DNA of 40,312 bases, taken from positions 1 through 40,312 of the forward strand of contig JAANXG010000076.1 in NCBI GenBank assembly GCA_018263405.1. Direction: 5' to 3'. How positions within the stretch are numbered: position 1 is the stretch's first letter; the number at the start of each line of letters is the position of its first letter. Origin of the DNA: Gammaproteobacteria bacterium (GTDB lineage: Bacteria > Pseudomonadota > Gammaproteobacteria > Arenicellales > JAANXG01). Made by a program: the position numbers and the translations under genes. Below the pieces are notes generated by a model. The model saw only the letters and a program-made list of their open reading frames with translations, was not told the origin of the DNA and ran no database searches. Positions 1-40,312 of the stretch are shown piece by piece.

Positions 1-167
1 GGTCGGAAAAGCCCCTCGCCGGCGTTACGCTCGCTTGAATTGACCGGGCCAGTCCTGCGCTCGCGTGCCTTGGCGATCGGCTTTTCCGATCCCGCTGAAC
101 GTGTGTGTATTTATGCCCAAGGGTACTAAGGCTCCTGGACCGGGGTTTTGTACGATTGGTTGGCGGC

Positions 168-2558
168 TTATTCTGCAGCAGCAGCCTCCCGGCACTTTTG
201 GGCCTGGCATTCACGCAGGATCTGGGTTGCTCTGGCGGCCGGAGCCGGCTTGCCGACCAGATAGCCCTGAATCTCATGGCAATGCTGATCCCGCAGGAAA
301 TCGAGCTGACTTTCCGTCTCTACGCCCTCGGCAATGATCTTCAGGCCGAGACTCTTGCCCATGGCAATAATGGCTTGGACAATGGCGTCGTCGGTCGTAT
401 TGTGATCAACCTCGTTGACGAAGGACCGGTCTATCTTCAGGGTGTTGACCGAAAACCGCTTGAGATGCGACAGGGAAGAATAGCCCGTGCCGAAATCGTC
501 AATGGATATATTGACATCGAGATCCCTCAACTGACGAAGGATATTAACCGCAAGATCGGGATTCTGCATGATCACGGTCTCTGTTATCTCCAATTCAAGA
601 CTTTCCGGCGGCAGGTCGTAATCTTTGAGGGCCGCACTGATCTGGGCCACCAGATTCCGCTGCTGCAGTTGATAGCCTGAAAGGTTGATCGCGACGCGAG
701 CCGGTTCGAGCCCTTCATCAAGCCATTGGCGCATTTGTGAACAGACCTGGTGGAGCACCCACTCACCGATCGGGAAAATCAACCCGGTCTCTTCGGCAAG
801 AGAGATAAATTCTCCGGGCAGTAGCAGGCCGAGTTCCGGGTGCTCCCAGCGGATCATGGCCTCAAAGGATGTGACTCCGCCACTGCTGATATCAATTTTC
901 GGCTGATAAACAAGTCGAAACTCGTTTCTTTCCAGGGAGCGGCGAATACTGCTTTCGAGAAGCCTGCGCCGGTCGCTGTCGAGATCCATGGACGAACTGT
1001 AGGTTTTGCAATTATTGCGCCCCTGGGATTTGGCGTGGTACATGGCGATGTCCGCTTTTTTCACAAGTTCATCCGGGTTCGCATAGTGATCGGAAAAATG
1101 GCTGATACCAATACTGGCGGTAACAAATATTTCATGATCATTGATTGTCAGGGGTTCGGCCAGATAGTTGAGTATCTTGGAAGCGATCTGTTCGGCATCC
1201 GTTGACCGCTGCAGATTACCGAGGGTAATGGCAAATTCATCGCCACCCAGGCGGCCGATACCGTCGGTCTCGCGCAGAACGGTTTTCAATCGCTCCGCAA
1301 CCTTGACCAGCAGCTGATCTCCGACGGTATGCCCGAGCGTGTCATTGATGATCTTGAACCGGTCGAGATCGAGGAAAAGCACGGCTGCTTCCTTTTGCAG
1401 CCGCTTGGCTATGGCAAGAATCTGTTTGAGTTGGGCGACAAAATGAAGTCTGTTGGGCAGACCGGTCAGATTATCGTGATGGGCCATGTGGAAGAGTTGT
1501 TTCTGGGCCCGTTTGCGCTCGGTGACATTCCTGAAAATGCCCCAGGCAACCAGATCTTCGCCATCATCCTGATTGCAGGTGATGTTCCCCTCGACATTGA
1601 TGACACTGCCGTCGCGGGTCGTCATCTGTCCCTCGATCTCCCCGCTCTGCCGGCCTTCGAGAGCGCGTTGGAGGGCACGGGTATAGCGGCTGTTTTCCCC
1701 ATGGTAAATCATATCCATCATCGTGAGTCGATTCAGGTCGTCAAAGGTATAACCGAGGGTTTTACGCCAACTTTGGTTGACGTAGAGAAACCGGCCGTCA
1801 GGCTGAACACAGAAGATAAGGTCACTGGCACCGTCCAGGAACCTGATGAGGTGCTCCTCACTTTCCTGGAAAGCCTTGTTTTCCCGCCTGATAACGCGCA
1901 TTAGAAAAGCACTGATCAGGGCCATGGCCACATTGAGCACACTGACCCAGCACCACATCAGGCCGGCATAAAGACCGTCGCCATGGAGCGCCGGATTAAT
2001 AAAAGGCATGTCCACCGACGGCAGGAATTGGGCGAATTCTGCGTAGAGCAGGCCACCATAAAGCAATCCGCCCAGGCTGCCCATCGCTAAAATATGCCGG
2101 GGGTTATCAAGCAGCACGGCTGCCTCAATCGTGACGACTAGATAGACCGGCCAGAACCAACTGGCAGCACCCCCACTGTAATGTATCAGTACGGTGACCA
2201 GCGCCAGGTCGAGGCTAATCTGGAGATGGGCAACATAGCGGAACCGGGAGATTGCCTCGTAGAAGAAATGATAGAGAGTGTTGTAGACAAGAACCGCGCC
2301 AACGGCGATGGAAAGAATCGTGATCTGGGCATCGCTAACGAACAGACCATAGCGACTGCCCGCAAACGACACCACCGCAATCGCTCCGTAAAGACCAAAC
2401 AGAAAAAGCAAACACCAGCGAGCAGTGGTTACAAGGGCATTGCGGCCGCGCACGGAAGTAAAATTCCTGTTGATCTTTTCCGTGGCCTGTTCTGGTTGGG
2501 AACTCTGGGACAGGCTGCGGATCCAGTTGGGTGGATTAGGAATCTGCGGTTGGTTCAT
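168..2558 (-). CDS. Membrane-anchored PAS/GGDEF/EAL c-di-GMP signalling protein (diguanylate cyclase/phosphodiesterase)
   Basis: 796-aa ORF. The N-terminal ~200 aa are strongly hydrophobic (several TM segments), followed by a PAS-like segment. GGDEF motif 'RLGGDEFAI' has an RxxD I-site ('RETD') five residues upstream. EAL-domain signatures are 'EAMIRW', 'ELEITE', 'DDFGTGYSSL', 'KIDRSF', 'EGVET' and 'QGY'. Confidence 0.93.
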   Translation of the reverse strand: MNQPQIPNPPNWIRSLSQSSQPEQATEKINRNFTSVRGRNALVTTARWCLLFLFGLYGAIAVVSFAGSRYGLFVSDAQITILSIAVGAVLVYNTLYHFFYEAISRFRYVAHLQISLDLALVTVLIHYSGGAASWFWPVYLVVTIEAAVLLDNPRHILAMGSLGGLLYGGLLYAEFAQFLPSVDMPFINPALHGDGLYAGLMWCWVSVLNVAMALISAFLMRVIRRENKAFQESEEHLIRFLDGASDLIFCVQPDGRFLYVNQSWRKTLGYTFDDLNRLTMMDMIYHGENSRYTRALQRALEGRQSGEIEGQMTTRDGSVINVEGNITCNQDDGEDLVAWGIFRNVTERKRAQKQLFHMAHHDNLTGLPNRLHFVAQLKQILAIAKRLQKEAAVLFLDLDRFKIINDTLGHTVGDQLLVKVAERLKTVLRETDGIGRLGGDEFAITLGNLQRSTDAEQIASKILNYLAEPLTINDHEIFVTASIGISHFSDHYANPDELVKKADIAMYHAKSQGRNNCKTYSSSMDLDSDRRRLLESSIRRSLERNEFRLVYQPKIDISSGGVTSFEAMIRWEHPELGLLLPGEFISLAEETGLIFPIGEWVLHQVCSQMRQWLDEGLEPARVAINLSGYQLQQRNLVAQISAALKDYDLPPESLELEITETVIMQNPDLAVNILRQLRDLDVNISIDDFGTGYSSLSHLKRFSVNTLKIDRSFVNEVDHNTTDDAIVQAIIAMGKSLGLKIIAEGVETESQLDFLRDQHCHEIQGYLVGKPAPAARATQILRECQAQKCREAAAAE

Positions 2559-2848
2559 GGGCGCCTTTTGTTCACGGTAATCGTCTGGAAACTCTCCCTC
2601 AAGCTTCCTCCGGATCGGTATTATCCGGCAGCTATCAACCTTTCATAAAAGCAATGTGCACAAAATTTCGGCATTCCCTCGTCGACCCATTGCCTCACAC
2701 CACATCTTAGACTATATCCGGGATCAGCAGTGGGTGTATCGGAGGATATTGTGACGGAGGTCAATATTGCATGAGGCATCGACTGTATCCAGTCGGTGTA
2801 AAACGACACCGCATATGGGCGACGCGGATATCCTTGAGTGTATTCAAT

Positions 2849-3019
2849 GTAAGTTCTCAATAACCCCGTGCAAGAATGTGGGGGTAGGGTTGTCTTTCAG
2901 GGCTGTCGAAAGCACGGAGGCTTTCGCCAGAGCGTACAGGGAGGTATCTACAGCGTCCCTGAAAGACAACCCTACCCCCACATGATCGCCGACATTGCAC
3001 GGACTTTTTGAGAAATTAC
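2849..3019 (+). mobile_element. 171-bp MITE, copy A (GTAA termini, imperfect TIRs, 8-bp TSD TATTCAAT)
   Basis: The element runs GTAAGTTCTCAA...TTGAGAAATTAC. It is flanked by identical TATTCAAT at 2841-2848 and 3020-3027. Internally, a perfect 27-bp inverted repeat (2876-2902 / 2957-2983) encloses a 54-nt loop with a nested 7-bp hairpin (cgaaagc/gctttcg). The same 171 bp recur at 11416-11586 and 35625-35795. Confidence 0.85.
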
Positions 3020-3072
3020 TATTCAATCACGTATGATTACAGCACTCCATGCCTGGAAGAGAGGAGTAAGCG

Positions 3073-3630
3073 ATGAGACGATTATTTCCGGCCCTGGCGT
3101 TCGTCGCCGGGGTCTTGGCGATGGCGGCATGGCAGCCGGCGGTAGCCGGCGGGCCGCTGGCGGAGCGTCTGGACCGAGTGGTGAGCCGCATGGACAGTTC
3201 GGACATCCGGGCGGCCGACGTGCGGGCGGTGGTCAACCGCCTCCTGCCGTTGCAAAGCTTCCACGGCGGCGTATCCGAAGAAAAGATTCACGATCTCGCC
3301 CGCGAGGCGATGCAAGGCGTGATCGATACCCGCTTGAAGCTGGCTGATGCAAAGCGTCGAGGTGTCTAGGTGGACGAAGCCTCGATCGATGATGCCTTTG
3401 CCAAGGTCGTGGCGCGCTATCCAAACCCGGAAGAGTTCCAGGCCCGCCTGAGACGAGCCGGACTGACCGAAGGCAACCTTCGCGACACGCTGCGGCGCCG
3501 TCAACTCCTCAAGAACGTGGAGGCCGCCGTCGAAGACGAGTCGTACGAGCCGACTCTGGAGGACGCCAGACGTTTCTACGCCGCAAACCCCGACCGATTC
3601 CGCGAGCCTCGTCGCGCCGCCGAAAGAGGC
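3073..3630 (+). pseudogene. SurA-N/PpiD-like periplasmic chaperone gene remnant (in-frame TAG, 3' truncated)
   Basis: RBS gaggag lies upstream of ATG 3073, and the product starts with signal peptide MRRLFPALAFVAGVLAMAAWQPAVAG. An in-frame TAG at 3367-3369 interrupts '...LKLADAKRRGV*VDEASIDDAFAKVV...', a pattern typical of SurA N-terminal domains. The same frame continues to '...RFYAANPDRFREP', where a PPIase domain would normally follow. There the frame instead runs antisense into the hemY 3' end at 3631. Confidence 0.6.
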
Positions 3631-5205
3631 CTAACGGGCTCCGCTGTCCTTCAGGTACGCCACGATCTCGTCGGCCTGATCCCAGGCCTTCTCGATGCAC
3701 GCGTTCATAGCGACACCGTAGTACGAGCTCCCGGCGACCCACAGCCCGGGGTCCGCCGCCAGCCGCTGGTGGATCCGGTCCAGCCGGCTCTGGTGGCCCA
3801 CGTGGTACTGACCGATGCCCAAGGGCCAGCGGTAGACGCGGGTCAGCACCGGCTCTGCCGTGATCCCCATGGCGTCCTCAAGATCCGTCCGAGCCTGGCG
3901 GATAAGCACGTCCTCGCCCTCCGACACCGCTGCCGGGGCGTGGGCACCGCCGATCATGCACCGCACCAGCACCCTCCCCTTGGGCGCACGGCCCGGGAAG
4001 ATCGACGAGTCCCACAGACACCCGAGGATCCGGGGCCCCTCGCCCCGGGGCACCAGGAAACCAAAGCCGTCAGCATCGGGGACATCCGCCGCGTCCCACG
4101 CCAGCGCCACCACCGCGAGACCGGCGGTATCGATAGCGGTGATCGAATCGGCCAGCGCCGGGTCGAGATTTTGGAGCAGTGGTGCTGCTCGGGGCGAGGG
4201 GATGGTCACCACGACCCCGTCGGCGGTGAGCTCCTCGCCCGAGGCAAGGCGCACGGACCACCGACGGTTCCGGGCACCCGGCTCCTTCCCCCGCTGCCCT
4301 GAGCCGGCGGAGCGCGGAAACCTGCGGGAGGCGTCCACCCCGGCCGGCGCGGTGCGCCCCGCGTCCCCGCCATCCCCCGGTCGGTCCGTCTCTGTCCGCA
4401 CCACGGCGGCCACCGGACTACCAGTCCTCACCACGCCTTCTCCGAGGGCCGCCTCCAATCCCCGGACCAGCGTATCCAGGCCATTTTGGAAGGAGGTAAG
4501 GGTGCCGCCGGGCCCCGCCGGACCACCAGGCTGGGTCAGTTCCTCCACGTCCTCGCCGCGGGCCCGGCGCACCTCGACATCCCGCTTCGCGGCCTTCCGG
4601 GCCTTCATCCGAGCGAGCATGGCCTTCACCAGCCCGCCGTGCTCCGCTTCCATCGCCGCCATCTTGGGGAAACTGCTCTGAAGGCTCAACTCGTGGATGT
4701 TGCCAGCGCAAACACCGGAGACCACGGCATCCACCAGGACCGACGCGGCTTCGGGGCCGATGCGCCGGGCGGCGAACTCGTAGATGGTCTCCTCGATGTT
4801 GGGGCGGGAGCGAGCGAAGGGTTCCGCGAAGACCCGGAGCTTGCCGACCACGCTGAGGAGCCCGCTGGTCAGGAAGCTGACGGGCCCGGTGGGCGCTTCA
4901 TGGAGGCGACCGTTCCGGTAGATGAAGCGCTTCGCCGCAGCCTCGTCAGCGGGCTGAAGCTGGTCCTCCAGGCCGACGCGACGCACCAGCTCCAGCGTTC
5001 GGGGCGCGTTGTCCAGGAACCCGTTGGGTCCGTTCTCGATGGTGTAGTCACCGGCCCGCTCGGTGCGGATGTTCCCGCCGGGCTCGGTTTCGGCCTCCAG
5101 GACCACCACCTCCACCGGCGTATCGGCGGTCTTGGACTTACCCCGGATGTTCAAGGCGGTGGTGAGGCCCGTGACCCCGCCGCCGATGATAACGACACGC
5201 TGCAT
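3631..5205 (-). CDS. hemY: HemY-type FAD-dependent protoporphyrinogen oxidase
   Basis: N-terminal dinucleotide fold 'RVVIIGGGVTGL'. Also 'GFGFLVP' and the C-terminal 'RWPLGIGQYHVGH...YYGVAMNACI', recognisably like the Myxococcus/Bacillus HemY family. ATG 5205 gives the canonical N-terminus, but upstream in-frame starts at 5229 and 5265 are possible. GC is above 70%. Confidence 0.85.
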   Translation of the reverse strand: MQRVVIIGGGVTGLTTALNIRGKSKTADTPVEVVVLEAETEPGGNIRTERAGDYTIENGPNGFLDNAPRTLELVRRVGLEDQLQPADEAAAKRFIYRNGRLHEAPTGPVSFLTSGLLSVVGKLRVFAEPFARSRPNIEETIYEFAARRIGPEAASVLVDAVVSGVCAGNIHELSLQSSFPKMAAMEAEHGGLVKAMLARMKARKAAKRDVEVRRARGEDVEELTQPGGPAGPGGTLTSFQNGLDTLVRGLEAALGEGVVRTGSPVAAVVRTETDRPGDGGDAGRTAPAGVDASRRFPRSAGSGQRGKEPGARNRRWSVRLASGEELTADGVVVTIPSPRAAPLLQNLDPALADSITAIDTAGLAVVALAWDAADVPDADGFGFLVPRGEGPRILGCLWDSSIFPGRAPKGRVLVRCMIGGAHAPAAVSEGEDVLIRQARTDLEDAMGITAEPVLTRVYRWPLGIGQYHVGHQSRLDRIHQRLAADPGLWVAGSSYYGVAMNACIEKAWDQADEIVAYLKDSGAR

Positions 5206-5266
5206 GGCTTCCGGTCGCCCGCGGGGCATGACCCCGTTCAAATCGCGCACATGGTGCGGGAACAAC

Positions 5267-5707
5267 TCAAGCAGTATGGTTGTACAGTTTGCCCTCCCGG
5301 GTCAAAGCTTGCGGGTCGGGGACAGTAACGGTATTTCGATGAAACAACGCCACCCTGTCCCGGCCCAGTTCCTTGATCGCGCGTGTAACGGATTCCGCCC
5401 GCGCGATTTCCAGGTCGGTGAGCTGCGGATGGTCGCCATGGGCGGGCATCCGGCGGATACCGTCCAAGGCGTGTTGCTTGAGCGCCGTTAAGCCCAGCGC
5501 CGCACGGTCCTCCCACGCTTCCACGTCGCCGATTTTCGGGGCGTTGTTCACCCCTGTTTCGTGGCACGCGGCGCAGATTGCTTCGGCGACTTCCTTGCCG
5601 CTCCGCTCGCCGCTCTGTGCGTCGCCCTCCTGCGGCACCATCAACATCGCGACAACAATGCCGATGAATCCCAGCGTCAAGACCTGCAGTGTTGGTAATT
5701 TAGGCAT
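5267..5707 (-). CDS. Secreted class I c-type cytochrome (cytochrome c5-like)
   Basis: Single haem-binding CXXCH motif ('CAACHETG') with a downstream 'RMPAHG' Met ligand region. N-terminal signal/TM segment is 'LQVLTLGFIGIVVAMLMV'. ATG 5707 is preceded by RBS gaggggag. The ORF track extends to 5764 without an RBS. Confidence 0.8.
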   Translation of the reverse strand: MPKLPTLQVLTLGFIGIVVAMLMVPQEGDAQSGERSGKEVAEAICAACHETGVNNAPKIGDVEAWEDRAALGLTALKQHALDGIRRMPAHGDHPQLTDLEIARAESVTRAIKELGRDRVALFHRNTVTVPDPQALTREGKLYNHTA

Positions 5708-6037
5708 GCTCCCCTCGCGGCTACGGCCATTGAGCGCGTGCTCGGGAATGGTTCCGTATGCCACTTCCGCTAGTGAATTCCGTGCAGTATAACACTACAT
5801 TCCGGACAGATAGCTTACTCGTTACAACCGGATGCCGAGTTTTTGACCTCCCGGAATAGTGCAAGTATATTCAAACCAACGTATGAATTATGGATGACAT
5901 GCCTTCATCGGTCCCGCCCTGGAGCTCAGCCGCGAGCCCTATGGGGCTGCAAGCGCCACTCGACGACCGACCTTTTCGAACTTCCTTGCACGCGGCGGCC
6001 GGCCACGCCCACTCGCCTTCATGAAAGAGGTATTCCT

Positions 6038-8542
6038 ATGTCCTGGATTGTCAGCCTGATTCTTTTGTTCGCGGGGTTAACCGCCACGACACGGCTGCGT
6101 CTGTCGTTGCTTACCTGGACCGTTATCTTCGGTGCGGGTTTGCTGTTGTTGAGCGTGACCGGCCTGTTGCCTGCACTCCTGGCTCTGATCGTGTGGCCGC
6201 TGTTCATCGTCATGGCTCTGTTCAACTTCACCACGCTGCGCCAGAAATACCTCAGCACGCCGATGCTGCAGTACATGCAGAAGGTGTTACCGCCCATCTC
6301 CGAGACCGAGCGGCAGGCCATCGAGGCCGGGACAACCTGGTGGGAAGCGGACTTGTTCCAGGGTAATCCGAATTACGAGAAGCTGTTGAGCGTGCCCGAA
6401 CCGGGATTGAGCGGGGAAGAGCAGGCCTACATGGACGGTCCGGTGGAAAATTTATGCGCCATGCTCGACGATTGGCAGATTTCGCACGAACTGCAGGACC
6501 TGCCCAGGGAAGTCTGGGAGTTTTTGGCGCGGGAGCGATTCTGGGCGATCAACATCCCCAAGCAATACGGCGGCCTGGAGTTTTCAGCCGAGGCTAATTC
6601 GGCCATTGTCACGAAGATCGGCACCCGCAGCGGCACCGCTGCGGTGACGGTGATGGTGCCGAATTCATTGGGGCCTGCCGAACTACTCCTCGATTACGGC
6701 ACCCGGGAGCAGAAGGATTATTACCTGCCGCGCCTGGCGGCCGGGGACGAGATTCCCTGTTTCGGGCTCACCAACCCCTGGGCGGGCTCGGATGCCGGTT
6801 CCATTCCCGATCACGGCGTCGTGTGCAAGGGGGAGTACCGGGGCGAGGAAGTACTGGGCCTCCGGCTGAACTGGGAAAAACGTTACATTACGCTGGGTCC
6901 GGTCGCCACGCTGCTGGGGCTGGCATTCAAGGCCTACGATCCGGACCGCCTTCTCGGCGGGGAAGATGTCCTCGGTATCACCTGCGCCCTGATTCCCACG
7001 GACCTCGAAGGGGTGAGGACCGGCGAGCGCCACTACCCGATGGACGGGCAATTCCAGAACGGACCGAACTACGGCCACGATGTGTTCATTCCCTTGAAGT
7101 TTGTGATCGGTGGTGAGGAGCGGGTCGGAAAGGGCTGGCGGATGCTGATGGAATCGCTGGCCGTGGGGCGGGCGATCTCGCTGCCGGCGTCGGGCACGGC
7201 GGCAGCCAAGTTGAGTGCGCGTACCACCGGTGCTTATGCGCGAATCCGCGAGCAGTTCGGCATTCCGATCGGCAAGTTCGAGGGAGTTCAGGAAGCGCTG
7301 GCCCGTATCGGCGGTCTCACCTATATGATGGACGCGGGGCGCCTGCTGACGACATCGGCGTTGAAATTAGGCGAGAGGCCGAGCGTCATTACGGCCATTT
7401 TGAAGTATCACCTCACCGAGAATGCGAGGACGGTGGTCAACGATGCCATGGATATACACGGCGGACGGGGGATCTGCCGGGGCCCGGCTAACTATCTCGC
7501 GCAGGCCTACACGCAACTACCCATTCTCATCACCGTCGAGGGGGCGAACATCCTGACGCGCAGCATGATGATTTTCGGCCAGGGTTCGATGCGTTGCCAT
7601 CCATACCTGCTGGACGAGATCAAGTTCGCGCAGTCGGAGATCGACGCCACGGTTCGCGATGACTTTGACGAAACGCTGACGAACCATATCGGCTATACCG
7701 CCATGAACGGCATCAAATCCGTCGTTTACGGTGTGAGCGGTTCGCGGCTTGCGCCGGGGGGGGACGGCCCAATGGACAGTTATTACCGTCAGTTCGCCCG
7801 GTACAGCGCGTCGTTCGCGCTGTTGGCGGATATTACGCTCCTTATGCTGGGCGGCGAATTTAAACGCAAGGAGAGTTTGTCCGCTCGTTTCGGCGATGCC
7901 TTGAGCCACATGTATCTGGGCACCGCTTCATTGAAGCGCTTCAAGGACCACGGCGAAATCGAGGCCGATCGGCCGCTGGCGGAATGGGCCTGCCGGCACA
8001 GCCTGCATCGGATACAGATCGCATTGGACGGTATATTGCGTAATTTTCCGGTTCGGTCGCTCGCTGTCCTGTTGCGGGGTGTCGTGTTTCCGCTCGGCCG
8101 GTGCCGGCACGAACCGAGTGACAGACTCGGCCACCAGGTGGCGGAGTTGCTGCTGGAGCCTTCCGAGTCGCGTGACCGGCTCACGGCGGGTATAGATCGG
8201 AAGAGCACGTCAGACGACGTCACCGGCTCGCTGGAGGATGCCTTGGGCAAAGTAGTGCAAGCCGAACCCCTGCTAAAGAAGCTGAAAGAGCAGGGCCACC
8301 GTTTCGAACCCGCGCCGGATAACGCGTATACGGACTGGGTCGATGAATTGGTCAGCGAGGAGCTCATCTCCCGGAGCGAGGCCGAGGTTCTGAGGGCGGC
8401 CCGCGACGCAACACTGAGAGTGATCGCCGTGGACGATTTCCCGCCGCATACCACGCTGAGCGGCAGGGAGACCGGGACTTCCCATGAGGACAACGGAGGT
8501 AGCGGAGACGACCAAGGCGGCGACGGCGACGAAGCCGCCTGA
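6038..8542 (+). CDS. fadE: Acyl-CoA dehydrogenase, large membrane-associated FadE type
   Basis: Collinear with E. coli FadE along its whole length, e.g. 'ERQAIEAGTTWWEADLFQG', 'NSLGPAELLLDYGT.EQKDYYLPRLA', 'EGANILTRSMMIFGQGSMRCHPY'. ATG 6038 is preceded by aaagagg. The ORF-track start at 5843 adds 65 non-homologous residues. Confidence 0.95.
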   Translation: MSWIVSLILLFAGLTATTRLRLSLLTWTVIFGAGLLLLSVTGLLPALLALIVWPLFIVMALFNFTTLRQKYLSTPMLQYMQKVLPPISETERQAIEAGTTWWEADLFQGNPNYEKLLSVPEPGLSGEEQAYMDGPVENLCAMLDDWQISHELQDLPREVWEFLARERFWAINIPKQYGGLEFSAEANSAIVTKIGTRSGTAAVTVMVPNSLGPAELLLDYGTREQKDYYLPRLAAGDEIPCFGLTNPWAGSDAGSIPDHGVVCKGEYRGEEVLGLRLNWEKRYITLGPVATLLGLAFKAYDPDRLLGGEDVLGITCALIPTDLEGVRTGERHYPMDGQFQNGPNYGHDVFIPLKFVIGGEERVGKGWRMLMESLAVGRAISLPASGTAAAKLSARTTGAYARIREQFGIPIGKFEGVQEALARIGGLTYMMDAGRLLTTSALKLGERPSVITAILKYHLTENARTVVNDAMDIHGGRGICRGPANYLAQAYTQLPILITVEGANILTRSMMIFGQGSMRCHPYLLDEIKFAQSEIDATVRDDFDETLTNHIGYTAMNGIKSVVYGVSGSRLAPGGDGPMDSYYRQFARYSASFALLADITLLMLGGEFKRKESLSARFGDALSHMYLGTASLKRFKDHGEIEADRPLAEWACRHSLHRIQIALDGILRNFPVRSLAVLLRGVVFPLGRCRHEPSDRLGHQVAELLLEPSESRDRLTAGIDRKSTSDDVTGSLEDALGKVVQAEPLLKKLKEQGHRFEPAPDNAYTDWVDELVSEELISRSEAEVLRAARDATLRVIAVDDFPPHTTLSGRETGTSHEDNGGSGDDQGGDGDEAA

Positions 8543-8545
8543 TCC

Positions 8546-10417
8546 GTGGAGACCGTAGCCGGAATCTATCCGGAAGACGCGTTGGCCGGACGCGGCGATC
8601 TGGACGTGATCGATCCGGATGTCGCCCCGACTCTGGACGCGCAGTTCGCCGAGCGGGTGCGCCGAAGCGGCCGGGAATCCGCGTATATCGAATACGATGA
8701 ATCGACGGAGCAATGGGTTCACTACACCTGGGATGAGACGGCGCGTGAAGTGCGCCGCTGGCAAGCGGCGTTCGAGCGGGAAGGTCTGCAAAAGGGTGAC
8801 CGGGTCGCGCTGCGCTTGCGCAACTGCCGGCACTGGGTGATTTTCGACCAAGCGGCCCTCGGTCTGGGCTTGGTCGTCGTGCCCCTTTACGCCGCCGACC
8901 GCCCGGATAACGTCAATTACGTACTCGATCATTCCGACGCCGTGTTGGTTCTGGTGTCGAACAACGAAGCCTGGACCGAACTGCATCGCGCCCAAGGCGA
9001 AACGCCCAGGATCAAGCGCATCGTGGTGCTGGAGGGACAATCCGAAGGCGAGTATGTCAGGCACGTGGATGACTGGCTGGGGAACAGCGATCGCGACGCA
9101 CTGGCAAGCGGTATCGCCGCGCGGGACGATTTAGCCAGCATTGTCTACACCTCGGGTACGACGGGACGCCCCAAGGGCGTCAAACTGTCGCACCGCAACA
9201 TGGTCTGTAACGCCTACAGCGGATTGCGCAGCGTGGCGGTTGACCATGAGGCTTTGTTCCTTTCATTTCTGCCTTTATCGCACACGCTCGAACGTACGGT
9301 GGGTTACTACGTTCCGGTGATGGCCGGCGCGAAGGTTGCGTACAACCGGTCGCTCAAACAATTGTCGGCCGATCTGCTTGCGGTGCGCCCCACCGGAATC
9401 GTTACCGTGCCGAAAATATTCGAGCACAGCTACCGTACGATCAAGGATCGATTGTCCGAAGCGCCGGTGCTCAAGCGGTGGTTGTTCAACGCCGCGGTCC
9501 GTATCGGCTGGAATCGCTTTGAGTATCGGCAGGGCAGAGGGCCATGGGACCTGTCGTTTCTGGCATGGCCGCTTTTCGATAAGCTCGTAGCGAAGAAGAT
9601 ACGGGACAAGCTGGGTGGCCGGTTGAGCATGGCCGTGGTGGGCGGTGCGCCGTGTACATTGGCTGTTTCGAGAGTGTTTATTGCCATGGAAATCATGATA
9701 CTCCAGGGCTACGGTTTGACCGAAAGCAGTCCGAGTATCGCCATCAATACGCTGGGTCGGAATCGTCCCGATACCGTCGGATTACCGCTGCATGGTGTGG
9801 AAGTCAGAGTTGGAAACAACGATGAACTGCTGGCACGGGGTCCCAACATCATGATGGGTTACTGGAAGGACGATGAAGCGACGCGGAAAGTGTTGACCGA
9901 TGAGGGCTGGCTGCACAGCGGCGACCAGGTAGAGATCGAAGACGGTTTCATTCGTATAACCGGACGTCTGAAAGACATTCTCGTTCTGGCCAATGGGGAA
10001 AAAGTGGCGCCCGCGGACATGGAAGCCGTGATTGTTGGCGATCCTTTGTTCGGCCAGGCCATGGTAGTGGGCGAGCGAATGCCTTATCTGGCTGCCTTGG
10101 TGGTGCTGGATGAAAAAGCGTGGCGGAACGCCGCAAACGAGATCGGCGTTGATCCCGGCGACGAATCGGCGTTGAAAGACAAAAAAGTCGAGGAATTCCT
10201 GCTCGAGAAAATATCCGGGTTAATCCATAAGTTTCCGGGTTACGCCCGGATTGAAAGTGTCACCGCGACGCTGACACCTTGGACCGTCGAAGACGGGCTG
10301 TTGACCCCGACTTTAAAAGTCAAGCGCCCCAAGGTGTGGGAGGTTTTCGAAGACCGGATTGAGAAAATGTACGAGGGGTATGATTTGTATCGGGTCGGGC
10401 AGCGCCAAAGCGCTTGA
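8546..10417 (+). CDS. Long-chain fatty acid--CoA ligase (AMP-forming, FAA1/COG1022 type)
   Basis: AMP-binding signature 'YTSGTTGRPKGV', plus 'GYGLTE' and the C-terminal 'TPTLKVKR'. The GTG start lies 4 nt after the fadE stop, consistent with an operon. Confidence 0.9.
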   Translation: METVAGIYPEDALAGRGDLDVIDPDVAPTLDAQFAERVRRSGRESAYIEYDESTEQWVHYTWDETAREVRRWQAAFEREGLQKGDRVALRLRNCRHWVIFDQAALGLGLVVVPLYAADRPDNVNYVLDHSDAVLVLVSNNEAWTELHRAQGETPRIKRIVVLEGQSEGEYVRHVDDWLGNSDRDALASGIAARDDLASIVYTSGTTGRPKGVKLSHRNMVCNAYSGLRSVAVDHEALFLSFLPLSHTLERTVGYYVPVMAGAKVAYNRSLKQLSADLLAVRPTGIVTVPKIFEHSYRTIKDRLSEAPVLKRWLFNAAVRIGWNRFEYRQGRGPWDLSFLAWPLFDKLVAKKIRDKLGGRLSMAVVGGAPCTLAVSRVFIAMEIMILQGYGLTESSPSIAINTLGRNRPDTVGLPLHGVEVRVGNNDELLARGPNIMMGYWKDDEATRKVLTDEGWLHSGDQVEIEDGFIRITGRLKDILVLANGEKVAPADMEAVIVGDPLFGQAMVVGERMPYLAALVVLDEKAWRNAANEIGVDPGDESALKDKKVEEFLLEKISGLIHKFPGYARIESVTATLTPWTVEDGLLTPTLKVKRPKVWEVFEDRIEKMYEGYDLYRVGQRQSA

Positions 10418-10468
10418 ACACGATACAGGAACCCGTCGCCGTCCCATTGAAACCGTGGAGCATATTTT

Positions 10469-11257
10469 ATGACCAGTGTCCTGACAAAAATAGATAAAGG
10501 TGTTGCGGTGGTCACGCTGAACAGGCCGGACGTTTTGAATGCCCTCAGTCCCGATATGGCCCGGACCCTGCATCATGTGCTGGTCGGGATATCGGAAGAT
10601 GAAAACGTTAGGTGTGTCGTACTCAAAGGCGCTGGTAACGGCTTTATGGCGGGCGGAGATGTAGGCTTTTTCAAGAGTGTGTTGCCGGATTTGGATGCCG
10701 GGAAGGTCGATGAGCTGGATCCGGTCTTCAAACACGTTCACGGCATTGTCGCAACGCTAAGGACCATGACGGTCCCCGTGATCGGTGTGCTGCACGGCGC
10801 CGTGGCCGGCTTCGGAGTCAGCCTCGCCGTGGCCTGCGATTTGGTCGTCGCCGCCGAAGAAACGCAGTTTACGCTTGCCTACTGCCATATCGGCACCAGC
10901 CCGGACGGCGCCAGTACGTATTTTCTCCCGCGTATCGTCGGCTTTAAAAAAGCCATGGAGCTTGCGTTGCTGGGCAACCGGTTCGATGCCCGGGAAGCCC
11001 TCGCGTTGGGTATATTGAATAAAGTGGTTCCGGCGACCGATCTCGAAGCGAGCGTGAACGAGTGGGTGCGGCGATTGCTGTCGGGGCCGAAGTTTGCCTA
11101 CGGTAAAACCAAAGCGCTGCTGTACAGCTCGCTCGATAATTCGTTCGATCGGCAGATCGAGCTCGAAGAGGAGTCGTTCAAACATTGCGCCCGGACGAGA
11201 GACTTCGCTGAAGGCGTGACAGCCTTCGTGGAAAAACGCAAAGCTGAATTTGGTTAA
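10469..11257 (+). CDS. Enoyl-CoA hydratase/isomerase (crotonase) family protein
   Basis: 262 aa. Crotonase-fold features 'VVTLNRPDVLNAL', oxyanion-hole region 'GAGNGFMAGGDV' and 'EGVTAFVEKRKAEF'. A ggag RBS precedes the ATG. Confidence 0.9.
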   Translation: MTSVLTKIDKGVAVVTLNRPDVLNALSPDMARTLHHVLVGISEDENVRCVVLKGAGNGFMAGGDVGFFKSVLPDLDAGKVDELDPVFKHVHGIVATLRTMTVPVIGVLHGAVAGFGVSLAVACDLVVAAEETQFTLAYCHIGTSPDGASTYFLPRIVGFKKAMELALLGNRFDAREALALGILNKVVPATDLEASVNEWVRRLLSGPKFAYGKTKALLYSSLDNSFDRQIELEEESFKHCARTRDFAEGVTAFVEKRKAEFG

Positions 11258-11415
11258 ACCTCCCGTGCCGGCCGGGCTGGGCCATTCACTGCGGATCGCG
11301 CCTTCCACTGGCGGCTCAGGCACGCTCTGAATGTTGCAATATCAGTGACGGGGTACACTAGCCCGGTTGTGTCAACTTGACAAATTGTTGCAATAAGCAC
11401 AGTGTTCACGCTAGC

Positions 11416-11586
11416 GTAAGTTCTCAATAACCCCGTGCAAGAATGTGGGGGTAGGGTTGTCTTTCAGGGCTGTCGAAAGCACGGAGGCTTTCGCCAGAGC
11501 GTACAGGGAGGTATCTACAGCGTCCCTGAAAGACAACCCTACCCCCACATGATCGCCGACATTGCACGGACTTTTTGAGAAATTAC
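11416..11586 (+). mobile_element. 171-bp MITE, copy B (8-bp TSD ACGCTAGC)
   Basis: By eye, identical base for base to copy A. Flanked by ACGCTAGC at 11408-11415 and 11587-11594. Confidence 0.85.
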
Positions 11587-11860
11587 ACGCTAGCTTTGTT
11601 AGACTCGGGGTTTCCTAAGAAATAAGAAACGTAAGTTACATAAGTTACAATTAAGCGGAAACAGCGTCCCTGGAATGACTGCCCAAACATTGATATTGAA
11701 TCCGGGAAGGGCTCGGGTATTTTGCGTTGCAATATGCCTGTACCGCAAATACTCAACGCTCATCCGGAGTAATCCGACTCATCTTGCACTGCGGCGGTCT
11801 GCTTGTGTGTTGAAGCAGGCCGGCGGCGTCTACCACCAAACCGCATAAACGGGGGGGCCG

Positions 11861-13756
11861 ATGAATAAGCCGTTGCATCCCGATCCCAATTCAAACCAAA
11901 AACCTCGACGGCTGAACTATCTGGTCGGTGCTTCGCTGGTTGTGACCTCGTTTGCCTTCCAGGTGCCGGTTTCGGCGGTCCAGTTCGAATCGGGTGAATT
12001 TTTTGGCAGTATCGACAACACGATCTCTTATGGAACTACCTGGCGTGTACAAAGCCGTGACCGGGATCTCCTCGGGCTGACCTCCACGACTCTGCCCAAC
12101 GGTACTGTTCCACCCGGCGGACCCGGGGGCCGGGCTTTCTCGGTCAACGGGGATGATGGCAACCTGAACTACGATAAAGGCCTGGTGAGCAACGTCGTGA
12201 AAATCACCAGCGAGCTTTCTCTCGAGCATAATTCAGGATACGGCGCATTTGTTCGGGGCAGTGCTTTTTACGATTTCGAGAACGAAGACGGCGACCGGGA
12301 AAAGATCGACCTATCGGACGAGGCGTTGGAACTGGTCGGCAGCGATATCGAGTTGCTGGATGCCTACGTGTTTAGCGGCTTCGAGGTAGGCGACGTGCCG
12401 GTGGACCTTAGGCTCGGCAACCAAGTGGTTAGTTGGGGGGAAAGCACGTTCATTCAAAACGGCATTAATGTGCTCAATCCGATCGATGTGTCTGCCATTC
12501 GCGTACCCGGGGCGGAGCTGCGCGAGGCATTGCTGCCGGTAAACATGCTCTGGGGCAGCGCCGGGGTGACCTTAAACAGTTCGGTGGAGGGGTTTTACCA
12601 GTTTGAGTGGGATGAAACCGAGCCCGATCCGTCCGGTTCCTATTTCAGCACCAACGATTTCGCCACCGACGGCGGCAACAAACTGATGCTCGGTTTCGGT
12701 TCGGTGCCGGATATCATACCGTTCGGCCCGGCGGCCGCTGCCTCGATCGGTGCCTCGCCGACGGGGGTCGCGGTACCTCGCGGCGCCGATCGCGAGGCGG
12801 ACGACAGCGGTCAATTCGGCCTCGCATATCGCGTCTATGTGCCTGAATTCGGCGACACGGAACTGGGGTTCTATTACATGAATTACCACAGCCGCCTACC
12901 GATCATCAGTGCTAAGACCGGTACCCTGGCGGGTTTGGCAGGCGGTGACTATGTCGGCTCGGCGCGGTATTTCACGGAGTTCCCCGAAGATATTCAACTT
13001 CTTGGCCTCAGCTTTAATACACAGGTCGGTACCACCGGCTGGGCTCTGCAGGGTGAATTGTCTTATAAAAAGGACGTCCCGCTACAGGTCGACGACACTG
13101 AGTTGTTGTTCGCGGCGCTCTCGCCACTGGCGATTCCCGAAGCCGCGGCCGGCACTCCGGGGGTAGGGACATTATTGGCAAGTACGAATCAGGTCGCACC
13201 GGGTGGCGTGGGTTTTGCTACGGAAATACCCGGCTTCGCAGAGCGCGACGTGGTCCAGGTCCAGGTCACCGGTACTCGTGTCTATGCCAATGTATTTGGC
13301 GCGGATCAGCTGGCGGTGGTCGGTGAGATCGGAATCACCCATGTGAACGCCATGCCCGACCAGAACGAACTGCGCCTCGAGGCGCCCGGCACTTTTACGT
13401 CGGGTAACCCGGTGCATACCCTGGCGGGGGTGCAACCAGCCACCGAAGACGCCGATAATTTTGCTGATGCGAGCAGCGCCGGTTATCAGATACGTGGCCG
13501 GCTCACCTACAACAATGCGATCGGACCGATCGCGCTGATTCCGACTTTTGCTTTCCGGCACGATTTCTCGGGCAATTCGCCGGGGCCGGGAGGAAACTTT
13601 CTGGAGGGGCGCAAAGCGGTTACTCTGGGCGTCGCGGCGAACCTGCGTAACGAGTGGACGGCTGAAGTCGGTTATACCAACTTCTTCGGCGCCGGACGCC
13701 ATAACCTGATTAACGATCGCGACTTTATCTCTTTCAACATCAAGTATTCCCGATAG
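11861..13756 (+). CDS. DUF1302-family outer-membrane protein
   Basis: 631 aa. N-terminal signal-like segment, with Gly/Asn/Asp/aromatic-rich alternating composition and a C-terminal '...FISFNIKYSR', typical of outer-membrane beta-barrels. The sequence pattern and its pairing with the next gene match the DUF1302/DUF1329 gene pair known from Pseudomonas and marine gammaproteobacteria. Confidence 0.75.
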   Translation: MNKPLHPDPNSNQKPRRLNYLVGASLVVTSFAFQVPVSAVQFESGEFFGSIDNTISYGTTWRVQSRDRDLLGLTSTTLPNGTVPPGGPGGRAFSVNGDDGNLNYDKGLVSNVVKITSELSLEHNSGYGAFVRGSAFYDFENEDGDREKIDLSDEALELVGSDIELLDAYVFSGFEVGDVPVDLRLGNQVVSWGESTFIQNGINVLNPIDVSAIRVPGAELREALLPVNMLWGSAGVTLNSSVEGFYQFEWDETEPDPSGSYFSTNDFATDGGNKLMLGFGSVPDIIPFGPAAAASIGASPTGVAVPRGADREADDSGQFGLAYRVYVPEFGDTELGFYYMNYHSRLPIISAKTGTLAGLAGGDYVGSARYFTEFPEDIQLLGLSFNTQVGTTGWALQGELSYKKDVPLQVDDTELLFAALSPLAIPEAAAGTPGVGTLLASTNQVAPGGVGFATEIPGFAERDVVQVQVTGTRVYANVFGADQLAVVGEIGITHVNAMPDQNELRLEAPGTFTSGNPVHTLAGVQPATEDADNFADASSAGYQIRGRLTYNNAIGPIALIPTFAFRHDFSGNSPGPGGNFLEGRKAVTLGVAANLRNEWTAEVGYTNFFGAGRHNLINDRDFISFNIKYSR

Positions 13757-13775
13757 CCGGATGGGGAGTATCGAT

Positions 13776-15143
13776 ATGAATAAGTTAATACGAACCGCAC
13801 TGGGTGGTCTGCTGGGCCTGTTCCTCGCTTCAAATTCGGTATCCGCGGAGATGTCCGCGTCCGAAGCGGCACGGCTTGGCAAAGACTTGACCCCGTTGGG
13901 TGCGGAGAAAACCGGGAATGAAGAAGGCACGATACCGGCATGGGAAGGAGGGATTACCGATGCGCCCGCCGGGTTCGAATCGGGTGGTCATCATCCAGAC
14001 CCGTTCGAGGGCGATGAAATCCGATTCACGATTACCCGGGAGAATATGTCGGAGCATGCCGACAAGCTGACCGCAGGCCACAAGGCCATGTTGGAGATGT
14101 ATGGAGATACGTTCACGATGAACGTTTATCCGACCCGGCGATCGGCTGCCTACCCCCGGCGTATCTATGACGCCACCAGGGAGATCGCTGCCACGGCGGA
14201 GCTCACGGAGGAGGGCAACGGCGTAACCGGCGCCACCGTCGGCATCCCGTTCCCCATACCCGGCAACGGCGTTGAAGCGATCTGGAATCATATTCTGCGT
14301 TTTCGTGGTACCTCGGCGACGCGCATCATCGGTCAGGCCCCGGTCACGAGAACCGGTACGTATACGATGGTAACGCTCGAAGATGATTACTATGCGCCTT
14401 ACCATTTGCCCGGCGCCACTGAGGAGGAACTGAACAATATCATCATCAAGTTTCGCCAGCACATTACCGAACCCGCGCGCTTGGTGGGCCAGATTCTGCT
14501 CGTGCATGAAACTCTGAACCAGGTCGAGGAACATCGAAAGGCCTGGATTTATAATCCCGGTCAGCGACGCGTCCGCCGCGCACCCAACGTAGCGTTCGAT
14601 AATCCCGGAACCGCGGCGGATGGGCTGCGAACCAGTGACCAGTTGGATATGTTCAACGGCAGTCCGGAGCGTTACGACTGGGAGCTGGTGGGCAAAAAGG
14701 AAATGTATGTGCCGTACAATGCTTACAAGCTTCACAGCGATGAAGTTTCTTATGAACAACTGCTCCAACCGCTGCACCTGAATCCGGAGTTCCTGCGCTA
14801 TGAACTCCACCGCGTATGGGTGGTTGACGCAACCGTCAAGGAGGGTACGCGACACATTTACAAACGGCGCACTTTTTACATCGATGAAGATACCTGGCAA
14901 ATCGTTGCTGTAGACCAGTACGATAACCGGGACGAGCTTTGGCGCGTTTCCGAGGGACACGGCATTACCTACTACGATGTGCCGACGTACTGGACTACCC
15001 TCGAGGTCCACTATGACCTCCAGGGAGGACGTTACCTGGCCGTGGGACTGAATAACGAAGCGCCCTACACTTACGATTTTGACGTCGACCTTTCCCCGAG
15101 AGACTTCACGACGGGGGCTCTGCGTCGGGCCGGTCGAAGATAA
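13776..15143 (+). CDS. DUF1329-family (LolA-like fold) periplasmic protein
   Basis: Signal peptide 'MNKLIRTALGGLLGLFLASNSVSA'. ATG 13776 lies 7 nt after ggggag. Conserved DUF1329-like stretches include 'GTIPAWEGG' and 'YNPGQRRVRRAPNVAFDNP'. Located immediately after the DUF1302 gene. Confidence 0.75.
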   Translation: MNKLIRTALGGLLGLFLASNSVSAEMSASEAARLGKDLTPLGAEKTGNEEGTIPAWEGGITDAPAGFESGGHHPDPFEGDEIRFTITRENMSEHADKLTAGHKAMLEMYGDTFTMNVYPTRRSAAYPRRIYDATREIAATAELTEEGNGVTGATVGIPFPIPGNGVEAIWNHILRFRGTSATRIIGQAPVTRTGTYTMVTLEDDYYAPYHLPGATEEELNNIIIKFRQHITEPARLVGQILLVHETLNQVEEHRKAWIYNPGQRRVRRAPNVAFDNPGTAADGLRTSDQLDMFNGSPERYDWELVGKKEMYVPYNAYKLHSDEVSYEQLLQPLHLNPEFLRYELHRVWVVDATVKEGTRHIYKRRTFYIDEDTWQIVAVDQYDNRDELWRVSEGHGITYYDVPTYWTTLEVHYDLQGGRYLAVGLNNEAPYTYDFDVDLSPRDFTTGALRRAGRR

Positions 15144-15150
15144 AGTTCCG

Positions 15151-15249
15151 GAGACTTCTCGAAAAGTTCGTGCAATGTTAGCGATGATGCGGGGGTAGGG
15201 TTGTCTTTCGAGAAAGACAACCCTACCCCCGCACTCTTGCACGGGGTTA
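15151..15249 (-). mobile_element. Internally deleted, end-eroded derivative of the MITE (near-perfect 22-bp-stem palindrome)
   Basis: Carries the MITE arm sequence ...TTCTCGAAAAGTTCGTGCAATGTTAGCGATGATGCGGGGGTAGGGTTGTCTTTC and its complement joined almost directly (palindrome 15188-15233). The central 54-nt loop and one 12-bp terminus are missing. It lies in the 147-bp spacer between the DUF1329 and propeller genes. Confidence 0.75.
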
Positions 15250-15290
15250 CCGGGTTGCAGGCTCCGGGCGATCCGGTCCCGGTATGTACC

Positions 15291-16322
15291 ATGCATACCC
15301 AGGCTGCTTGGCGTTGGCGCCTCCGAACGGGCGGGTCGAGGGCTGCGTTCAAAGCGTTTGCTCTGGCGCTGCTCTTGGTTTTGGACACCGCCGCCTGGGC
15401 GGTTTCGCCGGAACAGGCCTGGATCAAGCCCAAAGCCGAGCAATCCATCCTGCTCGATATCGCGTACAACGACGGCCGCTGGGTGGTGGTCGGCGAGCGC
15501 GGCCATGTGTTGGTGTCGGACGATGCCGAAAACTGGAAACAGGTGAACGTGCCCACCCGGGTGCTGCTTACCGCCATCGACGTCAATAGCAAGGGGCTGG
15601 CGTTCGCCGTGGGCCACGAGGCCACCATCATCAGGACTCGTGACAACGGCGAGACTTGGAACCGAGTGTATCACGCCCCGCAGGAGGCTCCGTTCCTGGA
15701 CGTGACGATTGCGGACGAGCAACGAGTTATCGCCGTGGGGGCTTATGGATTGTACTTGGAATCCAATGACGCGGGCGAGACCTGGGAACGCCGCGTTCTG
15801 GAGCCGCGGGCACTGGATGGGCCCGCCGGTGCAGCGGCGAGCGGTGAAGAGGAATTCTTTCATGACTTCCACCTGAACAACATCGAGATCGCCGAGAGCG
15901 GTCGGTGGTATATCGCCGCGGAGGCGGGCACCGTGTATCGCTCCGACGACCGGGGCCGAACCTGGCTGCGATTGCCCTCCCCGTATGCAGGCTCCTTTTT
16001 CGGCGTGCTGCCGATGGACCGGGATAACGTGCTGCTGTTCGGTCTCCAGGGGCGCTTGTTCCATTCCCGCGATGCGGGCGCCGGCTGGCGGCGGATCGAC
16101 ACCGGTATCGACGCTACCTTGTCCAACGGGCTGCGCCTGGAGGGGGGCAAGGCGCTGATTATCGGCTACGCCGGCGTGGTGCTCAGCACGGTCGGTACCG
16201 AAGGCAGCCCGACCCGAGCGAGGCTGAAGAACCGACCGGCTCTGTCGGCCGGGTACCGGCTCGACGATGGAGATTTGTTGTCCGTGGGGGGAAACGGCAT
16301 CCGCCGGTGGTCCGCTGAATAA
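15291..16322 (+). CDS. Ycf48/BNR-like beta-propeller protein (secreted)
   Basis: Repeated 'S.D.G.TW' Asp-box-like motifs: 'SDDAENWKQV', 'TRDNGETWNRV', 'SNDAGETWERR', 'SDDRGRTWLRL', 'SRDAGAGWRRI'. Signal-like N-terminus. ATG 15291 lies just downstream of the MITE-derived sequence (15151-15249), whereas the ORF-track start at 15201 falls inside it. Confidence 0.72.
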   Translation: MHTQAAWRWRLRTGGSRAAFKAFALALLLVLDTAAWAVSPEQAWIKPKAEQSILLDIAYNDGRWVVVGERGHVLVSDDAENWKQVNVPTRVLLTAIDVNSKGLAFAVGHEATIIRTRDNGETWNRVYHAPQEAPFLDVTIADEQRVIAVGAYGLYLESNDAGETWERRVLEPRALDGPAGAAASGEEEFFHDFHLNNIEIAESGRWYIAAEAGTVYRSDDRGRTWLRLPSPYAGSFFGVLPMDRDNVLLFGLQGRLFHSRDAGAGWRRIDTGIDATLSNGLRLEGGKALIIGYAGVVLSTVGTEGSPTRARLKNRPALSAGYRLDDGDLLSVGGNGIRRWSAE

Positions 16323-16323
16323 G

Positions 16324-18669
16324 ATGGCGGACGCCGAACGCAGCCGGTTCATAGCGTGTGTGGAATCGGCGATTTTCGATCGCCGGGGGCTGGTGATCGG
16401 CGTTTTTGCGACCGTCACCATAGCCATGGTGTGGTTCGCGGCCCAGCTACGCATCGACGCCGGCTTTACCAAGTATTTACCGAAGGACCACCCGTACATG
16501 GAAACTTTTTTACAATACAGGGACGAATTCGGCGGGGCGAACCGTGTATTGATCGCCGTCAGGACGAAGGAAGGCGATATTTTTACTCCCGAGTTTTTCA
16601 ACACGCTGAAAGAAGCCACGGACGAAGTGTTTTTTCTGCCGGGCGTCAACCGCGGCAGCGTCAAATCGCTGTTCACGCCCAACGTGCGCTTCACCGAGGT
16701 GGTGGTCGGTGGAATATCCGGGGGCAACGTGGTACCCGCGGACTTCGAGCCCACGGAACAAGGACTGCAGGAGGTCAGGCAAAATATCCTGAAGGCGGGC
16801 ATCGTGGGCCGCCTGGTGGCCAACGATTTCAGCGGGGCGATGATCGGTGCCGAGTTGCTGGAGTTCGATCCCAACACCGGCGAGCCGCTGGACTACGTGG
16901 AGGTGGCCCACCGGCTGGAGAAAAAAATCCGCGACCGGTTCTCCACCCATAACGGCAAGGAATACGACATTCATATCATCGGTTTCGCCAAGATGGTCGG
17001 CGATATCACCGATGGAGCCGGGCGCGTCGTGCTCTTCTTTTTCATCGCCTTTGTCATCACCGCGATACTGATAATCGCCTACACCAGTTCCTGGCGGGTC
17101 ATGGGATTGATACTGGGTTGTTCTCTTCTTGCCGTCGTGTGGCAATTGGGGCTGCTGCCGATCCTGGGCTTCGGGTTGGACCCGATGTCCATTTTGGTTC
17201 CGTTCCTGGTGTTTGCCATTGCCGTCAGCCATGCCATGCAGATGGTGAGTGCGGCCCGTGCCGAGATTTTTCTCGGCTCGGATTTCAATCAGGCCGCCCG
17301 CAAGGCGTTCAGGCGCGTGTTGCTTCCCGGTACCGTGGCGCTGGCCAGCGACACCATCGGTTTCATCGCGAGTATGCTTACCTTCAACGCCCTCGCCGGG
17401 CTAATGGCCATCACCGCCAGCCTGGGGGTGGCCGTGGTTATTCTGACCAATCTCGTCCTGCTGCCGGTCTTGTTGACTTATTTGACGTTCGCGCGGGAAT
17501 ACCGGGTGCGGCTGGAACAACGGGCGCGGGCGTTCGGCAGATTTTGGGAGATTCTTTCCAGAACGGCCACCAAACGCGGGTCCGTGCTGGTATTGGCCTG
17601 CGGGACCGGCCTGCTGGCGGTGGGTTTGTGGCGCGGAGCGGACGTTGCGATCGGTGACCTCCACCCCGGCGTACCCGAGCTGAGGCCGGATTCGCGGTAC
17701 AACCAGGACACTATTGCCATCACGGAGAACTTCTCTATTGGGGTCGATGTGATGTCGGTGTTCGCGGAAACAATCCCCCAGGGATGCATCGACTATCAGG
17801 CGATGAGGGCCATCGACGATTTCGGCTGGTGGATGAGCAACGTCGAGGGCGTGCAGTCCACTCTGTCGTTGCCCAAAGTCGCCAAGGGTGTTAATGCGGG
17901 GTGGAACGAGGGCAGTCTCAAGTGGCATGTATTACCTAGAAACCAGGCGGCCCTGGTGCAGGCGACCAGCCCCGTCGATACCAGTTCCGGCCTTCTCAAC
18001 GGCGACTGCAGTGTAATGCCTGTCATGCTGTTCACCACCGATCACAAGGCCTCGACCATTGACCGCATCGTGCGGAAGGTCAAGGATTACGAGGGGCAAT
18101 ATGGCTCCGAATCGGCGCATTTTCGACTCGCCGGAAGTATCGTGGGCGTCTGGGCGGCGACCAACGAAGCCGTTGAGGCGGCGCAGTTTCCCATTTTGTT
18201 TTATGTATTCTCTGCAATTATCATTCTGTCCCTGGTGTCGTTTCGCAGCGTCGCCGGTACCTTGTGCATCGTGTTGCCCTTGGGGTTGGTTTCATTGCTG
18301 GCTTATGCCCTGATGAATACGCTGGAAATCGGGTTGAAGGTGAATACTTTGCCCGTGGTCGCCTTGGGCGTGGGGATCGGGGTGGATTACGGCATCTATA
18401 TATTCAGCCGTTTCCAGAGCCTCCTAAAAGAGGGCTATTCCATCGCCGAGGGCTATTGCACCACTTTGGCGATAACCGGATTCGGAGTGATTTTTACCGG
18501 CTGTACCCTTGCCATTGGGGTAGCGACCTGGATCTTCTCGCCGCTCCAGTTTCAGGCCGACATGGGAATTTTGCTTACATTTATGTTTATTATGAATATG
18601 TTAGGTGCTATTTTACTGCTGCCCGCGTTGGCAGTCTGGCTGCTGGTAGACTCCCAGCATCAGTCCTGA
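16324..18669 (+). CDS. RND-superfamily (MMPL/HpnN-like) membrane transporter
   Basis: ~780 aa with two blocks of ~6 hydrophobic helices, each preceded by a large soluble loop (RND topology). ATG 16324 lies 1 nt after the upstream TAA, suggesting translational coupling. Confidence 0.85.
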   Translation: MADAERSRFIACVESAIFDRRGLVIGVFATVTIAMVWFAAQLRIDAGFTKYLPKDHPYMETFLQYRDEFGGANRVLIAVRTKEGDIFTPEFFNTLKEATDEVFFLPGVNRGSVKSLFTPNVRFTEVVVGGISGGNVVPADFEPTEQGLQEVRQNILKAGIVGRLVANDFSGAMIGAELLEFDPNTGEPLDYVEVAHRLEKKIRDRFSTHNGKEYDIHIIGFAKMVGDITDGAGRVVLFFFIAFVITAILIIAYTSSWRVMGLILGCSLLAVVWQLGLLPILGFGLDPMSILVPFLVFAIAVSHAMQMVSAARAEIFLGSDFNQAARKAFRRVLLPGTVALASDTIGFIASMLTFNALAGLMAITASLGVAVVILTNLVLLPVLLTYLTFAREYRVRLEQRARAFGRFWEILSRTATKRGSVLVLACGTGLLAVGLWRGADVAIGDLHPGVPELRPDSRYNQDTIAITENFSIGVDVMSVFAETIPQGCIDYQAMRAIDDFGWWMSNVEGVQSTLSLPKVAKGVNAGWNEGSLKWHVLPRNQAALVQATSPVDTSSGLLNGDCSVMPVMLFTTDHKASTIDRIVRKVKDYEGQYGSESAHFRLAGSIVGVWAATNEAVEAAQFPILFYVFSAIIILSLVSFRSVAGTLCIVLPLGLVSLLAYALMNTLEIGLKVNTLPVVALGVGIGVDYGIYIFSRFQSLLKEGYSIAEGYCTTLAITGFGVIFTGCTLAIGVATWIFSPLQFQADMGILLTFMFIMNMLGAILLLPALAVWLLVDSQHQS

Positions 18670-18706
18670 ATCCATATCATATACTGTATCGTTTGGCGAA
18701 AATCCG

Positions 18707-19342
18707 ATGAGTAATAATGTGACTAATAAAATAGCCAAATTCACCCGCGAGAATCGCGATACCAAACTCACGTTTTTTCAGGGGTTTTTAAGGCGCCCCC
18801 AAACCGTGGGTTCGGTGATCCCCAGTTCGAAGTTTCTTGTGCGCCGGATTTTGAAGCTTGCGGACATCAGGGAAAATGACACCGTGGTGGAGCTGGGTCC
18901 GGGCACGGGTGGTACGACGCATGCGTTGTTGAACAAATTGGGTCCGACCGGGAGACTTCTCGGTATCGAAGTAGAGTGGAAATTCGTCGAACTGCTGCAA
19001 CAGATCGACGACGCCCGTTTGATCCCGCATCACGGCAGTGCGGAGGACATATCGAATATTCTAAAAGACCATGGACTGGGCAAGCCGGATGTCGTGATAT
19101 CGGGTATCCCGTTTTCAACGATGCCGGCTGAAGCCGGCCAGAAAATCGTGCGTGCAATTTTCAGCGTTCTGCCGCCCGGCAAGAGTTTCGTTGCCTACCA
19201 ACTCCGGGATCGTGTTGCCGAATTAGCTGCACCCGTTTTCGGAAAACCCGAAGTATCTCTTGAGTTGATCAATATTCCGCCCATGCGGGTTTATAAATGG
19301 TCCGTTAAAGACAAACCGGATTTGGTGCGCGAAACGGCCTGA
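18707..19342 (+). CDS. Class I SAM-dependent methyltransferase (phospholipid N-methyltransferase-like, COG3963-like)
   Basis: Motif I 'VVELGPGTGGTT', preceded by 'FLRRPQTVGSVIPSS', which is characteristic of this small MTase family. 211 aa. Confidence 0.7.
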   Translation: MSNNVTNKIAKFTRENRDTKLTFFQGFLRRPQTVGSVIPSSKFLVRRILKLADIRENDTVVELGPGTGGTTHALLNKLGPTGRLLGIEVEWKFVELLQQIDDARLIPHHGSAEDISNILKDHGLGKPDVVISGIPFSTMPAEAGQKIVRAIFSVLPPGKSFVAYQLRDRVAELAAPVFGKPEVSLELINIPPMRVYKWSVKDKPDLVRETA

Positions 19343-19445
19343 CCGAATTTTACCGTAGCTGATCATGTCGGTGTGTCACCGTCACCGTCTGTTTTCTTCG
19401 CGGCATCCACAGCAGAAAAAGTCTAACGCCTCGATCCTGCAATAG

Positions 19446-20081
19446 TCAGTATTTAGCCGCCACCTTTAAGACGTGGCGATCCCCCGAGAGTTCGCGGAAG
19501 TGATCCGCATGTTCAAGCAGAATATGCGCGGTAGATTCCCTGAAATTAGTGACTTCGACCTTGCAGCCACGGCTTTTCAAATACCAGATCAGCGGCAGGT
19601 AGTCCTTGTCCCCGGCGAGCAGAACAATGGCGTCTACTTTCTCCGCCAGGGTGATAGCGTCGATGATTAGATACGGGTCTACGGATTTTTCCGGCTGTCT
19701 GACCTCGCCGCCCAATTCTTCCGTCCACATCTTTTCAAATTTGTAGTTGATCGGACGCGACTGTTTTTTGTAGTAAATCATGCGTACGATGCGGCGGTAA
19801 TTCGCCACGTCTGAAACTATTGATCGCCATTCGGGATAGTACATGTACTTCACTTCCGAGTTGTATGTGGTGAACATATTTTCAACGGTGATTTCCAGGG
19901 TCTCGCTGTCGATAAGTACGGCGATCCGTTGATCGCTGCGTATGCGTTTTCGAGCGAGTTCATGCTCGTTCCCTTGCGGTTGATTATCTGAGTCTATGGC
20001 GGTGTTGACCGACCGAGAGCGGCTTTCTCCGGGTAGGATGGAGTTGCCGTTAGCGCTGTTGTGATGATTATTTTCGTACAT
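19446..20081 (-). CDS. NYN/LabA-like (PIN-fold nuclease) domain protein with low-complexity N-terminus
   Basis: 'RIAVLIDSETL', 'VDPYLIIDAITLA' and 'LLAGDKDYLPLIWYLKSRGCKVEV' match the NYN/LabA acidic-residue pattern. ATG 20081 is preferred because the ORF-track start at 20294 would overlap the divergent SDR gene. Local GC is ~40-45%. Confidence 0.7.
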   Translation of the reverse strand: MYENNHHNSANGNSILPGESRSRSVNTAIDSDNQPQGNEHELARKRIRSDQRIAVLIDSETLEITVENMFTTYNSEVKYMYYPEWRSIVSDVANYRRIVRMIYYKKQSRPINYKFEKMWTEELGGEVRQPEKSVDPYLIIDAITLAEKVDAIVLLAGDKDYLPLIWYLKSRGCKVEVTNFRESTAHILLEHADHFRELSGDRHVLKVAAKY

Positions 20082-20229
20082 GTTGGGTTGTGCCTTGTTT
20101 GTTTCTATATCGCTTTTATCGTTAATTCTGTCGAACTGCGGCCAAAAATAACCGACTTTTCTTTCGACATGTACAAGTGTCCCTTTTATATTATAGGGAC
20201 GAAACTGAAGAAGGAAGTATTCTGTATTT

Positions 20230-21048
20230 ATGCGAAATTCGATCGATTTTTCCAACAAAGTCGTGTTCGTGGCCGGAGGTACCAGCGGTATCAACCTGGG
20301 TGTGGCGGAGGGGTTTGCCCGTGCCGGCGCCAGATTGGCGGTGCTCAGTCGCAGTCAGGATAAAGTGGATGCCGCGGTTGAGAAACTGTCGGCATACGGC
20401 GAGTCCGCCATGGGAGTCGCGGCCGACGTGCGTGACTACGAGGCCGTGGAAGATGCGTTCCGGAAGGCCCGGACCGAGGCAGGACCGGTGGATGTGCTTG
20501 TTTCCGGAGCAGCCGGAAATTTTCCGGCCAGGGCGCTTGATATGTCTTCCAATGGTTTTCGGGCCGTCGTCGATATTGACCTCGTGGGCACTTACCACGT
20601 GATGCGTGCGGGCTATGATGTGCTGCGTAAACCTGGGGCCTGCGTCATTAACATATCGGCGCCACAGGCCTTTGTACCGGCTCCCCTTCAGTCGCATGTC
20701 TGCGCCGCCAAAGCGGGCGTGGATATGTTGACCCGCGTCCTGGCGTTGGAATGGGGCGGGGCGGGAGTGCAGGTCAATTCAATCGTCCCGGGCCCGATCA
20801 GGGATACGGAAGGCATGGCCCGCCTTGCGCCCACCGAATCCATGCAGCAGGCCGTGGCGAACAGCGTGCCACTGAAACGCATGGGTGAAAAGGAGGATGT
20901 GGCGAGTTTTGCGCTCGCGTTGGCATCGCCTTTAGGGGCGTATGTCAGCGGCGCGGTGATCCCGGTGGACGGCGGGTGGTCGCTGACGGGATTTGGCGAG
21001 ATGATGAGCCAGTTGGCGGATATGATTCAGCAATCCAAAACCGGCTGA
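20230..21048 (+). CDS. SDR-family oxidoreductase (2,4-dienoyl-CoA reductase/DECR-like)
   Basis: Rossmann motif 'VAGGTSGINLG'. 'NISA...HVCAAKAG' occupies the position of the catalytic YxxxK, as in DECR-like SDRs. RBS gaaggaag precedes the ATG. Confidence 0.85.
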   Translation: MRNSIDFSNKVVFVAGGTSGINLGVAEGFARAGARLAVLSRSQDKVDAAVEKLSAYGESAMGVAADVRDYEAVEDAFRKARTEAGPVDVLVSGAAGNFPARALDMSSNGFRAVVDIDLVGTYHVMRAGYDVLRKPGACVINISAPQAFVPAPLQSHVCAAKAGVDMLTRVLALEWGGAGVQVNSIVPGPIRDTEGMARLAPTESMQQAVANSVPLKRMGEKEDVASFALALASPLGAYVSGAVIPVDGGWSLTGFGEMMSQLADMIQQSKTG

Positions 21049-21060
21049 TGTGGACCACTT

Positions 21061-21507
21061 ATGAGTACGGTGCAAAAGTTGAAAATTCTGGGATGGCGGG
21101 AGTGGGTGTCGTTACCCGATTTGGATGTTCATCGGATTAAGTGCAAAGTCGACACGGGGGCGAGGTCATCCGCGCTGCATACATATTTTATCGAGCGTTT
21201 TCATGATAAGGGTGCACCGCGGGTGCGGTTCGGTGTACATCCAAAGCAATCTAGTTCAGAATTTAAAATCATATGTGAAGCGGATGTCCTTGATGAGTGG
21301 GACGTAACCGACTCCGGCGGCCATAGGGAACGGCGTATAGCGATCTCGACAACGCTCGAAGTAGGCCCCGATGCGTGGCCCATCGAAATTACTTTGGCCG
21401 ATCGCGATTCCATGAAATTTCGAATGCTGCTTGGTCGCTCCGCGATCGGTGGCGGATACCTGGTAAACCCCGCTATTTCATTCAACCTGGGAAAAATTAG
21501 GGATTAA
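21061..21507 (+). CDS. RimK-associated retropepsin-like protein ('ATP-dependent zinc protease' family, RimB-like)
   Basis: 148 aa with aspartic-protease signature '[12 protein letters not shown]'. Located directly upstream of rimK, as in the known rimB-rimK arrangement. Confidence 0.75.
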
Positions 21508-21511
21508 CCCG

Positions 21512-22420
21512 ATGCGGATAGCTTTGCTCAGCCAGTTCGGAACCCGTCTACATTCGAACAAACGGCTTTTGCAAGCCGCTAAGGAACGTGGCCACGAAAT
21601 CGAAGTGATCCCGACGCTGAAGTGTTATATGGATATCGCTTCCCATCAGCCAAGTGTGCATTTGGCCGGCAAGGAGTTGGAATTTTTTGACGCCGTCATT
21701 CCCCGAATAGGCGTGTCGGTGACGTTCTACGGGTGTGCGGTGCTGCGTCAGTTCGAGATGATGGGCACCTACCCGTTGAACGAGTCGGTCGCCATTACGC
21801 GCTCCCGCGACAAACTTCGTTCTTTGCAGATCTTGTCCCGCGCGGGTATTGGTCTTCCACTGACCGGATTTGCCGCCTTGACGCAGAACACCCAGGACTT
21901 GATTCAGATTGTCGGGGGCGCGCCGCTGGTGGTCAAACTACTGGAAGGCACGCAGGGTCAGGGCATTGTGCTGGCGGAAACCCGCAAGGCGGCGGAGACC
22001 ATTATCGACGCATTCCGGCAGCTTCGCGCCGAATTCCTGGTGCAGGAGTTCATCAAAGAAGCCGGCGGTTCGGACATCCGGGCGTTTGTGATTGGTGGCA
22101 AGGTTGTTGCCGCCATGATGCGCAGCGCCAAGGAAGGAGAATTTCGTTCCAACCTGCACCGGGGCGGCACGGCGAAGGTTATACGCTTGACACCTGAAGA
22201 ACGCTCTACGGCCACGCGTGCCGCCAAGAAGATGGGTCTTAACGTCGCCGGGGTGGACATTCTGCGCTCCAACCACGGCCCGGTTGTGATGGAGGTCAAT
22301 TCTTCTCCCGGACTGGAAGGCATCGAGAAGGCGACTAACAAGGACGTGGCCTCATTGATCATAGAGTTCATGGAGAAAAACGCCAAGTGGAACCGTACCA
22401 AAACACGCGGCAAGGGTTGA
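21512..22420 (+). CDS. rimK: Ribosomal protein S6--L-glutamate ligase (ATP-grasp)
   Basis: Near-collinear with E. coli RimK: 'FDAVIPRIG', '[27 protein letters not shown]', '[15 protein letters not shown]', 'FRSNLHRGG', '[26 protein letters not shown]'. Confidence 0.95.
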
Positions 22421-23466
22421 TGGCCAAACGGAAACGGGGCAGTGGGCGTTTCGGTGTATCGGACCTGACGATCAACGGGACTAGCATTGGTCCTGGAACC
22501 CGCACGACCCTGGAATTACCGATTCCCCATTTATATACCCACACCGAGATGGGGATGGTCGTACATGTCATTCGGGGCGACCGGAAAGGACCGCACCTGT
22601 TTGTCAGTGCGGCGATGCACGGAGACGAGATTCTCGGGATCGAAATTGTACGGCGCCTGGTGCGCCACAGGTCGATGTCAAGAATTCGCGGTACATTGCT
22701 GGCGGTTCCGATTGTCAATCCTTACGGTGTCCTCGCCCAATCCCGGTATCTCCCCGACCGGCGCGATCTCAATCGATCGTTTCCGGGCAATAACACGGGT
22801 TCGCTGGCGGCACGCTTGGCGCATTTGCTGATGACTGAAATCGTCTCCAATGCCACCCATGGTATCGACTTGCATACCGGAGCCCAGCACCGATTCAATC
22901 TGCCACAGATACGCACCGATCTAAGCGATCCCGAGAACCTGAGACTGGCGCGGGCATTCGATGTCCCCGTGTTAATCGATTCGAACATTCGCGACGGTTC
23001 ATTACGCGCTGAAGTCAGCGAACAGGGGCTGCCGATGCTGTTGTATGAAGCAGGGGAAGCGCTGCGTTACGACGAACTGTCCGTTCGTATCGGTGTTCGT
23101 GGTGTAATCGGGGTGATGCGTGAACTTGGCATGCTTCCGGCCGCGCGGCGCGCCAAAAAGACACGAGAGCCTTACAGATCGAAAAGCAGTCGTTGGATAC
23201 GTGCCCCCAAAGGGGGTGTTCTGCTGGGAGTCAAAGCATTGGGTGTGGATGTGGCCGAAGGAGACACGCTGGCCACGGTCGCGGACCCGTACGGTGAAAG
23301 CGAGGAGGAGATCATTGCACAGTTTTCAGGCATCGTGATCGGACGTACTCATCTTCCGCTCGTCCACGAAGGCGACGCGGTGTTGCATGTTGCAAAATTT
23401 TCCGACGTAGAAGAAGTCGCCGAGTATGTCGATACTTTTCAGTCCGAGTATCTCGAACGGGAATAA
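22420..23466 (+). CDS. Succinylglutamate desuccinylase/aspartoacylase (AstE/AspA, M14-like zinc deacylase) family protein
   Basis: Zinc-binding 'AAMHGDEILG', 'DLNRSFPG' and 'IDLHTG' signatures. Its start overlaps the rimK stop (ATGA at 22418-22422). The ORF-track start at 22387 lies inside rimK. Confidence 0.8.
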   Translation: MAKRKRGSGRFGVSDLTINGTSIGPGTRTTLELPIPHLYTHTEMGMVVHVIRGDRKGPHLFVSAAMHGDEILGIEIVRRLVRHRSMSRIRGTLLAVPIVNPYGVLAQSRYLPDRRDLNRSFPGNNTGSLAARLAHLLMTEIVSNATHGIDLHTGAQHRFNLPQIRTDLSDPENLRLARAFDVPVLIDSNIRDGSLRAEVSEQGLPMLLYEAGEALRYDELSVRIGVRGVIGVMRELGMLPAARRAKKTREPYRSKSSRWIRAPKGGVLLGVKALGVDVAEGDTLATVADPYGESEEEIIAQFSGIVIGRTHLPLVHEGDAVLHVAKFSDVEEVAEYVDTFQSEYLERE

Positions 23467-26400
23467 TTACGAACCTATCGATACGTGATCGACGAGTCTT
23501 TTTAGCTCGCGCGCCCCGACGGTAATCATCGCGAAGTCCGGTTTGTCGGTGTCCGTCAGCTCGGACAGCACGGCGCGCAAGCGTTCGTATCGGTGGTGAT
23601 TGTTCTCAACCCACACGGCGATGGCGTTTTCGATATCACCGATTCCATTGCCCGTGGAGTTGGCGACATCCAGGGTTAACAAGTGCTGATAACGGTATAG
23701 ATCCCAATACAGTCCGTCCTGAGCACGCCGCTGCCAATGCCGGCCTACTTCCAGTTGTGACAACTGTTCCCGGAGCCAGTAGAGTTCAAACCGATTCCCG
23801 AGCCGGAAATACAGTTTCGCAATCTGTTCCAGATTCTTATTGCAGCTCGATGCCGCCTCGATGATATCCAGACCGGACAAGAGGGCGCCCAAGGAAGCGC
23901 ATCTGCGCGCCGCTTCCGGAGGTACACCGTGCTTTTCAAGCTGCCCGGCTTTGGCCATGAGACCGTCTCGATGGGGTTCGACCACCAACTCGTAGAGATC
24001 GGTTCTTATGGTTTCGATTCCCTCTCGAAATTGTTCAACAGCCTTGCTGATATCCAGCGGTAATTCGGCATTTTGCAGCAGCCAGGCCGCGGCTCGCTCG
24101 ATCAGTCGACCTCCCTCGAGGAGCATCTCCATCTGTACGTCCGTGGCAACCTTGTTGTCGAGGGATTCGATATCTCTTCTGTAGGTCGGTAAATCGAAGA
24201 TATCCCGCGCAGCGGCGTAAGCGCGAAACAGATTATCGATGGAGTACCCCAGTTCGTCGCAATATCGCTGCACGATCGTGAAACCGGCTGAATTGACCAG
24301 ACTGTTGGTTAAATGGGTAGCGATAATCTCGCGGCGCAAAGGATGGTATTCCATACCGGTCTCATGCCGCTTGCTGAGCACGTTCGGGAAGTAGCGCTGC
24401 AGGTCAGTTGACAGCCACGGATCCTCCGGCGCATCGGAAGCCAGCAACCTTTGATATACGTCGATCTTGACATAGGAGAGCAGAATAGCCAGCTCCGGTT
24501 TACACAGCCCCTCGTGCTCATTCTGGCGTTCCTTGATGAGATCTTTGCTGGGCAGATATTCCAGATCCCGGTCCAGCAAACCTTTACGTTCCAGGGCCCG
24601 CATAAGCCTGACATAGGAATCGAATCTCTCCCGGCGCTGGTAGTTGGAAATGCTGATCGCCTGGCCCTGGCGGTAGTTGTTGTTTAATACGAGGCTTGCC
24701 ACTTCATCCGTCATTTCGTGAAGCAGGGCATTGCGTTCATCCATATCCATATTGCCCTCGGCCACCACGTGGCTCAGCAAGGTCTTGATATTCACTTCGT
24801 GGTCGGAACAGTCCACGCCGCCCGAATTATCGATGGAGTCCGTGTATATCAGACCGCCCTTGCGGGCAAATTCAATCCGTCCCAGTTGGGTGAATCCCAG
24901 GTTGCCGCCCTCGCCAACCACTTTGCACCGTAGATCGGTGCCGTTGGCCCGTATGGCGTCGTTGGCCCGGTCGCCGGCGTCGGCGTGTGTCTCGTTACGG
25001 CTTTTGACGAATGTACCGATGCCCCCGTTCCAGAACAGCTCCACGGGGGCTTTTACGATGACGGACATCAGTTCGTTGGGAGTGAGAACCGACCGTTGAA
25101 CGTCGAGCACCTTGCGGGCCTGTTCGGACAAATTGATGGACTTGGCGCTGCGCTTGTACACGCCGCCGCCCTCGGAGATTAAATCGGTGTCGTAATCCGT
25201 CCAACCGGAACGAGGTAGGTTGAACAACCGTTCCCGTTCGCGGAAACTGGACTCCGGGTCCGGGTCGGGGTCAATGAATATATGGAGATGGTTGAATGCC
25301 GCAACGAGCTTGATTTGCCGCGACAACAGCATGCCATTGCCGAACACGTCGCCACCCATGTCCCCGATTCCGATAACCGTGAACGGTTCCACCTGGCAGT
25401 CTTTGCCGAGTTCACGAAAATGGCGTTTCACCGATTCCCAGGCACCGCGCGCTGTGATGCCCATGGTTTTATGGTCGTAGCCAACCGATCCACCGGATGC
25501 AAATGCATCGCCAAGCCAGAAATTGTTTTTGACGGCGATGCCATTGGCAATATCCGAAAATGTCGCGGTTCCCTTGTCGGCCGCGACGACCAAATAAGGA
25601 TCATCGTCGTCATACCGCACCGTGTTCCTCGGCGGTACGATTTCGCTTTCGACCCGGTTGTCGGTTAGATCCAGAAGTCCCTGGATGAATGTGCTGTAAC
25701 AGCGGACTACCTCATCCTTGAGCGCATCCGGGTTTGACGGTTGTTGTTTGACGACGAAGCCGCCCTTGGCACCCACCGGAACAATCACCGCGTTCTTTAC
25801 CATTTGTGCCTTCATTAGGCCGAGTATTTCGGTGCGAAAGTCCGCACGACGGTCTGACCACCGCAGTCCACCCCGGGCAACCTTGCCGCCGCGCAGGTGT
25901 ACGCCCTCGACCCAGGGTGCGTATACGAAAATCTCGAAGTTTGGCCGGGGCTTGGGCGCGGCGCTGATATCCTCGGGGTTTAACTTGATGACAAGGTAAG
26001 AAGACGGTTTGCCGTCTTCGTCCTTCTGGTAGTAGTTGGTTCGAAGCGCCGCGAGGATCACGGACAAATAAAGGCTCAATATTCGATCTTCGTCCAGGCT
26101 GCCGACATCATTGATCAGCTCTTGAATTTCGGTTTTCAACCCGTTAAGACGAGCTTCATTGCTTGTCCGATGCGGATTAAAGCGGGCTTCAAAAAATTCC
26201 ACCAGCGCTTTGGCGATTGCGCCGTTGTGAGAAAGCGTATTTTCAATGTATGCCTGGCTAAAAGGCACGCCGAGCTGGAGAAGGTAACGGCACAGCGCGC
26301 GCAGGACCATAGCCTGCCGCCAGTTCAGGTCAGCTTCCAGTACTAATCGATTGAATCCGTCATTCTCGATTTCGCCCTGATAGACGCCGACAATCGCGTC

Positions 26401-28302
26401 GCTGAATCGCTCGACCACTTCCCGGGGATTAGTCGGGGCTTCGCTGTGCATGGCCATTCTGAAGTCGTGAATCCATGCCTGGCCCTCTTCAAGGCGCAGC
26501 CGGTACGGGCGCTCGGCGATAACACGCAAGCCCATGTTCTCCAACATTGGCAGTATGTCGGACAGTGGAATCAGATTCTTCGTATGGTATAGCCGCAAAC
26601 GCAGTGTATGCGGCGCATCGCCGGGAACGCGATACAAATCCATCTCGAGCGCTGAGCCTTCTCTGAGTTTTTCCAACGCGTCGATATCGCGGACCGCCAA
26701 TGCGACGGAAAATTCTTCCTGGTAGCCGGCGGAAAAAGCTTCCTGGTAACGGTGCAGCAACGCATTGCCGCTCTCTTCTCCATACTGATTTTTCAGGCCG
26801 CTGCCGAGTTTCTCCCGCCAACTGTGAGCCGCCTGGGCCAATTCGAGCTCAAGCGCTTTGAAGTCGACGTCCGTTTCCACTTTCGGATCCGTGTGGATCA
26901 AGAAATGGACGCGTGCCAGAGCCGATTCGTCGAGGTTTATGTTGAACTCTATCCGCTTGCCGTGGAACGCGTCCATGAGTATGTCTTCGAATCGTTTGCG
27001 CATTCGCGTGTCATAGCGGTCCCGCGGTAAAAATATGATGCAGGATACGAAGCGTCGATAGGGATCGATACGCGTGAACAAGCGCAGCCGCTGGCGTTCC
27101 TGCAGATGCAAAATGCCGGTAACGTGCTGGTTGAGCTGCTCGGCGGCGATCTGCATCAACTCATCGCGGGGATAGTTTTTCAGGATCGTTTGCAGGGTCT
27201 TATCCGAGTGGCTGTTCTTCTGCAGGCCAGAACGCTCCGTGACGTACTGGAGGTTGCGGCGGATGATGGGGATTTTATACGGGTCACAGGAATAGACGTT
27301 CGACGTGTAAAGCCCCATGAAACGGAACTCGCCGATGACATTGCCGTCATCGTCAAAACGCTTGAAGCCAATGTAGTCGAGATAACCGGGGCGGTGTACC
27401 GTCGACCGGGCGATGCCCTTGGTCAGCGTCAGAATCTTGGGTTCCCGGGCGAGGCGCCGCAGCTCCGCCGGCAGGTGCGCGAAGGACAAGGAGACCTTCT
27501 GGCATTTGTGTTCGCGGAGTATGCCCAGGCCGGAGTTTGGCACGATCGTCAGGACGTCGTCGCCGGATTCTTCGGCCTTGAGGTCGTACTCCCGGTAACC
27601 GAGAAACGTGAAATTATTCTTAGCCAGCCAGTCGAGGAACTCGCAGGCTTCGTTGACTTCGTCGGCCCCCAGGAAAGAATGTTCGGTCTGGAGTTCTTGT
27701 TTGATGCGAGGCACGCGGCCCACCATCGATTTCCAATCCGCGACTACGCACGCCACGTCCTGCAGTATTTTTTCCAGCTCCGATTGAAGCGATAGTAGAT
27801 TCTTTTCAGAGGTTTCACAGTCGATTTCAATGTGCAAAAAGGACTCGGCCCGCGCACCTTCATGGCCGGCGTCCACGAACGCCCGTAAATTACCCTCTGT
27901 ATCCCGCAGCACGCGAACCAGCGGGTGGATGGTCAGATGGATGGTCAAGCCGAGGCGGTTCAGGACAATGCCCACAGAGTCCACCAGAAAAGGCATGTCG
28001 TCGGTCACCACTTCCACTATCGTGTGGGTGGATTGCCATCCATGGGTGGCGATGGTGGGATTGAAAATCCGTATTAGCGGCTGACCGGGTGCGCGCTGTT
28101 GGGTAAATTCCGCGTGGCCGATCGCCATGGCCCTGAGACTATCGACATCCCGTTCCACCATATCCTCAGGGGGGACGTCACTGAAGTAGCACTTGAGAAA
28201 CCTATCGACGCCGGCGAAGATTGCTTCCTTGGGCGCTTCTCTCAGAATCTGCTCCACGAGTTTTTGCCGTTGTGTCTGGTTATAGTCTTGCAGCGCGCTC
28301 AC
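23467..28302 (-). CDS. gdhB: NAD-specific glutamate dehydrogenase, large (~180 kDa) class
   Basis: Single 1611-aa ORF with the size and architecture of the Pseudomonas/Streptomyces giant NAD-GDH family. The central catalytic region contains 'GGLRWSDR', 'VPVGAKGGFV' and 'GIGDMGGDVFGNGML'. Confidence 0.93.
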   Translation of the reverse strand: MSALQDYNQTQRQKLVEQILREAPKEAIFAGVDRFLKCYFSDVPPEDMVERDVDSLRAMAIGHAEFTQQRAPGQPLIRIFNPTIATHGWQSTHTIVEVVTDDMPFLVDSVGIVLNRLGLTIHLTIHPLVRVLRDTEGNLRAFVDAGHEGARAESFLHIEIDCETSEKNLLSLQSELEKILQDVACVVADWKSMVGRVPRIKQELQTEHSFLGADEVNEACEFLDWLAKNNFTFLGYREYDLKAEESGDDVLTIVPNSGLGILREHKCQKVSLSFAHLPAELRRLAREPKILTLTKGIARSTVHRPGYLDYIGFKRFDDDGNVIGEFRFMGLYTSNVYSCDPYKIPIIRRNLQYVTERSGLQKNSHSDKTLQTILKNYPRDELMQIAAEQLNQHVTGILHLQERQRLRLFTRIDPYRRFVSCIIFLPRDRYDTRMRKRFEDILMDAFHGKRIEFNINLDESALARVHFLIHTDPKVETDVDFKALELELAQAAHSWREKLGSGLKNQYGEESGNALLHRYQEAFSAGYQEEFSVALAVRDIDALEKLREGSALEMDLYRVPGDAPHTLRLRLYHTKNLIPLSDILPMLENMGLRVIAERPYRLRLEEGQAWIHDFRMAMHSEAPTNPREVVERFSDAIVGVYQGEIENDGFNRLVLEADLNWRQAMVLRALCRYLLQLGVPFSQAYIENTLSHNGAIAKALVEFFEARFNPHRTSNEARLNGLKTEIQELINDVGSLDEDRILSLYLSVILAALRTNYYQKDEDGKPSSYLVIKLNPEDISAAPKPRPNFEIFVYAPWVEGVHLRGGKVARGGLRWSDRRADFRTEILGLMKAQMVKNAVIVPVGAKGGFVVKQQPSNPDALKDEVVRCYSTFIQGLLDLTDNRVESEIVPPRNTVRYDDDDPYLVVAADKGTATFSDIANGIAVKNNFWLGDAFASGGSVGYDHKTMGITARGAWESVKRHFRELGKDCQVEPFTVIGIGDMGGDVFGNGMLLSRQIKLVAAFNHLHIFIDPDPDPESSFRERERLFNLPRSGWTDYDTDLISEGGGVYKRSAKSINLSEQARKVLDVQRSVLTPNELMSVIVKAPVELFWNGGIGTFVKSRNETHADAGDRANDAIRANGTDLRCKVVGEGGNLGFTQLGRIEFARKGGLIYTDSIDNSGGVDCSDHEVNIKTLLSHVVAEGNMDMDERNALLHEMTDEVASLVLNNNYRQGQAISISNYQRRERFDSYVRLMRALERKGLLDRDLEYLPSKDLIKERQNEHEGLCKPELAILLSYVKIDVYQRLLASDAPEDPWLSTDLQRYFPNVLSKRHETGMEYHPLRREIIATHLTNSLVNSAGFTIVQRYCDELGYSIDNLFRAYAAARDIFDLPTYRRDIESLDNKVATDVQMEMLLEGGRLIERAAAWLLQNAELPLDISKAVEQFREGIETIRTDLYELVVEPHRDGLMAKAGQLEKHGVPPEAARRCASLGALLSGLDIIEAASSCNKNLEQIAKLYFRLGNRFELYWLREQLSQLEVGRHWQRRAQDGLYWDLYRYQHLLTLDVANSTGNGIGDIENAIAVWVENNHHRYERLRAVLSELTDTDKPDFAMITVGARELKRLVDHVSIGS

Positions 28303-28505
28303 AAATCCCCCTTTGGAACGGTTGTCATTACTCTGTTGAGTATAAGGCGATACAGTGAATTTATCGACTGGCGGGGCTTCGATACGTGCCAGTACCCGTC
28401 AAGATCGGCTTGAAGGAATTCTACGCTCCACCTCCCCACAGAGCTTGTTGTGGAACAACACGTGGAGGGTCGTCCGTTACCGTCCATGAACTCCTTTGCG
28501 TGGGT

Positions 28506-30134
28506 CTACAGTTTCCGCGCCCGTTCGCGGAGCGCGAATTTCTGAATCTTGCCGGTGGCGGTTTTGGGCAACTCGTCGAAAATCACCGTTTTGGGCGTTT
28601 TGAAATGCGCGAGACGTTTCCGGCAGAAATCGACAACGTCCTGCTCGCTCGTCTCGGTGCCGTTTTTTAAGGTTACGAAAGCGCACGGCGTTTCCCCCCA
28701 GTAATCGTCGGGTCGGGCCACCACGGCGGCCTCGATGATGGAAGGATGCGAATACAGAGCGTTTTCGACTTCCACGCTGGAAATGTTCTCACCGCCGGAG
28801 ATAATGATGTCTTTGGCGCGGTCGGTTACTTGCACGTAGCCGTCGGAGTGCCACACGGCGAGGTCCCCGCTGTGGAACCAGCCGCGGTCGAGGGCGGTTT
28901 GGGTGGCGGATTGATTTTTGAGGTAGCCCTTCATCACAGTATTACCCCGTAACAGGATTTCCCCCACTGTTTTTCCGTCCATTGGAACGGGTTCACCGGT
29001 GTCTCCGTCCGCCACACGATAATCTTCAATCATGAAAGTATTGACCCCCTGCCGAGCCATTATCCGTGCCTGCTCGGCGTCCGGGTGTGCGTCCCAGTCC
29101 TCGTGGCGGGCGCACACCATGGAGGGTCCGTAGGTTTCGGTGAGCCCGTATAAGTGCGTGACCCGCATCCCCAGCTCGCGCATACCGGCGATGACCGACT
29201 CCGGCGGGGGTGCTCCACCGGTGGCCACTTCAACCGTCCGAACGGGTTTGGCGAGTCGCGCCTCGGCGTTGTTCAGGAGCATGTTCAAGACGATCGGTGC
29301 GCCGCACATGTGCGTAACGTCGTGTGCGGCGATCAGGTTGAATATGCTGGGTGCGTCAACCTTGCGCAAGCAGACATGGGTGCCGGCCATCGCGGTCACC
29401 GTCCAGGGAAAACACCACCCATTGCAATGGAACATCGGTAAGGTCCATAGATAGATGGGATGCAATCCCATATTCCAGCTCAAGGCATTGCTGATGGTAT
29501 TCAGATACGCACCGCGGTGGTGGTATACAACCCCCTTGGGGTCACCGGTCGTGCCCGATGTGTAGTTCAGGGAGATCGCCTGCCACTCGTCTTCGGGCGG
29601 GGAACAGGGAAAGTTCGGATCGGCTTTTTCGAGCAGGTCTTCGTAGCGGAGTTCGTGAAAGCGCCCCTCCTCGGCGCGGGGGTCGTCGATCTCCACCAGC
29701 ACCGGCGGCTGTTCCAGTCCGTCCAGCGCCGTTAGCGCCGTAGCCGCTAGATCGCGGTCGACGATGAACACCTTGGCCCCGGAATGTTGCAGTTGAAAAC
29801 GGACGCTCGCCGGGTCCAGGCGTACGTTGATGGCGTTCAGAACGCCGCCGGTCATGGGTACGGCAAAATGGGCCTCCAGTAGGGGAGGTATGTTGGGGGC
29901 CAGGATCGACACGGTGTCGCCTTCGCCGATACCCTGTTCCCCGAGCGCCGCCGCCAGGCGCCGGCATCGTTCATAAGTCTGTCCCCAGGTGTAGCGCCGC
30001 TCGCCATAGATGACCGCTGTCTGCTGCGGGTAAACGGAGGCTGTCCGCCGCAGCAAACTGATGGGAGACAATGCGGTGTAGTTGGCGTAGGTTTTGGGCA
30101 GATCGGTCTCGAATGAGTTGCGCGCTACAGTCAT
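28506..30134 (-). CDS. Medium-chain acyl-CoA synthetase (AMP-forming; DmdB/AAE-like)
   Basis: 'YTSGTTGDPKGVVYHHRGAY', 'YGLTETYGP' and the C-terminal 'TATGKIQKF'. ATG 30134 gives the usual N-terminus ('...YANYTALSPISLLRR'), whereas the ORF-track start at 30350 adds 72 aa. The DmdB-type substrate assignment is only a guess. Confidence 0.88.
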   Translation of the reverse strand: MTVARNSFETDLPKTYANYTALSPISLLRRTASVYPQQTAVIYGERRYTWGQTYERCRRLAAALGEQGIGEGDTVSILAPNIPPLLEAHFAVPMTGGVLNAINVRLDPASVRFQLQHSGAKVFIVDRDLAATALTALDGLEQPPVLVEIDDPRAEEGRFHELRYEDLLEKADPNFPCSPPEDEWQAISLNYTSGTTGDPKGVVYHHRGAYLNTISNALSWNMGLHPIYLWTLPMFHCNGWCFPWTVTAMAGTHVCLRKVDAPSIFNLIAAHDVTHMCGAPIVLNMLLNNAEARLAKPVRTVEVATGGAPPPESVIAGMRELGMRVTHLYGLTETYGPSMVCARHEDWDAHPDAEQARIMARQGVNTFMIEDYRVADGDTGEPVPMDGKTVGEILLRGNTVMKGYLKNQSATQTALDRGWFHSGDLAVWHSDGYVQVTDRAKDIIISGGENISSVEVENALYSHPSIIEAAVVARPDDYWGETPCAFVTLKNGTETSEQDVVDFCRKRLAHFKTPKTVIFDELPKTATGKIQKFALRERARKL

Positions 30135-30329
30135 GGAAGATAAACCGGTCACGTGGATATTCCACGAATATATCGCAAATTCCACGCCTGACTCCAAGGT
30201 GACCGTGCTGAATGCGACAATATCGTCTCGAAGGCGCTCCGGCAGCGTTTCCTGCATTACTAAACAACGTATGCAGCCCAGGTCTGTCCGGAGCTTTGTT
30301 ATGATGAGCCGATTCAAATAGAGCAGGAG

Positions 30330-31739
30330 ATGTGTTCGGTGTCCCCGCAATTACTGGAGCAATTGATTCAGTGCCTGGGCAAAAGCGCCGTGCTGGATCA
30401 TCCGTCGGTCCAGGAGGCTTATCTAATCGACCAGCGCGGTTACTACCGGGGCGCTGCGTCCGCCGTAGTGCGTCCGGCCTCGACGAAGCAGGTCGCCGAA
30501 ATCGTCATGATCGCGCGGCAGTTCGGTGTCTCGGTCGTGCCCCAGGGCGGCAACACGGGTTTGTGCGGCGGGGCCACGCCCGATGACAGCGGGTCGCAAC
30601 TGATTTTGAGCCTGGAGAAACTGAATACGATACGGGATGTTGACACCGTCGATTACTCCATGATGGTGGAAGCGGGTGTCATTTTGCAGAATATTCTTGA
30701 TACGGCGTGTGACCATGATTTATTTTTCCCGCTTGACCTGGCCGCCAAGGGTAGTTGCCAAATCGGCGGCAACCTGGCGACGAATGCCGGCGGCATCAAT
30801 GTGCTGCGCTATGGCAACGCCCGGGATTTGGTTCTCGGGTTGGAAGTCGTCCTGGCGGACGGATCGATCTGGAACGGTTTGTCTAACCTGCGAAAGGACA
30901 ACACGGGTTATGACCTGAAGCAATTGTTTCTCGGCTCGGAGGGTACCCTGGGCATTATTACGGCCGCCGTACTTAAACTGTTCCCCAGCCCCATGAACCG
31001 AAAGACCGCCATGCTCGTGGTTTCCAATCCGAAAGCGGCGTGCCGACTGCTCGGAACCGTGCGATCGATCTCCGGAGATGCCGTGGTGTCCTTTGAATAC
31101 ATTGGCCGCGAGGCCATGGAATGCGTGCTTTCCGGCATGAACGTGACAGACCCGTTTAACAAACGGTACGAGCACTATGTTCTGATTGAATTGGCAAGTG
31201 CCGCGGGAGGGGGAATTCTGGATGGAATGCTGGAACAGATTATGGAGCAGGGGATGGGAAGCCACGGGATAGTGGATGGCGTTTTGGCACAGAACGAACG
31301 CCAGCGGGAGGCGCTTTGGCACATCCGGGAATTGATTTCCGAGGCACAGAAGGGCTCCGTTAAGAACGACGTGTCGGTGCCTATATCCCGCTTGCCGCAA
31401 TTCCTGGAGAAGGCCGCCCAGTGCGTGGAGGCTACGTCACCGGGTTCCAGGCCTTGCCCCTTCGGCCATATTGGCGACGGCAACGTTCACTATAATATTC
31501 TTGCCCCGCAATCCGAAGAGCCGGCCGATTTCAGAGCGCGTAGCGGAGAGGCGCTTATCGCGGCTGTGACCGATCTGGCAATGAGTATGGATGGCAGCTT
31601 CAGCGCCGAGCACGGAATCGGCCAACTGCGCCTCGGTATGATGGAGCGCTATAAATCGCCCGAAGCCCTGGGTTTAATGAAGAAGCTCAAACGCTCAATG
31701 GACCCGGCCGGTGTCTTGAATCCCGGCAAAATCGTCTGA
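30330..31739 (+). CDS. FAD-linked oxidase (GlcD / D-2-hydroxyacid dehydrogenase-like)
   Basis: PCMH-type FAD-binding region 'VVPQGGNTGLCGGATP', plus 'GSEGTLGIIT' and the C-terminal 'DP.GVLNPGK'. Confidence 0.85.
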   Translation: MCSVSPQLLEQLIQCLGKSAVLDHPSVQEAYLIDQRGYYRGAASAVVRPASTKQVAEIVMIARQFGVSVVPQGGNTGLCGGATPDDSGSQLILSLEKLNTIRDVDTVDYSMMVEAGVILQNILDTACDHDLFFPLDLAAKGSCQIGGNLATNAGGINVLRYGNARDLVLGLEVVLADGSIWNGLSNLRKDNTGYDLKQLFLGSEGTLGIITAAVLKLFPSPMNRKTAMLVVSNPKAACRLLGTVRSISGDAVVSFEYIGREAMECVLSGMNVTDPFNKRYEHYVLIELASAAGGGILDGMLEQIMEQGMGSHGIVDGVLAQNERQREALWHIRELISEAQKGSVKNDVSVPISRLPQFLEKAAQCVEATSPGSRPCPFGHIGDGNVHYNILAPQSEEPADFRARSGEALIAAVTDLAMSMDGSFSAEHGIGQLRLGMMERYKSPEALGLMKKLKRSMDPAGVLNPGKIV

Positions 31740-31771
31740 TCTTGTTACAACGGCAAGCGGATCCCATCCGA

Positions 31772-32428
31772 TCAATAGTCCGCGCCGGATCCATTGATCA
31801 CGGCACTGACTTCGCTGAAATGCATGCTGAAATATTCAGCGATGTCTTTGAGGCTAAAACTCCCGGACCGATATGCTTCAGCGATTGCGCCCCGTTTGCT
31901 GGAGTGCATGCCGGCGATTTCTCCTAGAGAATCGCGTCGATGCGATTGTGGTACGAGCTCGGCGGAGCAGCTCGTCAACAAACCAAACATCTTTTCGGCC
32001 CAGGGACGCTCCCCCATGAAAATACCGAAGTGGATTTCCGGCAGGACGGTTCGATCTTTGCCGTTGCGCGCCGTTGCGAGTTGCCCGCCCGGGTTATTGC
32101 GGTCGTGAATGTAGCAGACAATCCGGGGCAGGGCGACATTGGGTTGCACGAGGTACAACCGATGATAATGTACGTTCTCTAACAGCGCCGAGAGACCGTC
32201 TTCCAGGTTGTCGGTCGTTGTTCCGAACAGCAGACGGACTGCTCCGAGATCGTAACCGGCAGCAAAAACTTCCCAGCCTAATTCTTTACTAGCGCCGCGT
32301 ACGGCTTCCAGCCGGGCGGCTCTATCTTTCACCCTGCTCAACTGGATGACCGGCCTCCAAAACAAGTAGTAATAAGTATTGGGCAGGTCAAGTTTGACTT
32401 CCACGACACTGATTCCATCCGGTGCCAT
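31772..32428 (-). CDS. Hypothetical protein: degenerate Y1 (IS200/RAYT-like) transposase-like N-terminus with a C-terminal HTH
   Basis: The C-terminal 'RGAIAEAYRSGSFSLKDIAEYFSMHFSEVSAVI' matches the HTH tail I recall on a subgroup of Y1-transposase-like proteins. The N-terminal half aligns loosely with the Y1 fold, but the HUH histidines are absent ('GAVRLLFGT' where 'NH.HLL.TP' is expected). The assignment is tentative. Confidence 0.45.
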   Translation of the reverse strand: MAPDGISVVEVKLDLPNTYYYLFWRPVIQLSRVKDRAARLEAVRGASKELGWEVFAAGYDLGAVRLLFGTTTDNLEDGLSALLENVHYHRLYLVQPNVALPRIVCYIHDRNNPGGQLATARNGKDRTVLPEIHFGIFMGERPWAEKMFGLLTSCSAELVPQSHRRDSLGEIAGMHSSKRGAIAEAYRSGSFSLKDIAEYFSMHFSEVSAVINGSGADY

Positions 32429-32612
32429 TGCGATTCCCTATTTATTGAGTGGCCACTATTTCGTATCACGCTTTGCGGGGATACTAACAAGAGGCCCCGG
32501 GTTCGAGCATCACCCGGATTGATGAATTAGGGGGTGTTCGAAGCGACTTTTTGAATGTTCAGGCGGGGTCCGGCCCCCGCTCATGCCATTACGCCGGTTG
32601 TCCGTGGAACGA

Positions 32613-34130
32613 TCAGCCGCTGCCGGATTTGAAATGAAACTCCGCGCCGTCCTTGATGCCCGACGGCCACCGGGCGGTGACGGTTTTCAATCGCGTATAA
32701 AAACGCACCCCTTCGGGGCCGTGGATATGGTGGTCGCCGAACAACGAGCGTTTCCAGCCTCCGAAACTGTGGTAAGCGACCGGCACGGGTATCGGGACAT
32801 TGACCCCGATCATCCCTATCCGGGCTCGGTGGGTGAAATTGCGGGCGCAGTCGCCGTCGCGCGTGAAGATTGCCGCGCCATTTCCGTACTCGTGGTCGTT
32901 GACAAGCCGTAGCGCTTCCTCATAGGTCCCCGCCCGGATGATACTCAGCACCGGCCCGAAGATTTCCTCTTTATAAATACGCATGTCTTCAGTGACGTGG
33001 TCGAACAGGCAGCCCCCCAGGTAGGCACCATCCTCGTAGCTTGGCACCTCGATGTCGCGACCGTCGATCACCAGTTTTGCGCCTTCCTCAATGCCCGTGT
33101 CGACGTAACCGCGTACTTTTTCGAGGTGTTGGGGTGTAACCAGCGGACCCATATCCGTGCTCGAATCGGTGTACGGTCCGACTTTTAGTTCGCGCACCCG
33201 CGGCTCCAGTCGCCGCACGACTTCGTCCCCTGTTTCATCACCCACGGTCACCAGCACCGAGATCGCCATGCACCGTTCTCCGGCCGAACCGTACCCGGCG
33301 CCCATCGCGGCGTCGGTGACCTGGTCCATGTCGGCGTCGGGCATGATGACCATGTGGTTCTTGGCGCCGCACAGCGCCTGGACGCGCTTGCCGTGAGCGG
33401 AACCGGTTGCGTAAACATATTCGCCGATGGCCGTGGAACCCACAAAGCTGATGCCTTCGACGCGGTGATCGGTCAACAATGTATCCACCGCTTCCTTGTC
33501 GCCCATAATTACGTTAAACACGCCGTCAGGCAGGCCCGCCTCCTGCATGAGTTCGGCCAATTTCAATGAACATGACGGATCCTTTTCGGAGGGCTTGAGA
33601 ACGAACGTGTTGCCGCAGGCGATGGCCACGGGAAACATCCACATGGGCACCATGGCGGGAAAGTTAAATGGTGTGATTCCCGCACAAACGCCGAGTGGCT
33701 GGCGCGTGGCGTAGCTGTCGACGCCGCTGGCGACGCCCTCGCTATACTCGCCTTTCAGCAATTGTGGAATGCCGCAGGCGAATTCCACGACTTCCAGGCC
33801 CCGAGTAACTGAACCCTTGGCATCCTCCAGGGTTTTGCCATGTTCGCTCGATACGAGCTGGGCGAGATTATCCATGTTCTGCCGAATGAGATCACGGAAC
33901 GCGAACATGACCTGGGAGCGTTTGGCCGGCGGCGTTGCCGCCCAGCCCGGGAATGCGTGCGCGGCGACGGCGATAGCCCGTTCTACTTCGCCTTTGCCGG
34001 CGAAAGGTACGTGCTTAGCGACCCGGCCGGTTGCAGGATCGTAGACATCCCCGTTGCGGCCGCTGCCGCCGCTAACCTTGTTGCCGCCGATGTAATGGTA
34101 CAGGGAATACACTTTGGGCTCGGTAGTCAT
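32613..34130 (-). CDS. mmsA: CoA-acylating methylmalonate-semialdehyde dehydrogenase
   Basis: 505 aa. 'ITPFNFPAMVPMWMFP', 'VLKPSEKDP', catalytic Cys region 'AGERCMA' and the C-terminal 'RFYT..K.VT.RW', typical of MmsA. Confidence 0.93.
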   Translation of the reverse strand: MTTEPKVYSLYHYIGGNKVSGGSGRNGDVYDPATGRVAKHVPFAGKGEVERAIAVAAHAFPGWAATPPAKRSQVMFAFRDLIRQNMDNLAQLVSSEHGKTLEDAKGSVTRGLEVVEFACGIPQLLKGEYSEGVASGVDSYATRQPLGVCAGITPFNFPAMVPMWMFPVAIACGNTFVLKPSEKDPSCSLKLAELMQEAGLPDGVFNVIMGDKEAVDTLLTDHRVEGISFVGSTAIGEYVYATGSAHGKRVQALCGAKNHMVIMPDADMDQVTDAAMGAGYGSAGERCMAISVLVTVGDETGDEVVRRLEPRVRELKVGPYTDSSTDMGPLVTPQHLEKVRGYVDTGIEEGAKLVIDGRDIEVPSYEDGAYLGGCLFDHVTEDMRIYKEEIFGPVLSIIRAGTYEEALRLVNDHEYGNGAAIFTRDGDCARNFTHRARIGMIGVNVPIPVPVAYHSFGGWKRSLFGDHHIHGPEGVRFYTRLKTVTARWPSGIKDGAEFHFKSGSG

Positions 34131-34362
34131 ACGGTGCCTCCTGGAATTCAGTTCACAATAAATCGTGGATGATCAGCCTGCTTTGAAGGGGTAGTAGCTC
34201 GTTGGAGTATAGTGTACCCCGTCACTGAGCCTGGGTTTTATATTCGGGGCAAAAAACCAGCATGATTTCGGATGGTATCCTCTCTTTGAGGACCATGGCG
34301 GTAAGGTGATCTGGAAAGGCCTACAAAATACCGGATACAAAACAAGGTTTTTAGGTAAGCGT

Positions 34363-34420
34363 GTAAGTTCAAAAAGTCCGTACAATGTTAGCGATGGTGT
34401 GGAGGCAGGGTTGTCTTTCG
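34363..34420 (-). mobile_element. Half copy (one arm) of the MITE
   Basis: GTAAGTTCAAAAAGTCCGTACAATGTTAGCGATGGTGTGGAGGCAGGGTTGTCTTTCG matches one arm of the element, of the subtype seen at 15151-15249. No partner arm follows. Confidence 0.6.
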
Positions 34421-34497
34421 GCCTATCTCGTGGTCCAAGTAGACAGATGGCCTTATCATCCCACGACAAAGTTGTGATATGCGAGGGTTAACTACGT

Positions 34498-35274
34498 ATG
34501 ACTTCCCAACCCGCCCAGCACGTCGCCAGTGACGAGCAACTGCTCCGATACAGCCGGCAGATATTCCTGCCGGAAATCGATGTAGAGGGGCAAAACCGCC
34601 TGTTGAATTCCAGCGTAGTGATCTTCGGCATGGGCGGGCTGGGTTCGCCGGCAAGCATTTATCTTGCTACCAGCGGCGTCGGGGAATTGGTTCTGGTGGA
34701 TCCGGACAAGGTTGAATTGTCGAATCTGCAGCGCCAGATTGTTCACATGAACAGCGCGCTGGGACAGCCGAAAGTCGATTCGGCGGAACGGACGTTGAAA
34801 GCCTTGAATCCTGATGTTTGTATCCGATCGCGCGATCAAGCGCTGCCGGATGACGAACTCGATGAAGTGGTTCGACAGTCGGATGTCGTGGTTGATGGGA
34901 CGGACAATTTCGAGGCGCGTTTTGCCATCAACGCTGCCTGTGTTCGAATCGGTAAACCGCTTGTTTCAGCGGCGGTGGTGCGCATGGAAGGTCAGGTCAG
35001 CGTTTACCGCCTGGATCGTTCGGATGCGCCCTGCTACGGGTGTCTGTATCGGAACATTGCCGAACCGCCGCAGAACTGTGCCGAGAACGGCGTGCTGGGT
35101 TCGGTTGCGGGGCTGTTGGGATGTATCCAGGCCACGGAAACGATCAAGGTACTGCTGAATTTCGGTGAACCACTGGATGGCCGCTTGTTGTTGATTGATG
35201 CCCGCACCATGGAATGGCAATCTGTGCGCTTGCAAAAAGATCCGAAATGCCCGGTCTGTGGACCGCCGGATTAA
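34498..35274 (+). CDS. moeB: Molybdopterin-synthase adenylyltransferase (ThiF/MoeB E1-like)
   Basis: 'LRYSRQI.LPE....GQ..L', nucleotide loop 'FGMGGLGS', 'LSNLQRQ', and zinc-site cysteines 'CYGC' and 'CPVCG'. Confidence 0.9.
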   Translation: MTSQPAQHVASDEQLLRYSRQIFLPEIDVEGQNRLLNSSVVIFGMGGLGSPASIYLATSGVGELVLVDPDKVELSNLQRQIVHMNSALGQPKVDSAERTLKALNPDVCIRSRDQALPDDELDEVVRQSDVVVDGTDNFEARFAINAACVRIGKPLVSAAVVRMEGQVSVYRLDRSDAPCYGCLYRNIAEPPQNCAENGVLGSVAGLLGCIQATETIKVLLNFGEPLDGRLLLIDARTMEWQSVRLQKDPKCPVCGPPD

Positions 35275-35296
35275 CCTCTTTATGCGATGAACGATC

Positions 35297-35578
35297 GTGT
35301 TAGTTACCAAGGAAATGGGAATATCCCATGCGGAGTTCTTTTCAGTGCTGCCGCGTTTACTGGATGGACGCGAATACAAAGTCGAAGGCAGTATAATCGT
35401 TTGCGAAAACGACGGCAGGCGGATCATCTTCACGCTCTGGCCCGAACAACAGCGAACCATCGCTTCGATCACGCTACCGAGTACCCGGATCGATATATCG
35501 CTGGATGACTTCAGTGACGAGGAACAGAAGAGATTCATGGAAAAATTTGACCTGCGTTTTCGACGCGGTGGCGGTTGA
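35297..35578 (+). CDS. Small hypothetical protein ending in ...RFRRGGG
   Basis: 93-aa ORF (GTG 35297; alternative ATG 35315) in the same orientation between moeB and moaA. I recognised no family. No convincing RBS, so coding status is moderate. Confidence 0.5.
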   Translation: MLVTKEMGISHAEFFSVLPRLLDGREYKVEGSIIVCENDGRRIIFTLWPEQQRTIASITLPSTRIDISLDDFSDEEQKRFMEKFDLRFRRGGG

Positions 35579-35624
35579 GAATCTCTCTGTGACGCCTCTG
35601 CGGGGCCCTGTATCCTAATTTATC

Positions 35625-35795
35625 GTAATTTCTCAATAACCCCGTGCAAGAATGTGGGGGTAGGGTTGTCTTTCAGGGCTGTCGAAAGCACGGAAGCTTT
35701 CGCCAGAGCGTACAAGGATGTATTCACAGCGTCCCTGAAAGACAACCCTACCCCCACATGATCGCCGACATTGCACGGACTTTTTGAGAAATTAC
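35625..35795 (+). mobile_element. 171-bp MITE, copy C (8-bp TSD AATTTATC)
   Basis: Flanked by AATTTATC at 35617-35624 and 35796-35803. It differs from copies A/B at 6 positions, 5 of them within the 54-nt central loop. Both termini read GTAATTTCTCAA. Confidence 0.85.
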
Positions 35796-35798
35796 AAT
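35771..35798 (+). promoter_or_regulatory. Possible outward-facing hybrid sigma70 promoter formed by the MITE end and its target site
   Basis: TTGCAC (35771-35776), a 16-nt spacer, then TACAAT (35793-35798), which spans the element/TSD junction. This lies ~49 nt upstream of the moaA ATG. Pattern match only. Confidence 0.25.
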
Positions 35799-35846
35799 TT
35801 ATCACGTTGATAGAGTAACTAAAACTGAACCCTGAATAGTCGTTCG

Positions 35847-36869
35847 ATGAGGCAAATGACCGTACAAGACGCACTGCAAAGGCCGATCCGGGATCTGAGA
35901 ATTTCCGTTACCGACCGGTGCAACTTTCGGTGCGTTTATTGCATGCCGAAACACGTGTTCGGACCCGGCCACGAGTTTTTGCCGCGTTCGGAGTTGCTGA
36001 CCTACGAGGAAATTGCGCGCCTGGCCCGCTCATTTGCCGCGATAGGGGTCGGTAAATTCCGTCTGACGGGCGGTGAGCCATTGATTCGCCGCGATCTCGT
36101 TGGCCTCATCGGGATGCTCAGCGGTATCGAAGGCGTCGAGGACATCAGCCTCACGACGAATGGTTCGATGTTAACGCCGGACAAGGCCCGGACGCTCAAG
36201 CAGGCCGGCTTGCGGCGCATCACGGTATCCTTGGATGCATTGGACAACCAGACCTTTATGATGCTTAACGACGTCGACTACCCGGTTCAAAAAGTCCTGG
36301 ATGCCCTTGACAATGCCGAGGCGGCCGGACTTTCCCCGGTGAAGGTCAACGTTGTTGTCAAAAAAGGCGTGAACGACCACAGTATTATTCCTCTGGTACG
36401 ATATTTTCATGGCTCGTCGCACATCGTGCGATTCATCGAATATATGGACGTGGGACACAGTAACGGCTGGCGCCTGGATGATGTCGTGCCCGCGGCCGAA
36501 ATCGCAGAGCGTATCAACGCCGAGTTGCCGATTGAGCCCGCCGAACCCAATTATCGCGGTGAAGTCGCTCAACGCTGGCGGTTCGTGGACGGCGGTGGGG
36601 AAGTAGGTATCGTATCCTCGGTCACCCAACCGTTTTGCCGCAGTTGTCATCGCGCCCGTTTGTCGGCAAGAGGGGAGTTGTACACCTGCCTGTTTGCCGC
36701 CCGGGGACATGACCTGCGCCGTCTGGTGCGCGATACGGAACTATCGGATGATGAACTAACGGACCGCCTTTCCCGAATTTGGTCCGTGCGCGATGATCGT
36801 TACTCGGAAATCCGCAGTGAAAACACGCTGTCACTGCCGAAAGTGGAGATGTCCTACATCGGTGGCTGA
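35847..36869 (+). CDS. moaA: GTP 3',8-cyclase (radical SAM, Moco biosynthesis)
   Basis: 'LRISVTDRCNFRCVYCMP' (CxxxCxxC), 'RLTGGEPL', 'ISLTTNG', and C-terminal cluster cysteines 'CRSCHRARLSARGELYTCLF'. Confidence 0.95.
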   Translation: MRQMTVQDALQRPIRDLRISVTDRCNFRCVYCMPKHVFGPGHEFLPRSELLTYEEIARLARSFAAIGVGKFRLTGGEPLIRRDLVGLIGMLSGIEGVEDISLTTNGSMLTPDKARTLKQAGLRRITVSLDALDNQTFMMLNDVDYPVQKVLDALDNAEAAGLSPVKVNVVVKKGVNDHSIIPLVRYFHGSSHIVRFIEYMDVGHSNGWRLDDVVPAAEIAERINAELPIEPAEPNYRGEVAQRWRFVDGGGEVGIVSSVTQPFCRSCHRARLSARGELYTCLFAARGHDLRRLVRDTELSDDELTDRLSRIWSVRDDRYSEIRSENTLSLPKVEMSYIGG

Positions 36870-36982
36870 GTACTCCATCAATGGGATCAAATCCGCTCCG
36901 TCTTCCTTGCGGGCACCTCTATTCATTATTGATACCTATCGACCAAGAACACGGGACCTTAACAAGCGCAAGAGAGTATCCA

Positions 36983-37702
36983 GTGAGCACACCATTCAAA
37001 GCCAGGAATTACGAACCGCTGATTTCACTCATCGTGCCGGTTTTCAATGAACAAGATGTCGTTGAAATCTTCCTGGAGAAAACCTCCCGAGTCATGGAAA
37101 AAGCCAGACTTGATTATGAGTATGTTTTCATAAATGACGGGTCGACTGACGGGACATTGGCAAAACTGATTGAACTGTCAGCCAGTAATCCACACATCCG
37201 GGTCATCAACCTGTCCCGCAACTTCGGTAAAGAAGCGGGGATGACCGCGGGAATTGACCGGGTACGGGGCAATGTCCTGGTGCCGATTGATGTCGATTTG
37301 CAGGACCCGCCTGAACTGATTCCACAGTTTGTCGAAAAATGGCGGGAAGGCTACGACATAGTCTATGGAGTACGTACACATCGTAACGAGGATTCCATGA
37401 TAAGAAGGGCCACCGCTGGGTGGTTTTACGGCTTGTTCAACCACCTGTCCCCTGTGCATATTCCAGACAATGCCGGGGACTTCCGTTTGATTGATGAACG
37501 TGCCAACGAAGTGTTACGACAACTCCCTGAACGCAACCGCTTTATGAAAGGCCTGTTTTCCTGGGTAGGGTTCTATTCGATCGGTATCTCTTATTTGAGT
37601 ATTAAGCATGTCTTAATGTCCAGATACCATATCAGGTGGGAAGTTGCCGGGTTAGCGCAACCGCCAGGAAAACATGAAAGAACTTTTAAGAAATTTTGTT
37701 AA
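36983..37702 (+). pseudogene. GT2 glycosyltransferase (GtrB/bactoprenol glucosyltransferase-like), 3' truncated
   Basis: GTG 36983 follows agagag. 'ISLIVPVFNEQD', 'INDGSTDGT', 'NFGKEAGMTAGI', 'DVDLQDPPELI' and 'RFMKGLFSWVGF' are typical GT2/GtrB motifs. After about 37575 the frame loses homology. It ends without the ~90-aa C-terminal part, including two TM helices, expected in this family. Confidence 0.7.
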
Positions 37703-37935
37703 TTCTAATCTCTAACCACGGTCCAAAGTGGAAGGTCTGGAATCATCTCAAGCGCCATCGGGTCGGCAAGACGGCGGTTACCGGACCCGGAGACCTGAAG
37801 CGTAAAGTCATTGGCTTCCTGCGCTCGCTGCAAAAGCTCCCCGCCGTCGTCCGCGCATTCTTTCAGGAGAAACATGTTTGCTACGCCTCCGCATGATGTC
37901 GGGTGACTTTCGTGCGGTTTAGTAATAGAGGTGCC
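37690..37935 (+). mobile_element. 3' remnant of an IS630/Tc1-mariner-family transposase gene
   Basis: ORF 37696-37896 reads '...KVWNHLKRHRVGKTAVTGPGDLKRKVIGFLRSLQKLPAVVRAFFQEKHVCYA'. This matches the C-terminal tail I recall for IS630-family transposases ('NP.E.VWNHLK......ITG..DLK......LRSLQK.P..VR.FF'). No catalytic DDE region or left end is present. The exact boundaries are uncertain. Confidence 0.5.
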
Positions 37936-37942
37936 CTTGCGT

Positions 37943-38479
37943 TTATACCTCCAGCAACCGGGGCATGAGCTCCACGAGATTGCAGGGAAGCGTTCGGTAA
38001 TCCAATTGGTACTGGATAAGTTGATCCCATGCGTCGCCACAGGCACCGGATGAACCGGGCAGGCAAAAGACGTACGTAGCGTTGGCAACGCCTGCCACAG
38101 CGCGTGATTGTAGTGTCGATGTCTTGATGGAATCCCAGGACAAGTTACGAAACATCTCCCCAAACCCCGGGATTTCCTTGTCCAGCAGTGGCCGGATCGC
38201 CTCGGGCGTGCCGTCCCGACCGGTCACACCGGTACCGCCGGTGGTCAGGATCACTCCGGGGGCATCCGGTTCGGCGATCCAGGCCGAGACCACGGCGCGA
38301 ATGCGATAGATATCGTCCGGTACAATGGTTTTTTCGTGAACGAAATGGCCGCAGTTCTCGACACGATTTACGAGCAGTTTGCCCGATTTATCGTCTGCTT
38401 CGGTGCGGCTGTCCGAAACGGTGAGTACCGCGATGGATAAGGGAATAAATTCTCTGTTTTTCGTGGGTCCGTCATTCAT
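37943..38479 (-). CDS. moaB: Molybdenum cofactor biosynthesis protein B
   Basis: 178 aa. 'IAVLTVSDSR' and 'ILTTGGTGVTGRDGTPEA' (MoaB/MogA fold signatures). Confidence 0.9.
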   Translation of the reverse strand: MNDGPTKNREFIPLSIAVLTVSDSRTEADDKSGKLLVNRVENCGHFVHEKTIVPDDIYRIRAVVSAWIAEPDAPGVILTTGGTGVTGRDGTPEAIRPLLDKEIPGFGEMFRNLSWDSIKTSTLQSRAVAGVANATYVFCLPGSSGACGDAWDQLIQYQLDYRTLPCNLVELMPRLLEV

Positions 38480-38548
38480 GGGGCTATTGCTCGTTTCCCG
38501 CAGTCGGGAATGTTACGGTCAAATGAACTCATGCGCGATAATACACTC

Positions 38549-38977
38549 ATGAAGGTTGAGATTAGAGAACGGGCCTTCGATCCCTGGACGGAAGTGGCGC
38601 ACTACCAGGCGTCTCTGACTTCCTTCGGGGCCACGGCGGTGTTCGTCGGGACGATGCGCGATATCAACGAATCCTCGAAAGTCGACCGCATGATGATCGA
38701 GCACTACCCGGGCATGACGGAAATTCATTTGAATAATATTTGCAAACGGGCCGGGGCACGATGGAATATCATCGACGCGCTGGTAATTCACCGCGTCGGA
38801 GAACTCTATCCCAACGACACTATTGTTCTTGTAGCGGTTTGGTCGGCCCATCGCAAAGATGCTTACGAGGCCAACCGATTCATCATGGAGGATTTGAAAT
38901 CCAGTGCGCCGTTCTGGAAGAAGGAAACCCTGGACGGGGGCGAGCGCTGGGTCGGAAAAAACACACCGGGCTATTAA
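38549..38977 (+). CDS. moaE: Molybdopterin synthase catalytic subunit
   Basis: 'GATAVFVGTMRD', 'SAHRKDAYEANRFIMEDLKSSAPFWKKE'. The start is uncertain (ATG at 38510, 38531 or 38549). 38549 gives the usual MoaE N-terminus. Confidence 0.88.
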   Translation: MKVEIRERAFDPWTEVAHYQASLTSFGATAVFVGTMRDINESSKVDRMMIEHYPGMTEIHLNNICKRAGARWNIIDALVIHRVGELYPNDTIVLVAVWSAHRKDAYEANRFIMEDLKSSAPFWKKETLDGGERWVGKNTPGY

Positions 38978-39007
38978 CAATTACCGTTCACGGCGGTCTT
39001 GCGGCCC

Positions 39008-40273
39008 TTAAACGCGAAACTCGCTGAATGGAATCACGGGGACTTGCATTCCCCGTTCCACGGATTCGAACTCCATCGGCAGCACAATAAAGCAGTTTGC
39101 CCGGGACATCGATGTGAGGATGCCGGAACCCTGGGATCCGGTTTTCTCGACGGTCAGGTTCCCGTGCCGGTCGCTGCTCAATACGCCGCGTTGGTATTCG
39201 GTCCGTCCAGCCTTCTTTTGCAGCTTCGACTCACACCTCGCGTTCAGGACCAAGGGATCGATTGTGGACTCACCCATCAGATGTCGCAGGGCGGGCTGGA
39301 CGAACAGGTAAAACGTCGCCATGACCGAAACGGGATTCCCCGGCAGGCCGAAGAACCAGCTGTCGCCGAGGCGGCCGAATGCGAGAGGCCGGCCGGGTTT
39401 CATGGCGACTTTCCAGAAGTCGATCCGACCGAGTTCCGTTAAACTCTGTTTGACGTAGTCCGCTTCGCCCACGGAGACGCCACCGGAGGTAATAACGACA
39501 TCTGCGTTGTCGGCCGCGAGGCGGAACGCTTTCAAGGTCGCTTCCGGGGTATCCTTAACCACGCCCATGTCGATAATGTCGGTGCCCAGGCGCGTCAGCA
39601 TGCCGTACAGCGTGTAACGATTGCTGTCGTAGATGTCACCGGCAGCCAGCGGATCGCCGATGGAACGTAGCTCATCGCCGGTGGAGAAAAACGCGACACG
39701 GGGGCGTCGGGTGACTGGAACTTCACTGATGCCCAGCGAGGCGATCAAACCCAGGTCCGAGGGTTGCAGGCGATGACCCCGGGTAACGACGGTGTCCCCC
39801 CTGCGAATGTCCTCGCCCGCCTGTCGGACGTTCTGGCCCGCTTTGTGACGCTCGTCGATCCTGATACGGTGTTCCGATACGGATTCGGTGTCTTCCTGCA
39901 TTACTACCGTGTCTGTACCGCCGGGCATGACGGCCCCGGTCATGATCTGTGCGCATTGGCCGGTTTTCACCGTGCCGTTAAAGGGATGGCCGGCGAAGGA
40001 CGACCCCACGACGGATAATTCACGCGCCTCGGTTGTCGGCAGGTCCGAGCTCGAGACCGCGTAACCGTCCATGGCCGAATTCGTGTGTCCCGGCACCGCC
40101 AGGGGCGAGCGGATGTCTTCGCCCAGAATCCGGCAGAGCGCGGCCCGTAGCGCGAGGTATTCGAGGCTCTCCAGCGGGGTGATGGACGCCAGGATACGTT
40201 GGCGGGCGTCTTCCGTGGATATCGAGCCCGGATCGGAGCTGTCCAGGCAGCTGGGGTCGACGGCGATGGTCAT
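39008..40273 (-). CDS. moeA: Molybdopterin molybdotransferase
   Basis: Collinear with E. coli MoeA: 'NSAMDGYAV', 'IMTGAVMP.G.D.VVMQE', 'FSTGDEL', 'IYDSNR', 'SGGVSVGEADY', 'FWKVAMKPG.P.AFG', 'GLPGNPVS'. Confidence 0.95.
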   Translation of the reverse strand: MTIAVDPSCLDSSDPGSISTEDARQRILASITPLESLEYLALRAALCRILGEDIRSPLAVPGHTNSAMDGYAVSSSDLPTTEARELSVVGSSFAGHPFNGTVKTGQCAQIMTGAVMPGGTDTVVMQEDTESVSEHRIRIDERHKAGQNVRQAGEDIRRGDTVVTRGHRLQPSDLGLIASLGISEVPVTRRPRVAFFSTGDELRSIGDPLAAGDIYDSNRYTLYGMLTRLGTDIIDMGVVKDTPEATLKAFRLAADNADVVITSGGVSVGEADYVKQSLTELGRIDFWKVAMKPGRPLAFGRLGDSWFFGLPGNPVSVMATFYLFVQPALRHLMGESTIDPLVLNARCESKLQKKAGRTEYQRGVLSSDRHGNLTVEKTGSQGSGILTSMSRANCFIVLPMEFESVERGMQVPVIPFSEFRV

Positions 40274-40312
40274 AAATTGGCGGGGGAGCCGGTCAGTGGA
40301 TGATTGGGATCA

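Follow-up and report, generated by a model that had tools for sequence, protein, structure and literature searches.

Near-identical copies of a 171-bp MITE in an Arenicellales contig are very probably mobilised by a divergent, ISBst12-like IS66-family transposase

A 171-bp repeat recurs between the genes of the window (the whole stretch of DNA analysed here, 40,312 nucleotides in length), raising the question of what kind of element it is and which protein moves it. The first-pass annotation had called it a MITE and had placed it at three sites, each bracketed by a different perfect 8-bp direct repeat. On re-reading, all three sites and their repeats were confirmed as follows.

2849..3019, plus strand: MITE copy 1, 171 bp, identical to copy 2
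11416..11586, plus strand: MITE copy 2, 171 bp
35625..35795, plus strand: MITE copy 3, 171 bp, 6 differences from copy 1
2841..2848 (left) and 3020..3027 (right), unstranded: 8-bp target duplication of copy 1, TATTCAAT
11408-11415 (left) and 11587-11594 (right): 8-bp target duplication of copy 2, ACGCTAGC
35617-35624 (left) and 35796-35803 (right): 8-bp target duplication of copy 3, AATTTATC

The three full copies share one orientation. Copies 1 and 2 are identical at 171/171 bases, and the 6 changes of copy 3 relative to copy 1 comprise left-end base 5 and five loop bases, a near-identity that points to recent movement. The 8-bp direct repeats are perfect in 3/3 full copies, abut the ends exactly and differ in sequence at each site, a coincidental 8/8 match at any one site having a probability of ~1.5e-5. 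Allowing up to 3 mismatches, a search for the 26-nt left terminus found 3 sites in the window and none in 100 dinucleotide-preserving shuffles. Combined with the identity of the copies, the copy-specific 8-bp duplications indicate recent transposition.

Imperfect inverted-repeat termini had also been proposed for the element, and those of copy 1 are located at the following positions.

2849..2873, plus strand: left terminal inverted repeat GTAAGTTCTCAATAACCCCGTGCAA, the presumed transposase-binding end
2995..3019, minus strand: right terminal inverted repeat, reading inward GTAATTTCTCAAAAAGTCCGTGCAA

Each end is ~25 bp in length and starts with GTAA, and the left end (GTAAKTTCTCAATAACCCCGTGCAA) matches the reverse complement of the right end at 21/25 positions. 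The element lacks coding capacity, as had been claimed, with the ORFs contained in it being no longer than 47 aa and the 60-84-aa ORFs at the copies extending into flanking DNA. Exact look-up of the two 47-aa ORFs within the element found neither protein on record. Taken together, inverted ends, the lack of coding capacity, several copies and copy-specific perfect 8-bp duplications uphold the MITE call.

Two degraded copies had been reported in addition. Both are real, but the first ends at 15250 rather than 15249.

15151..15250, minus strand: decayed short variant, ~100 bp, between a DUF1329 gene and a BNR-repeat gene
34363..34420, minus strand: half copy, 58 bp, between an aldehyde dehydrogenase gene and moeB

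The short variant possesses both stem arms with the loop down to 2 nt, has an 11-bp deletion in one end (GTAA-CCCCGTGCAAG) and a mutated tip at the other (GAGAC in place of GTAAT), and shows no recognisable target duplication. The half copy consists of one end (GTAAGTT-CAAAAAGTCCGTACAATG) and one stem arm. Both decayed copies are inverted relative to the full copies, and their common diagnostic bases suggest that they represent an older subtype. All five copies, three full and two decayed, are intergenic, and the full copies have the following neighbours.

Copy 1: diguanylate-cyclase-type gene (168-2558, minus strand) and small secreted-protein ORF (from 3073)
Copy 2: enoyl-CoA hydratase gene (10469-11257) and DUF1302 gene (11861-13756)
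Copy 3: small ORF (35297-35578) and moaA (35847-36869)

L107, a short-read contig from the same organism, starts within copy 3, at window position 35770, which is the expected behaviour of a dispersed repeat in assembly. The closest MoaA proteins (82-83% identity) belong to Arenicellales bins, and the aldehyde dehydrogenase-moeB-moaA synteny is conserved at the MoaA-orthologue loci of relatives. In the nearest available relatives, these loci show a DNA identity of 74-82% (~77%) with unalignable intergenic regions, and no empty site was found among them. The statement that the mobiliser is not encoded locally was borne out, there being no transposase gene of any kind in the 40-kb window.

The same terminus bounds short elements in other assemblies. 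Scanning genomes with GTAAKTTCTCAANNNNNCCGTGCAA, one genome per species, located the terminus GTAAnTTCTCAATAAnnCCGTGCA at at least 27 loci, whose bin labels among the matches listed are Gammaproteobacteria, Chromatiales, Desulfobulbaceae or Deltaproteobacteria, Thermodesulfobacteriota and two 'Bathyarchaeota', and a metagenome scan for this terminus added 64 more loci. The short elements bounded by it are 63-230 bp in length and come from sediment-type genomes and metagenomes. Bases 1-24/25 of the collected termini are near-invariant except for variable positions 5, 16 and 17, a conservation partly imposed by the search pattern, and the consensus start of the ends is GTAA(C/T/G)TTCTCAA. GTAA occupies positions 1-4 in 167-169 of the 170 collected termini, these being bases that the search pattern itself demanded. 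Past bases 24-25 the similarity between elements ends abruptly, and the interiors are mostly unrelated. No ORF is common to the first 27 genome loci, indicating that none of them contains an IS. BLAST of PLSDB plasmids with the 171-bp element and the 30-nt terminus returned nothing meaningful, a terminus scan of viral contigs gave 0 matches, and a full-text literature search for the terminus sequences found no relevant paper.

A perfect 8-bp duplication was found in 16 of the 20 short paired elements (75-221 bp) for which both flanks were present, and a 7/8 match in one more. Given that five of the 16 have common flanks, the duplicated elements stand for no fewer than 12 independent insertions. 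One long-read MAG has the element nested in another short repeat that was amplified later. Deltaproteobacterial elements considered as one-ended turned out to possess a diverged terminus, GTATCTGCTCAC, as the other end, with an 8-bp duplication that is perfect in one of them and 7/8 in two. A 2.3-kb interval in L017, considered as an IS, was resolved into two separate short elements around mnmG. Homologues of the window's own element lineage occur in a Chromatiales bin (L008, also 171 bp), MAG098 (L007 and L013), CSMAG_317 (L012) and L086; they are ~75% identical to the window element and alike in architecture.

From GTAA and the 8-bp duplications, the first-pass annotation had reasoned that the mobiliser is of IS66 type, and it had suggested searching for an IS66 element with tnpA, tnpB and tnpC and with matching ends. 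The family assignment is supported by same-ended elements elsewhere that encode a PF03050 transposase. A candidate IS66-type partner was found outside the window, with tnpA and tnpB absent from it. Among the metagenome loci, inward-facing terminus pairs are spaced 2.58-2.86 kb apart in twelve cases and 1.8-1.9 kb apart in two. The long elements are filled by ORF1 (~298 aa) and ORF2 (~525-560 aa), and the others possess a single ORF. ORF2 matches Pfam PF03050 (DDE_Tnp_IS66) with scores of 82.4 and 77.9 bits, well over the 23.1-bit cut-off. Its match to the NCBI IS66 equivalog NF033517 (E = 7e-43) scores 147 bits, under the 180-bit cut-off, suggesting a divergent branch of the IS66 family. ORF1 lies upstream of ORF2 with a 4-bp overlap, and the pair is syntenic wherever context exists. 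Relatives of the transposase at E <= 1e-20 form more than 6000 clusters, mostly from sediment-type metagenomes, and those of ORF1 at E <= 1e-10 number more than 7800; almost all of them reside on 1-3 kb contigs, as expected for collapsed repeats.

The link between these long elements and the window copies lies in their ends. The ORF1-upstream end of the long elements reads ...CCGTGCAA and the opposite end ...CCGTGCAT/G, an asymmetry that is retained in many short elements. The window left end matches the IRL of L041 at 25/26 bases; compared with the IRLs of L041, L042, L048 and L053, all 2.6-kb elements, it departs at variable position 5 only, and it agrees at 25/25 bases with the end of L044's truncated single-ORF element. 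Between its ends, the 171-bp element shows no similarity to the interior of any sampled full-length element, indicating that it did not arise from them by simple deletion.

Target duplications were also sought around the transposase-encoding copies. L089 possesses a perfect duplication in cis (CAATTTTT), the sole case among short metagenome contigs, and most metagenomic full-length copies are without one in cis. Across contigs, GCAAAAAG flanks copies with the identical transposase P0106 on the left of L094 and the right of L096, and TAAGTCTG does so on the left of L098 and the right of L093, L094 and L099. These cross-contig matches indicate that contig flanks are chimeric and that the copies did insert with 8-bp duplications. 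Many of the missing cis duplications, though not necessarily all, are explained by such chimeric flanks. No duplication was found around the copy at 5033-7693 of L092, on a 316-kb contig, where copies may have recombined with one another. An IRR-GTTTCGGT-IRL junction, observed in two independent samples (L096 and L102), is compatible either with a tandem dimer or with a circular intermediate of copy-out transposition whose spacer is 8 bp.

Relatives of the transposase on finished plasmids, with 48-51% amino-acid identity, a single ORF and ends of the form GTAACTTCTCA, are each bracketed by a perfect duplication.

Caballeronia sp. SBC2, plasmid pSBC2-3 (NZ_CP049319.1, 402530-404556): 2027 bp, ends GTAACTTCTCAATAAC.CGGGGC, perfect duplication CATCAGCT
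Allochromatium tepidum, plasmid pAt1 (NZ_AP024564.1, 37315-39055): 1741 bp, ends GTAACTTCTCAATAA.TCA, perfect duplication CGATTTTT
Serratia marcescens, plasmid p11663 (NZ_AP014611.1, 51350-53113): 1764 bp, ends GTAACTTCTCATTAAGTTGTGGC (23/23), perfect duplication AACAAAAC

A more distant relative in Rhizobium johnstonii (36% identity) shows GTAA/GTAC ends and an 8-9-bp repeat. The PGAP label of the cultured relatives is only 'transposase'.

Members of the ISBst12 group possess a single transposase ORF within ~1.35-1.9 kb, GTAA ends and an 8-9-bp duplication. The partner elements are alike in GTAA ends, 8-bp duplications and a single IS66-type DDE transposase of ~450-560 aa, and their single-gene forms of 1.7-2.0 kb contain neither tnpA nor tnpB. 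This layout is seen in L083, L061, the Allochromatium element (1741 bp) and the Serratia element (1764 bp), with that of Caballeronia being slightly longer (2027 bp). By contrast, most environmental partners are 2.6-kb, two-ORF elements with an extra DUF4338 (GNAT-like) ORF, and the window element is a 171-bp non-coding derivative rather than an IS. The group has been described as IS66-family elements with a single ORF, and its member ISDge4 of Deinococcus geothermalis, for which transposition has been observed experimentally, has ends GTAACTGCTCAGCA / GTGACTACTCAGCA, an 8-bp duplication CCTCGATG and a 449-aa transposase (PMC12898284). From this published description, ISDge4 is the named element that the partner most closely resembles, its GTAACTGCTCAGCA ends comparing with GTAACTTCTCAATA here. 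In BLAST, the partner transposase aligns through its C-terminal part only, with 31% identity over ~150 residues to Deinococcus IS66-family proteins and 39% over ~85 residues to those of Bacillus. We filed the partner as ISBst12-like because, in common with that group, its ends start with GTAAC-T-CTCA, it makes an 8-bp duplication and it has neither tnpA nor tnpB, the BLAST alignment being confined to the catalytic region. Judged by sequence, the partner is thus supported as a putative divergent, ISBst12-like member of the IS66 family rather than a canonical IS66, and the window element would be a MITE of that branch.

It is unlikely that a canonical three-gene IS66 (tnpA, tnpB, tnpC) or another family mobilises the MITE, with the ISBst12-like match being incidental. 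This possibility draws on the fact that the family-level hallmarks are GTAA and the 8-bp duplication only, on 8-bp duplications being made by the IS1595, ISL3, IS6 and IS256 families as well, and on the partner of this genome being unseen in a 40-kb window that has no transposase. Canonical IS66 elements (IS66, IS679, ISRm14 and ISPa75-type) and the partner are alike in GTAA start, 8-bp duplication and PF03050 catalytic domain. However, all 14 long elements and the further P0100/P0106 copies encode an IS66-type DDE transposase with or without the DUF4338 ORF, and because the ORFs fill the long elements tnpA and tnpB would not fit. Between such ends, these long elements yielded no transposase of any other family. 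Canonical IS66 ends of 20-30 bp, with direct repeats of 8 bp, start with GTAAGCG (PMC11946415, PMC12888890), unlike the GTAA(C/T/G)TTCTCAA of the partner, which is further set apart by the absence of tnpA and tnpB and by its 147 bits against the 180-bit cut-off.

A second alternative arises from the interior of the element, which had been reported to fold into a perfect stem with a nested hairpin. Re-reading and folding, the latter for the hairpin, agreed with this description for copy 1.

2876-2902 and 2957-2983 (span 2876..2983), plus strand: arms of the perfect 27-bp stem, with a 54-nt loop between
2907-2913 and 2920-2926: 7-bp hairpin nested in the 54-nt loop

The fold is very stable both as DNA (-56.5 kcal/mol, z = -13 vs shuffles) and as RNA (-93.5 kcal/mol, z = -11 vs shuffles), and in the ~75% identical homologues from other gammaproteobacterial genomes the long stem and the 7-bp hairpin are maintained by compensatory changes. 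Together with the intergenic position of all copies, the like orientation of the three full copies relative to the downstream gene and a -35-like TTGAGA in the right end, such a fold would suit a repeat that is mainly a functional structured element (a small RNA, an attenuator or terminator, or a REP/BIME-like palindrome), kept by the host and with mobility secondary or extinct. We consider this very unlikely. The compensatory changes divide essentially two lineages only and may therefore reflect palindrome homogenisation instead of selection, and the geometry of a terminator with a T-run is absent. As an outward hybrid promoter, TTGAGA is followed by a good -10 (TATGAT in the flank) at copy 1 only, and the combination does not exceed shuffles. 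Rfam returned no family for the window at gathering thresholds and sub-threshold chance matches only in a permissive scan of the 171-bp element, and a tRNA search of the window found none. Copy-specific 8-bp duplications around identical copies are marks of recent transposition, and REP-type elements are not known to yield target duplications and identical copies in this way.

Finally, that coincidence or an assembly artefact produced the three duplications around an immobile repeat is a practically negligible possibility, since, although the window is a metagenome-assembled contig in which repeats can be mis-assembled, 3/3 perfect 8/8 matches directly abut the ends and the 8-bp rule holds in at least 12 independent elements of other assemblies and on three finished plasmids.

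The 171-bp unit is thus a MITE, very probably mobilised by a divergent, ISBst12-like IS66-family DDE transposase. Under such a mechanism, the element would carry its two ~25-bp terminal inverted repeats for transposase recognition with structured non-coding filler between them, and a full-length element at another place in the genome or community would supply the transposase. This enzyme would bind both ends in trans and move the element, inserting it at staggered cuts 8 bp apart, and repair of these cuts would result in the 8-bp duplication. We infer that this transposase clade, rather than another protein, mobilised the window copies and that a source copy is present in this genome. In view of the conservation of its hairpins in this lineage, the interior may serve to bring the ends together, or may simply be tolerated as a stable palindrome. 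Like other bacterial MITEs (Correia, RUP and MITEAba12), the element is short, non-coding and hairpin-forming, has inverted ends, target duplications and several copies, and would depend on a transposase supplied in trans. These other MITEs differ from it in their ends, their duplication length (TA in Correia and RUP) and their transposase family. What sets the window-type MITEs apart from other bacterial MITEs is a terminus that is near-invariant across Gammaproteobacteria and Desulfobacterota bins, combined with unrelated interiors.

The DUF4338-bearing partner clade is more novel than the MITE, which is itself of an ordinary kind. In the 2.6-kb partner, ORF1 matches Pfam PF14236 (DruA / DUF4338) with E = 1.6e-43 and so belongs to the same Pfam family as Druantia DruA. 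Its score against the PADLOC DruA1 model is only 29 bits, and no DruB-E or other Druantia genes lie beside it, the transposase being its only neighbour inside the inverted repeats; a Druantia defence system was therefore rejected. In the AlphaFold model of ORF1 (mean pLDDT 68, a moderate confidence), the N-terminal helical domain is confident, and the predicted C-terminal alpha/beta domain resembles GNAT acetyltransferases of the PDB (Foldseek E ~5e-6, target TM-score ~0.5), in agreement with the published reading of DUF4338 as GNAT-like (PMC10853773). No solved structure matches either partner protein by sequence, and the open literature yielded no paper linking DUF4338 with IS66. Tentatively, the partner may represent an undescribed and very abundant IS66 branch in which the transposase gene is translationally coupled to a GNAT-like DUF4338 protein of DruA's Pfam family.

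For this organism, the five repeats in the contig should not be annotated as genes or RNAs, and they account for short-read assembly breaks at these points. In sediment-type samples, the 24-25-bp signature GTAAnTTCTCAATAAnnCCGTGCA picks out a family of MITEs together with its IS66-type partners among Gammaproteobacteria and Desulfobacterota. Transposition in the IS66 family is still poorly understood, and a clade with abundant natural mini-substrates offers a practical study system, to which the cultivable plasmid hosts (Caballeronia, Allochromatium and Serratia) and the unusual accessory gene add experimental access. If the reading of the partner is correct, a near-invariant terminus that spans distant bacterial lineages and has unrelated interiors would mean that a single widely shared mobilisation system seeds many independent MITE lineages. 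Should the DUF4338 protein be needed for transposition, as a factor or as a regulator, it would take the place of TnpA and TnpB in this branch and would hint at an origin or function of the DruA domain linked to transposons.

The 2.6-kb partner elements, which have MITE-like ends, encode an IS66-family (ISBst12-like) transposase and lie outside the window, also carry a DUF4338 ORF:

L048 2559-5137, partner element with DUF4338 ORF
L041 417-3027, partner element with DUF4338 ORF
L092 5033-7693, partner element with DUF4338 ORF, on a 316-kb contig
L093-L100, contigs with further copies

In these elements the stop of the DUF4338 (Pfam DruA) ORF and the start of the transposase gene share 4 bp, and a structure model gives its product a C-terminal domain with a GNAT fold. 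Its relatives number in the thousands, almost all of them on contigs of IS size; membership of a Druantia system was rejected for this ORF. DUF4338 proteins were also found apart from IS66-type transposases, at L105 (Candidatus Thiodictyon syntrophicum pTs485) and H33 (pTs417), where one is solitary, adjoining an integrase and an IS91 transposase, and one is a tblastn match beneath a gene that carries the annotation ISAs1-family transposase. The full-length element of L092 has intact ends, and no target duplication is present around it (flanks ...ACAATAAAT / CGTTAATAC...).

Both IS ends adjoin on two contigs from separate samples, with an identical 8-bp spacer (…GAGAAGTTAC GTTTCGGT GTAACTTCTC…):

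L096 49-106, IS end junction
L102 2499-2556, IS end junction

This arrangement is that of a tandem dimer or, alternatively, of a circular intermediate of transposition.

Within the window, the interval from the aldehyde dehydrogenase gene to moeB holds the half MITE (34363-34420), whereas two relatives with a syntenic moaA region (L108 and L110) have a DUF1244 gene there. That gene is absent from positions 34131-34497 of the window; a deletion adjoining the half MITE may account for this. The same two relatives have no glycosyltransferase family 2 gene at the position matching the first of the genes below; the second lies in the lowest-GC stretch of the contig (18000-20300; 0.51 vs ~0.57 overall).

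36881-37702, glycosyltransferase family 2 gene, between moaA and a MoCF-biosynthesis gene
19446-20294, minus strand, NYN-domain protein gene

A −35-like TTGAGA lies within the right end of the MITE; in copy 1 it is followed after 18 nt by a TATGAT in the flank (both in window 3008-3037), ~35 bp upstream of an ORF at 3073. Beyond the right ends of copies 2 and 3 there is no comparable −10, and such TTGAGA/TATGAT promoter-like sites are no more numerous than in shuffles. The ORF itself (3073-3369) has a signal-peptide-like start and continues in frame directly afterwards, from 3370; a stop codon thus seemingly splits a single gene at 3073-3640, which seems to be a pseudogene or an assembly error.

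In the long-read MAG MFD03804.bin.1.238, the MITE is nested in another short repeat, with a conserved flank of ~40 bp on the left and ~26 bp on the right:

L001 5134-5292, MITE-in-repeat composite
L018 6482-6637, MITE-in-repeat composite
L019 4783-4938, MITE-in-repeat composite
L025 6790-6945, MITE-in-repeat composite
L006 4629-4713, MITE-in-repeat composite

All of these composites have an identical AAATCTTA duplication, and the MITE-plus-repeat unit was later amplified to at least five sites in this genome. Two homologues of the window MITE lineage (L012 1-222 and L086 363-583) carry an additional insertion of ~50 bp in the loop, which shows that the inner part of the MITE can vary in length with stem and ends preserved.

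Follow-up and report, generated by a model that had tools for sequence, protein, structure and literature searches.

A hemY gene of predicted Gemmatimonadota origin between two truncated genes in an Arenicellales genome

Genes and base composition of the locus

The window analyzed here, the whole 40,312-nucleotide stretch of contig JAANXG010000076.1 (GenBank assembly GCA_018263405.1), comes from a metagenome-assembled genome (MAG; 1.93 Mb, 163 contigs) of a marine gammaproteobacterium of the order Arenicellales. This genome, with an overall GC content of 57.6%, abounds in IS and MITE copies as well as gene remnants, and is apparently repeat-laden and decaying. The locus described below (Table 1) combines hemY, the only gene of the patch that is intact, with the truncated remains of its two neighbors.

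Table 1. Features of the hemY locus and their coordinates in the window
Feature	Coordinates	Strand	Basis
MITE copy A (171 bp at 2849-3019) with target-site duplications	2841..3027		Sequence read
SurA-like PPIase, predicted pseudogene (186 codons; signal peptide and SurA_N_3 domain)	3073..3630	+	PF13624, homologue alignment
Left junction zone	3628..3651		Last SurA-homologous codon to first base with donor hemY DNA homology
hemY, predicted protoporphyrinogen oxidase (524 aa), intact	3631..5205	-	TIGR00562, alignments, tree, AU test
Gly/Arg/Pro/Ala-rich hypervariable linker in HemY (~aa 271-314)	4264..4395	-	Clade alignment, HMMER split
Stretch of 135 bp	5206..5340	-	61-nt cytochrome c-hemY spacer and 3′ end of the cytochrome c ORF (24 codons and stop codon)
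Truncated class I cytochrome c ORF (146 aa)	5267..5707	-	PF13442, congener alignment
Upstream region of the cytochrome c gene, native	5708..5779	-	DNA match to congener
tetR-family gene remnants	5838..5963	+	Upstream region 5838-5888; TetR aa 90-111 match 5901-5963
fadE, acyl-CoA dehydrogenase (834 aa), native	6038..8542	+	Congener identity, shared Logan contig with hemY

HemY proteins are FAD-dependent, oxygen-dependent protoporphyrinogen IX oxidases. Membership of the window's gene in this family, as proposed in the original prediction, is borne out by a score of 300.5 bits with the equivalog profile TIGR00562 (cut-off, 97.85), obtained in two stretches that are split by the variable linker. 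The protein carries an FAD-binding GxGxxG motif (IIGGGVTGL at residues 6 to 14), and a profile search recognized the amine-oxidase fold (PF13450 and PF01593). Its nearest solved structure is the Myxococcus xanthus PPO (2IVD), aligned over residues 3 to 270 and 324 to 516, and with the members of the donor clade identified below it aligns end to end. Each HemY of that clade has an insert at the linker position, differing from the others in length and sequence; the linker of the host protein likewise has a sequence of its own and lies at the long end of the clade range, that of P0007 being of similar length. The C-terminal tail that follows ADEIVAYL is also variable within the clade. The terminal branch of the host HemY in the tree (0.20) is similar to those of its neighbors (0.13 to 0.17). 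A few substitutions affect positions conserved in the clade, e.g., VSGVCAG in place of VSGVFAG.

The SurA-like piece scores 32.7 bits (versus 27.2) with PF13624. Its best relatives are ~340-aa PPIases of the parvulin type (relatives of SurA, PpiD, and PrsA) that combine SurA_N_3 and Rotamase domains; the closest of them, 336 to 341 aa long, share with it the signal peptide and the N-terminal chaperone domain and are 38 to 47% identical over their residues 4 to 189. In contrast to these full-length proteins, the SurA-like gene is interrupted in frame by a nonsense codon at position 99 (TAG, 3367-3369) and has lost the rotamase domain, which follows residue ~190 in the relatives and gave no profile match in the piece; the homology stops at ~3627. 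The gene is, as had been noticed from the bare sequence, both interrupted and truncated, and it is a remnant rather than a working PPIase. Read-through of the TAG codon was considered and dropped, as the gene is truncated anyway. The relatives were found in an exhaustive HMMER search, whereas a word-indexed search of a 5.8-billion-protein set returned none at E ≤ 0.001.

On the other side of hemY, the cytochrome c ORF matches PF13442 with 40.4 bits and contains a CAACH (CxxCH) motif. Its orthologues in the congeners (G002, G004, and G005) are diheme cytochrome c proteins of ~340 to 380 aa, with which it shares the signal peptide, the first CxxCH domain, and the upstream DNA (58 to 62% identity in protein and 72 to 77% in DNA; for positions 5397-5779 against contig C1 of G002, 77% DNA identity). 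In contrast to them, the host copy is cut after the first heme domain, lacks the second heme domain and the C-terminal domain, and lies at a different chromosomal place. Homology to the congeners ends at ~5341 (~codon 122) and gives way to a novel tail of 24 unrelated residues, in agreement with the earlier suspicion that the right junction had altered the 3′ end of this gene; the edge itself, formerly put at 5265, falls instead between 5205 and ~5341. The 135 bp at 5206-5340 match nothing in the MAG itself or in the donor loci.

Farther to the right lies fadE, which ties the block to the chromosome of the host. It was found in three of the four congeners (G001, G003, and G004), with identities of 75 to 77% in DNA and 76 to 78% in protein; fadE and the acyl-CoA ligase gene are 75 to 78% identical to their congener counterparts, and their named homologues belong to Arenicellales. 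A tetR-family gene precedes fadE in both congeners in which the upstream region could be read (G001 and G003), with no hemY there; in the host, this tetR-family gene survives as the remnants listed in Table 1.

A rise in GC content at 3073-5265 had been recognized by the original prediction, and the computed profile confirms the step, albeit at a lower height than claimed: the GC content is 0.684 for this block, 0.697 for hemY, and 0.651 for the SurA-like piece, so that the 73 to 77% reported for 60-nt lines is too high (28% of the 60-nt lines of the block reach at least 73%). The rise proceeds in two steps, from ~0.50 to 0.65 at 3073 and then to 0.70-0.73 at ~3630. The 53 to 58% assigned to the flanks fits the GGDEF-EAL gene (0.538; the intergenic DNA at 2559-3072 has 0.496), but the right flank is higher, with 0.611 for fadE. 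The rise exceeds what is expected by chance: among 3461 segments of 1.5 kb in the MAG (mean, 0.577; standard deviation, 0.034), the one that begins at position 3501 has the highest GC content. Of 1413 long ORFs, 6 reach or surpass the GC3 of hemY (0.85, against a genome value of 0.68 ± 0.07). Among 3430 stretches of ~1.6 kb, hemY is the one whose tetranucleotide composition is farthest from the genome mean (z = 5.7), and its distance to the donor loci (0.019 to 0.025) is typical of distances within a single genome.

Donor of hemY and extent of the foreign DNA

The best matches of HemY are 74 to 77% identical in protein sequence, and the named ones are from MAGs of Longimicrobiales (phylum Gemmatimonadota). 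Among the GTDB species genomes, all close matches come from Gemmatimonadota, followed by Acidobacteriota. In the tree, the window's HemY is nested inside Gemmatimonadota sets (SH-aLRT support of 95, 100, and 97), outside the HemYs of Arenicellales, and its grouping with the latter, a group chosen after the tree was seen, is rejected by the AU test (P = 0.00036; lnL difference, 82). No match to this hemY was detected in the four congeners, nor any match to HemY with more than 40% identity in the 40 genomes of the order that were searched. The gene thus combines a phylogenetic conflict with absence from related genomes at this locus and with a composition unlike that of the host but matching the donor, and its sequence points firmly to an origin in Longimicrobiales/Gemmatimonadota. 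Of the donor originally proposed, the high GC content stands but the myxobacterial or actinobacterial lineage does not, even though the closest solved structure is indeed from Myxococcus. The true donor appears to be unsampled, as no sampled one comes closer than 77% identity.

The host protein shares with the Longimicrobiales HemY/PgoX and the M. xanthus PPO (2IVD/2IVE) the family, the length class, the GGGVTG motif, and the position of the linker. In the donor clade, hemY follows hemE and a gene for a 473-aa HemN-type protein and is itself followed by a gene for a small membrane protein. The host copy, in contrast, is located in the chromosome of a gammaproteobacterium, without these donor neighbors, including hemE-hemN, and has a GC3 of 0.85 versus 0.90 to 0.95 in the donor genes. 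The hemE and HemN-type neighbors in the donor clade, and a PPO as the closest structure, hint indirectly that the enzyme may oxidize protoporphyrinogen IX (PgoX) rather than coproporphyrinogen III (CgoX).

The original prediction had envisioned a single 2.2-kb foreign patch. Within that patch, hemY is foreign, but DNA identity to the donor genes (77 to 81%) covers 3651-5205 only, and the traceably foreign DNA is limited to the hemY reading frame. Comparison of the hemY flanks from nine donor-clade loci with positions 5206-5400 and 3561-3670 gave no match. Likewise, no other donor gene was found in the MAG at more than 65% identity, which argues for a single-gene transfer rather than a contaminating set of contigs.

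The main alternative is that the DNA from 3073 to ~5340 arrived as one fragment, or is what remains of a larger island, from an unsampled high-GC organism with a SurA-like gene near hemY, the rotamase half having been deleted internally later. Such a history is possible but rather doubtful. The SurA-like piece does have 65% GC against 57.6% in the genome, its three closest looked-up relatives (P0126 to P0128; 38 to 47% identity) are on contigs of less than 2 kb with 65 to 71% GC, and it has no orthologue in the congeners, where the best matches are 18 to 24% identical. However, six donor-clade genomes contain nothing closer to it than 27 to 28% identity, and the gene that faces hemY in convergent orientation at four loci of the donor clade encodes the small membrane protein, not a PPIase. 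The GC3 of the piece (0.72 to 0.77) is within the host range, its 5′ end continues into intergenic DNA that is AT-rich, resembles the host, and carries the host MITE, and its best genome-level matches (33% identity) are in genomes of the same family, where the surroundings of these genes show no synteny with the window.

A single-gene capture also accounts better for the locus than an assembly or binning chimera, with Longimicrobiales reads stitched into an Arenicellales contig. This explanation might be prompted by the fragmentation of the source MAG, by a hemY composition that fits another phylum, and by the highly repeated MITE on the left, at which Logan contigs break, but it is very improbable. 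The foreign piece spans only ~1.6 kb with host DNA on both sides, and an independent assembler joined positions 2995-11303 in one contig in four runs (X1 to X4); an 8309-bp Logan contig is 99.88% identical to this stretch. In the four runs, the Logan contigs cover 2995-6100 without differences, at an even coverage that follows that of the left flank (29/31, 43/37, 142/149, and 47/51). These runs belong to one study, and the strain in them is practically identical, with differences confined to 8194-8212; a search of the JGI metagenome contigs with a 38-mer spanning 3610-3647 gave no exact match. There is no repeat at 3630 or at 5205-5340, and the 8-bp duplication of the MITE ties its two flanks together.

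Equally improbable is an ancestral hemY lost in the relatives, or a transfer from Arenicellales to Gemmatimonadota: HemY-type genes do occur in the order (in G005, G019, G021, G028, G033, and on contig C54 of the MAG), but they form a separate clade, only 27 to 40% identical to the window's gene, whose monophyly with it is rejected by the AU test, whereas the hemE-hemN-hemY cluster is conserved across many Gemmatimonadota genomes and its composition is the one that the window's hemY fits.

Junctions and the proposed course of events

The left junction was originally placed at about 3630, between two convergent genes that meet without a spacer. Both points hold: SurA homology stops at ~3627, and the junction zone includes the hemY stop codon (3631-3633). 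The block was also said to begin beside the MITE, and the distance (54 bp from the MITE end to the SurA-like ATG) is close to the ~50 bp given; the MITE does not, however, mark the edge of the foreign DNA. It is flanked by its own 8-bp target-site duplication, TATTCAAT, at 2841-2848 and 3020-3027, and must have inserted independently; the identical 8-mers on both sides also imply that its flanks were contiguous before the insertion. Many copies of this MITE, some of them 100% identical, are present in the MAG, and it is found in the congeners as well. No integrase, IS ends, or att sites were recognized at the hemY borders. Capture as an integron cassette or by the MITE was dropped as a mechanism, there being no attC-like sites or element ends at the junctions.

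The best overall explanation, with a probability of roughly 85%, is that the Arenicellales host captured the single gene hemY from a Longimicrobiales-like donor of the Gemmatimonadota. The gene would have entered a variable and decaying region that precedes the native fadE operon, so that one of its ends came to abut the SurA-like PPIase gene, cut after codon 186, and the other, across 135 bp, the diheme cytochrome c gene, cut after ~codon 122. Given that no mobile-element ends are seen at the junctions, these are likely to be joints of illegitimate recombination or deletion.

In its new position, hemY lies 61 nt downstream of the decapitated cytochrome c gene, with no terminator-like site found between the two, and would be transcribed together with it. 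It has no clear promoter of its own, and a Shine-Dalgarno-like GGAAG is only 2 nt before the ATG. Transcription reaching hemY likely starts in the native region at 5708-5779, for which a promoter role can be predicted. The stretch was present in none of the RNA runs searched. If active, HemY would provide an additional enzyme for the terminal step of protoporphyrin synthesis.

Other protoporphyrinogen oxidase genes and known parallels

Gammaproteobacteria were said to use HemG or HemJ more often than HemY. The relatives of the host agree with this in part: the four congeners carry hemJ instead of the window's type of hemY, but none has hemG, and the host genome contains a further, native-type hemY (on contig C54) that clusters with other Arenicellales HemYs. 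The hemJ profile PF03653 found no match in the MAG. In the place where the congeners have hemJ, next to its syntenic neighbor trmL, the MAG has an IS end 26 nt upstream of trmL, and the contig ends in this repeated IS terminus. A comparison of the run contigs with the congener hemJ returned no piece at the depth of the organism, although its identity floor of 80% may miss such a piece. It is conceivable, albeit improbable, that hemJ has been lost and that HemY-type enzymes now carry out protoporphyrinogen oxidation, including the one acquired from Gemmatimonadota, whose gene would be expressed from the promoter of the truncated cytochrome c gene. In that case, the locus would represent displacement by a non-homologous enzyme with the junctions still legible; a true loss of hemJ would turn it into a worked example of such non-orthologous displacement.

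The distribution of the three isofunctional types of protoporphyrinogen oxidase (Protox), HemY, HemG, and HemJ, includes species with types atypical of their groups, which has been attributed to frequent horizontal transfer (Kobayashi et al. 2014, PMC4231631). The final enzymes of protoporphyrin synthesis are already thought to pass frequently between phyla, and the present case, a clean but ordinary single-gene transfer between phyla into a decaying, repeat-rich region, is an example rather than a new principle. It resembles the published cases in that a species has a Protox type unusual for its group, and differs from them in that the recipient also has a native-type HemY. The abundance of IS, MITE, and remnants in the MAG matters for metabolic inference from it. 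The value of the case is in its legibility: in contrast to the published ones, it leaves the donor clade, the foreign ends, and the damaged genes of the recipient readable. The donor clade could be identified and the foreign DNA delimited to a reading frame, both cut recipient genes can be reconstructed from congeners, and hemY is placed where a host promoter could drive it. Of the foreign ends, the left one is located to within ~20 bp and the right one to within ~135 bp.

Composition and integrity of the GC-rich block

The block that comprises the SurA-like piece and hemY shows the predicted rise in GC content, although the computed value (see the table) falls short of the more than 70% originally estimated from spot counts. 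The GC content climbs in two steps, at 3073 and then at ∼3630. Of 3461 windows of 1.5 kb in the metagenome-assembled genome (MAG), the one at 3501 has the highest GC content; this rise is not due to chance. The GC3 of hemY, 0.85, is equalled or surpassed by 6 of the 1413 long MAG open reading frames (ORFs), and its tetranucleotide frequencies make it the most deviant of 3430 same-length MAG stretches (z, 5.7). In tetranucleotide distance, hemY is as near to Longimicrobiales loci (0.019 to 0.025) as the average MAG stretch is to its own genome mean (0.021).

Features of the window and the second hemY gene of the MAG
Feature	Position	Strand	GC	Details
Intergenic region	2559-3072		0.496	
MITE copy A	2849-3019			171 bp
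Block	3073-5265		0.684	
SurA-like piece	3073-3630	plus	0.651	
hemY	3631-5205	minus	0.697	524 aa; ATG start matching that of homologues; TIGR00562
Cytochrome c ORF	5267-5707	minus		146 aa
tetR remnant	5838-5888			upstream region
tetR remnant	5901-5963			∼60-nt internal piece, residues 90-111
fadE	6038-8542	plus	0.611	
GGDEF-EAL gene			0.538	
Second hemY	C54:12600-14033		0.577 (host-like)	477 aa; TIGR00562, 230.6 bits

An assembly chimera, the alternative raised in the original prediction, is excluded by independent assemblies of sequencing runs (Logan contigs), all of the confirming runs coming from one study and one strain. Contigs from four runs span 2995-6100 with zero differences, and their depths (29, 43, 142, and 47) follow those of the left-flank contig (31, 37, 149, and 51). 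One such contig (8309 bp) matches 2995-11303 at 99.88% identity and holds the SurA-like ORF, hemY, the cytochrome gene, fadE, and the ligase. The Logan contigs break at the MITE; this element is bordered by the same 8-mer, TATTCAAT, on both sides (2841-2848 and 3020-3027), a target duplication indicating that its flanks were contiguous before the insertion. The sole differences between the MAG and the Logan assembly over 8.3 kb are 11 in the 19 nt at 8194-8212, within fadE, which reflect either genuine variation in a small patch or a local discrepancy between the assemblies. A promoter-like site at 3008-3037 (TTGAGA, 18 nt, TATGAT; 10/12 matches), with its −35 hexamer within the MITE end, is directed at the SurA-like pseudogene.

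Identity and origin of hemY

The hemY product scores 300.5 bits against TIGR00562, the protoporphyrinogen oxidase equivalog (cutoff, 97.85), and aligns along the length of the Myxococcus xanthus enzyme 2IVD. The match is interrupted by a Gly/Arg/Pro-rich linker of 40 to 50 residues, which is not a defect, as it is hypervariable in all twelve clade members aligned with this protein. The reading frame is unbroken, the FAD motif was found, and the terminal branch (0.20) is similar to those of neighbors in the tree (0.13 to 0.17).

The closest matches in a set of 5.8 billion proteins show 74 to 77% identity, the named ones being from Longimicrobiales MAGs. Among the GTDB species genomes, close matches come from Gemmatimonadota and then Acidobacteriota, with no proteobacterial genome among them. 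In an 85-sequence tree, the window HemY falls inside Gemmatimonadota sets (SH-aLRT values of 95, 100, and 97), and its joining with the Arenicellales HemY group, including the second MAG copy, was rejected by the AU test (p = 0.00036) for this group, picked after the tree had been viewed. The tree, AU test, composition, and donor DNA identity all bear out the foreign origin of hemY. The donor lineage initially suggested by a myxobacterial or actinobacterial likeness was, however, wrong: the protein matches and the tree point to Gemmatimonadota (Longimicrobiales).

Nor is the whole block one foreign patch, as had been proposed, since DNA identity to the donor hemY (77 to 81%) is limited to 3651-5205. 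On donor-clade contigs, hemY comes after hemE and hemN and precedes a gene for a small membrane protein as well as a two-component pair; this context is missing from the window. No other donor-locus gene has a MAG relative above 65% identity, which indicates a single-gene transfer. [quoted passage not shown] 2014; PMC4231631); the window hemY is one further case, unusually well delimited.

Junctions and predicted expression

Read through its TAG codon (codon 99, a sense codon in relatives), the SurA-like piece is 47, 38, and 41% identical to 336- to 341-aa proteins that combine SurA_N_3 and rotamase domains. The alignment reaches its own residue 184 or 185, equivalent to residues 181 to 189 of the full-length relatives, and the rotamase half is missing. 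This homology stops at ∼3627 and the hemY stop codon occupies 3631-3633, placing a junction at ∼3630, as predicted. The location of the nearest relatives on contigs of 65 to 71% GC was counted toward a foreign origin of this piece, and the lack of any relative above 28% identity in six donor-clade genomes was counted against the hemY donor as its source. Matches of up to 33% identity in same-family genomes, a GC3 inside the host range, and a 5' end in host-like AT-rich DNA were counted toward the host lineage.

On the other side, the cytochrome c ORF shows 58 to 62% identity to the first domain of the 340- to 380-aa dihaem proteins of same-genus genomes (congeners) but has neither their second CxxCH domain nor their additional C-terminal domain. 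The 72 nt upstream of the gene are conserved with a congener. DNA similarity extends, with a 6-nt insertion, to ∼5341 and then ends, so the last 24 residues are new; the suspected alteration of the 3' end was thus correct. The 135 bp at 5206-5340 have no matches in the MAG or donor loci. In one congener copy (L025, G001:C27, 7556-7879), the second haem domain appears to carry a frameshift.

In the congeners, the cytochrome gene has another location, not adjoining fadE. Both congeners read upstream of fadE (G001 and G003) carry a tetR-family gene there; in the window it is reduced to remnants, so that the fadE-fadD operon has probably lost its local repressor. Since no element ends are found at the joints, these were likely formed by illegitimate recombination or deletion.

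The hemY gene and the cytochrome stump share a strand, with hemY beginning 61 nt downstream. Given that there is no terminator-like site between them and no promoter-like site ahead of hemY, this gene would most likely be transcribed from the putative native cytochrome promoter, adding a predicted protoporphyrinogen oxidase activity beside the native-type HemY.

Other protoporphyrinogen oxidases and the host genome

The second HemY, encoded on another MAG contig, groups in the same 85-sequence tree with counterparts from genomes of the same family and order. HemY is absent from the four congeners, which carry hemJ instead; hemG was found in no genome of the group. The original prediction raised the question of hemG or hemJ elsewhere in the genome; neither was found in the MAG assembly, its other oxidase being this native-type HemY. 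In the congeners, hemJ is upstream of trmL; C110, the MAG contig with the trmL side, ends in an insertion sequence (IS) terminus located 26 nt before trmL begins. At this organism's depth, no run contigs match a congener hemJ at ≥80% identity. These data hint at hemJ loss, but the gene may merely be unassembled. In G001, which lacks HemY and HemG, the hemJ match (C17:126134-126503) is in two pieces, the second with two TGA codons, and may reflect either a pseudogene or an assembly error.

Among the 163 contigs of the MAG (1.93 Mb, 57.6% GC), the window is the longest, and the runs nearest to it are labeled “marine metagenome.” Its native genes (fadE and acyl-CoA ligase) show 73 to 78% identity to the four same-genus genomes, and their named homologues are from Arenicellales, Gammaproteobacteria. 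The congener genomes are 4.4 to 4.7 Mb, and the MAG has an estimated completeness of 77%; either the bin lost much of the genome through repeat-driven fragmentation or the genome of this species is itself much smaller. The 171-bp MITE or one IS terminus forms 143 of the 326 MAG contig ends, a high repeat content that fits a rearrangement-prone region. The multicopy IS terminus ends ∼47 contigs, including the window start (1-130) and C110:18016-18137, and is 90 to 94% identical to copies in the congener G003, far above the 75 to 77% seen for genes.
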